DNA from: Klebsormidium nitens
Lineage: Eukaryota; Plantae; Klebsormidiophyceae
Reading direction: 5' to 3'
Length of the DNA stretch: 64,000 bases
Assembly (NCBI GenBank): GCA_000708835.1
Contig: DF237254.1
Coordinates: 1 to 64,000, forward strand
Part shown: piece by piece, positions 1-64,000 of the stretch
Layout of the letters: each line of letters begins with the position of its first letter
Position numbering within the stretch: the first letter of the stretch is position 1
Notes under the pieces: model-generated
Told to the model about the DNA's origin: nothing
Databases searched by the model: none
Seen by the model: the letters and a program-made list of their open reading frames with translations, nothing else
Made by a program: the position numbers and the translations under genes

Positions 1-759
1 AACTTATGTTTGAGTCTCAAGCCTAACCAACTAGAGTGGGCAGAAATATGTCCAGTGTGCATACGCTATATGCCTATATGATGTCCATACGCTATGCGCT
101 CGACCCGGACCCGCCTAGAGCTCATCGAGCATGACACTGCTTCCCTGGACCCAAACTCCCTGCTCTGTGTTAGCACCAGCTACCAGCTCGTTGCCTACGC
201 CAGCACGGATCTCAGCAGAGGCGTCATGCTGTGGCCTTCGTTGAAAACTGCTCTATCATCACGATGGTATCTCGTTCCGCCTCTGCCCGACTTACCAAAG
301 GAGCGCCACGTCTGAGTGCTGTTTGTGGTGCAAGAGATGACGAACGATGCCGGCAGCCTCAGCTTGTTGGAGTCGCGCCAAATTCGCCAGGCCATGAACG
401 CCTTCAAAGCTTATACGCTGGGCCGTGCGGAGGCTGACGCGTCCGCTAATGGGGAGGTAATGGTCTGAATGGTCTGCTCCTCCTGTTCTTGCTCAATTCG
501 TTTCTTTAACCCTGAGGGGCATTGGCGTGGGGTTGCCACAGCGCATCCTCAGTGCATGAGTACACAGCTTTGAAGCTTGCTTCCAACCGTCCGAGATGTG
601 TGTAAGAGAGATGTATCATGCCCTGTGAGGGAGATGCCGATTCTTGGTATGCTAGGACTCTGATCATTCGCCTTGCTGTTGCCAGCAAGGACCTATAAGG
701 TGCGCTTCCTTTTCCTGAGCTGTGCCATTCATCCGAGCGTTTTGCCATGTGCTTTGCAG

Positions 760-3700
760 TTCTGGACGCTCATGTTCAGTGGCCGGTCGGCGCCGTTCCT
801 TCCCTGGATGGAGGACGAACCCTCACTTAAACCCGCAGTACCAGCAAGAGAGGGAGACAGTGGCGCTGAACAGGAAGCAGCTGCCGACGTCGTCATTGCC
901 GAGGTATGACAACAGGCGCATCCTGTGCCAACTTAAGAGTGGTGTGAGTAGTGAGCAGGCACTCTTGCAGTGCATCCCTGGTGCTCTTGCGCGAGTCTAA
1001 GGCACATGCACACAAGCGTGAAAACTTCGAGTGGCTGCCCAGCGCTACACCTTTTGAGATGATGATTCACTAGGAATGAAAGCTGAGCTCAGTGACTCCC
1101 TCCCTGAAGACTCCGTTAAAATAGGGGCAACGAAAAGGGAGCCATGGAAAGTGCGCTTGTGAATGGACCACGAATGTCGACGGTCATTCAGGGAGAAATA
1201 TAGCGGTGTCGGCATATGAGGTTGCTCAATCCTTGTTTCTCGTCCCCAACCGCAGACGCACGAGCAAAAGGGAGCGTCACCTGCTGAGGCAGGAGCACAG
1301 TCCCAAGAGGTCACGATGGTTACGAGCGAGATGGAGGAGACGAGGGAGAGGCTGCGCGCTGCTGAGGGCGCCGTGAGCTCTACAGACGACGAGCTGCTGA
1401 CGGGGCAGCAGGAGAGGAGCGCCCTCCCTTTAGGGACGCCGGAGAGGGTGACGTCACTGGGGGAGGACGTAGGGAGCAGGGCGACGGAGCAGGTGAGGGG
1501 GCAGCTGGGGTGCGCTTTTGGGCAAGGGCAATATGTGTGATCCATTATGGTTGCCCAAGAAGGTCAAGCTAGGAACCTGAAAATGTCAGATTGTTGCTCT
1601 CCTAGTAGGGCCTAGTGGTGTGCTTTTCATAGAACGGGGAAGCGGAAGGGAGGAAGGACTGTGCTGACACTTGCTGTTGACTCCAAATGCCGGACTGAGG
1701 ATTCAGCTCCTCCCATGCAGCCCGAAGGCGAGGAGGTTGGCCAGGAGGGCCCGCAAGCGGAGGGGGAGGAAGCGGAAGTGCTCCCTGTGGGTCGGCAGAA
1801 GACGGAGCACCTTCGCCGCCTGATGGAGGAGCTAGAGAACATAGCCGTTGAGCTGCAGATTGCGCCGGCTGACACGTCCTTTCCACAAAACTTGGTAAGC
1901 TGTTCGCTGAGTATATGGGTCCTTTCGCACTCTCCTCTGGCTCTTCTGCCTGACTTTTGACATCCAGCAGTATAGCTGCCAGACTTGCAGGAGACTGCTG
2001 CCGTGATTGGCTGTGCCTGCTTTGGTCTGGACGCTTCCATGCGGTGCTTCTGTCCTCTGCCTCTGTGCACTGTTGGCGCGCTGGTCCAGTGCATGTGCCT
2101 TCCGCCTTTCTTGCACACAGACGTTCTTTCTGCGTGCCCTCCAGGTGGATCAGTGCAACGAGGCGGCGGAGCTAGCGGTGACATGCTGCGAGCTGCTAGA
2201 CGCAAAGGTAAGCAACCCGCGCTCTGCGCCTGCGGTACGGGGCCTCTGCTCGTTTTGCTTCTCGCAGCGTTGGGCAGGAGGCAAGCGCCAGGCTCCACCC
2301 TGCGGTGCTCGCGCGTGTTGCGCTCCTTTCTTTTGCATCCTACTCGCTGCCTGTCCTTTGGAATCGACGCCTGCGCCTCGGCTGACTGCTGCCTTGGGTG
2401 CTCCAGGACCTGATGGGGAAGGACGCCGACATCAGCCTGACTGAGTCCCAGCAGATCCGTAACACCATCGATTCCTACTCCAGATACACCATGGGCCGTG
2501 CCGAGGCTGACCAGGCCAGTAATAGAGAGGTGGGTCCCGTCCCAAATGGTTTCTTTGTGCGTCAATCAAGTCGTTTGCGCATGCCCAGGTGGCGCTGACA
2601 TGCGTACATGCTGTGCGCTCGGATCGGTCTGTCTTCCTGCCCCCACCATTGCGGGGCCTTGTGTATTTGCACAGGAGCTGTGATTCTGGAGGGTACAATC
2701 TTGACAGCTATGCTCGTGTCAGTGTGCGGTGCGTCTCTGTCTGCCTATAGGTGACGAATCCGACCTCGAGCCCTCTTTCGATCTTGCACAGCTCACAGGT
2801 GCGCCCAAAGGTTCAATTCAACGCGCCCTGCTTTTGTCCTGCAGTACTGGGGGGCGAGTTTGGGAGCCGTTCCCCGCCCTTCCTGCCCTGGATTGGGGAC
2901 GAGCACCGCCGCCTGCCACGCAAGGCCTTCCACATTCCGGAAGAAGAGGGAGGGGGAGATCCCGAGGTAAGACGAGATCCAGACTTTTCGTTCCCAGCGA
3001 GCGCTGCGGGGGTGCTGACCTTGCTGGCCTCGTCGACTCGACACTGCCATAGCTTGTGAAAGAATTGTTTGCAACTTTCATGAACGGGAAGGCAGCTAGA
3101 GATAAACGCAGGTGAGAGCCTCGTACGTTTGCTGCATCAGACATGCTGAGCAGGCATACAAGCGCAGGAGAATCTGCTCGCGGCTGCCTCTTCATGTCAG
3201 CTCATGCTGGCGAGGGGGACAATGGGTCCCAAGAGGCCCGCGACCTAACAATGACATTGCCTTGTGTTATGCGGGTGGTAACTCAAAGTAGGCGCACCCC
3301 TGCTACGAACGCCTCATGCTGCTCATCATCCTCAAGTGGAGCAAGCGCAAGATGGTGCAGACGTTTATGACGTGCTCCAAACTGGAGAACACGCCCAAGA
3401 TCACGTCGAGAAGGCCAGCTGGGTACTACCAAGTCGTGACCGCGCAGCACGGCCTGGTAGGGGCCATCCAAGACATATACGCCCTTAGGGTGACCACGAA
3501 CATGGATATCTGCCAAAGCCGGCTGCAGCACCAAGTGCGGTTTTCCAGCGACTCGGTTGCCAAAGCGCCCGGCTACCCGGCGGGAGACTTCTACCAGTGC
3601 GACACCGTGGAAGAGAAGCTGGCGTTCGTCAAGCACGACACCGCTTTCTTGCACTTGCAAGAGAGCCGAGTTGGCTCCAAGAGCGGGTACAAGACGATGC

Positions 3701-4071
3701 CGGCGCTGGAGCTGAGCGAGACGGGGAAGCTGCAAGTGGGTGATGCTGTGCGCAACGTGGGCGCCGTCGCAGCAAGAAACAACGGCGTCGTTACAGGCGC
3801 TGTTATCATCTATCGCGACGACGGCAGGTTCGTCGGCAAAGTGCAAACAGAGGATCCTGCCGCGAGCGCTGACGACGCGCCTGTCAACAAGAAGCACGGC
3901 TACTGCGAAGATGGTGAGAGTGGAGGAAACTGGGGGGACACGGAGGAGGACGAGCGAGGTACTTACCCGGCGCTTGCCTACACGAACAACAGCGTGTCGA
4001 CCTTCAACTACGTCTATGCACCGGAGTACACGCTGGAGAGCTTCGAGAAGTACGTAATGGGCGCCATTTGA
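760..4071 (+). CDS. 5'-incomplete multi-exon gene: acidic/coiled-coil N-terminal exons plus a final exon encoding a trypsin-like (S1, alpha-lytic/NAL1-like) serine protease domain
   Basis: AG/GT-bounded exons 760-903, 1256-1492, 1721-1894, 2145-2207 and 2407-2529 are all phase 0 and open. Probable exons 2751-2798 and 2845-2964. Final exon 3292-4071 (AHPCYERL...VMGAI*) has ordered triad-like motifs VTAQH (His 3448-3450), HDTAFLHL (Asp 3637-3639), GDAVRNVGAVAARNNGVVT and DGESGG (Ser 3919-3921). Linkage of all exons into one gene is not proven. Confidence 0.55.
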
Positions 4072-4629
4072 GACAGACTCGAAGTAGTGCAGTGGACATG
4101 AGGGTGAACTGGCCTTGGTCTCCATCCTGCAAATGCTTGTGTGACTTCCAATGAGCTTCATCAAAGTCGATTGAGGGTGTCCAAGCCTCCTGTAGTGGAA
4201 CGTCTCCTTTTGAAAGGCTTGAGTGTAGACAGCAATGTCAAATCGAAAAAAACGTGTGACCGCATTGGATTGGCCTATATCCAACACACCCGAAAGGGAC
4301 GAAGTCTACCTTATGAGCATGAGAGCCCAATCAAACTTGTGTAGGCCACCTTGGCAAGCCTCGTTTCAGTATGTGTTTATACGAGCTTTCTGGAGCTTGC
4401 CTATGTTCAGTCTATGTACAGTCTTGAGATCTATAGTACAGATTTTCGGAGTCTGAACTTATGTGGGACAATAAAGGTGTGGTTGAACGGGCTCAGACAA
4501 TCTCTTTGTTACAAATACTCAAGCTTGCACTTCGTGAATGGGGCATAAATTCACACACGGTAAGGCGCTCATACCATGATGAGCGATATCTAATAGCCGA
4601 CGCATAGCGCGTAGCTTTCGTGAAGATCC

Positions 4630-4986
4630 NNNNNNNNNNNNNNNNNNNNNNNNNNNNNNNNNNNNNNNNNNNNNNNNNNNNNNNNNNNNNNNNNNNNNNN
4701 NNNNNNNNNNNNNNNNNNNNNNNNNNNNNNNNNNNNNNNNNNNNNNNNNNNNNNNNNNNNNNNNNNNNNNNNNNNNNNNNNNNNNNNNNNNNNNNNNNNN
4801 NNNNNNNNNNNNNNNNNNNNNNNNNNNNNNNNNNNNNNNNNNNNNNNNNNNNNNNNNNNNNNNNNNNNNNNNNNNNNNNNNNNNNNNNNNNNNNNNNNNN
4901 NNNNNNNNNNNNNNNNNNNNNNNNNNNNNNNNNNNNNNNNNNNNNNNNNNNNNNNNNNNNNNNNNNNNNNNNNNNNNNNNNNNNNN
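4630..4986. other. Assembly gap (run of N)
   Basis: Continuous N bases; ORF-track entries spanning it are artefacts. Confidence 0.99.
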
Positions 4987-7391
4987 ATTTGGAGAGCACC
5001 TTGGCGCTAGCGCGATGTACAGACGGTATTTGGGGCTACCCTGTATCCGTTGTGAGTCTAACCTGATTTCGGTCGGGGACGACCTCACCGGTTAGGGGGG
5101 GAGTGAGATAAGATTTTGCTATTTCACGTAGCTTATTACATAGGCATCATGCTTTTTCGCTTCGACTGCATATGTTGAGCGCACCCGACACGGCACAGCC
5201 TCGACTCATCACGGCACGACATCCGGCATATGGCATGCAGCTGCAACCCGTATCGGCTTACCGGCACAGACGCTTCTCATGCTATATATTCTTACACCGG
5301 ACATGCCTACATGTCTAGCTCACGCTGGCGGGTGGGTTCTTACATTTCATGGAGTATTATGGACATGTATCATTGTACTCAAACGTTGTATGCCATGCAT
5401 GGAACCCCTCTATATGGCCCATGCATGTGGCTACACCATTTTAAAAAAAGAACATCATGTGGCAGGCACAATCTATGGTGCAAGTGTACTATACAACGAT
5501 CAGGATCATTTTCGTGACCAGATTTACCAAATTGGAGAAATTCTAAGGTGCGCATGCAAGCGCACTTGATGCTTTGTGCAGTTGCAAAAAATACGAGTTT
5601 CGCGCAGGTTGCTTTTCCACGCCGCACGCCGAGGATCGCTATCCTCGGCAACTGTCCGACGATTTACCTTGGAGCTAGGCTCCCGGTCCTTTTGTCACGC
5701 TTGGCATGCAGGCAGCACAAACAGACGGCCATGATGATTGACGGGGGATTGACGTAAGTAGCAACGCGCCTTGCTGGATCGAGCCAAGCTTAGCACCTCC
5801 GCTACCTGCACACAGTGGGACAAGTATTGCGTCGAAGTTTCGTCGTCTAGCCTTTCAGTTGTCCTAGTGGCTAGGCAAAGCAGCTGTGTTGTCGGGTCCG
5901 AGCAGTTGTAAAGTTGGCCAACACAGCTCAACACGGGGCCAACACGTGCCAACTTCACAACTTTACTTCCCGGTATGCGTAAGTGTCCCTTTGATTTCTT
6001 GTGGGCCTTTGGCAGAAGGAACGAGCATATGGTTCCCCCTCAGCGCCTGCTTCATTCTCGCGCCCTCCTGCGCAGCACCCTCTAAAGCGGGCCGCATCCC
6101 ACTCGCGCTCAAAGCGGCTGTGAGTCTGCCCGGCCGCCGGGGGGACCCGGCCGCGCGGCTGTGGCCGGGCGGCCGCACGCCAAGCCACTGGTCATTGATA
6201 GCCACATGGGCCCCGTGGCCCGCACGCCCGCCCCGCCCGCCCGCGCTTCCAGCGAAACCTGGAAACCTCCCCAAAGTCGATCGCCGTGGCCGGCCGCGAG
6301 CGCACCCCCAGCGAGCCGCCGCCCGCGCGGCCGTCAGGCCCGGTTTACATGGTCCACAAAATGGCGGGTTCAAAGAAGGAGCTCTGTGGTTAAGTGAGCT
6401 TTCCGCCGCGTATGTCGGAGGTGCGTGCAAGAAGCGCGGGATGTGCTTGTCCTATACTCCAGGAAAAGGTGGCCGCACGCCGCAAGGGCAAGGTGCTGTT
6501 TGCACAGATACCTGTGATCGCTCCTGCAAGGCCTGAACAAATCGTGACAAGCATTAACCTACTTGCAAAATTACCCTGCTCTTTTCGCCTAAGCCAGCTA
6601 GCCGATCCTGACACCTTCGAGTTGTTATGGAAACCCGGCTTCAAGCAAAGGCCAGAGAAGCCTTTGAAAGGTGAGAGAGGTTGTCTGCCATAAGTCACGC
6701 TTGCAGGTTCGCCCAACATTTTGAGAATCGATGCTTTTTCTAGGGCCGCCTCAGCAGATAGTAAAATCTCTGCGATCAGGTTTCTAGTCTGTTGAGCTAG
6801 GTTCTCCAATCTGTTGACGTTATCAATTCTGTTGCCCTTTTGGCCCCTGACTTCTGTCGCTCAGTGAAGGTGCGACAGAATTCAGTGATCTTGCCCTGGG
6901 AAAGTCCCCCAGGTGTTCCATCATCAGGTCTTCATTCTGTTGATGACAAGTCTGGAGAGGGCGATTTTGCACCCGTAATTGTTCAGCCTTCCGGTTTCCA
7001 ACCTAGAGCGGGTTTTCGAAAGCCCAGAAGCGTACTCAAGATTCCCAAAGCCAGCCAAGATTCTGCACCAAGTGTTATGAGGCATACATCGTTATTCTTC
7101 CTGGATGCTTGATTCGTTTCAGAACAGATGGACTCTATCTTCTTGCTCTTTTTGATACCGCTGGCGCGCCCGCCGCCAGGTGGCGTCGGTTGCGTCTGGT
7201 GACGTCAAACAAACGGTGACGTCAAGGGAGTCAAAGATCTGCGGAGCTGCATTAGTGTTCGGAAATTTTTTGACCAGTAGACGGCGATGCGGACAGGCCA
7301 TCAAGTTCCAAAATCACAGACAACGAAACGCAGACTTTTGCCTCTCAGATTATATGCTTGCCGGAAGACTTTTGCCCTGTCTTTCTTTCAG

Positions 7392-9969
7392 GTATGCTTG
7401 CTGGGACTCCGTGCTAGATGAGCACGAGCGCGAGTTCCGCGCGCGCATGACGTCTGATGACGTGTTCGACGCTCCCGTCAAGACCGGCATCCGCACGGAT
7501 CGTGCCAACTTCTGCGAATGGTACTTTAGCGGAGACCGCGACTTGGTACTGTGGTTCGTGGATGGGGAAGCGTGGATTGCGGGGGTTAGGAGCTTTCCGT
7601 TGCGCAAACTGGCGTATGGCGCCTTTGAGCACCTCCGCGAGAGCATTGACAAGTGTAAGCCCCGAAGGACGAGTTGATTTGTTGGCTTAGTTCAGAACGC
7701 TAAAACTGCAATGGTTGCTGCTATGTGCTGGGTTTCATGCCAGGGTTTCTGACAAGGCAGGGGACACTGTGGATGCTCCCGTGATCTCTTTTGCTTTCGC
7801 TACTCATGTCGGGCCCCTTACAAGCAAAGACAACATGCTTCGACGGGATGTTCGAATTTTGCCGAAAGGCGGGCAGTCCAGTATATCGTCGAAACCCGTA
7901 GAGCTCGCACCTGATGCATTGCAGACTGGCGCTGTAAAATGCAACGGGCTCGAGTATGTTTCTTTCAACGTTATTGAGTATGATAGAAGTAAACACTTTG
8001 AGCTATTACTATGCACCGGGCCCCTGATCATTAAAGGGTTCAACCACGCTCCTTATCCCTGGTTGTCAAGCAACTCAACCATCCGCCAACCAGATAATGT
8101 GATAGGCAACCTTTTCTATGGGTCATTAATTGAGTGGTCACAGGACTTTTTTGGCACTCTACCATGGTTGGTTATGGGCTGGTTAGAAAGTGGTTAGGTC
8201 CAGCAGCCTTGGAAGGAGTCTGTAATCTGGTTTTCAGTCCATTAACCCGAGACCTCATTTTGCTTAACAACCTGGTTAGCAGCCAAAGGTTTCCCGTGGG
8301 TTAACTTGCTGTGCAGTGGCATTCCTGAAACCAGCTCCGTTGAACGAGCTCGACGGGCGGGTCCAAATGGGCGAATCGTACCTCGAGGCCACAACGGGGG
8401 TTTACCATCAGAACTGGGAATCACGGAAAGGAGGCAACCTACCCATTGTCATCCACGCCTTTGACACGTGGGCTTCCTTAACGTTCATGAAGACCGCGCT
8501 AGACTGGTGAGTTTAGCAACACTCGCTTCATCCTGGCCCTGCCAATTGACTGCTTGGCTTGCGGCGCTGCTTGTCAAACTCTTCCCGTTCTCTCCTCGGA
8601 ACTCCGTTAACCCGTTTCATAACCCGTTGCCACACCCTTTTTGGTCAAAGTCTCCGAAGTCTTGGATAATCGTTCCTCTACGTAGCAGGTTGTCCTCCCC
8701 ACTTGGGTTGCATTCAAGCCAAGACTGATTGGTGCGTGTCAACTTGTGCTTGAATCACTTCCGTGCACAAGACCCGCTGAGCTGCTCAGTATAGGACTGC
8801 ATCACCGGAGTTGGTTCCGAGCAGACGTTTAAGCGAGCGTAAAGTCACACATGTTTCTAACAAGTTTGTTCCGGACATAACGAGGGGACGGGGAACGCGG
8901 ATTCCCCGCCAGATTTCCAGGACAACCCTCGGCTACAAGACACAAATCGCGGTTCAGAGTTGTGTCCTTTTTCAAAAAGCTAACCGTCGATCCTCTAGAG
9001 AGATCGTCAAGGTAGGCTCGCAAAGGCTGGCTGGCAGTCCATGCTGAACCTTCACCCCGTTTTGCCAACTTGAGATGAATCCGTGCAGAAAAGTTGGTTG
9101 TGAGAATGCAACTAAGATACAAGAATGAACGTACGAGCAAACACTCTAATGTTTCGCAACCATATTGTGGAAGATTGCACGGGCTTTCTATTTATTATTC
9201 AAATGCGCAGAACGGGCTGGGGGCGCTCTGAAGAGTTGAAGGACAGAAACACACGTTTCTGCCAAGTTCATTCCTGACAAGCTTTCTCGTGACAGGTTCA
9301 TGCAGGCGCCGGGGGTTTATCTTTGCGTGGGCCTCAAGCCAAGCAGCGCGGAAAGTACCTCCCCTTGCATCGCCATCGCAAGGTGGAAGGACCCTAACGT
9401 TGCCGAAGGGATGAAAGAAACGTATTGCGATGGGAGCGTAGAAGCCTTACGGGTTCCGTTGAAGGCCTGCTTCGAGGGGGAGGAGCATGTCCCCCCGTTG
9501 CTGCAAGTAAGCTTCCGTCAAGTTCATTCGTGATGGAATATATGTGAGCAAAGAAACATATCTTGCGATCGAACACCTGTAACGGATGGGGTTGGTCTGG
9601 TTGTTTGAATGAGTTCGGGTGCAAAGCGCTCAACTGTATTCGTAAGGGAGTGTAGTTTGACCGTTGCACAGGAACTATTCTATATTCATTCACTATATAA
9701 CAATCTGCGGGAATGAGTCACTGTTTGACGAATGAGAGACCGCCATGTCCACACGTCTAGCACGTGCTCGTTGTTTAGTATGGTCGGTAAGCCGTTACCA
9801 TTGACCATTGGACTGGTCTTTGCTTGGCAGGGTCAGGTGGTCTCGGTTACGTAAGGGCACACAGCTTATGCTTTAGTTCCTCTGTTCAGGCGCACAGCGA
9901 GAAGGACGTGACGATCGACCTGTCGTGTCTTGCGTTACGATACCGGAAGTGGTGTGCCATGTGCGCAAT
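7392..9969 (+). CDS. Hypothetical multi-exon protein, internal exons only
   Basis: Four AG/GT-bounded exons with compatible phases: 7392-7654 (YACWDSVLDEHEREF...ESIDK), 8317-8506 (LAFLKPAP...KTALDW), 9296-9506 (FMQAPGVY...PPLLQ), 9890-9969 (AHSEKDVT...KWCAMCA). The start is probably near the GC-rich 6100-6500 region and the end near 10070-10240; neither is resolved. No family recognised. Confidence 0.6.
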
Positions 9970-11594
9970 GTAAGAGGAGAGGTACCTGGGTTCTGCTCTA
10001 GAGCCAGATTCAGTAAGCTCCCTAGCAAGTGACGGTTGTACAGCCTAGAACGAAACGCTCATCTGTTGCAGATCAAGTCGCTTGCTTGTCCATTATCTCG
10101 GGCCGATACATTCACTGCAGATGCATGTGCTTTACCCATACACGCAAGCAAGCCTGAAAGAGAAGGGCGTTGTCGAGTCTCGATGACGTCAGACGTGGAC
10201 CATTTTCGACGGACTAAGATCCAATCTGTTGACTGAGTAGGGCACAATACAGCCTTGAGGCAATAACCTAGACGTGGTACCTTGACCTTGCTGCAATGCC
10301 TTGCCCGCGGTACACAATAGATGTTACAAAAAGTATACTAATCTGCTTTCGCATGTGAAATGGATCATTGAGTCCATGACATGATGCACCATTGGAGGCT
10401 CATGCCATGGCCCCGGCCGCACACCATGAGCCGCCATACTTTCAAACATAATTATTATGGCCGCCGCACAGCATGGTTTCGCATGACACAATCTTGGCAT
10501 GATCTGAAGCTATAGGCCCATGCAGGGACAAACCGTCATGGCTACCTATAGTAACATAAGGGTGTATACGTCAGATTGAGTACATATATCAACGATCGCG
10601 ACCGATGAACTAATTCTGTTGCAACTTGGACGCATATATTAATCGTATCTCCTAATTAGCGTACACGCGATGGGCAAGCTTGCGCTCTGCTTTCTCGATG
10701 CATGAAAACAAGTGCAATCGAAACTTGGTCGGAGCGTCGGACCCCTTTCCGCATCCGAGCACAGACCGTGGACATCACGTGGGCAAACATACCGTGCGAC
10801 ATCCGATTGAGGTTCACTGCACGCGGCTGACATCGGGCATGACGGGTCATATGCAGAGGACCAGCCCTCATGTCACGACATCATACACGACCATTGCAGA
10901 CTCGGATGCAAGAAAGTCCTGACCTGTGACTTGGGCCGTCTTGCACAGGATGTATCATGCACAGAGTACAAGCCTAACTAGGTTCGTCAAAACTCCACAT
11001 GGTTTGACAGCAATCCTGTGACGTTCTTTAGCAAATAAACATAAAGCAGTCCATTTTGCTAAACCCACCCGTCCTCTTTGCTGTTGTAGTCGGATCCAAT
11101 ACTGCCAGTGCTCAAACAACTATAATCGCTACCTAGCCATCGACGCCTGCATCCAATTGAGGTCTTACCCTACCTCAACCCCACTTCTTTCAAGACCCGA
11201 CCTGACGAAGACTAATCTGCACCCCTTGTTGCTTGTTGTAGCGCGACTTGACTAGCATGTGAAGATGCCTGCACGACACGACGAGCGGCACAGGGGTGAA
11301 AACTCGGAGGCGTCAGCGGGCGAGGCACAGGAAAAAAGCACTCATCTTCAAATGAAAATATAACAGACTTCCACGGAGACACCGCAACCACACAAAACTG
11401 AAACCAGATAGGGAAACGCAGACCAGATCAAAGGAGAACCATCAAAACACAACCGAAAAAGACACGGGCAGAATGATTTGGGGGCTGGCAGGACTCGAAC
11501 CTGCATCTCTCAGCACTGCGATTCGCGGCGATTGGCGTTTCAGTGTCAAGCTGAGCTGGAAGGGCTCAAGTCTGATCCTAAAAGAATTGTCTGC

Positions 11595-11726
11595 CTCAGT
11601 CGGAAATCAACCGAGGGGTCTGTCAAACCCACTTGTGAAGTGGTTTGAAATTGTCTGTGGCTCAGTCGGAATTCGACCGAGGAGTTGAGAAGCTCAGTAG
11701 GATGTGTCTCGAGTTGAGAAGCTCAG
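11595..11726 (-). repeat. Duplicated hairpin modules in the 3' part of the copy A insert
   Basis: Minus-strand hairpins CUCGGUCG-AAUUC-CGACUGAG (11681-11661) and CUCGGUUG-AUUUC-CGACUGAG (11615-11595), each 8 bp with G-U wobbles. CTGAGCTTCTCAACTC occurs twice (11697-11682, 11726-11711). Confidence 0.7.
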
Positions 11727-12024
11727 TTTCGAGTAGACTGTCGACCAAGCGGAAAGCTTGACGGTTTGTCTTTTCGAGGAGTGAACGTGACGGCTCAGTC
11801 AAACCCCTAGTCCTTTAAGCCGGAAAGGCCAGTTTGAAGACTGCCGCGGTCTGAATGCCGCCGGTGGACGTGGAGAAACCGGTAGAGTGTTACCGAGAAT
11901 CTGGTTTGGAAGGTCACCCGAGAATTGGAACGGCTTGGGGAAGTCGCCGGCCGAAAAGGCGCGTTTGAATATCCACCAGGAGACTTGCGAGAGATCGGTT
12001 GGTTGTAACCGAGTTTGTGAATTG

Positions 12025-12322
12025 TCTTGAGGATACTTCCGAGAATGGTTCTGAGAAGTGTCTTGCAATTGCTTGAGACTTGTCTTGGAATTTGTGTTTC
12101 AAAGTTGTGGATTGTCTTGAGATTTGTGTCGAGGCTTGTCTTGAAAGTTGTGTTGAGACTGTTGGACTGTCTTGAGGTTTGTGTTTAAGATCTGTGCTGA
12201 GACTTGCCTTGAGATATCTGTTGAACTTGGGGATTCGTGTGACAAGTACTGTCTTGGGATTTGTGTTCAGATTTTCGGACTGTGTTGAGAACTGACTTGA
12301 GATTTGTGTCAAGACTTGTCTG
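12025..12322 (-). repeat. Degenerate 12-nt tandem repeat inside copy A (transcript consensus about UCAA(G/C)ACAA(A/G)UC)
   Basis: Plus-strand units such as TTGTCTTGAGAT / TTGTGTCGAGGC / TTGTCTTGAAAG / TTGTGTTGAGAC recur through the interval. Confidence 0.8.
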
Positions 12323-12987
12323 AAATGTCAGCCGGGTTGGAAAACTCCGGCTTTCTGACTGAACAACTAGAACGGTCAAAAGTTGCTCATACAAGCAAGC
12401 GAACCAAATCCTCTGGAGGGTCACTCTGAGAGACCGCTCGTGAGGACCTTCTAGCCGTCAGTGGTAGCGGGAAATCCGCTTAGGAATGTCTGGACTGCTC
12501 GACCCTCGCAGTGCTTTGGCGCTTTACCAATTAAGCTACAGCCCCTTAGGTGGTAATCAGTCTCACAGCAATAAACTCGAATGACCGAAGATACAAGATG
12601 CAGATGGAGCGACCGGTGTCAGATTCGAACTCAGGCTGACGACTTTCCAAGAGAAGCACGCAATAACCAAGCAAGAAACTTTGCCAGGCAGACTTTCTGA
12701 TGCTACTTCTGAAGACTTCCACGGACCAGAAGCTGCATCCCGAAGCAGGAAAGGATAGCGACTCAAGAGGAAATACAGACGGAATACAGAGAGCTAAAGC
12801 GAAGCCGCATTTCACTTCGGGTCAGAAAGGAACGTACAATACAGCAGGACAGATCAGAAAGGCGCGCAACAGCGCACGGCTGCAACTAGCAAACCTGTCC
12901 TGACGCTCTTCTCCCGAGCCCCCCTTACCAGCCCCGGGAGACCAACCGCAAAGTTTTGACGCCTGTCGTCGCTTAGCGGAGAAGTCT

Positions 12988-13082
12988 GGACGGCTGACGT
13001 GGACTGACGGACGCCTTCCGGACGGCTGACGTGGCTTGATGGACGCCTTCCGGACGGCTGACGTGGCTCGACGGACGCTTCC
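12988..13082 (+). repeat. Three tandem 31-32-bp repeats plus a partial fourth, between the two ncRNA loci
   Basis: GGACGGCTGACGTGG(A/C)(C/T)(T/-)(G/C)...GGACGC(C)TTCC units start at 12988, 13020 and 13052. No spacers between units. Confidence 0.9.
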
Positions 13083-13452
13083 AGACGGCTCGCTTGAGGT
13101 GGCTGGACGGCCCCACCGAATTTCTGCACAAAAGACGAGCGCCTTCAGTCCCACTTTGAGACCCATAATCAAAGCTATGACCACACGCCGAGAATGGGCA
13201 AAGAAGTGTGACAAGGCCGATAAAAGCACACTTTGTGAGGCGTTCTTAGTCATTTGCCCGACCATTCTGCTCTGACGAATTTGGATGAAACGCATCAAGG
13301 GGCAAAGGCAAAGTAGGGCCGAAGCTTGCAACACAATCCCAAAAAAAGGTCCAAGCACGTCAATCTCAGAAGAAAGATACTCAAAATTTGAGAAAGCCAA
13401 AATGCCAAGCCCAAACGATAAGAAAATAAGAAGGAAGGAAGTTTCGAAGTTA

Positions 13453-14226
13453 TGGGGCTGGTGGGATTCGAACCCACATCTCTCAGCACTGCGATTCGTG
13501 GCATCAACGTGACTCAGTTGAGAACCCGGTCGAGTTGGATGCATGCATGATTTTGGTCGCTGTTTTTGCCCGTACCCACCAAGGGGCATAGAGCTAGCAG
13601 ACCGACACACGTTCCTTCTGACCTTTTTAGTGGGGCCTGAATTCGACAGTGCAGTTGGCAGCGTGGTGGCTGCGAAGTTGGGTTTAGCAGCATTTAACTG
13701 CGGTTTGTTTCTGCAGCAGGTTGGGCTGCGAAGTTTGATTTGCAGCGATTTGGGCCGCGGTTTGTGTTAACCAGCGTTTGATTGGCACGTTTGTAAGTCC
13801 CAAGAGCACAAGCGGAATTCTGCCGACGTCACAAGCACAGGTGCGGAAATCCAAGGCGATTGTTCAAGTCGAGGTGCCTGGGGGGGCGTTTAAACCGTTT
13901 CAGAAGAATCCCGTTTCTGCCGGTTCAGAGCACGGGTCAACTCGGCGTGCGGGATTTGCAGCAACCGGAAAAGTCCCTTACGTGCTTGATTTGTGGCACG
14001 GTCATCTTGCGTTGGTTAGCCCCCGGTTTAGGCGTTCAACGACGTTAGCCAAAGGACTCCGCGTTATCTGTTTTGCAAACGTGGCTCCGACAAGGAACCG
14101 AGAAGGTTCCAAGTTGCCTGAGAAGTTTGAGGTTTGAGGTTTCGCGTTTGGCGATTTTTGCACTGGGCCGTTAGGCCTGCCGTTTCCCTCGCAGTGCTTG
14201 GCGCTTTACCGTTAAGCTACAGCCCC
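13453..14226 (-). ncRNA. tRNA-closed long ncRNA, copy B: tRNA 5' half + 694-nt insert + tRNA 3' half (774 nt)
   Basis: Minus strand 5' end GGGGCTG-TA-GCTT-AACGGTA-AAGC-GCCA-AGCACTGCGA (14226-14189). 3' end TCGCAGTGCT-GAGAGAT-GTGGG-TTCGAAT-CCCAC-CAGCCCC-A (13494-13453). T4 runs at 13426-13423 and 13402-13399, T7 at 13347-13341. Confidence 0.75.
13651..13770 (-). repeat. Degenerate roughly 12-nt A/C-rich repeat inside copy B (about GCAGCCCAAAUC)
   Basis: Minus-strand units TTAACACAAACC / GCGGCCCAAATC / GCTGCAAATC / AAACTTCGCAGCC / CAACTTCGCAGCC. Confidence 0.65.
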
Positions 14227-14943
14227 TTATGTTTTGGTGATCAGACGGAGAATCAGAACAGCGCAGCAGACAAAAAGAAGCGGACATAATCGAGACAAGG
14301 ACTCAACTGATTCTGGAGATGGGGAAGGGAAAAAGTGCTTCACATGGTCAACATTCAGTCGTCAGAGAAGAAGTTGGAAGCCTTGATTTTTCGAACGGAC
14401 CAGATTGGGCATACAGAGAGAGTGCAAGTAAAGACTCCGGTCAAAGAAGCGGGAAACTTAATGAAACGGTTCGTAAGCCGCCTTATCTGATCTGAGCCCC
14501 AAGCATCGCCCCGCCTAGGCTCCGTTGACTGCTTCTCTCGAGCCTCCCCCTCAACGGAAACGCCACGTGTCGACTCCGCAAGGACCCTGTGTGCAAGGAC
14601 GAAAGTGAGCACTTGGTGAGCACGGCTGCTGAGGCGGGCGCCAAAAATAGTGACACCAAACAAACATCCTTTGGTCTTCCAAAGCATCGGGCTGACCTGT
14701 TTGGGGTTTCCGTAAGGACAGCAGGCGCTTTTCAGAAAGGGAAAAGAGTGCTCTCAAGAAATCTGGAAGGGGCGAAAAGCCCCAAAGCCATACACGTTCA
14801 ACCCCCAACATTCGTCGAAGCAGCAACTTAGAATCAACTACAGAAATACCTTCGAGACAGTCCAGGACAAAGAGTCAGCCACAGAATGGCAACCGTGACC
14901 AGAGTCCAATAGCTTATCCGAGCGTTGTACATTAAAATGTTCC

Positions 14944-17900
14944 ATGGCTTTCCCAATGAATATAAGACCAGCAAAGCTGCCTAAACCATTAGTATTACCA
15001 AGGCTTACTCTGCCGCCACGGCCATTACTAACCCCAGATACGGACAATCGGAGGTATTGGTATGTGGCGAGCAAACGAAAAGACACGTTCAGAAAAGCAT
15101 ACAAACCCCCAGGAACTCAGACAACAGCAACGCTGACCCTGCCCAGAAGGAATGCCGGAAATGGACACAAATGGACACTGCTTAAGGATACCACTACGGC
15201 TCTGCTCACTGAAAAACTCTGCGGTTTTGGCAAAAGAATCTCAAAAACAAGAGATCGGGAAGTAGCCAGACTATTATGAAAAGCAGATTTTGACTGGCTG
15301 GTTGCGGCCGACAACACCTCCTTGCCCTCTGGAAAACTCTCAGAAGACCTGTCTAAAATCATCCCCCAGAAACGCAGAGGCCTGGCGGCCCCCCTGGCGA
15401 GGGGCCGGGGGCAGGCTAGCAGAGACTGAGTGTGTAGTGTCATACGGCACTTCCTATCAGGACAGGTGTCATCACCGAGTTTTCCAGTGTGCAAGCAGAA
15501 GAGGTCAGCAAACGTCAGAGACACAGAATTTTGGAGCCAACAAAACCTCGACCAAGCAGACTGATCGTGAATAGTAGTAACCCAGAACGCAGTACTCAAT
15601 ACTGTGGCAGCAGAAGGACGACAGAAACTGCAAAGGGATACTTTGGGAATTGAAATAAGAGGGAGGCTCTATCAAGCACAAGAATCGTTGCCCTCTTACC
15701 TGCTCTATGCTGGCCGGAACAGGTAGTCGGGGCGCGGCGTCAGTCATTCGAGGTAGTAGGAAGGTACGTGTTGGCGCCCACCGAAAGTCCTGCAAAGTGC
15801 ATGCGCCCACACTTAGCCCACAATCTCTTCTCAAATCCTTGCTTCGATTCACAACATCAGTGTCGAGTTGCCCCTCCTTCTGGAACAAAAGTGGCAACGT
15901 TTCCTGCATACATAAGCAAGTTCGAGGATTCACGCCTACATAAGCGAAGGCAATTGTGAGGTTATGGGGTCAGAATATCATCGCTCAAAATGGCACCATC
16001 CGGCCATGAACGGGCCGTTGGCTTCCTATCAAGGGAGCGAAGGTTGCTCTCAGCCAACCTTGACAGAAGAGGTCATTACCAGGCTACCCCAGCTGTGGCA
16101 GGAAGGCTGAACAAACAGATTGAATTCTAAAAAATTCCCGGACGAGCGAAACAGACTTACTTCAAAGGTCGAACAAAAACGGAGAATCTTGTAAGTGGAC
16201 AGATACTGACGTTCTAAACACAGCCCGAAAGATGTATCAGGATGCCTTTGACAATTTCAGTCTGAAAGAAAGCCGACATCACAGGCCTCAGGCAGCCAGT
16301 TCTCAGCAGAGGCCGAAACCCTTAGCCGGTAATTCCATATTGAATGTATCATCACAGGCCGTGACTTGAAGGGGTTGCAGAGCGAAGGAAGGCCAAAGAT
16401 TGAATACATAAAGTGGGCTGTGAAGCTTGAGCCCTGAGCGGTTGTGAGCGACCAAGAAACAAACACCGGGACTCAAAACTTGCTAACAAGAGGTTCACAC
16501 GAAGCAGCTGACAACTATTGCTTGCCAAAATCAAACGGCAAGGCCTTCATGACAGGAGCAGCAGATGCTCCAGAGAACAAAAGAAGAAAGGATCCTCGAA
16601 AAGAGGGTGCTTTCTGGGTTGCCTCAGAGTGTGTAACATGGATGACCACAGCGGCCGAAGCCTTCAGCGAAATCCGCTAATTTGGTCATCATTGGCAACC
16701 AGCGCAACACAAACAACAACCATGACCAGTCACCGAATTGGGGGTCAGAACTGAGACTTCTTCTCCTTACCCCGATAGCAAGTCAACCGAGTCGGGGACT
16801 GGAAGCTCCGCAAAGACGAAACTGCAATCCTTACTGAACTTGAGCTGCAAAAATTGAATGAACATGCCTTTTTAAAAGAACAAACCATTGCCAGCAGCCT
16901 GTCAGCCAGAGGAAGAACGGCACAAGAGTTAATTGGAAAGGAGGCTGCCAAGGGTTCCGAATGTGCTCAGAGTGGTGCATGATGCGTTCACCGAGCAGCA
17001 CTTGCTGCTCTCGCACAAGAGGTGTCAGAAAGGTGTGTTTCATCACAGCACATGATGGCCTGGTTTTGTTCGATAACAAGAGGTTGACTGAAGCGAACTG
17101 TGGATTGCAAGAGAGGTAATCATGACAGCTTGGAGTTGGAATGGCGCTGAACCGACCTGACAACGGAAGCTACAAACTGTTGGAAAATTTTGAAACAAAG
17201 AAGTGAAATTGTGCAGTTATGCGGAGCAAGCAGGAACAAGACAAAAAGCAAAAGCACGCTGTTGCGGCTCAGTGTTGGCAATTTGTAATTGTTCGATTCC
17301 GCCAGCGCTTTCCCCACGACTTGGTCAGTAGAGGGAGCTTGGTTATCGTCACAGCCGGATGTTGATAGAGAACGTGCTTTTTTGAAAGAAGCAGAAAGAT
17401 CCGCTACACCATACAGGGGACAAGAACTGCGCCTTGTGGATTCATTGGCTGATCAAAAATCAAAAATCCTTGTCCTTCAAAAATCAGACGCTGTTCTGAT
17501 ATACATGTCCAAAAGGTGGCCCTCAAGCATGACTCACACTTGACAAGGAAGTGGCTGAATTGAAAAAACAAGTGGTTGAGGTCGAGCAAGTGCTATCGAG
17601 GATGTCAAATACTGAATATCTGAAGCGCGGTAACTGGGGTGTGCATTGAAGACCACAACCAGCCATTTGCTTCAAGTACTCTTGCTACTAGTTGTTGCGT
17701 TGAGGGCCACCTGGCAATGGCATGACCCCTCTTTGGGTTGTAGCTTGACAAGTAATGAAAGAAACGTTTACAGACATACCTTTCAGAGAGGTACTTCAAA
17801 TACTCAAGCACAAACCCTGGCTATTACACAAGATACCCGAACGGATGGTCAAAAAGAGAGAGAGTCGACTCTAGAAACAGAATCACTCTTTTGAGTACGT

Positions 17901-20900
17901 AGTCAGGCTGCCTATCTGCCATCAAGCGCAGATGACATGAGCGTGTCAGGCTTTGCAGTCGGTCCATCATTACTGTCAGAGGGAATCCGAAATATGCTAA
18001 TCATCGTCCACGCTCTGGCAGAAAGGCCGGTCAAAAAGTGAATTTCAAACAAGGCCACCATCCAACGAAGTAGAAACCGAACAGAAACACATGAAAGGCA
18101 GAAAGGGGTTGTCAGGGACGCTGTTGCTCAGAATTGAATGTTCACAACAGCCAAGGTTGGAAGGCCTTGTTCAGCTCTGTTGAGCTTGATTATTTAACGT
18201 GAATCATCATAGCAACGCCTGCCGCTGACGTATCGCTTGTGCAACCTTCAAGCAAAGAACACAGAGAAGCCTTTGCAGACTCGCCGTTTGACCAACCTTC
18301 AAGCAGACAAATCCAAATAAACAGCATCTTCATTGGGCTATTTCCCTACAACAGTTTCATCTCAAAGGAAACTTTCCCCAACTTCTCAGACAATGATTCA
18401 CAAACTGAGGATATCAGCACCCATAAAGTCTGGCAGATCAGTGAATTGTAGTCATGAAATCGTCATTGAGACACTTGGAAAGGTCTTGTCATCATATCTG
18501 CCACGTCTAGACCCTGAAACGGTATAGGGCAATCACAGAACAAGAGCAAAGTAGATAGCCACTCTCCCAGTGGAGAGGAAGAGAGGACTGATGATGGAAG
18601 TGGTGCAAGCAGCAGCAGAAGGAAACAACAGCTTAAAGGAGGAAAAGCAAATACATCAGCAGTGGTAAGGGGAGTTCTAACAAGGCCTCAGATCAGGTCT
18701 CTCTTTGTGCTCATCAAGAGTCAGGCAATGTAGGTAAGTGTCTTTTTCTTCATCACGGGCCTTTCAACACAGAGCCAAGTGAGGCAACTATCCTAGAGAA
18801 TTGAATAAAAGTAGAACAATATCAAGAGCCCTCAGACCTATCGATCGGTTTCCATGTGCTCTTGAAGAGCGGTCAGGAGTTTATTTGAAATTAACCATCA
18901 TCGGGCGGGACAAAGTTTCCACTGGTGAAACACAACTCAGCTTTTCATCTTTCCTGTGAAGAAGTGCTCAAGCAGGCTACAAGCAAACTCTTGTTTGAAA
19001 GACGCGAAAAGCTAATGTATACATGGTAGAGTTGAGCTCAGACAGCCAAGAGTTGTATCTTCAACGCCACGAAGTAGCTCGGATACTCTAGTCCGAAACA
19101 CTGTTTTTCATCATAGCAACTCTACCTGCCAACAAAAGGTTCTTATGATAATGGACTCAGATAGGAGCGAAAGAATTAGTGCTCATTGCCGTAGCTCACA
19201 TGAGCAGGACGAAGTATCGTCTGTGTCATCATAGTCCACCATTTGTTTAAGACAATTGTAGTAAGCAAACCCAACTACCAAACATGGAGGGGCGGTCATA
19301 CACAAGGGTATCAGATGGAGAGAAGCTCATAAGACAGAAACCAGATCTGTTGGATCTTTCCTCTCCTGGTTGGCAGGAGCATGAACTAGAAGCAGACAGG
19401 ATGCACCGACTTTCGCATGGCATAATTCAAGTAGAGAGTAATGACAATTGAAAACATGACTGGCACACTCATCATGCTTGCAGCACTGCCATTGACCTCA
19501 TAGTAAAAGGCAGAGCTTCACCACAACACCAACCATTCCACATTCTTGCAAACGCCAGACCCGCTGAAACGCCAAAACTCTTTGGAGGAACTTCCGCTTT
19601 CAAGCTGCAACTGTTACCAGACTCAGAACTGCAGAACGGCGACGCCTAAACAAAACAGAAAAGCTTTCAAGACTCACCTTAAAAGGGTTTGGTTTGGAGA
19701 TGGTTTGGCGATCGCGGTCCATGGTAGCTTCAGAAGAAGGATTAGTAGGGCCACCAAGTAGCTTGGACAATCAGTGTAGGACCACCAAGTAGCTTCGCTG
19801 GGTGCTGTGCTGTACTGTCCAGATCCTGCATCCAAAAGATCAAATCAGCAACCCCTACTCGTCGACTTGTTAGAAAATTTTGTAGTCCTCTTGTGATCCT
19901 CAATGCAGAATCTGGTTAAGAGAAGCTGATAAACTCAGTACCCAAAACCTCTATGGTCAAAGGCTGAAGCAGAGCAGCTTCGAACTTCGAAACGGATGCA
20001 GATATCATCGCTCAAAATGGCACCATCCGACCATGAGCAGGCCGTTGGCTTCCTATCAAGGGAGCGAAGGTTGATCTCAGCCAACCTTGACAGAAGAGGT
20101 CATTACCAGGCTACCCCAGCTGTGGCAGGAAGGCTGAAGGGTTTCTCAGTAAACAAGCAAGCAAATCTCAATCAAACATCATAGGGTGGAAGAAGCTGTG
20201 AAAATTTCACAGAGAGAACCCCAAGACAAGCAGTCGAGCGGGCGAAAGAAACCATTGCCGTCAGGAGCTTCATATGAAAGCAGACTCCGTACCTTGTAAA
20301 CTGTGAACCATTCTATTTCCCCGTTACCTCCAAAAGCCAACAGTGGCAGGACCAGAAGCTTCTAGGACTCAGCTGCAAAAGGTGCTGGTTCGCCTGCCCT
20401 CAGAAGAAACCCATTCCACAAATGTTAGTTGCGGACTGTGCTCTGCAATCTCACCACTTCCTACCTAACAACCGGAACAGCCTCCGCAGCCGCAATGACA
20501 GGAACTTTCCGAAGCCCAGATTGAGGTTGGTCCTGCACCAGTAAAAGAGTTTGCTTAGACCAGAATTGGAAATGTGTGGTCAAACATTTTTACGTCGCAA
20601 GTGGGTCGATGCATCTTCATAAGAAACAAAAGCCCAGAGCCTTGCCCTCAATGCATAATTGTCAGCAATTGGACCCCGAACTCAACTACCAGGGGAGATT
20701 TCGCATACAATGACTAGCTCAAGGTCGTGGGTAAACTGCGGCCAGTCAAGCAAGCAGTTGTCAGGTCCAGAAGAATAGAGAAGGCATCAGCTTTAGGGAA
20801 AGAATGGAAACTTTGAAGCGGTAACGGCTCTTCCTGAACCACTCATACCTTCCTTCGAGAAGCCAAGTTTCTTTCAAAAATAAGGTACGTACATTGAACA

Positions 20901-22230
20901 AAGCACTTAGCTCCAGAAGGAGTGGAAGAATGGAAGTTGACGCGTAGTTCGGGAGCCTTGCTCAGCAACTAATGCGGCGATAATTGCAGATCCTTTCAAC
21001 GAGAATCTTTAACAATCATCTTCTAACTTGTCGGTGCAACGAAGAGAGAAACAGGGGACATCTCTGAAGTGGCATAAGGGCGGCCGCTTACCAATGGATG
21101 GCTCGAGACTATGCCAGCAGGTTGAGTTGGCCATGGTGTCCGGTGGCTTCCAGACGTCTCCCACCACTTCCAGCCAGCACTGATCTGGATCATGTCGTCC
21201 ATTTGGCCTTCTCTTCAAAGCAGTGATGACATTGATATAGATCTGCAAACAAGGAACACAAACCTGAGTAAGAGAGAGCGCCGGTACAACCACCCACTAG
21301 GAAATTGGGTGGTATCAGTGCAACACCAGAAACCAATGCATCGACAAAGCCTAGGCCGTGGCAGTTGCTCAGAACGTTCTGAGAGAAGAGATTCGATTCT
21401 GGTTCTATATCCCTCATAGCCAGCTTGCAGACAACTCTGAAGTTCAGCTACGGGAGTCAGGAAAGCAAGCAACTATGAGAAAACTCAGCAGACAAGATGC
21501 AGTTGCAGGACTTTGAGGTTTGTTCACAGCAGCTTCAGCACCATAGCACGCTTGAGACAAAGGGTACAAAAGCTGAAATGCTTACCAAGCAAATTTTCCC
21601 AAGCTAGGGTGGTTATGAAGTAAACCACCACTGCATTCGGTCTTGAGGTCTTGTTGATTGTCCTCCACTCAGTACGTCAGGCCACAGACCATGACATGGT
21701 GAAGGACACTCCATTGTTCTGGTCGCACTCAACACCTTTGTCTCTGCAGTGACGAACAATAAGCTGGAATCAACACAATAAGATGTGCGCCATTACCACT
21801 TTGATTCCTGTGCTTCAAAGCAATGCAGATCATAACAATCCAAGACAGGGCACAGATTGCTGACATGCGCCCCAAGAGGTGACTGCCTAAAGTGATAAGA
21901 CCAGGATGCACCACAAGCATACCAGAATCACCTTCTCAGAGCACAGATGCAAACCACCAACTATCGTTCCAAATGAAGCAAAGCACTCGCAGCAGCTGGC
22001 AAGCATCCTACTACGATGCCTTGGAGGATGTAGACCCAGAGATAGGTTGCATTGATGATAAGGAAAGCACAGCGCGTGTCCAGAAAACACAAGAAAGAGG
22101 GTTCAGAGATACAATTAGACAAAAAGCAGACCGAAATTGTCCAGATGATGCACTCACTTGTGCCTCCAGCATTGCCAAAACTTGATGGCATCTCCATCGA
22201 ACCATTGCCCTGAGTCTTAGCGGGTGGTAC
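14944..22230 (+). pseudogene. Decayed long coding block (relic of a transposon, an endogenous virus or a large gene); family not identified
   Basis: A-rich plus strand without the clear exon chains seen elsewhere. Long protein-like frames are broken by scattered stops (e.g. from 14944 MAFPMNIRP...EVARLL*KADFDWL...; FHIECIITGRDLKGLQSEGRPKIEYIKWAVKLEP*). Boundaries approximate. Confidence 0.4.
15975..20138 (+). repeat. 137-bp direct repeat pair (15975-16111 and 20002-20138)
   Basis: ATATCATCGCTCAAAATGG...GGCAGGAAGGCTGAA occurs twice, with 4 mismatches by manual alignment. Confidence 0.9.
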
Positions 22231-24151
22231 CAAGATCAATGCGCCAGTGCAACGGAGGGCGCACTTGCAGTTGCCCTGCGCTCTTGCGAAGCAATCTTGA
22301 AAGAGGAGAAGTGGATGTGCCGGACCCTGGATGGAGGAGGTGAACCGTGAAGTGCTAGCGCTGGACTGTGTACACCTTGCAGCCTTGCTCTCAAGTGCTT
22401 GCCAATGCTACGAGATGGACTGCTAGAGCCTGCGTCTGCTTGCATCGGAACAGGTGGCTCTCCGATCCAGGTAGAAATCATACGGTCGAAGACCGAAGTG
22501 AGATTTCCAGCATTTTAGCATTTCTGTGGTTCCTTCGATAGATTCGAAGAGTCGAGTATGCATTGAGGATTTCCAAGATAATCTGAATAAATGCACTTAT
22601 ACTGCAAAAAGGGCGTGGAATTTAGGGGCGACGTGGTGATAATGGTAATCTGCTACTTGCTCCAGCCGAAGCGAGGGCAAATGACAGCACTGGGAAACAC
22701 GTCTTCTGAAGAGGAAGATCTTGGATGCAGACTCTAATTGGCGTGCTGAGCCCCATTGAAGGCGGTATTGCAAGGAGGCAGTATTGAACCACCATTGGAT
22801 CGCATTCTGGAGGTTTGACGCTGTTTCAATTTAATCAAAAGTAAAGGTACATGGTGGTAATAGTCCTCACGTTCACCTTGCCTGAAGATTAAAGTACGGC
22901 CCTTGACGGCAATCACAGCGGTCGGTTGCGATTGCAGGACAGCTATTGGGGTTTTGCAATCCTTGGGCACAGACCGGTGCACTCTGGGACAAAGGTGAGG
23001 ACATACAACAGAAAACCCCTTGTTTTGTTGCAGGAGCAAATCTATGCTCCGATGACACAGCGCCTCCAGGTAGTATGCACACTACAAGCATATGCGTATG
23101 CACATGCATTCAGAGTCGCTGCATGCATCGGTCACACACCCTTTTGACTGCGCTGGCGTTGAAGGTCCGATGGTGGGAGGAAGCAGAGAATCCGGCATAA
23201 GAGTTTGGGAGGGCATGACTCGTTGTCTGCAACACTCCAGTGCTGGATTTTTGTCTTGTTTCATATCAACTGTTTATAGATGGAAGAGTCGAAGTAAGCG
23301 TCAAATTGGTTAAGCTTGGACACACTAATGTGCATTGTCTGACGACTGATCTCGCGGTTTGCTTTTTTTGGCACATCCGCCTGAGACTTCCATCTAGCTT
23401 TATTAGGGGTACGCTATCAGCCTGACAAAGGGGGACGTGCTCGGCGTCTATGATCAAGGGCCGCTTTAGTGGTTCGAATGTTGGGACACTAACGGGAAGT
23501 ACCTTCAGACTGCTTATTGACTCGTTTCTGCCACCTTAATATGCCCATGCTTTACTGGTCGCACTCGTTCGGTGGATCCATATCTGGTTGCAGACACCTC
23601 TTGATGCTGTCCATCGCCTCACGGTGTTTGTATTCGAAGGTCACGAGAAGTTTTTGGTTAAAAGTGGTGCTTCAAGGCGCCAACAATGAAAACACTCTGT
23701 CAATGATTGTTCTACGGGAATCCTGATTCTGATTTTTAGAGTCCCCTATCTTTGCAGTATTAAAGGCGCCCTTGGGAGTGTGGCCAGCTTAGCGATCAGC
23801 TCACCGACAGCCTTGCTGTACCCCTGCTCAGCGGTCCGTCTTAGGTATCTGAGTGCAAGGTACGCCTGAGGCCGCATATCCTCCTTTCTTAAAGCAGGAA
23901 ATGCAGGGCACGCACTGATTAGGGGCGCCACCCAATGTGGCATTACTTGGTCCTTCTAGACCACAGATTGCGACGGCGTCCCAGTTGCCATGAACTCAAG
24001 TCTGGCAAAGGTTGCCTGCTTATAGGCTGCCATCGAGAAGCCTGGTGTCTCTGCGGCGCCAGCGTGAGTATTGATCCAGAAATGAATTGAGCTAAGGCGG
24101 AATTGGGCCCTTCACCGACTGGACTCTGCCCTGCAGGGGCCCTTTGTCACC

Positions 24152-27100
24152 ATGGTGACTTGCAGCAACTGCGGCAGGACCGGTCACAACAAGAGAAGCT
24201 GCCCCGAGCTGAAAGTCGTCAAGGGAAAGGCCGCAACCCCGGTCCCTCCACCAGTGGAGACCAGTTCGGAGCCTCCAAGCGCTGCAGAGACCCCGACAGC
24301 TGGAGCGCCCGATGAGAGCTTAACGCAAATGGACATCCAGGTTAGTCTCTGTGTTTTCTACTGGGCTGCTGGAGGTTCCGGGATGCGTTAGCATGACGGC
24401 AGGTTGCTTTTATGTGGGTTTGTCTGAGGGTCACTGAACCTTGTCTCTACTTTCTTGTTGGTGCCCTACTGGGTCCACACTGCATCAAACAGTCTGCTTT
24501 CGATGTATTTGTCTTCTCTGTTGAGCAGATAGTACTACTCCGAAGGGTCATGTTGATAGCTGCCTGAGTAGCCTTCCACTGATGTACGGGACTTGAGTTT
24601 CACACAGCAAGTCCATTCACAAGTGCATAAGTGCAGCTTTGCTTGCCATTTCGAGGCCAGATTGTTTGTATTCTGGAAAACTCTGTTCGTTCAATTGCCA
24701 CGCATATGACCCACCAAGCAGACCTAACAGCGATACCAATGATCTCTTTTCCTGCAGACAAGTGACACAGCTGAAGCCCCAGTTCCAGAAGCTGCGGCAG
24801 CAGTTGAAGAGCCTGCGCCCGTACACGAGGAAGCGCCTGCCGTTGACGTCGCACCAGTGGATGCGAGCGACGATCCTCAGCCGGAAGTTGACGATCCGGT
24901 AGCAGATGAGGGGGTCGCAGACGAAGAGGTCGTAGACGCAACTGCGTCGCTCGCTGAGGTTGCAGCTCTTGCTGCCGAGTCTTTAGTAGCACAACCGGTG
25001 GAGGCGGAGACGGTGGCCAACGGAGACCACGAGAACGGGGACGTTGTCGCTGGAGACGTTGTTGTTGGGGACGCGGCGGAAGCTCCCGCTGTCGAGGACA
25101 GCGAGCCGAAGGCTGAGCTGGCGCCAGGCACGCCAGATGAAGCGATTGGAGAGCCGGTTGTCGAAGCTGGAGAGAAGGACGAAGCTGAGCAGAAGGCAGA
25201 AGAAGCTGGGGAGAAGGCGGAAGAAGCGACGGCAGAGGGCGCGGACGGTGCCGAGGCCGCAGGCGGGAAGGCGGTGCCTTCTCTGGCTGCTGCGATCGAG
25301 GCCGCGAAGGCGGGGACGGGGGCTAAGGCTGAGGGAGAGGAGCAAGAGCAGGCGGGGGGTGAGCAGAAGGGCCCGGAGCTGCCCCCGCCGGAGTACGAAA
25401 CGTTCGAGATCCCGGAGCACTGGCACCAGAAGCCGTGCGTGCGAGTGACGGGAATGGGCGGGAAAGTGACGGAAGAGGTAGGTGCCATTTGGCATCATTT
25501 GGCGCAGCTGGCGATCGCAGAGTGTCGTTCATTCAGCAAAAAGGTCTCCTCGAGTGGCATTTAGGGAAGCTTGCGACGAACTGAAACCACTTTACTTGCG
25601 GCCATTGTGTTGTTTTGGGCTTTTCATTCTACTAATAGTCCCCTAGTCAAGTTTGAAGAATAGGGGGCGTTTCACGGAGGCGTTTTTGGCACCTGATGAG
25701 GTTTTGTCTTGGCAGGGGCTGCCCCTACAATTGTCAACTGTCTTCAATGATACTATCGTGGCTATTTCGAGTGGCCTGTTATCGCCAGTGCTCCGAAGCA
25801 ATTTTGCATTCCTTTCAGCACAGTCTTCCTTGAAGTGGTTTCCTATGCGCAATCTGACAGCCTCCCTGGGCTAGATGAGTCAGCCCCTAACACAGCACCA
25901 TTGTCCAACAGGAACTCCGCGAAGCGCTGTCTGCGCACGTTTCAGTAAAGACCATCTCGTTCGAAGACGAGGACAAGAAGGTCGCGAACGTGTGGCTGGA
26001 CGTGCTGACCAAGAGCGAGGAAGAAGAGACAGCCGCGGTGACAAAGCTCAAGGACGCAGTAGGGGAGCTGGAAATCAACGAGCAGAAGCTGAAGCTAGAG
26101 GGCTACCGGCCGGACACGCTGCTCTTCGTGGGCAACACTCCGCAGGCGATGGGCGACGAGGAACTGAGGGAGTTCTTCAAGGGCCACGGAGAGATCCAGC
26201 GCGCATTCGTGAGCATCCCTCCTGTCGCAAAGGCTTTGCTTTCGCAGATGGCTTTATTCTCCATTTTAGATTATAAGATCTGCCTTCTGTCTTTCCTGGC
26301 TCGTATGCAGCCTCTCGTCTTGGTTGATCAACCGTGCAAAGAAGCAGCTAGGTCAGCCAAGGCTTCTTGAAGTCCCTTCTTAAGTGCCTTTGCTGATTCC
26401 CATTTGCTGCCGTGAAAGCAGCCACGTCATGTTACTTTACGCCTTCCAATCCCGAGGTATATGGAATTCTTCTTTATCAACGGCTTTTCCATATTAGCAC
26501 TTCCACAGTTGCCGGTTTGTGCCTGCTAAATTTGAAAAATTTCAGCCCGCACCACTTCAATCATTCGGCCGACGTTTGTTGCTCAGAAACTCAGCATCGG
26601 AGGCGAAGGAAAGCTTTGCACGGACTTGTGTTACGGGACCACGATTGGATGACGATTGCGCTCTCGGGCAGGTTCCGCAGGATGCGTGAAGGCAGGAACA
26701 AGGGCTACGGATCAGAAAACACCTCTGTACGGTTGGTACTAAACTCGACGTCGTTTGTTGTTGCCCAGATTGACCATGCGTGCGGCCTGTGTGCAGATTG
26801 TGAAAAACGCGGAGGGCAAGAGCAAGGGCTACGGTTTCGTGGAGTTCACTCACAAGGACGAGGCGCAAAAGGCGAAGCTGGTGGGCGGGAAGACGCCGTC
26901 TGACGGGGGCAAGTTCATCCGGGTGGAGCCGGGCGATGCGTACCAGATCAACGAGATGTTTTCGCTGTCGCTGTTTGTGGACCACCTCCCAAGGGACTTG
27001 CCGAATGTGAGCGATGCACATCGGGCTTTTATTGTGCAGGATTCATGAGATAGTGAGTTGCGTTTCAAATCTGCTTGTGATTTAGCATCTGAGGAGCGTT

Positions 27101-30100
27101 GCTGGCGAACGACCCATGCAAAGAAGATGTTCTCGGTCGCTTTCCATGGACCCGTTGCCTTTGGACTGGGCATGCAAATGGGAACCAATGTGACCTTGTG
27201 AAGAAAGGAACACTCGTGCACACTCGTGCGCATCCTCTGCGATTGCCCTTCGTTTCCAGAAGTCGACTCGGTGACGTTTCGATGTCTCCCCCTGCAGATT
27301 CGCGACGCTTTGTGGAAGACATTCGAGTCGCATGGCGGTCCTGTAAGGGACGTATACGTGTTGACGGACTTCCACACGGGCAACCTCAAGGGTTACGCCT
27401 TCGTGCACTTCCGACATTCCCTCCACGCCGATCAAGGCAAGTTCTGGTTCTTTCAAGGGTAGTACGTTCTTCCGTTGTATTCCACAGGGAAAGACACCCT
27501 TTCTGACCCGTTTCTTGCTTTCGACTGTCTCATTCGCCAGTTGTGCCATGGTCTCTGGCTGTCGAGAAGGAGTTAGTTGGCTCAATTGCCTTGTTTGTAC
27601 CTTGCCTTGGCCTTTTGTGACCAGGTCATCAGATTGGATCTGGAGACTGCTTGTGACATCTTGCCAGAACATCACTATGTTTTGTGAGAACCAACTCAAC
27701 CCGAAGCAGCGTATCAATGCCATCATTTCTGCGCCTATCACAATCTGAAATGTTGCGTGGTTGTCACTCCAGCTTGGCGTCAGCTTGATGGGCACACTTT
27801 GAACGGAAGCAGTCTTCGGGTCGGGTTTGCAAACCCAACCAAGGCAGCAGCAGTAAGTTAAAGATCCTTGCTTGTTTCGAGTTACGTATGTGCCAATCAT
27901 GCCAGCCTGTTCGCTGACATCGCTCCAGTGCTCAGCAGTGAGTTAAAGATCCTTGCTTGTTTCGAGTTGGGTATGTGCCAATGATGCCATCCCGTTCGCT
28001 GACATCGCTCCAGTGCTCTCAAAATCTAAGATGCCCTCTTAGGGCAACAAGGCAATTGAAGGGTCTCAAGGTTGGAATCATAGGCTCCCTCCCTATCATC
28101 CTTCTGTTCTTCAGAAACGTTGTTGTTTTATTGACATTGCCGATTTCTTTGTAACCTTACTCGATATCATGTCACCAGCATGTGTCTTTCACACCCCGTC
28201 TAACCGATGAGTCTACCCTTAACTTCTCCTGCTGCCCTGCTGAAAGACTTGTTCTCTGGTCGCAGGAGAAGGCGAAGCGGCAAGCATTCAGGGGGCCTGG
28301 TCCCAATAGGTCGCCGGCGGGGGGCTTCGACCGACCTCGGTATGACGACAGAAGGGACGGGGGTCGGGCTCCGTTCCGGCCCGGGGGGCGCTTCGACGAT
28401 CGGGGACCCCAGCAGAGAGGCCCTCAGGTATGAAAATTGTAACGAGTAGATGCACGCGGAGCCTGTAAACGGGTCATTCTTCTCCTGGGTTCTGATCGCC
28501 TGCTTCTTTGGCGCTTGCGGAATCGCGTTCAGGCGGTTTATACCTGTTGTTGACGGCAACCATAGGGTCAGAAGCTGCATTGCATCGAGTTTTCTGCTGC
28601 TTATGTTAATGTACAGCGGAACTTTGTAGATTCTGACGCGGAGGCTAAGAAGACCCGAGTGGGCGTCCGTATCCCAAGCCGTGTTCTTTTAACAAGAACA
28701 CACGCTTCATCTTACGCTTTCAAAATCATCCTCGTGAACGCAACATCACTGTTTCTGCAGTTTGATCGCCGCCCCGTCATCAGCCCCCGCGACGGCCCCC
28801 GCGGCGGCCGCACCGGTTTCTCCTCTCCTCCCCCCATCCCCTACAACCAGCGCGGCCCCCCCCAGCAGGGTTTCAACCGCAACGGTCCTCGTCCCTTTAG
28901 CTCCCCCCCCCAGCAGAACATTCGCGGCACTTTCGGCTCCCCCCCGGGGCAATACCGCCCCCCCCAACAGCAGGGCCCGCCTTTCCAGGGGGGAGGGTTC
29001 GGCAACTTCCAGCAGAGGCCTTTCCAGGGACCAGTCAGAGACGCGGCCCCCGGCCCGGTGCGCTTTGCTGGGGGGGCTGCGGCAAGGCCCGGATTTGCCC
29101 CCCAGGCGCGGCCAGGATTTGGCGCGCCACAGGTTGCGCCGGTTGGGCAGGTTGCGGGAGGTGCGAGGCCTGCGTTCGGTGGTGCGCAGGGACCAAGGGG
29201 GGCTGGGCCGCAGCGGCAGGGTGAGTGGCTGGGAAGAAACATTTTATGGTCTGGATGTCAGTGATTTTCGGATGTTGAGGCTTCTTGTCTAACGGTTTCA
29301 ATCCATGTACTCCTGGCCAACCTGGTGATGGTGCGGTGTCCATTCCCTGTCCCTAAGACAGAATGGTTCCGCTCTTGTTGCACACATTTGATGGCCCCTT
29401 TCTTGGAGCTGCTGGCTGCTCTTTTCGAATGGCGCCTTTTCGTCTCGAAGCCACGACCTTACAGAGTTAGGCTCTTCGCCAGCTCCTTGACAGCATTCAC
29501 TTAACTCCCTATCAACTCCCTATCCTTTGCAGCACCTATGTCCGGCATGCCTGCGCGTGCCGCTGGACCTCAGGGGGCTCCTGCCGGGGGTGCCTTCCAG
29601 GTAAGTAAGCAATGATGTCTTGGAGGTAGGGTTGCCGCTTGACAGAGACAGGCTAAATAGAGGCTAAATCGAATCCGCAATCAATTGTCACCAAGTTAGA
29701 TGCGTTTCTCTCAGAAGTCGACTTCTCGGTTTGCGCTGCCACATCAGTGGACCAGGTTCTTGAGACGTTTATAATCTGGTCTCCATATCATACAAGAATG
29801 GTGCCTGTAAGCCTCGTGCCCCTTTCAAAGGGGTTCAAAAAGTATGTAACATTATGAGGTGGGTATTATTCCGGAGTTTTCATATAAGTGCATTTCTTCC
29901 GCCGCCCACCAGGTGGTGTGCGAATTAGAAACCTCTCACAGGATTTGCAGTCCACCTGACAAATTGAAGTCTTGTGCACAGGGTTCGGATATGGCTGGAG
30001 CGGGGCGCCAGGTGGCAGGCACAGAGGTGAGCCAACTGGAGCCGACTTTCGCAGCTTGCACATGTACTTTGTTGAACAGCTGGCTTGTTGCCTTCTTTTC

Positions 30101-33100
30101 TGCGTGCTGCCCTTTTGATGACCGTCGAACAGTAGGTTGCTGATTCACTCTCCGTCAGCAGCCCAGAAAGTCCTCACTCTTTGAAACTCCGCTGAAGGGA
30201 GCACCGATCACGTGGGCGTGCGTTGAAGTCGCTCTTCCTTTCTTTTCGCAGCTCTACCCTCAGCAGCCCACCTATGCTGCGGGCGGCTACCAACCCCCTG
30301 CGGCAGGGGGCTTCGCCGGACCCCAGCAAACTTACCCCCCGCAGCAGCAGCAACAACAAGCCGCTTACGGGGGTTACAACGGTCAGCAAACCCAAGCCCC
30401 GATCCAAGGGCAGCAGCAAGGGGGGGTTCAGCAAGGCGGTTACGGTCAGCAAGGAGGGGGTTATGGAACGGGGGGGTACGATCAGGCGGCGTATGCGCAG
30501 CAGGGGTATGGGATGCAGACTACCGAGCAGGCAGGCGTGACGGGGGGGCCGACGGCAGGGCAGCAGGGGTACGGCCAGGGGGGGATGCAGCAGTATGGGC
30601 AGCAGTACAATCAGCAGGTGGGTAGTCCTTCTCCTTTTTTAGTTCTCCTCAGGTTTCTTCATCCTCTCCTTTTCTTGTTCGTGCTCGTTATCTGCGGAGT
30701 TGGCTGGTCCATTCGTCTGCTTCTGTTGCTGGCAACACCGTTCTTGTCTCGCCGTTCTCGTGTTGCTCTCGCATCTCGTTTTGTTCGTCTTTGGATACCT
30801 TTGGGTCCGCTTCTGCACAGCCACAATGCAAAGCCCTCTTGCTTTTAGATTTATGACTCCGCCCATAATCGACCCGTCGTTCCATCTCTCTCTCGGATCT
30901 TAATTCTTCGCCCGTCTTTCGAATGCTCCCGTTCCCTCCAGGCAGAGCCCTTAGGCGAAGCTTCCTTGCTCTCTATCTCCCTGTTTCGCCTCGCTTCTTT
31001 TCGGGTTTAACGATGTTTTCTGACCATTTCCCGTCGCTCTTACAGGGCCAATACGCGGGTTACACCGCAGACCCATCCCAGCAGCAGCAGCAGCAGCCAG
31101 CCCCGCAGGCGACTGCGGCTGCGGTTACGGGGGCGCAGGCGGCAGCGGGAGGTCAGGCAGCGCAGTACGACTACTACAACCAGGCTGCGCAGGGACAGGA
31201 CTACTCCGCTTATTATGCTCAACAGGTGAGCCGTCCCTTTTTGATCATCATTCCTTTTGTGCCCGTTTTGTGAAGCATTTGTGCACCTTACTCTTTTTGC
31301 TCGAGGATACGGATGTTTATTTAGGGCGTGATGAGTGAAGCACGGCAGGACATTATTAATCTCAGGCTGCCCAGGGACAGGACTATTCGGCTTATTTTGC
31401 TCAACAGGCAAGCCCACCCTTCTCTTTTCCCTCCATCTGCACTATCTTGAAAGAGTGTGGAGATTTTGAGGTGCTTAGTGACCTAAGGAGGACAAAATGA
31501 ATACAACAACCAGGCTGCCCAGGGGCGGGACCACTCAGGTTTCTGTCCTCAACGGGCAAGCCGCCGTTTCGTTCATCTCTCCTTTCAAGCCTCTCCGACA
31601 CCGAATTTCGGCGCTTTGGGGCGATATAACGCCAATCAGGACAGTGCGGAAACCTCAGCCGGGCTGTCCAGTGGAGCTTAAACTGCATATATGCTCAGCA
31701 TGCGAGTCCTCTCTTTCTGCTCTTCTTCGGTTTTCATTTTACACTTCGGAAAGATGCTCGGAAGGTTCGAAGGTTGATTGCAAAAGGTCTATCGAGTTTT
31801 ACAAGGTCTGTGGCAAGGCTGTACAGCATCAGAACGGCTTGATATCGACAATGGGTAGGCAGGGCTTGCTCGTGTTGGTATGAACCGGTTCTTTCTGCAG
31901 ACTTTGTGATCTCGCGATGGAAAAGCCAGATTAGATATGGAGACAAGAGTAGGCAAAAGAATCTGAGAAGAACGATTCAGGAATGGGAACAAGGGACAAA
32001 ACGAGATATGTTGTAGCAAGGGGAAAATGGAGACAAGAAAAGCAGACTCTCAAGCAAGAAAACGAAATCTGATGTAGCAAGGGGAAAATGGAGACAAAAA
32101 AGGAGGAGTCTCATGCTGTAGCCTGACGTGCAGGGCGCTACTCAGGCCGTCGCTTCCACGGAGCAGCCCGCTGCAACCACCGCTGCCGCTGGCACTGCTG
32201 AGCAAGACAACGCCGCTGCATGGGCAGCGTACTACGCGCAGTACGGAAACGCGGCCCCAGACGGCCAGCAGGTGCGTGCAATCGGGATTTTTCGCGAATT
32301 AGAAACCGGTTTCTGTGGTTGAGATTCTTGGAATTTGAAAGTTTTAGGGTTGCTGATTGAGCGGCGTACTACGCACAGTATGGAAACGCAGCACCAGACG
32401 GCCAGCAGGTGCGTGCAAATAGGATCATTTGCTGGTTTTCAGATCGGGATCCTTTGCTCGCTTTTGTACTTTGTTAGTGACAGCTTTCACTCCTCCTTGT
32501 ATCGCATCTTTAGGTTACTCGGAAATTCTTGGCTTTTGTTCGGTCATGCAATGTTTCGCTGTAGTGTTTCAAAGGTGTCGCGCTTCTGAAAGTGATGTTG
32601 ACAATGCCTGGCTTCATATGGGCGGATTAGATGCTGCAGCATCAGCCCGACTATTCTCAGGTTGTCGGAGAGATCCAAGAGGACACGCTCAAAGTCGTTT
32701 GGATGAGACTGCTTGAGGGAGTCCATTGAGTCGCACTTGCCGAGAACTGAGCACGCTATGTGTTGCCGATCAAGTGGTCACACTCTGCGCTCTTTCGATT
32801 TAGAACGAGGCCTTCCCTTGAGCAGCCCTAAGAGACTCTGGGGGAACCAAAAGCACCTTGGTTCCTTCGAAGGCTTTGGCTTCATGAACCGTTTTTGACT
32901 TGAATAACGTCAGCACGTAGAGACCCTTATCAAGATGTGCTTTCTCCCCTGTGCAGCAGGCGGGAACCGAGGGATACACTCAAGCAGCAGCGACCGACGT
33001 GGCCTACAACCAGGCCCAGGGCTATGGCGCAGAGGGGTATCAGGTAAGCAGGGGGGTCTTTCGCCTTTCTTTTCGAGGGCCGGTTCTCTGAGCGAGGTAT

Positions 33101-33839
33101 GGACAGAGGTACGCAGCAGGCACAGCCAGTGTTCGGTTAAGTGAACTCGGTCTCAGACCAAGTCTAGAAACATACCCACTGCATCCCAACGCAGATTATT
33201 CACAAGGCGATTGATTTCTTGAATGCAAGCCAGGTCAATGTAAACCCATGGGTTCGCGAACGCCTAAGCCTTGCCGCCTAGATTTATGTTGTAACTGTCC
33301 TCTTGGACTAAAACTCTCAAGTGGTCAGCTCAAAAAGGGCAGCCAGTGTTGTCGTTTGCATGTCCAGCGTTCATTCCGCTCTGTCAGAGCCCTCGGCCTG
33401 AGGTAAATCTCCTATGGCAGGCACAGCCGGGCCAGCAGCAGGCGGCGTCAGCGCCTGTGGTGGGCGACAAGCGGGCGGCGGAGGCGGCACCGACCTATGT
33501 GCAACCGGTAAGGGCAGTGAGTCGATTTTGTAAGACCACACTTCTAATATGCGAATCGCACCTTCAGGGAGGAGAAAGCTGAAGTGCAAGCAAGTTTACT
33601 TAGATACCGGAACCGCTGACTACCGCCCACAAGGTGCCGACCACAACTGCCCCTCTGAAGGTGTAGAGGCGCTACTGCGCCTAAGGAGTTGTCAAGTGTT
33701 CTACGTGTGATTTAGATGCAAACCTACTTTCTTTGTGACTCGGCAACTTGCAAACGTGCAGGGAGGCATGGAGAGTTACTACCAGCAGGGTTTCGCTCAG
33801 CAGTATGGGGCAGATGCCGCCAAGCGCGCAAAGTTCTGA
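24152..33839 (+). CDS. RNA-binding protein: N-terminal CCHC zinc knuckle, acidic low-complexity linker, three RRM-type domains, RGG/PQG and QGY-rich prion-like tail
   Basis: 15 phase-compatible exons: 24152-24340, 24758-25477, 25912-26208, 26797-27006, 27298-27436 (GC donor), 27773-27852, 28266-28427, 28761-29220, 29533-29600, 30252-30617, 31046-31225, 32134-32271, 32957-33043, 33421-33507, 33762-33839. Motifs [34 protein letters not shown] and KGYAFVHF; ends AAKRAKF*. Confidence 0.88.
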
Positions 33840-36800
33840 GCACCGGGCGAGGCACTGCCACCGTCACAGCCGACAGGGGCCGAGCCGAGAACCCTTCAAC
33901 AGGTTGGTACGTGTGTGTATGACACAAGATACCCCGGTGTCGTGAAGGGGTGAAGTGGCTATGAGGGGAGACGAAAAGTGTCGGGATCTTTTGGAGCCTG
34001 AAGGCTGTAGGAAGTGATTTTTCAGATAAGGCGGCAGTTCGATTTGCGAGAAAGAGCGGCTTGGGATCGCTGAATTTGTGCTGAGCGCTCGGAAGGCGAG
34101 GGCCAACAGTTCGTGTTCAGAGGATTTTCTGGGCTCGGAATTATGCGCTGAGCGTTCGAAAGGAGAGATTCAGCACTTTAAGACGGGAGACTTTACCCAG
34201 ATTTTGGAGGGCATTTCGGCTATTGTAATCGAGTTCCGTGAGGCAGTTCATTTTACTTTGTTGGTATTTAGGTCCAGTCAGACTATTAGCAGAAGTTTTC
34301 GTTGGACTTTGCGCATCTTGGTCCGAATCCTTGTTGACGAAGTAGTTGAAGGAACACCTGAAGCTGATGGAAGCTGAAAAGTGGGAAAAGGTGATGAAGG
34401 AAATTAGGTAGTCAGTCGAACTTTTCAATGCACCTTCGAGGAAGTTAGCTTTAGGTCTATTCGTACGAAAGACTCGTTTTACGAGATCCTGTCTCGACGT
34501 TGATTGCAAGTGGGAACAGATTGACGAGTGTTTAAAAAGAGCTTCTGAAATCCCTGCTTGGCCTGAGTAGTGTGCATGAATCTGACGTCTATCGCTGCAA
34601 GAACGTCTTCGGCGCTAACGTGCATAAGGTTCCATTGAAAGAAGCGACCGGTATTGGTGAAATTGCCATTTGAAAGAAACTCAAACTCATTTTAAAGGTT
34701 TCGAATAGATTGATGGTGGATACATGATGCAAAAAGACCGTCATCGGCGTTTGGGAAGTTTCTGATGCGCGCTGAATACCGGAATCCAGCTGATTAAAGG
34801 CGGCGAAAAGCGCTTCCCCTTGAGGCTAAGAGCGACTTGATACGGGGGCTAGGACCCTTGCCTTACACAGACATATGTGACAGCTAAAGAATACTTTTCG
34901 TAATCGGACTCTTTTGGCTACTTGGCATTCTCTGGATTACCTCTGGTTTGCTCGTATGTACTTGGCTCTTTAGTGCCAACTTGAAGAGCAATCTACAAGA
35001 TTCAAGAGTTCGCGAATCTCCAGCTACAAGAAGATACGGAGTCCTCTCCAGAAGTGTGGCAAGTTTCTTGTTATCGGGTCATGGGCAACCTTAGGCATGG
35101 GCGTCAGCGAAGCTGCCTCTCCCGTCCCTCTCAAAGCAGGTGGCTGCCGCCGCAAGCGATTGGGCTAGCCTTCCAGGCGTCCTTGGCTCCCTTGCCACTC
35201 AAGGCCCTTCTTACAAACCCTATCGTGGCCCTTCCAACGGACTTGTTTGATGTAAGCGACATGCTTGCAAGTTTGTCTAGGTTGGGTGCAGACAGTGAGG
35301 AGATCATCATCTAAAAGGCGAAGCTTATCAATGTCAAAGACGCTTTTCGGGCGCACCTTTCACTTTTCAAGATCTGCTTGCGAGTGATTGCTTCATGGAC
35401 TTGTCTGCCTCTAGGCCCGGGGTTTTGCAGAACATCCTGGTCACGGCAAACTTATATATGTACTTAGAGGCCTTTTCCAAGCGGCAGAATGCATCGTGTA
35501 TAAAACAATGATACATAAGTTCATGCAGTATATGCTGCAAGCGATTCTTGCACGGCGATCATCGGCGCTTCATATGATTATGCCCTTTGTAAAGCAAAGG
35601 GCCAGTGTTACTGTACGTATTGTAACGCGTTCGCGAGTAGGATGTACTTTTGTGAGATCGTTGCCATACATGGTGCTTTGTCATTACTACGACACTTTGA
35701 CATGTACGATCAGAGGGGCAATTGACAAACATGACTTTACACCGTTCCTGGACAGGGTGGCTACGGATTGTAAGCAGGTTAGACGTCACTTTCATGAAGT
35801 CGATCAGTACGCGTAAGCTAATCAGTATCATGTTGGAGGATACGTCACTCGCACACATGCTCGAGATATCTGTGCATGCTACCATCACATACGCATGCAA
35901 GTGCGCGGGCACTTACGACCTCAGATTGCCAAGTCGTAAGTGAAATGCATCTCATTTCTTCAGAAAAAGAGTCCCATGGCAGCTGCAGTCAATTGTAAAG
36001 AAGCATGCACATGATCGAACTGCATGTGATCAGATTCTGCTCAATGATGTCGGATGCGCTGGCCGGCCATGGTTTCAGTGTTCGCTACTCAGAGTATTGC
36101 CTAAGCCTGTGTGCATGGCCGGATTATTGTCACTAAGTGACGCAAGCAAGAGCAAGGCTAGCAAACGGCCCCCCCTCGGGCCGCGCGCGTGGTATTTTAA
36201 GCTAGGAAACTATACTTGATCATACGCTTGTAATCAAAGAGGCGTAGGCCGGATGCGAGGCCGGAGACTCCAGGGCAATCTACTTGAGGATGCATGACGG
36301 AAGCCCAAGAAGACCAGACGTTCAATCTGGTTCGGCCCTTCAAACAGACTTGCCATGGCATGCAGATGCCATGAACTGCAAGTGTGCATGTCCGGAGCCA
36401 TTGTTTCGGACGCCCGCTAGGTTAAGTATACTCTTTTTCGCAGAATGCTGAAGCCATACGTCCAGATTAAAGCGCGCACATATGCTGTGACTAGGCCAAG
36501 CTGCCGCGGCATAGATGGACAATTGAAGGATCACACGTACACCGTGAATATAAGCCTAACCTCGGAAATGTGCAACCGTAGGGGCGCGCAGCCCCCATCT
36601 CAAGAATCAGCATCAATTGAGGGCGCGCGTATTCAGCTTTTCTTGCATAACCTCAAACCTTGGATTGAACTGGGCGGCGACTCCTCAGGAGAAGCTGCCA
36701 GCGGTTTCGCCGCCCTCGCAAACATTCAATTCGACATTCTGAATCTTACAGATCGGGAGCACTCGCTAGTTCTTCTGTTTCCGGCTTATATCGCGCTGCC

Positions 36801-36922
36801 TAATCCCTTGCGGTCTGGTTGGAAAACGTCGGTCGAGCAAATCCAGGGCCGCGCATAAATCTCTAGGGGACCCTGAAAGTGCAGCAATGTAGAAGACTAC
36901 TTCTGAAAGTCCGGTCGGAAGC

Positions 36923-39900
36923 CTATACCTTCTTTGTCGCAGACTGCTTCTGGGTCCCCGCCTTCAGGTTCTCTCTCACGTAGTTCCGCTTCGGGGGGTG
37001 CTGCGCCTGCTCTAGTTTGGTCGCCAATTCCGGACTGCGAAAACAAAGCGAAACGAGGCTCAAAGTACATTCCGCGAAGTCAACTTTTCACCGATTTACA
37101 GACGACCAGGGACTGCTTTCCTCTCAACTTGGCTCCTTCTGAAAGGTTTGCTCGTTCTGGCGTTGGTAAACAAGGATTTCTGTAGACGTTCTCGTCACTC
37201 GGGGTTCGATGTCGAGATTGCCGAATCTTTATGATCACATTTACGCGACCAGACTATCCGCCAGATTCTGAAGACGCGATAAGTGCACGCACTTCGGCAC
37301 ACTTAGATCAGGCAGTGCATGGAGTAAGTGTCTAGCTCTCACGCTGCAAACATGAGGAATCGATCCGAGCAGCTGTTCAGAATCTTGCTTCCAAGTTCGT
37401 TAGATACATAATCGAGCTTTTGTGCTTTCAACTCTCAGAAATACCCCAAAGAGGCGCAATTGGAAACGAATGACCAGTAATTTAGCGTCACGAAGAGCAG
37501 TAAGCGGCGGCTCTCCAAGTGCCCGAATCATCCAACCGGGCCTGGCTCGTTGTTGAAAGCCATAGGGGTTGGATTCGGTTTTGGATACGTCTTTCCAGCA
37601 TTGCCCCTCGCGGAGGAAGAAGAAGGAACCACAAGCAAAACCGCACCTTCACATGAAAGCTTGCACGGCGGTGGGCCAGATTCAGAACATTGGAAGAACC
37701 GCTTCTCACCTCAGCTTGGAGTTGATGCGGGGCGGCGCGACCGGTGGCTTATACTCCGGCCGACTTCCCTTGACCTCGTAGATCCAGTCCCGCTCGTCCG
37801 TCTGCAGAACAAAGTCGCCGTCAGTACATCAATCAGCAACCTTCGCAGAGGACAAGCTTCGCGGATTTAGAACCTTCAGAAACCCGTGCTGGTTTTCGAG
37901 AAGCGACCTCTCCTCAATATGCGAACGCGGCTGTCAATCAGATCACGACGTAGCAGCACGCCAGGATAGGCCGTTGAGTCGGTGGCAGAGCCGACGTTTA
38001 TTATGTTTTGCATCCTGAGCTCGTCAAAAGTGCCTTCTTGAAACCAATGAAAAGCCCGCGCTCAAAATCAGGAGAGCCTTTTCCCTTACTTCCCGGGAGT
38101 CACTTCTGAAAACCCAAACAGCGAAGGATGAAAACCTGTCAAGTGTCAAACCTTCATCAAGTCAAAACAAAATGCAGATACTCAATTCATTCCCAGATTT
38201 GATCATATCTTCTTCTCTTAGGGGAAGCAACTTGGAGAACACTTGTCCGAGGTCTTCGTCAAATGCTCCTCTCACAAGCTCTGTTCCACTTAGCGCTTCT
38301 GCGTTCTGCCTGGCCTCTCGGTTGTATCCTAGTTGCCATCGGTTACCTCCAGCTTATGACGGAAAACTGATTTGCAGGATCTGAGGACATGAAAATGTAA
38401 TCAAATGCTTTCTATCAGACTGCGACAAACCCAACAGATGCCCTGCAATCCTAAAACCCCTAAACCGCTAGAAACCTTAAAAACCCTCAAAGAAAGCGGC
38501 GCGGCAAGATCCGGCTGACGCCACTCGCGTGAATGTACCGTTTTCCGATCAGGGTTTTCCCGGCGTATTCCCGGGGCGTGAAAAGTACCCCTAACTCATG
38601 GCCTCGTCGGCGCATTTAGAAGATGTAGTCAAATGACCTTAGTTGCACCTAACTCAACCGCAAAGAAACGTACAACAAGTAGGCGTGCTCCAAGAAGAGC
38701 GACGTGACAAGAACTCTATTCCATGACTCACGAGGATATACAATTTGCCGATCAGGGGCTTCCCGGCGTATTCCCGAGGCGTGAACGCCACGCGCAGCTC
38801 CTGCCCTCGTCCGCCCGGTTTAAGCACTCCCCGGGTTGGTTCGACGTCGAATTCTAGCGGGCTACCGGGGCCGAAAAGTGCCCGGTAGGAGATCTCCCGG
38901 TCAGGAAGAGCGGGCAGTGTGAATGTGCTCACGCCCGTCTTGCCGACCGGGGCTTCCACGTGGATGGTACCGTCCGGTTCGGGCTCAGACGCCTGCGGTA
39001 CGAACCTTTGAAATTGGTCTTTGAAGGAGCTGAGTGTCACGGTCTGACCGGACACAGAAAGGGGGCTCCGTGCAAGATTGTTCCAGTGCCCTGAACGGGA
39101 TTCCGCACACGAACGGCTCATAGCTTTCCGCCTCGTTCCGGCGGAACGTGTAGAGAACGGTTTGAAGTTGCCACGCCGTCATTCTATGTTTCTTTCAAAA
39201 CAGCATCGAAGACGACCGGATCACGACTTACAATGCGTTCAAGGTCCAAGTCAGGAGTTCTTTGAACAAGCAGTTACATAGCCCCGCCAAGAAAACAAAT
39301 GGTTTTGCACCAGCCCTGATCCGCTTGCAGCAGCTCTCTCCATGCCTGACTTCAGCATCTTTAAAGCGCTACAAATTCACATTTAGACTTGAAAGTCGGT
39401 TCTGAATCGAGACTGACAGCCTTTTCTAACTTCGAAACTCTGCGTTGGCTTTCGTCATGCTCCTCGATTTGATATCTTCTTTCATACGAAGGAAGACGAA
39501 ACGGAACTTTCAGCACGGAACGGAACGCCAAACTGACCTCGAGAGCCATCTCAAAGCGCCACCTGCCGCCGGTCTCTTTGGTGATGACGAGATCCGCTGC
39601 CGTTGACAGAATCCGCAGCGGAGCGAAGGTCACCCGGAACCGGAGCGGCTGGTCGGGACCGAAGATGACCTGAGCAAGGAAGAGGCAGCGCATAAGCCTC
39701 TGTAAGTTCCTTTTCTATCAAGGACAGTTTCTGCTTTCCAATGTTGTTCCCCGTGTTCTTTCACCTGAGTTCTTTCCTTTTTTGTACCCTTCTCGATCTC
39801 ACTGAAAGAGCGGCCGCTAGAACTTCAAAATGTCGCTGCAAGGAAAGATTCATAAGGCAACTCGTTTCTGCCAAGAAAAGTCCCGAGGACAGCGTCTTTT

Positions 39901-42900
39901 CTCAACTCAAAGAGACCGTTTTGAGGGAGAAGCGGAGATTCGTGTTTTGCACCTTCCGCACGGTCGTTCCTCAAGACCAGATTTTACATCTCTTATTAAA
40001 ATCATGGTGCACGCTATACAGAAGCGAAGCTATCGAAGAAATCCGTTTGAAACGTTGAAGCCGCGAACCTCCCTCAGCCAGAGGACTGTTGAAATTCCTA
40101 TCTCAGAATCTTCCGCTGTTACGGACCTTCAGTAGTGACTGCGTATCTAAGAAAAGTCACTGTATGTTTTGATTCCACAGCTCATGGCTCTGCTATCTCC
40201 CAAGTTCTTTTTCTTCTAGCAAAGTAGGAATGAAGGAGACAAATAGTTTTCTCACCTCGTCAAGAGCTTCGACTCGAAGCGACTGTGCGACAACCGCCGC
40301 GTCGCCTTCCTCCGTCGCAACCTCATACGTAAACCGCTCCGGGTTTGTCACTAACCCCATACCAACCAGCCTCGCTTCCAAAACCCCTTCGCTCGAGCCG
40401 CGCGCCTTGCACGCGCACCGGAAAACGCGGCCCGCTTCCGCATACTCCGCCACGCCCACGATCGGAAAGACCCAGGTTAGCGTTTCCCGGTTAGCGCTGG
40501 GGTTTTCGTAATCGGGCTCGGGTTCGAGCTCCACCCTCAGGTTAGCGCGTAACTGCGCAATGAATGATGGTTGAAAAGCGACCGGGATTTGGAGGACGCT
40601 GAACGGGGCGACCGAAAGGCCATGCGTCCGGCGCAGGAGGACGCTGAAAGGGCCCGGGTCGCCGTAACCCGGGTCGATGCTAACCCTAACCGTGACCGGA
40701 ACCGAGAATGGATTCCGGAAGGAAACCAGGGCAGAAGCCGCCTGCTTGAGCGAAGCAGTGACTGTCGTTTCCGGCATGGACGTGGGCGGAGATCCGCGGC
40801 CGGAACAGCGGAACACCCAGGTTCCGGCTTCCGCGGAACCCAGTTCAATAACCCCGGTTTGGACCTCGCCGAGAACCGAGGGCGTGTACTCAATCGTGAC
40901 GTCAGCCCGGCCGTCAGGGGGCAGGGTTAGGGTAGCCGGGTTAGCGACGAAGTTGCGCGGGTTACTGCTGGTCGCCCGGACGACAGCGGGTTTGGAGAGC
41001 GGGTTAGCGACGCTAACTTGGTGCGTGACCGTTGTGCCCACTTCGCACAAGAGCTCGGGGAGGGTCTCGTCCGGTGCGGGTTCCGCCTCTAACTCCAATT
41101 TAAACCAAAGCAAACCCAGGGTTTCGCTGTCGAAGTGCACGGAGCCCGTCCCCCGGGCGGGGAAAAGCGGCCGGTAGACGAGCTTGTAATCCGCGCTGCC
41201 GCCCGCGGGAACGGTTACCGCGGCGTCGCCTGAAACCCCCAAACCCTGCAGGTTGACCGCGAACGTCGCGGGCTCGTCGCGAGGGTTTTCGAGGCGGGTT
41301 ACGAGGACCTCGACCGGGTTTCGGACGACAGATTTGACCGTTACCGTTCCCTCGCAAGGCGGCGGCCCGGCCGTGATTTCCACTGTGAACCAGCAGTACT
41401 GCCCGGTTGGAGCGGTGAACTGGAGGCTCCCGGTAACGGTTCCGACTTGGCGCGGTTGGACTGCGAGCTCGCATTCGACGACGCTGTTCGGACGCACCTT
41501 GAAGACGTCCGGGCCGGTCACGTCCGGCAGGTCCGACTTGAAGCTGCGAAGCAAAGAGGCACTTGCTTAAAAACCTGACGAGAATAAAATGATTGGGCAC
41601 TCGAAGTCAGAAGTAAGGCTCGGACTATCTGCTTTGGCCTTCGTTGCTGCACCTAGCAACCTAGCAACCCTCCTGATAGGAAATCCTTCAATATGGATTT
41701 CAAATCCTCACTGCGGATTGAGGGCGCGGAGATTGAATAGACATTTCGTCCTTATCCTGCAGAAGAAAGATGCTCTTGGGGTTCGATGCCGCGGATCGAA
41801 CAACGCTTGAATTGGTCCGTGCTTCAAAATCCGAGAAAGCTGTAACGAACAAAGGGGCGATCAGCAGCGCAGGTTAGTTTCGCAACATTCTCGAGAAGCC
41901 TTTCAGGCTGTTGAACGACGAAGTCGCACTTCCATCTAGAATTAGTAAAACAACGGGGTTAACCGCCGCAAAATAAACACTGCTTTGGAGAACACCTCGC
42001 TTCCTTGCTCGATGCAAACTGCTAAAGAAGGACGTGAGAACCTTTCAGGCGAGTGGACAAACTCTGGTGAACCTCTCCAATTCAAAGCTCTCTTTCCTCC
42101 TGCGTTACCAATCCTTCAATGGGAAAGTAAGATCTGGAAGTATAGGTGACTTCCTGGAAAGTAAATGCGAAAGTCGAAGTTTCAATGACGACAAAAATAA
42201 CCGGAGCAGCATTCCCACCTGTACGGCACTTCCTGGTCCCCGATGACGTTGGGCACCTTGATGCGTCGCAGCGCGCGCACGCGCGTAGGGCATTCCAACA
42301 CCACGTGGCCCTCAGATAAGGGCTCCTCGCCAGTCCCCGTCAGCGTATAAACGCCGGCGCCCGATAATTGCAGCTCTGATCAGAGGGATACGAACGACAC
42401 TATGAGAAGTTTGTCCGGCCTTGTCAATGTGTGTGATCCGGAGCCGTGGCGGTACAACGTCGATCGCAATGCACACGGTGGAAACCACTCACAGGATCAC
42501 AGCCGAGCCTAAAGCTTCTGATGACCTCATTCGATCAAAGATCTTGCAAATGGAACGGAAAGAAACTCAATTGCAAACGCGCCTCCCCAATTGCCTTCAA
42601 CTCTGGAGTAGGCTCACAAGGTAAGACAGACGAGTTCGTCTTCGCAGGGAGACAGAATCTGCAGGAGAAGACACCCCTCCAAGCGGCAGTTCTTGTATTG
42701 GAGTTGTTCCACTCATATAACAAAGTAGTCCGACCAGCGTTCCGTTCCGCTCACCAGAGGTGTACTCCCCGATCCACGGCGGCCGGAACGTCAGCGCGTA
42801 CTGCGTCATCCCTCCGGGGGGCACCGACACCTCTCTCGGCCCCGTGAAAGCCGTCCCCCCCGAAAAGTTGGCCTTGACAATCAGCGGCTTATCCGAGCCG

Positions 42901-45900
42901 TTGGATATGGGCAGCTCCTGCAGGATGCTCGCGCGCGCGGGGCACGAGAACGCGAGCGCAGCGCGCGCGTCTGGCGCGGCCGCGCAGAACTCCAGGTCGA
43001 AGACGCGCACGTCGGCCGGTGACGTCAGCGTGACGCGGGCGGGGTAGGTCCCCGGTTGCTTCGGGCTAAACGTCGCGAGCAGGACGTTGGCAGGGGCGGC
43101 AATTTTCGGGTCAGCGGGAGGTTTGCCGTTAACCGCGGGTTCCTTGGGCGGCGGTTTGGGGTTTGGGGAACCGAGGGTGACGTCATGCGGCACGTGGACG
43201 TACTGGCTGCTGGAGTGCACGGCGAATCTCACCGCGCGCGTGCTCGCGCCCTGGACGATTTCCCCGAGCGCTTTCAGAAGCTCCGTCTGCTTTTTGTTCT
43301 TTGCCCCGGGGTGCTTCTCTAGGAAGATGCGCTTAGCGTTCTCGAACTGGGGATTGGTCACCGGGATGACCACCTCCTTAACCACCGGGTTTTTGCCAAA
43401 CTCCGTCACGAACTTGGGCAGCTGCGTCGGCGCGGGGGGCTTCGCTTTCGCCTCGACGAGGTGCACGATTTCGCCGAAGATCTTATCCTCTAGGCGTACC
43501 GTGCAGCTAAACTGCCCCTGTTGGAACGGTAAAAAGTGCACCACCAGGCGACCTTTCTCTTTCATTCTCAACCGCAGGACGGACTTGTCGCAGCCAAACG
43601 CGTCCGGCGGAACGGCCTTTCCGTCGGCGCTGCCAACGGAAGCGGAACTGGGCTCCTCCGAGATGGGCGCCCGCTTAACCGCCTTCTTAACCTCCGGCTC
43701 GGCCGCGGGTTTCTTGACGCACGCCTGGAGTAGCGTGACCGCAAACTCACAGTCCCCAGGGAACGGGTTCCCAACCTCTAGTTCGACCGTTGTGTACTCA
43801 AAGAGACGCGCTTCCGTCTGCCACGTGGCAACCGGAAGCTCGGACAGCGCGCGCGCGCGCAGCGCAAAGACCATGGTCGCGGCCACGGCCGCGCCCTCCC
43901 GCTTGCTCGCGAGCATCAGGCGTCCCTCCACGGGTTTAGAAATCGACGGCGTGCAGGTTATCATAACCTTCTCGGTTCCCCGGGGTTCGATGCGGATTGA
44001 ATCCTTCCCGACTTCGAACTCTTTGCTCCCCTCTAGTTGCACGTGGTAGGAGATCGGCTTCGACGTCGGGTTGGTTAGCTCGACCACCTTCGCTAACCGC
44101 TCCCCTAACCGCCCCGCGAACTCCACCGTGGACCGGGGCGCCAGCTGCGGCAGCGCCTGGTAGAGATAAACCGAGAACACTAGAAGTTCTCGGGCCTGCG
44201 GGAACGCCAGCTCGTCCTCCGTGATCGTATAAGGTAACCGGAGCACGCCCATCATTTCGATGAGGACCTTCGCGTTCGCGCGCACTTTGGACTCGCTCTT
44301 GGCGCCACGTGTCAGCGCCTGGGAGAAGCTGTTGAGGCCCGGCCAGTGGGAAACTAGAAGCGCGTAGAAAACGGTGCCGTCGCGCAGGTCGGCGTCGAAG
44401 TTGGTCACCCGGTAGGCTTGCCCCGGGAGGACCTTCCGGAAGTGGGCGGTCATCCATTTGAGCAGAACGGACTCCGGAACGCTGGAAAAGCAAAGAATCT
44501 CAAAGTGAGGAGTTGTACCGAAGTACGGAATGTTCTTTGTTTTAGTGGGGAGGACCTTCCGGAAGTGGGCGGTCAATCACTTAAGCAGAACGGACTCCGG
44601 AACGCTGCAAAAGCATAGAATTTTAAATTGAGGACTAAAAACGGAGTGCAGATTTTTTATTGGAATCATACTATAATGTCACTGCTTGAACGAAGGGTAT
44701 TCAAGGGAGCAACCCACGAAAAACTCTAAGCGACTGCGCTTAATTTGAAACGGGACAAAAGCTTTCGAATGAACTCTGCAGCGGAAGCTTATGATCCGCG
44801 AAAGACGGTGTAGCGCATCGCTACACCTCAGGTGCTTTCACTCAACTTCCACCGTGAAAGCCATGTTTGTTACGTATCCAGGGTGACAAAACCTGTGATT
44901 TTGGTCAGTGTATGCAAATCGTCTACCTGAGGAAGTTGCTGCCCACAAGGGACGGGTCGGTGGCGGCGTGCTTTCCGTTCCGCTTTGCGCCGGCGGACGG
45001 AACGGGCGGAAGGAGGCCCTCCATCCCCGGAAGCGTGGCCAACGACTTGGGAGTGACGCGGTTGAGTACAAAGATCCGCAACACCTGCAAAGAACGAAAA
45101 ACCTCAATCTTAGTCTGAATCTTGAATTGAATCAACATGAAAGTGACGAGACGAATGAACTGAGTAGAGGCTCCGTGGATTCGTGCGAAACAATGATGGA
45201 AGCAAAAGTAAAGTTTCATTGCAAAAAGGCAGCGTCTATTCGACCCCGGCGGCCACTTGCTTCTCTGAGAAACGTTGCACCAATTAGTTTAGGTAGAGTT
45301 CCTTTCGAGACCTAAGCGAGTGTCCTTTCCGGTTACAGAACCGGATATTTGAAAGCAGAGGCTTTTGGGTTCTCAAGTGTTAAATTTCGAGACAACGGAA
45401 CCTCTAACGGATCTGAAATAACAGGGTATCTAGACAAACGAGACCTCTAAGGAATCTAAAAAATAGGGTGTCTACATTGAAGCTTCCTTTGCGGGAGCGG
45501 AAAATACAAAGACGGACTGTCCACTGCTCTTGAGTTTGGAAGAGCTGTTATTGCAGCTGCAGCAGCGAGAAATATGCTGTCATGACCTCCGCGTGTCACA
45601 GGGAAACTCTGGCGGCATCCTTTTATCCACCCATCAGAACTTCAAAATTCTTCCGTTTGATCAGTGGGTCTAGTATGAAATGTGTAAGCCCGCGGCTAGT
45701 AAAGCGGCAATCGTCACCTGGAACAGCGTCATGTGCCACGCCTCACTGGACACGTTCGCAAAGTTGGCCAGCACCGCGCGCCAGGCGGCCGCGGCTTCCC
45801 GCGCGCCGGCCGCCGCCGCGCCCTCGCCGTCGCCCTCCTCGCCCAAACCCTCCAAACCCTGCTCCCTGGTCGCGAGCACGCGCTCCAGATCGTCTTCCGT

Positions 45901-48900
45901 CAGCAACAGCTCCGGTTTTACCGCGTTCAAAAGCGCGCCGTGCTGCTTCAGAAACGTCAGCACTTTTTCGTACTGGCCCCGGACCGCCTCCGCCTGGTCC
46001 TTCTTGTTGGGGGGCAGTTTTCCCAGCTTGCCGGGCACCCCCTTCCCGCTCAGATTCTCCACCAGCTCGACCAGCAGCTTCCCCTTCGACGCCGAAAACT
46101 CGCCGGCAATGTCTTTAATCGGCGCGCGCGAGAGCGTGACGTCAAGCCAGCGCGCGAGTGCGCCGCTCTGTGACGTCACGCTGGCGTCGGACAGCTCCGG
46201 GGGCTGGATCTTGTACCCGGCGTCGGGAACTAGAGTCGGGGCTTTTCCGTCTTCCACCGAGATTTGCAGCGCCTCCTTGTTGAAGGTGAGGAACGGGTGG
46301 TTCGTGAGAAGGCAGTTGTCCGCCGTTCCGGTCACCGGAACGGAAAATTTTCGGCCGTCGTCGTCGAAGAAGTCCAGATTCGCCGTGAAAGAGAGCGGCT
46401 GGTCTGACGCAAAGCTGACGTCGACGGGCAGGCGCTCCTTAGCGAACCCTATAAGCGTTCCTCCGGGGAACTCCAACTGGAGGGGCGCCTTATCGGAATC
46501 GATCGGCAGCCGGTATTTGACGTCCAGGTTATCGTAACCCTTGTTGACCAGGTAGAAACGTGCGCGGGTGCGGATGTCAAGCGGAACAACCGGAAGGGTA
46601 ATCTCCCTAACCTCAAAAGCTAACCCCGGCGCCAGCCCCGTGCCTTTTAGGGTCAGGAAGGAGTACGGCTCCTTTTCCGTTGTGCCGTCCAGGTGCACCG
46701 GAACGGAACACTTGTACTGCTCCGCCTCCCGTGGCAGGAATGTGACCCGTATCGTTGTCGAAGTGCCCTCCGCCAAAACGCCCTGCTTCGGTTCGACGGT
46801 GAACACGCCCTTGGAGGCGTCCACGTCAGCAGTCCCCAGCTGCCACGTCAGCGGCTTCTCGTCCGTGTTCGTGATCGTCGTCTCCATAGCGTATGGGATC
46901 TGCTTCACCGTTTCTTTCTTGACGATCTTGGCGCCAAAGGCGAGGACGGGGGGCGCGAGGCGCGCCCGCGGCTTCAGCCCGCGTGCGCGCACCGCGCGCG
47001 CCGGCTGCTCGCCCGCCGGAACGCCGAGGACGGACAGTGGAAGGTCGAATGACTCCACGCGGTCGCGCGTCGGCTGAAACGACAGCACAAATGTCAGCGT
47101 CTTTTTGGCCGCGAGCAGAATCTTGTACTGCGGCCCTTCGTCGTCGATCTCGCCCTGGGCGGAACCGCCAGAATCCGCTTCGACGTCAATACTTCTCGGC
47201 CCCCCGGGGGAGATCAGCTGCAGCGGTCCGTCGGCAAATTCCTCCTCATTCGGCGCGGTCGCGGTCGCGGTTGCGCGCACGCGCGCGGGCAGCTCGAGCC
47301 GGAACTCCGGGTGTCCGCTGAGGTCCAGCAGCAAAGCCGCTGGAATTCCGCTGCTGTTGGTCAACGTCAGCGTCTGCTGTGCTGACGCGCCGATGTAAAT
47401 AGCCCCGAAAGCGAACTCCTGCTGTTCGATGGTGACGGTCGGGACGACGGCGTGCGCGCACACCTGGAGACCGGTCGGTTTGCCGCCCCGGGCAGAGACC
47501 TGCGCGAAAGCATTTTGGTCATTGATGTGGTCAACAAGTAGCACTTTTCAGTCTAGAGACACTCCGTGCAGTGAGAACGTCTGGAAGCCTTTTGGTTGTG
47601 CATATATCTGGTTCGAGAGGTTGTCCGGGCGACCTTAAATTGGAGCTCGTTTATAGAAGCACGGAACTCAAAACTAATCAAGAACTCGCAACTCGCAAAC
47701 CTTGCCCTTTTGTGGTCCATTTCCACTCGAGGGTTGTAGTGAATCAGAATCCGTAACTTGAGACTGCGTGTCCCAAACGCAAACACAACCTCATTCAAGG
47801 TAAGTGGAGGGTGCGATTTCGAGGAATAGACAAAGGACGCCCATGAGCAACTCTTTGTTCTCCATCTGAGCGTTGCACAAGATCTTAAAAACATATCAAT
47901 TCCGCAATCCTTCGCGCCCCAGCGTATGTGTGTACATGGTACGCTAATACCGAAGTAAGTGAAAAGCAACCACAAGGTCAAAGTTTACTTTGTTGAAAGC
48001 TTTTGATCCGTTGTTGGGGTCCGTTTCAACGAACCTTTTTCGCAAACCTAAGAGTCTCTTCAAGTCGCCCTTGAATAGACCCAGCTTCCAACGAGAGTAG
48101 CTGAGTATTTACCTGGAGCCACGCGTCGTACTCTTTCGCCTCCTCCGCTTCGAACGTCAGCTCCAAGTCTTGCGTTCCCCCCGGGCTGATCCGTCCGGCG
48201 ACCGGGCTGCAGGAAAGCACCGCTGACTGGTCGCCCGCCGACGCCCGGAAGACGACGTCCGTCTTGCCGACGTTCCGCAGCGGAACGGTCTTGTGGACAG
48301 GGGCGCCCACCGGAACCATGCCCAGGTCGAGCTTCTTATCCTTGAAGGCGCACTTGCCTTCCAGGCTCTCCCCTGCATTGAAACGGCTATTCCTTCAAAT
48401 GGGCGTAGGCCATGCATGAACACCCCAATAAAATCGAGGGTAATGGGGCCCCAGAGTGGCCAAACTTCCAATCGGGTCCGTCCGAAAACGACTCGAAAGC
48501 TTTGAATGACAAATTTCGGACAGTTGAAATCGAACGCTCAAGGTTGTTGTCAGGTCACACTTTGCGTTCTTCCTGGGTTCCCTTTCTGCTCGATTCACAC
48601 ACGTCTTTTCAATCACTCATCAAGATCCGGCCAATCTCTCGTCAAGCTGCGTTTCGCACTTGCTTCTGGAGACTTAATCAGGGCATGAATCTGCGATACC
48701 TGAATCGCAAAGACAGCCACCTACATACCGCAAATCAATACCGAACAGCTTTGCTTTTCACCAAAAGAGATACGCGGTATCAGAACCTTCTTTCCTTGAC
48801 CTTCCTTTCTTGTCACATAACATACGGAAGCCTAGCTTTCTCTTGCTCACGAAAACCGCGGTACGTACCGCTACAGCGCACCCGCTTGCTCGCGCCCGCG

Positions 48901-51900
48901 CCCCCTACTACGCTCAGCGTCAGGAACCCGTCGTTGTTTCCGGTTCCGGGCCGCCACGTGACGGTGACCGGAACGGAACCCAACTTCTCGATCGCGCCCC
49001 GGGTTGGCGTGACCTCAAACGCCGGGTTAGAGCACTCCCACTGGTAGTCCGCAGTGTGGTTGTTCGGGTTATGGACGATTAACTGCTCGGTTATGCAGGG
49101 TTCCCAGTCGTCGGGTGTGTAGCGGAAGTCAATCTCCTCCCGGGAGATGGAGAGAGCGACCGGTTCTACTTCGGCGAGGACCTCCAACTGAAACCTGTGA
49201 AACCGGGGGAAGCAGTATCCGCTGAGTCAGGCCATCTTAAAAATCGAGTGGTTCCTCTCGTGATAGGCCAAGCTCTAATGGTGTCGTTAGGAAATCACCA
49301 ACTGAAGACCAGATCGTCAAGCTGAGCGAAAGCGGCTCGTGAGTTGTCAACATGTTTGTCTGTAGCCGGACCAAATCGGACGGCAAACGAGGAGATGCGG
49401 GAAGTTTTTAGGATTGTCTTCTGAAGGCTACGACGAGACGGGCACGGCGAACGGAACGGTTTAACGTCTGGCGCAAGGTCTTACGCGAGTACGCATAAGC
49501 TAGTAAAGCCCATTTCTCACGTGCAAAGAAGATTCTTTAAAAGTCGGACGAAGAACCCAGAGAGCGGGCCATTAAGAAGCAGGTGTCCTGACAAAGACCC
49601 GTTTCGGTAACCAACATGAGAGCCCTGATTGTTTTCAGACACATCAAAGGGCTGGTCTTCGCGATTGGGGCTGGGTAGGAGAGTACACGTTTCAACCAAT
49701 GGGATTGGAAACAAGCGGTTCGCCCCATCGTAAATTCGGACATCATGCGAGAACAAATCCTTCACGGAAGCATACGCTCCTTCATGAATGAACCGGAGTC
49801 CTCTTGGACTCATTCTAGAGGATTCTCTGAGACAGCCGACCGAAGGGATGTCTCCAAACCATTGTCCTTCATCTCAGCAGCTGCAAAGCCGGACCGTCCG
49901 ATCCTTCCTGCTTACCTGTGCTGACCGTTAATGACGTACTCCACCTTCTGGCGCACCGTCTGCAGCTTGTTCGTACACAGCACGATCCTGAAGCCCGCCG
50001 TTGCCCCGGGGGGGATCACCTGGCTCTCCGGTTCGCTTTTCTCCAGCTCCGGTACGGACCGGGTCTCAACCCCGACCAGAATGCTCTTGTGCAGCTTGTT
50101 CGTGACTGTGAAAATCTTCGTGTGGGGCGCCAGAGCGCTGACCCGCCCAAAGTCGAGAGAATGAGGCCCTGCTACGATCTTCACGATGTCGCTCGGGCGT
50201 AATTGTGAGTGACACTCGTGCGCCTCCCCCGCTTCACAGGGCCTCGCCTTAAACTTTGCCACGGAGTGGATTTCGGACTCGGTGTTCGTTTGCAACGGAC
50301 GGTTCTTCGGGCGGACGTACGAACCCTCCTTCCCGATCTCGTTTACGTCTTTGATCAGCCACAGCGGATCCTTCGCGAGCGGCAACTCCGGTTCGGGTTC
50401 CCTTAAGCCGGAGAACAGCGCTAACCCGAGGTTTAGCGCGTCGTCCGGGGGCGGAGGTTTAGCGGTCCCCCGGTTTTCTCGCTCCTCTCGTTCCATCCGG
50501 GCGCTCCGCAAGAAGGTCTTGTACTGATCGCGATGCTCGTCCCGCTTCGTTGACTCGTTCCTCGATAGCTTATGCAGCCCGCCGATGGCGTCGTCCTCCG
50601 CCTCCACTAACCCGCTCACTAATCCGCTGGTTAAGCCGCTGTTCGGGGAGACAGAAGTAAGCGCAAACCCGGTGCGTCTCTTCTCGGGCGACCGATTTGT
50701 TCCCCGCCCAACCGTTGCCGCCTTTACCGCAACCGTTGCAGGAGCTTTTCCGTCCACTCGCACCTCTAGTTTCTGCACGACCGGCCCCTTATCCGCCCCG
50801 CTTATGTCGCACGTCAGCACCGCCCGGCGAGGCCCGATGACTTTTGGATCAAAAGTGACGGCCACCAATTTAGACGCACGTGGGGGGATGATCCCGTGAT
50901 CGGGTGCCACGTGGAACTCTGCTAAGCGTCCGAACTCGAACCGCACCGGGAGCTCAGTCTCTCCGTTCTCGAGCGTCAGCGTCTTCTTGACGCGGGTCTT
51001 CAAACCGGGCTCCCCGAACGAGAGGGCGGTCGGTGTGAATACAACCGAGGGCTCGACGCCCTGTCCCCAAATCGGGAGCTTCAGTCTGCGCTTCACCTCC
51101 TTCACATCGAAGATCGTCAGGAAAGAAAAGACTTGCTTTCCCGCACCCGCCGCAGGTTTCGTCGTCGAAAACCCCTTCATCGGCCCTTCTCTCGCAACCG
51201 CCAACGTGATTACCACAGGTAATTCAGAAAACGGTGGCACCGTTCCGCTTGCCGGTGACACCGTCACACACTTCGACTTCGCCGCCTGGAGTCCCTCCAG
51301 CCTTTCAGCCGAGATGGTGTCAATCGGGCCGTGGTCCCCAGACCCCCGGCTGCTGTCCGGGTTCGTATACAGCCCCGTCTCATAGCTTATGGGCACGGGT
51401 CCGAGGTTTCGCAAACGCGCCCGCACCGTTTTGGAGCTCCCGAAGAACAGCGAACCGAAGTCGATTCTCCCCAGGGGCGTCCCGTCCTCCGCGCAAAAGT
51501 CCACTTTCTGGGGGGTGCTCGAGGCAGTGATTTCGACCCCCTGGGACTGAACTTGCCCCGGCTCCCCCCATTTAAACTCCACCCCCGCCTTAAAGTCCCC
51601 CGCATCTTTGGCCTCGTATGTGACTTTGACTTCTTCTCCAGAGTTCGGACCCAGAAACCCGCTTTGAGGTTCCACTATAACAGGGCAACTGTGATCGAAG
51701 CGTACCGACCATTCTGCCCCTTTTCCGCCTTTGTTCGAGATCGTCAGAGTCTTCTCGATTACGCTTCCTTGAGCAACCGCGCCGAGAAGTAGAACCGAGG
51801 GTTCGATGTGAAGGAAAGACTGGGGGAGAAGAGTGTGCAGCGGAATGCAGAGGGGGGGGCCTTGCTCTGTCTCGATGGTAAGTGCGCCGTGGACGTCCTT

Positions 51901-53163
51901 TTTGAGGGGGCCGTCTTGGCGGACCGTAACCTGCAACAGAGAAATCTGAATGTCACTTCACATGAAAAGATAAATATCCTGCAAACCACTATCAGCCGGA
52001 GCTGGTTATGAGTAGCAGCAACTTGTGCTACCGCCAATTTAGACTGATCCTTAAATCCCTGATGAAGAAGAAATCGGTTTGACCATGAAAGAGCGATTTT
52101 ACCAGGCACGGCGCTCCTGGTGACAGCCCGAAAGATCAGACTCTTCCTAAAGAAAGTATTGTTTCGACCCTTGTGAGGGCTAGAGGCCCAATAGAGCAGT
52201 CTCTTTCGGCAAGGTACGGCAGAGGGGCTCTGGAAACCCCGAGCGCTGCAAGCAAGTCGACCTGTCCAACTTCTGATGAGCATCCCATGAAAAAGGAAGG
52301 AAGGAAAAATGTGAATCCATGACACAGAGCATTGGCAGGATGGCACTGCCGAAGCTGGCTCTAATCTCCCTGTTCTGCTGCTCACGGTCTTTTCCTCTCC
52401 GCATTGACAATCGGATTACCAAATGTGGCGCGCAAGCTTTTCTCGAAGTGGAGAGAAGAGGAACATTCACAGAAACACTTGCGTGTAAAGTAGGACTTTG
52501 AAAAGGTTCCCATTCTGGCATTTTGACGAAGAGATCGTCGTCTTCTTTCTGTCATCATGTACTTTTGGCTTTTCTTACCACCAAAATCTGACCACCAAGT
52601 TCCCACACACAACTTTAGAGTGCAAGCTCAGAACTTGATACATCTTGACTTGTAGGATCCTAACCTTTCAGAATCTGGAAAGTGTATCCAGTATGTCCAA
52701 GCTATATTTTTCTCTCCAAATCAGAGACAAGATTACAATCAGCAATAAGCCTGCTGCCAAATTCAAGCAACAAGCCAAACAAGCGGTGTCAAAACGGCCA
52801 GACCCCCACCTTCACTTTCGTCTCTATCCCCGGGGCCAGCTTCACGACCCGGCTCGCTGACACCACCCCAAAGCACTCTGGCGTGGGGGGCAAAATCCGG
52901 ACAGAGTGCGTGCGCACTGCATCCACATTCTTCAGTGTCAAGAACGCGTGCTGCTCCGCCCCTGTTTCCGATGCCTGGAAATTGACACTAGCTGGGAGGG
53001 CCCTGATGAAAGGATGCGCTCTTAGCAGGGGGGCCGCTGTGGCTGTGCTAGGGGCCCCCTCCCGGGACTGGCTGGCATTGGAATTGCCTGAGAAAGGAGT
53101 GTCGAGGCCTCGTTTTGGTACCGGCGGCGGCTCTGGCTGGGGGCCGGCCAGAGAAGCCGCCAT
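36923..53163 (-). CDS. CFAP47: Cilia- and flagella-associated protein 47 (multiple ASH/MSP Ig-like domains plus a calponin-homology domain)
   Basis: 13 phase-compatible exons: 53163-52810, 51930-49916, 49194-48869, 48372-48113, 47499-45718, 45084-44927, 44481-42755, 42375-42219, 41543-40256, 39669-39538, 38992-38732, 37801-37710, 37034-36923. CH domain DPSLVGSNFLSVPESVLLKW...VTNFDADLRDGTVFYALLVSHWP; many ASH-type repeats; C-terminal WIYEVKGSRPEYKPP and KRNYVRENLK. Identification is from recalled family features. Confidence 0.85.
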
Positions 53164-54351
53164 GCTTGTGCCGCCACAGGGCCTATCTGTGTCTCATCCC
53201 TTGTTGTCGCCCCTCGTAAGCTATGAATCAAAATGGGAGCTCACAGAGCTCTTGGAATGTGTGCAGCAGGTAAGATTCGAGACAATCTTTTGCTAGGTGT
53301 CAACCTAGGGTGGCCACTTTTCTAGGAGTACTTTTTCAGAGCTGGTAAGGAACTCCTTACTGATATAAAAACAGTCTGCTACCCCAGGTTGGGGATCACA
53401 ATGGAGCGCAGGGACTGAGCTCTGGCATTCTTTGCGACGCACCTTTTAAGCGTTTCTTTTTCTTCTGGGCGAGAAAGGGGCAACCCAGGACATCCAAGAG
53501 GTGATCACAAGAATTGCATGTGATGTTCTCAAAAAACTTGCTCCCTTGAATGAGGATTCTATGTCCATACGCCTGGCTCTGCGGCTCCGTTTCAAGCTGC
53601 CTTTCAGCTCAAGCCTCAGATAGCTAGCTTGTCCAGCTGCAGGAGATCGCGGTCCTACTAGTTCAAGGGGATTGCGGTCTACCTACTACGGAGGTATCAC
53701 CTACAAATGCTGATCCGTGAGCTAGGCCCAGGTGTTCAGCTGAGTGTGGATCTGTACGTCCTTTCGTCCAGCTTACGTCCGTCGATTGAATCAGAGGCGC
53801 ATGCAGGCCGTTCGATCAGCAGCCTCGCGCGCGGTCAATCGTTACCATCGGCGGTACATAACTGAGGGCAAGCTGGAGTCGACCACGTACCAAGACTCAA
53901 GAGTATTACACGGATTGCATTGCTGCACAGACTTCACAAACCCTGGCCATCTGAAGCTCGAGATAGTTCCTACTCATTGTAGATTGTGTAAATAATAGCC
54001 CCATGCAGCCGCTCTTTGATCACTCAAGCTTTAGTGACTCAGAGTCAAGGCATCCAGAGTCCTGGCCGAACAGCAGGACTATTATGCCAGATTTAGACCC
54101 AGGGAAGGTTCTTCCAGCGTCATTCAGACCGCTCCTGCGCTTCTTTCACTAAGCTTCCCTGTTTTTGGTGAATCATAAAGGTTGTGGCGGATGGGGGCCG
54201 GTCGCCAATAATGATCTCTGCTCATTGTCCTTCTTTCAGATGTTTGTTTGAGCTCTTTTTTAGGCACTTCCCTGTTCGGGGACTAAATCTAAGCTGAAAG
54301 GAAATACACGCAGCTGATAATTCTGCGACCTAGCTTCAGAAAGTCGCAGAG

Positions 54352-57300
54352 ATGACGGCATTCCTCGAGTGCCCCGTTTGTTTTGGGCTGCTCCACAACG
54401 CTGTGGAAACCGACTGCGGGCACTGCTTCTGCGCAGACTGCCTGAGCAAGACACGCAAGCATGACAACAGGTTTGTCCCCGTTATTTTGACCAAACTGCT
54501 TGCAAAATGCAGGTTTAATGACAACCGCTGAAATACGGGTAATGCACAGGTGATACAGCTCTCTTTTCAAGCAACCTGCCGATCTACATCGAGGGGGAAG
54601 CATGAAAAAATTGTCAGGTTGCTAGTACGTCGCAGACTCGACTAACTTAGTCATCTCAATTTTCAAGCTTCCTTTCTACCTCGAACCGGCATTGTGCTTG
54701 CAAAGATCTGTAGCGTCCAAAGTCCAACGGTAGCAAGGTTCTCTGCGTGCAGCAACATTACCCCAATGTGTTCTTTGGTAAAGTAATTGAGGCATCAAAA
54801 TCAGTCGTAACATTGAAGGGAGAGTGAGCAAGGTTGTGAAAGGCAGTTAGCCAGCTCAAGCTTCGATAAGCACGTTCCCTTAGAGCTAGTGCCAGCTCAT
54901 TGAAACCGACACTTCCTGTACTAACCTTGAGATAAGCACCTTCATGCACCTTCATAGATTAGGTGGTCATGCAAATGTGCTGTACCTAACTTTTTCCTCC
55001 AAAGACCACGATGGATTGCACTGTCTCTGGCCTTCTTCTTACCACGCACTTCTGAAAAAGTTACCTGATTGAGCAGAGTGCTTGTTTCTTGCAGTCTGCA
55101 AGTGATATCATTTAAAGCCAGGGCATATTACAGCGCCATCTGATAAGAATTCCTCTGCCCCCCTCTCACAACTTCAGCAGAAACGTCCCCATCACGTGTC
55201 GTCGAACTCGCCCTTCTCTTGGCTCTTTTCCCGTCCCTGAAAGATGCATTGCAAAAAATCACTTTCTCGCAGCTCCGTTGTTTCCCCTTGTTTCATGAGC
55301 GCCGTCGTTCTACGCACGATACATCCTTCAATCTGCTCCTGCGCTGACCTCAAGATGACGTCACGTCGTAGCTGACCGACCTGCCGGAAGCCGATTTGAT
55401 TCATTCGTACACCCGAGCTTCCATTGTCAAAGTCACTCTGCAACTGCGGTGTTTCACGGGACGTACTTCTACGGGTCACGTTATTCGATGTCACTACGAT
55501 ATTATCTTCTGTTGCGCTGACCTCACGATGACGTCACGCCGCAGCTGTCCAACCTGCCGGAAGCCGGTCCAGTTCGTACACCCCAGCTTCATCGTCCGGG
55601 ACTTGGTCCTCAAGTACGGCGGGTCCGACGGGCGCGCGAAACTAGAGGCGGACGCCGCGGCGCAGCGGGAGCGGGACGCGGACGTCGACGAGCATGAGGA
55701 TCCGCTCATCATTGCGATGCAGTTCAAAAAGTGGACGGGTGAGGGGAAAGCTTTCGATTGTGGTAAAAACTTGAGCTTGGTGTCGATTTTGGATCGTTAC
55801 GATCTCGGATGGGGAAGGTGATCTCGGATCCAAGGCCCGCTCATTGGTGTGATGCAGTTCAAAAAGTGGACGGGTGAGGGGAAGGCGATTGTGGGAGAGT
55901 GTTACCGGCCGGTCCAAATAGCAACGCTACCGTGTGATTTGAACACGACGAGTTCAGTCTGCAAGGTTAGGCAGGGGGACGCAAAGATTGGCAGGACCGG
56001 TTCCGCAACTGAGGTTCAGACAAACCGTGCCTAACCGAAACAAACAGACATCTTTTTGGCGTCAGAATCTGAACGGCAGCGCTGCAACTCTTGGTCGTCC
56101 CCCAGCCATTTCGTGGTTCTGCGGCCGCCTGTAATTAAGCTTGATGCATTTGACTTTGAATTGTAACGAGCTCGGACGCGCAAACCTGGGGAGCTGATCT
56201 CGCACTCAAGATCGAAGAAGCTCGTGTACATAGCTCGCGGCGTCTAGTAGCCGAAGACTGACTTAATCGAGTCCGGGATTGTCCGTCCCAAACAGATGAC
56301 ATCCGGATCAGGGGCACGACGTTTTAAAGCTCTTGGAACCGTACCTGCGTCAAGCAAGTCACTTGTAAACAAATGCAAACAATAGACTTCTTGTTAGCCC
56401 ATACATAGTCGAAAGCGGACACGTGAGGTCTGCGGGGGTGAGCAGTATCTCATCCACAATGCCGGATGAGCGTTTTCCTCATGGACACGATGATTAAGGT
56501 TACTTTGTTTAAAGTACTTCTTGTGTCTGGTCGGAGTTTAAACTGCTTTCAAAGGATTACCCGCCTGGCTATGAGCAATGAGTCTTGCTTGTTCCGCCGT
56601 GTTGGTTGCTCAGCCAGGGTCTTGCCAACGCCACTTGGAAATCGGCGCTGTCCTCCTCTAATCCACAACCCACAACCCCTACTCTCTCTGAAAATATCGA
56701 GTTCATAGATTAAGGCGCTTGGTTAAGTAGTCTCGGTCGAGTCTATTCCAGCAGTCTCGGTCGAGTCTATTCCAGAACCCACAACCCCTGAAATCTTTGA
56801 AGATGTCAAATTCATAGACAAAGGCGCTTAATTTAACCAATGTCGGTCGAGTCTTGTTGCGCAGAGTGTTGTTGTGGAGGTGGGAGCGGCGCGTTTGATC
56901 CGGAGGACGTCTTCTCGCGGGAGTCCCTAGAAGAGTTCATGGCTGCGGACAGTTTTCACGACACCCTCGTCAGGGTCAACAAAGCGATCAGAACGTGAGC
57001 CCCGGCACTTGGCGTTATCTATTACCTGCTTTGTGCCTCTGTCTCATTGACGGAAACAAGAGTGGAAATACATCTTGTGTCGTACTTCTGCTTGCCGGAA
57101 CTGGGTTGATTGCTTTGACCAGATTAAGTAAGCGCAACTAAATCCCTTGGTTTACACCCTTATAATTTCTACTCAGAAACTGAGAGGTCAATCAACCTCC
57201 TACTGAACTCTGAAATTTGTATGAACCAAAGGAAGGACTTTAGAGTCCCGTTTTCCGTGTGGTCTCTGTAGCCTGTCTGCAGCTACGACCTTGACTTTTA

Positions 57301-60300
57301 AAAAGTACCTGATTCAGTGCTTCGGTCGACGGAACGCCTTTTTCGACGGTTGCCAAAAAGCAGCCGATGCACTCTCGTATGGTTATCAAATGACGCTGAA
57401 CTAACCCGAGCAGCTCCGGACGGAGTCCCTACATGCGTCTCTGGGGATCTGCAGACGTCGTTCCGTTCCGCTGTTCCGTTCAGGTGGACGCCCGGCTGCT
57501 GCTCGACCGGACTGGCGTACTGCCTCTGGCCGTGCTGCTGCTGCTGCATGCTCTTTGTCTTCTCGTGAGTCCTTGCGTCCGCTTTTGCCCTTTTGAACTT
57601 AATGCAGATTCCACCACATTCGGGTCACGATCCGTTTATGATGACCCTAACGGCATTCATTCGCGCGAGATCTTAGGCATGGCGCCTGTGCTAGTGGCTT
57701 GCATTGAAGAACGTAGCTGCGTGCTGGCAGGCGGAATGCGGGCTCGACTTCGATCATCTCAAGCAAGCATGAGCGTCTCTTGTGAACCCCCTACGCTACA
57801 GTTGTAGAACGTACAGAAAAAGAAAATAAAACAGATTGACATCTGTAAGCCCGACCTTTTCAGAGTTCTGTGCTTTGTCTGATTGCCTCGATAAGAGTGA
57901 AGCCCAGCGTCCGCTTTCGTCATCTGCCCTTGGATGTAAGAACGAGAGCCAACAAGAACGGTTTGTTTCTGGTCGGCCGATAAGAACAGAGAACCATTTT
58001 GATTGTTTTTGCAAAATCCTCCAAATCGTTTCCAGAAGAAGCCGGAAGTTTAGAAAAACTTGATTCAAAACCCTTTTTTTATGTACGCGCGCGCAGCGAG
58101 TACGCGGTGTGGCAGGTCGAGGTCGCGCTCAAGGACGCAAACGAGGCGGCCGCGCGCGCGCAGGCGGGGCACGTGTGGACTTTAATGCACATGGACGGCG
58201 AGGACCGGGAGGCCGGGCTGATCGACCACCGGTTCTTCTTAGTGCTAACCATCGACCCGGTTAAGGCGCGCAAGTACATGAAAACCCTGGTCAAGCCCCC
58301 GGGGGATTCCCCGGGACAGGGTGGACAGGCGCCGGGAAGCGCCGAGGAGATCGAGGCCGCGAGTGAGTGGTGCTCCGCTTTCTTTCAAAAGATGCCGTTG
58401 GGGATGGAAGGTAATTCTGGAGTTCCTCGGGGATTGGTTCCTGCGGGGTGTTCGCTAGCCGAAATCAGGGCAAAGAGTTGGTAGTGACGCGCTTCGAAGA
58501 GACAATGCCTGCACTGGAAGCTTGAGTCTTAGCACCAGAGTAAGTGAAATCCCTCGATGCTTTGTCTAAGGGGCTCTTCGAGACGGAAGGGGTTTATGAA
58601 AGAACCGTTCATCCTTGAACATCTAAGCACGAGCTATTATTCGGAACAACGTTGGGTAAAGCAACCCGACAGTGTCAAAAGTCGCGGGCAGACTGGCCGA
58701 TTGGCCTTACAGCAAGTGCAGTTAGGGGCGAGTGGAGCCTGACTGTGTAAGTGATTCCTTGAAACTATAATCAAACCATTTGGCATGGATTCTGTTTGTG
58801 CCACTCTTCTTCTGGCGCCGCTAAACAGTAGAACCATCCAAAATCAAGCCGTAGCATCTAACCAATTTGATCAGACTCCCAACCCTGAAGTGAATCTCAT
58901 CAAACCCCGCCCAAACCTAACCCCTAAACCCCGCAAACGCAGGGCGCCTCGCGGCCGAAAAAGACGCGGCGATCCGAGGGCGAGATCGAACGAGATTCTG
59001 AAACTCTTCTTTCTGCTCAAATCGCCCAGATAGAAACTCACTCAACTCTGTCTCCCAGGCCTCACAATCCATGGCGTTGATAAGCCCTTCGCGCAGCTCC
59101 CACCTCTAAACCCAGTTTTATCCACCCCGCCCTAACCTAACCCTTAAACCCCGCAAAACGCAGGGCGCCTCGCGGCCGAGAAAGACGCGGAGATCCAACG
59201 GCTGAAGCGCGAGAACGAGCTGATCAACGGCAAACTTCTGGAGCGCGGTTTGAAGATCGTCCGAACGGTGTCCGGACGGGTGGTCTCGCCGGTCTTTCGG
59301 ACGGCGACCCGTCCGAGCACGCCCGCGCGCGCGCGGTCGCCCTTCAGCGCGCAGTCGTCGCCGTTCAGCGGCAGGGACAGCTTGGGAGGTAATAATTTGG
59401 GGTTAAGAGATTGATCTAAAGGGTTATGTTTGATTTTGAAGATCTGGAAGAAGGCGCTTTGGAATGTTCAAAGCTTTGCATTGCCGAGAAAGGCGATCGC
59501 TTCGCCATGTGACATCTTCATGTCAGACGCTGCCCGTCCGTTTCAACTAAGATCATGGATGCACCCAAGTTGGTGGTATGTACGGTACTTGATGTTTTCC
59601 GGAAGCCCACGACAATTTTTCGACTTTCGAGTGTACCCAAACATTAAAACCCCATACCCAAACTCAAACCGCAAACCCCAAACTGCAAACCCCAAACCCC
59701 AAACCCAACCCAAACCCCAAACCCAGACCCCAACTTCCAACTTCCAAACCCAAACTTTCCCCTTCACAGCGTCTCCTCTCGGTGACTCCCCGGGCAGCCC
59801 CCGACTGCCAGACGTCGACGAGACGGCGGTCCTGGAGGATGACGTAGCAGCACAGACAACCGTTGGATCACTCGCGTCACACAGTCTCGACGCCGCCCCG
59901 GACGCTTCCGGCGACACTTCAGATTCCGCTTCCGGTTCCGCTAGGCATCCGATCTTCTCGTCGGGTATGGACCTGCCCCAAATCAGCCTGCCCAGGGTGC
60001 GCGTGCTGCGCGCGGGCTCGCGGAGGATGACGGCATCCGGAGCAATGACGTCACCACGCGCGGTGAGTCGACGGCTCATACGCTATCATTATCTTTCTGT
60101 GACGTACGATGCTTTTCATAGGTGTATTGGGTAGAAAATTCCGTCCTTTCCCTCTGTTTTTCTTCATCTCTGCTGCCATGCTGCTTCTGTCGTGTGCTCG
60201 GCTCCTGTCGGCTGGTTAGCGCGGTTTCCTCTTAACAAATGAAGGTGAACAACGGAATCGTCCCAACCCGTCCGTGTACATATCAATAAACCAGCTTCTG

Positions 60301-60998
60301 TCGGGAGCAAATGACGTCACTCAGCAGATAACCGCCTCGATCTTACGTTCAGAAGCCGGCTCTGTTCGCCTCGGGCCATCTGTTGAGAGCGAAAACAGAG
60401 TTAGCTCCTTGCTATCATTTCATAAATGCGAGAAGCGCGTCTGGAAAGTTTGAAGCTTCCTCCTTTGAAAGCACGAAACGGAGTGGCATGCGGTAACTTC
60501 TGATGTGAACAGAGTACTTTATCAGATTGCAAGAAGGGTCCGAGCCTGCCACGTGTCAGGACACGCCCGTCAGAGAGTGGCAGTGGCTTTCTCCCAGCAT
60601 GAGAAGACTACGAGTTTTGTAAGATTATGGCGCCAAGCAATCGACCAATCCCTTTTGTATGCTAAGTCTTGACCAGGAAGTGACCGGTTGCTGTCTTGGT
60701 GATACGAAGACGTGCTGCGTGCTCCACTGACAAACAATTCGAGATTTAAGGAAAAAATGGAAACGCGTGACTTGAAGAATGATATACTGGACTGCAGGAG
60801 CTGTCTCCGACCGCACAGACGGCCGACGCGGCAAGGCGGCGCGACCGCGTCATGCAGGAGCCGGCCGCGCAGCAGATGCCGCCGCGCGCGGAGCCGGCCG
60901 CGCCTAACAACGCCACGCACGCCATAACAGCAGCGGGGCAAGCTAGTGTCAACGGAGAGAGCAATGGGGCCCCGGGATACAATGGCAATGCTCCATAG
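54352..60998 (+). CDS. C3HC4 RING finger + ERF4/GOLGA7/CHIC-like cysteine-rich domain + short coiled coil + Ser/Pro-rich tail
   Basis: Phase-compatible exons 54352-54470, 55545-55738, 56865-56994, 57484-57564, 58097-58362, 59164-59388, 59770-60062, 60798-60998. RING: CPVC-x11-CGHCFCADC-x10-CPTC. Middle domain FDPEDVFSRESLEEFMAADSFHDTLVRVNKAIRTWTPGCCSTGLAYCLWPCCCCCMLFVF...HVWTL...FFLVLTIDP. An upstream exon is possible (AG just before the ATG). Confidence 0.8.
59645..59758 (+). repeat. Intronic C/A-rich degenerate (AAACCC[C/N])n telomere-like tract
   Basis: AAACCCCAAACTGCAAACCCCAAACCCCAAACCCAACCCAAACCCCAAACCC... immediately upstream of the 59770 acceptor. Confidence 0.7.
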
Positions 60999-62157
60999 AC
61001 CGTGACACCGTGGCGGCCGTTTTGATATTTGACTGTCAAGCCATCAGACTGCAGGCTGTGTTGTCGTGCGTTCATGCGTTCCTTCTTCATAGACGGGCCT
61101 CGCGGGTGTAGAATCCAGTACTCTCTGCTCGTGTCAAAATGCTCAACGTCTACGTACAGCTAGGTCCCCATGCGACGGGCACTGTGCAACTCTTCGAAGT
61201 ATTGTTGTCAAGCCCGGCGCGTTTGGCAAGCGCGCCCGCGCCAACTTTGCTGATATAGGCGGTGCATCGATCCAAGTGTCCAGCAACATATGCAAGTTTG
61301 TACGCTCATGGTGTCACGCCTGATCGACTCTCATGTAAGCCTCGTCGAGCCAAAATAATGATACTATTGATGAATGATCTTATGAACTCCATGCATGATC
61401 TACTCGCATCATGTTTAATTTTGACGCTTTTGCCGCGACACACATGTCCCGCTATGGGTACCGAGCCTAATCAAATACCGGCCGAGCTTGTATCGCATGA
61501 CAGCACACAAGCCAGGACTCAACCATGTGTCGCATGCATGCATGGTGAGGCTGCACTTACCCAAAATTTAGCAACTGGCCGTTCGATCCGGATGATCGCG
61601 ACAACGGTTGCAAGAGACAGACACCATTTCCTAGGCTCAATATTTGCCGCGGTCCCGGGCTGGTCACAGGTGACAACCGGTCGAGCTAGGCTGCATCATG
61701 CACGTGAAACCAGAAAAACCATGTCACGATGCCTGTGGCCATGCATGCCGAGCTCACAAGGCACAACTTATGCTGTGGATTGGGTATACATGCACAAGCA
61801 TTGCACCTTCCAAAGCAGATGTATTTCAAGAAGTATCCTGTATAAAAGCTTTAATCAGCGTCGGATGTGAATGCATGTGCCAACCTTTAGGTTGACAACT
61901 ATTACGTGGTATTAGGGGGTGCTCCAACTCTGACCGACTGGCCTCCAGTGACATCCACTGCTTTTTGACTACGCGGCAGCCTGTACAAACGATGCCACTT
62001 GGATACCTAACAAATGCTTTAATATGAAGTCACCAGTAGCTTCGAATTGTGGGCGCAGACATAGCAGATTACTAGAACATTTAGACCGACTTGTTGACGC
62101 CACATACACACAACGGGCATCAAAGAATGCAACTCGCACAATTGCGAACGGGGTCGC

Positions 62158-62997
62158 TTAAGGCCTCCGGTAGTCCGCTCCTGCATACCGCACGGCGCCT
62201 TCGCCGCCAAGCTCCTCCTCAATGCGGAGCAGCTGCGAAAGAGAACCGACGGAAGCTTGTCAAAACGGGGAATCAAGAGCGAAGGCCAGGTCTTTAGACG
62301 GGGTCACAATACGGAGTAAGTGACTTCGAACCGTCTGCTGATTTAAAACCGATGATGAAGAGGGTACTGTGGAGTCAGATGGTGATAATGCCTTGTCGCC
62401 CGGTTGGCTTTGAAAAGCTCGCTCTGCCCAGATTATTCTCTGCGTATAAAGCTGCGGGCGCCATACCACCAGGAAACAAGCCTATGAGAGGAATGTTGAT
62501 TCCTGAGCTGGAAGCTCACAAGCTTTCAACCTGACTCCGTTCTGGTAGGACGAGTTTGTGCAAACGAAAAGTCGCTCAGCAATTCGCAGCGCCAGACCGC
62601 GGCAGAGACTGGCCTCAGAGCTTCTGCAATCATTGCTTATCACCACGCACTCGTTACCAACAAGCCCTTTCTACGCACACCCTCGGCAGACCTCATTTGC
62701 GGTGCGCACCCTATCCAGAAAAACATCTGCTTCAACGCTTCAGCTGCCGCAACTCCACGCAAGCGCCGGAGCCAATGCTCGACCGCCACGTGTCCTCACC
62801 TGGTTGTACTTGGCGAGCCGCTCGCTTCGGCAGGGCGCGCCGGTCTTAATCTGTCCGGAGGCGAGCCCCACGGACAGGTCCGCAATGAACGTGTCCTCCG
62901 TCTCGCCACTGCGGTGGCTGACCATTACGCCCCACCCCGCGGCCTTGGCGTCGAGCGCGGCTTGGATGGACTCAGTCACGGAACCAATCTGGTTCAC
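62158..62997 (-). CDS. ENO: Enolase (phosphopyruvate hydratase), last two exons; 5' part lies beyond the window
   Basis: Exon 62997-62800 [66 protein letters not shown] and exon 62232-62158 [24 protein letters not shown]. These contain the hallmark enolase C-terminal motifs SHRSGETED and [19 protein letters not shown]. Confidence 0.97.
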
Positions 62998-63137
62998 CTG
63001 TAAAGAAAAATGAAGAGAAGAGATGAGCTCTCCCGGGAAGAGCTGAGCTCCGCATTCCTAAAAAGGGGGAAACTTGAGGCTTCCTTTTGGATGGAACCCG
63101 TTTTAGCAAAAAAGATGGAGAAAGATAGTGGAAATCG

Positions 63138-63720
63138 ACGCCTGCCCGGTAGCCTTGGCGTTGAGCGCGGCTTGGATGGAACCACCAATCTGGTTCACCT
63201 GCGCGGGGAAAAACGACAAAAAACTCAGTTGTCCTTGGAACTTTTAGTGCTTCCGTCTTGCTGGAAGAAGAAACAAGATTGGATTTGCACGGCCCACCCC
63301 GAGGCCTTGGCGTCGAGAGCGGCTTACATGGACTCAGTCACGGAACCGATCTGGATCACCTGTAAAGAAAAATGAAGACAGAGATGAGATCCGGAGACGA
63401 GCTGAGCTCCGGATTCCCAGTACAAGGGAAGGCTTAAGGCTTCCTGTGGAATGATAAATAGGGCTATCAGTGAGGGCGGAGGAAGACAGTGAAAGTTGAC
63501 GCCTGCCCGGCAGCCAAGGCGTCGAGCGCGGCTTGGATGGACGCAGTCGCGGAGCCAATCTGGTTAACTTGTAAAGAAGGGAAAAGATTGCTGAGGTCCC
63601 TGAGATTGATGATTGGAGACCACTTACGTGATTGTTTTTGATCAGCAGTCTTCAGAAGCATCTAGCACAATGTGAATGGACTCGGCAGTGGAGCCAGTCT
63701 GCTTCACGTTCCACAGGTGA
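63138..63720 (-). repeat. Four degenerate copies of the enolase acceptor/exon start in the upstream intron
   Basis: Copies at about 63138-63205, 63292-63418, 63499-63580 and 63661-63720 encode decayed [17 protein letters not shown] variants. Confidence 0.85.
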
Positions 63721-64000
63721 AGAGCATAAACATGTGGATTTTCGGAAGTAGCATTCACGTCGTTTTGGGTCTTTCCTACCCCGTCCGACAGGCATGGCGT
63801 CGAGTGCACCTGAATGGAATCCAAAATCGTTGTGACCAGTTTCGCCTTCGAAAAAGAGAGCGAGCAAAAGTGGCCCAGGTTAGACCGACCCAATTAGGGT
63901 TTTACACAAGCGATGCTTTACCTGTGACCAGCCCATGATTAGAACTATAACCGCACCATGGTTAGGCCCGTAACCAGGACTTGGTACACGTATTAGCTCA

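Follow-up and report, generated by a model that had tools for sequence, protein, structure and literature searches.

The 64,000-nt stretch of the Klebsormidium nitens genome analysed here (contig DF237254.1; the window) contains two loci at which the parts of a tRNA-like sequence are held apart by a long insert. The question is what such loci make. A first-pass annotation proposed a family of long non-coding RNA genes transcribed by Pol III or, alternatively, tRNA genes with giant introns.

The two units are on the minus strand, at 14226–13453 (unit A) and 12545–11480 (unit B), and the sequence at both loci has the split layout first described: an acceptor 5' strand and D arm, one strand of a helix, an insert, the second strand of the helix, and GAGAGAT followed by the T arm and the acceptor 3' strand (Table 1). 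The elbow residues that are invariant in tRNA, said to have been kept, are present – U8, A14, G18G19, G53, C61 and a T-loop of TTCGA(A/G)T. An 18-nt 3' motif has exactly two occurrences, compared to 0.07 expected by chance. The closing helix is a perfect, G+C-rich 10 bp in both units, or 13 bp with two mismatches tolerated. When each full-length unit is folded, the MFE and the centroid structure both close the acceptor stem, this helix and the T arm. The anticodon arm had been described as opening into the insert. Its junction is non-canonical: the D stem and the helix are separated by 4–5 nt where a tRNA has 1, and the variable-loop side has 7 nt.

Table 1. Coordinates of the units and of the host transcript segments in the window (in the host intron rows a slash marks a splice site)
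Feature	Coordinates	Strand	Sequence or content	Evidence
3.9-kb host intron	15792..19679 (+/-2 nt)	-	GT..AG	loose contig end at 15791 maps to 19680–19709; splice sites
Host intron with snoZ112	14586..15698	-	GT..AG	joint 14585 to 15699 in two runs; Rfam match; splice sites
Host exon upstream of unit A intron	14486..14585	-		RNA contigs; splice sites
Host intron with unit A	13123..14485 (+/-1 nt)	-	CAG/ATAAGG ... GTGCAG/A	joint 13122 to 14486, one run only; weakly supported
Conserved leader upstream of unit A	14227..14244	-	CTGATCACC...TAA; counterpart upstream of unit B at 12546–12560	
Unit A	13453..14226	-	774 nt long; insert of 694 nt enclosed by a tRNA-like fold	sequence; full-length fold; ARAGORN intron mode
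Unit A 5' part	14189..14226	-	acceptor 5' strand, D arm, 4-nt linker, helix 5' strand	sequence
Unit A acceptor 5' strand, D arm and linker	14226–14199	-		sequence
Unit A helix 5' strand	14198–14189	-	AGCACTGCGA	sequence
Insert A	13495..14188	-	694 nt, A/C-rich (A 0.27, T 0.20), one T4 run	
Degenerate repeat within insert A	13668–13759		29-nt period	
Unit A 3' part	13453..13494	-	helix 3' strand to discriminator A	
Unit A helix 3' strand	13494–13485	-	TCGCAGTGCT	sequence
Unit A GAGAGAT, T arm, acceptor 3' strand and discriminator A	13484–13453	-	T stem GTGGG/CCCAC	
Host exon between the unit-bearing introns	12928..13122	-	32-nt tandem repeat	
Host intron with unit B	11268..12927	-	CTG/GTAAGG ... 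GTGCAG/G	joint 11267 to 12928 in three RNA runs; splice sites
Unit B	11480..12545	-	1066 nt long; insert of 984 nt enclosed by a tRNA-like fold	sequence; full-length fold; ARAGORN intron mode
Unit B 5' part with helix	12506..12545	-		
Unit B 5' part before helix	12545–12516	-	acceptor 5' strand, D arm, 5-nt linker	
Unit B helix 5' strand	12515–12506	-		
Insert B	11522..12505	-	984 nt, A/C-rich (A 0.28, T 0.23), four T4 runs	
Repeats within insert B	12075–12184		24/55-nt period	
Unit B 3' part with helix	11480..11521	-		
Unit B helix 3' strand	11521–11512	-		
Unit B GAGAGAT, T arm, acceptor 3' strand and discriminator C	11511–11480	-	T stem GCAGG/CCTGC	
Last host exon	10930..11267	-		RNA contigs terminate at 10926–10935

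Only the two end blocks are conserved between the units, with 87% identity in the 5' block and 88% in the 3' block. The inserts and the intron flanks have identities of 0.49–0.54, the level of shuffled sequence; for the inserts, which were described at the outset as failing to align, the value is 0.49 in both the real and the shuffled comparison. The conserved blocks stop at structural borders, and on the 3' side conservation ceases at position 72. Four stem positions differ between A and B, and these form two compensatory pairs in the T stem, with no pair broken. Base composition also shifts at the borders – inside the units the fraction of A is 0.27–0.28 and that of T 0.20–0.23, compared to 0.17–0.22 and 0.31–0.36 in all host segments. 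Comparison of the two sequences supports a real, selected, split tRNA-like fold around a long, fast-evolving RNA. A search of other species found no orthologues of the units, so that selection on the fold is read from two paralogues; the same pattern could arise by gene conversion from active paralogues.

According to RNA contigs, the two units occupy separate introns of one spliced, same-strand snoRNA host transcript, which extends from at least 19.7 kb to ~10.93 kb and has no ORF in its joined exons. The intron next upstream of the unit-bearing introns has snoZ112 alone. The 3.9-kb intron has 11 distinct Rfam snoRNA matches, with only snoR2, snoR1 and snoZ157 reaching the gathering score. 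Between 10900 and 14600, there are no C boxes, compared to 12 in the neighbouring snoRNA cluster, and no Rfam snoRNA matches. The intron of unit A has an AT rather than a GT donor, and is mostly retained.

The RNA evidence consists of assembled contigs from four runs, which carry no strand or end information. Depth is 0 at 14600–15399 (snoZ112 intron) and 15800–16399 (3.9-kb intron) and 3–20 across the units; since it falls to zero inside the spliced-out introns, the signal over the units is real RNA, not DNA contamination. RNA from the inserts is present at about the level of the exons, and is low for the unit A insert in run X13 (0–1.3, compared to ~15 for exons). In three of the four runs the body of unit B is deeper than its own 5' intron flank (6.3 vs 0, 17.3 vs 7.6 and 20.3 vs 12.8). 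Contigs of unit B extend 108–184 nt beyond the predicted RNase Z site: in X7 and X15 they stop at 11296 and 11372, before the 3' splice site, and in X1 and X13 they reach the last exon. Because the contigs overrun the RNase Z site and, in those two runs, enter the last exon, much of the signal is accounted for by simple retention of the intron. At 12545 and 12518 the contigs end in k-1 overlaps with a 32-nt node common to paralogues, and these ends are therefore assembly breaks rather than 5' ends. The same paralogues bear out the earlier suggestion of a family, and show that it is expressed. Paralogous contigs share the 5' half at depths of 32–280, and the contig depth of expressed copies elsewhere is as high as 269. 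In the 5' part of unit B, the 32-nt stretch at 12516–12547 is identical in highly expressed paralogues, with a 32-nt contig at depth 280 and paralogous contigs that have 3–4 mismatches.

On another reading the units are true tRNA genes, for Arg(GCG) or Ala(CGC), from which the splicing endonuclease would remove giant introns to leave a decoding tRNA and a long linear or circular, tricRNA-like intron RNA. Like intron-containing and tricRNA-producing nuclear tRNA genes, the units have a tRNA body broken in the anticodon arm and a helix between body and insert; RNAs inserted into engineered tRNA scaffolds can be set free as circles (PMC6614914). Both loci are called by ARAGORN when introns are permitted, but its anticodons conflict – Ala(cgc) for B, Arg(gcg) for A – as do its splice points, and the call requires a shifted D stem with a mismatch. 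In default mode there is no call at either unit. GCG is not a usual eukaryotic Arg anticodon, and with G3-C70 in both units in place of G3:U70 there is no Ala identity. Neither unit fits the cloverleaf expected after intron removal, with its 5-bp anticodon stem, 7-nt loop (U33, purine 37) and single nucleotide 26 between the D and anticodon stems. An invariant 3-nt bulge is expected for tRNA intron splicing, and over-tight helices impair it (PMC6614914); the helix here is an uninterrupted 10 bp with no such bulge, and a brute-force search for a BHB-like motif gave only palindrome artefacts as candidates common to both units. No spliced tRNA joint was found in the RNA contigs, which is weak evidence since the contigs miss small RNAs. 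The longest reported nuclear tRNA introns in photosynthetic eukaryotes, those of O. tauri, are ~64 nt and are called 'unusually long' (PMC13578239), and inserts of 694 and 984 nt are more than 10-fold longer than any nuclear tRNA intron reported from algae or plants. The giant-intron alternative, poorly supported in view of the missing motif and the inconsistent anticodons, is very improbable. Transcription as autonomous Pol III genes is less so, though still rather unlikely. TFIIIC would bind an A box in the 5' half and a B box in the 3' half, the whole 0.8–1.1 kb would be transcribed, and the fold would direct end processing. Both boxes are intragenic and intact, and are the best conserved parts of the units (TAGCTTAA..GGT and GGTTCGA.TCC). 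Each unit is preceded by a conserved 18-nt leader, the inserts contain less T than the host introns and lack T5 runs, depth climbs near the 5' border of unit B, and paralogue depths reach 144–280. Against this, the boxes are ~0.75 kb (A) and 1.04 kb (B) apart, compared to the few hundred bp tolerated by yeast TFIIIC, and the internal T4 runs, one in insert A and four in B, are not fewer than composition predicts. The oligo-T reported after each 3' end is not adjacent: unit A is followed by its first T4 at a distance of 27 nt, and unit B by its first T5 at 20 nt, which the unit B contigs pass. Both units are also in the sense orientation in introns of a Pol II-type host, and one contig that is spliced at the upstream intron continues straight through unit A.

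The units could also be decaying, functionless copies – relics of a tRNA-framed small RNA family, with inserts grown by repeats and insertions, ends kept by gene conversion, and RNA arising from intron retention. Degenerate tandem repeats in both inserts are consistent with this, as are their unequal lengths and unalignable sequences, the defective AT donor of the unit A intron, the continuity of the X1 and X13 contigs with host exons, a 1-nt indel in the linker between the copies, and the T arm of unit B, which is shared with one paralogue (loose ends 11484/11515, run X13). Against decay are stems that are intact in both copies with every change compensated, conserved blocks that terminate at structural borders, a sharp switch of composition at the borders of both units, and a unit B body that exceeds its intron flank in three runs, and we consider it unlikely. 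Conserved ends around unrelated interiors, several family copies in the genome and a 10-bp inverted repeat would suit non-autonomous mobile elements that keep only their termini. This is the least probable reading, and a remote one. Target-site duplications are missing where conservation stops, and the inverted repeat, of exactly 10 bp, lies in the interior and not at the termini. The two ends are not inverted repeats of each other; they complement one another as halves of a tRNA fold, in which changes are compensated. The units also lack coding capacity and match no ribozyme or Rfam family. A tRNA-derived SINE or a DNA transposon was rejected on the split of the tRNA halves to the two ends, the lack of target-site duplications, and an inverted repeat that is only short and internal.

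The explanation that we favour, at about even confidence, is that the units are two paralogous, non-decoding, tRNA-derived modules in introns of a Pol II snoRNA host gene, with their ends probably cut by tRNA-processing enzymes. The two distant halves would pair within the host RNA, zipped by the 10-bp helix, and would rebuild an acceptor/T-arm minihelix with a D/T-loop elbow. This is the surface recognised by RNase P, RNase Z and the CCA-adding enzyme, all of which can dispense with an anticodon arm. Cuts at G1 and past the discriminator would free RNAs of 0.77 kb and 1.07 kb, each with both ends locked together in the acceptor stem, and the A/C-rich, poorly structured, repeat-bearing insert would be displayed as a long loop. 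A putative role of the fold as end-processing signal and stability clamp is plausible; CCA addition, stabilisation of the products and a function of the insert are likewise putative.

The units belong to no known Rfam class and are neither tmRNA nor SINE, judging from Rfam and ARAGORN searches. In architecture, their closest precedent is GUT15 of Arabidopsis. The tRNA-like RNA of GUT15 is encoded in an intron of a Pol II long non-coding RNA and has no canonical anticodon arm; CCA is added to it, and it represses the splicing of the intron that hosts it (PMC6152437). Both systems have canonical acceptor, D and T arms without a canonical anticodon stem-loop in an intron of a spliced non-coding transcript, and in both a host intron is poorly spliced; the GUT15 host is a capped, polyadenylated, alternatively spliced Pol II transcript, and its element is not autonomously transcribed by Pol III (PMC6152437). 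The GUT15 element is tRNA-sized, while the units open into 694 or 984 nt; here two units are in successive introns of a snoRNA host gene; and CCA addition and processing have been shown for GUT15, while the units are known from sequence and contigs. MALAT1 and NEAT1 also have a tRNA-like fold in a Pol II non-coding transcript, the mascRNA type, with an expected reading by RNase P and RNase Z. There a small contiguous element marks the 3' end of the long RNA, while here the halves bracket a long RNA with both ends in one acceptor stem. Sno-lncRNAs, like the units, are long RNAs from host-gene introns with both ends protected by small-RNA structure (PMC4234469), but the ends here are halves of one tRNA fold and not two snoRNPs, and neither the units nor their surroundings have C/D or H/ACA boxes. 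In bacterial and organellar tmRNA, which combines a tRNA-Ala-like domain with a tag reading frame and pseudoknots, the 5' and 3' ends likewise form a tRNA-like domain that closes a long internal RNA. The units differ from it in having no G3:U70, a full D arm, and a nuclear, intronic context. ARAGORN in tmRNA mode (-m) found nothing in the units, and the Rfam tmRNA model (RF00023) gave a local match at 13450–13487 of 20.6 bits, compared to a gathering score of 47, that covers the T arm and acceptor end only.

Pol II non-coding RNAs such as MALAT1 and GUT15 use tRNA-like folds as processing signals, to our knowledge always in the form of small contiguous elements. Here the fold is built from halves separated by 0.7–1 kb, and compensatory evolution maintains it while the interior varies freely. 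If the units are not processed, they remain a clear example of intron retention being affected by tRNA-like elements in a non-coding host gene. If they are, introns would have a new route to long RNAs with protected ends, a fold closed across a kilobase would prove open to RNase P and RNase Z, and snoRNA host genes would be tied to tRNA-type processing, as a natural counterpart of engineered tRNA scaffolds. It is possible, though this is a tentative suggestion, that the units represent a lineage-specific class of intron-derived long RNAs with both ends sealed in one split tRNA fold, excised by RNase P and RNase Z from Pol II snoRNA hosts, possibly with CCA added or with the ends ligated into a circle, and with the fast-evolving, A/C-rich repeat loop of the insert as the working part, for example as a protein-binding platform. 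Such a class would be the tRNA counterpart of sno-lncRNAs.

Units A and B are two minus-strand split tRNA-like folds, each closed around a long insert (694 nt in unit A, 984 nt in unit B). This layout, already described in the first-pass annotation, is confirmed by minus-strand reading of 11300-14400, by the count of the 3' motif and by full-length folding. Both units open with GGGGCTG, the acceptor strand, followed by TA and the D arm, which reads GCTT / AACGGTA or AATTGGTA / AAGC. A linker of 4 or 5 nt (GCCA or GCCAA) and then AGCACTGCGA follow the D arm. The 3' part of both units runs through TCGCAGTGCT, GAGAGAT and the T arm to the acceptor 3' strand, CAGCCCC, which is followed by an unpaired discriminator (A for unit A, C for unit B). 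The 18-nt 3' motif has exactly 2 occurrences in the window, compared with 0.07 expected by chance. The acceptor stem, the 10-bp helix and the T arm all close in the MFE and the centroid structure predicted for each full-length unit. The long arm joins the tRNA body in a non-canonical way; read as a derivative of an anticodon stem of the tRNA-Ala type, the arm has C27-G43, two mismatches and then 10 perfect pairs. The unit starts, GGGGNTGTAGCTYA, are tRNA-Ala-like in look, with G3:U70 lost.

Units A and B, the introns that hold them and the neighboring snoRNA features (a slash marks each exon-intron boundary)
Feature	Coordinates	Strand	Basis or borders	RNA-seq runs with the splice joint
Unit A	14226-13453	minus	774 nt, sequence reading	
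Unit B	12545-11480	minus	1066 nt, sequence reading	
Intron holding all of unit A	13123-14485 (joint 13122->14486)	minus	CAG/ATAAGG...GTGCAG/A	one
Intron holding all of unit B	joint 11267->12928	minus	CTG/GTAAGG...GTGCAG/G	three
Intron holding snoZ112	joint 14585->15699	minus	CAG/GTAAGA...ACAG/G	two
snoRNA cluster, plant-type and other families	15335-20135	minus, same as units	Rfam	

The assembled RNA contigs placed on 10400-16399 came from three Klebsormidium nitens studies and from run X13, which is filed under another organism name and whose contigs are nearly identical to the stretch. The joints in these contigs and their splice sites place each unit in an intron of its own within a spliced, non-coding snoRNA host gene. 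The intron of unit A appears to have an AT donor in place of GT (an AT..AG pair) and was spliced in one of the four runs and otherwise retained; by its sequence, the donor looks like a U2-type site with G+1 changed to A. RNA depth is 0 at 14600-15399, in the snoZ112 intron, and at 15800-16399, in a 3.9-kb intron further upstream, whereas it is 3-20 across 10926-14585, which indicates that the signal over the units is RNA and not contaminating DNA. A contig spliced at the snoZ112 intron continues straight through unit A.

The snoRNA cluster is dense, with five Rfam matches at gathering score (snoZ112, two snoR2, snoR1 and snoZ157) and about eight more below it. The two snoR2 copies are at 15973-16108 and 20000-20135. 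The 3.9-kb intron (15792-19679) is deduced from a loose contig end at 15791 that matches 19680-19709, with GT..AG borders; 11 distinct Rfam snoRNA matches lie within it, 3 of them at gathering score. The contigs stop at 10926-10935, marking the 3' end of the host transcript. Its four downstream exons, joined, have no ORF, and no convincing protein-coding gene was found within 10 kb of the units. The 195-nt exon between the unit-bearing introns contains a 32-nt tandem repeat at 12988-13090 (3.3 copies, 89% matches), which yields a spurious 262-aa ORF (12822-13610, minus strand). Elsewhere in the window there is an assembly gap, a run of N at about 4600-4950 that is seen as X in ORF translations, and a probable multi-exon protein gene on the plus strand at 24857-29300. 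The predicted product of the latter combines an acidic N-terminal region rich in Ala and Glu with an RRM-like segment (LLFVGN...GEIQRAFV) and a tail rich in Gly, Pro and Gln.

When the two host segments are aligned locally, only two blocks prove conserved. The 5' block (87% identity) extends from an 18-nt leader over the 5' half and its helix strand to GGG, and the 3' block (88% identity) extends from GCCRCGAA over the other helix strand to position 72 of the 3' half. Identity is 0.49-0.54 for the inserts and for 200 nt of flank on each side, compared with 0.49-0.52 for shuffled sequence, and nothing in these regions rises above the shuffled level. The core stems (acceptor, D, T and the 10-bp helix) are all intact in both units. 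A and B differ at only four stem positions, which together give two compensated pairs in the T stem (U-A to C-G and G-C to A-U); the remaining differences are confined to loops, linker and discriminator. The fold is therefore maintained, whether through selection acting on this locus or through conversion from selected paralogues, and the pair is a genuine, selected feature.

Metagenome scans with the 3' half and the 5' side yielded no orthologues of the units: the 3' half had 0 matches, and the sole match to the 5' pattern (contig L001, 4803-4824) was rejected as a chance 22-mer, lying antisense in a protein-kinase-like ORF of a bacterial contig with 60% GC. Contigs from other loci match only 40-42 nt of the 5' half of unit B, with 3-4 mismatches. 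One paralogue is a 707-nt contig with a depth of 269 in run X1 and 144 in X13, and another, with 736 nt after its 5' half, lies within contigs of 2395 and 2132 nt (depths of 32 and 53). A third, on an X13 contig, has its T arm in common with unit B, and the 3' strand of its helix appears to carry two extra nucleotides.

The inserts have no snoRNA boxes and no meaningful ORF, and searches found in them no Rfam family at gathering or E-value threshold and no group I/II intron, ribozyme or snoRNA. Folding of unit A exceeds that of shuffled sequence only weakly (z = -1.8). Each insert contains degenerate tandem repeats (29-nt period in A, 24/55-nt periods in B). Both are A/C-rich, and base composition changes abruptly at the borders of the units in comparison with all host segments. 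After correction for composition, the 5-mer signatures of the inserts resemble each other no more than those of controls do.

Two interpretations had been offered for such units, autonomous Pol III genes and tRNA genes with giant introns, and both are disfavored. Conservation of the leader, the low T content of the inserts and the abundance of the paralogues all fit transcription by Pol III. However, both units are sense-oriented within Pol II introns, their intact A and B boxes are 0.75-1.04 kb apart, and the inserts contain T4 runs (one in A, four in B), no fewer than composition predicts. The oligo-T reported to follow each 3' end is not adjacent to it: the closest downstream runs are a T4 at +27 from A and a T5 at +20 from B, and unit B contigs extend beyond that T5. 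For this pair of loci, a Pol III gene is the less likely reading.

As for giant introns, ARAGORN does call both units, in intron mode only, with anticodons and splice points that differ between the copies and with a shifted, mismatched D stem required; in default mode it reports no tRNA or tmRNA anywhere in the window. Substrates of the endonuclease and those for tricRNA have an invariant 3-nt bulge, and over-tight helices impair them (PMC6614914). The helix of the units has no bulge, and a brute-force search for bulge-helix-bulge motifs gave only palindromic-helix artefacts common to both. Among photosynthetic eukaryotes, reported nuclear tRNA introns reach about 64 nt at most (PMC13578239). 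A third intron-mode call on the minus strand, a tRNA-Ala(tgc) with a 330-nt intron at 39289-39712, is a false positive, since the sequence there lacks tRNA features and its fold is no better than that of shuffled sequence.

The units are tRNA-like modules embedded in a Pol II non-coding RNA, with putative processing and function. In each of the four runs the body of unit B is covered at least as deeply as the exons, and in three of them more deeply than its own 5' intron flank (6.3 vs 0, 17.3 vs 7.6 and 20.3 vs 12.8). The unit B contig stops short of the 3' splice site in two runs, at 11296 in X7 and at 11372 in X15. This excess and these stops fit an RNA that persists longer than the remaining intron sequence. 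In X1 and X13, unit B contigs extend into the last exon. Contig ends at 12545, and the start of the 707-nt paralogous contig at G1, were considered as RNA 5' ends and rejected, because they are k-1 overlaps with a 32-nt node (12516-12547, depth 280) common to unit B and the paralogues. The contig ends at 12545 and 12518 overlap this node by exactly k-1 and are breaks of the assembly, not ends of an RNA. We infer that the units may be processed by RNase P/Z.

The nearest precedent for units A and B is the tRNA-like RNA of Arabidopsis GUT15, which comes from an intron of a Pol II lncRNA, has no canonical anticodon arm and is not made by Pol III; it receives CCA and inhibits splicing of its own host intron (PMC6152437). 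MALAT1-type modules and sno-lncRNAs (PMC4234469) offer analogies in function. The literature searched describes no class in which a split tRNA fold closes a long RNA in introns. The new features here are the split topology over 0.7-1 kb, the occurrence of a unit in each of two successive introns, and the hosting by a snoRNA gene.
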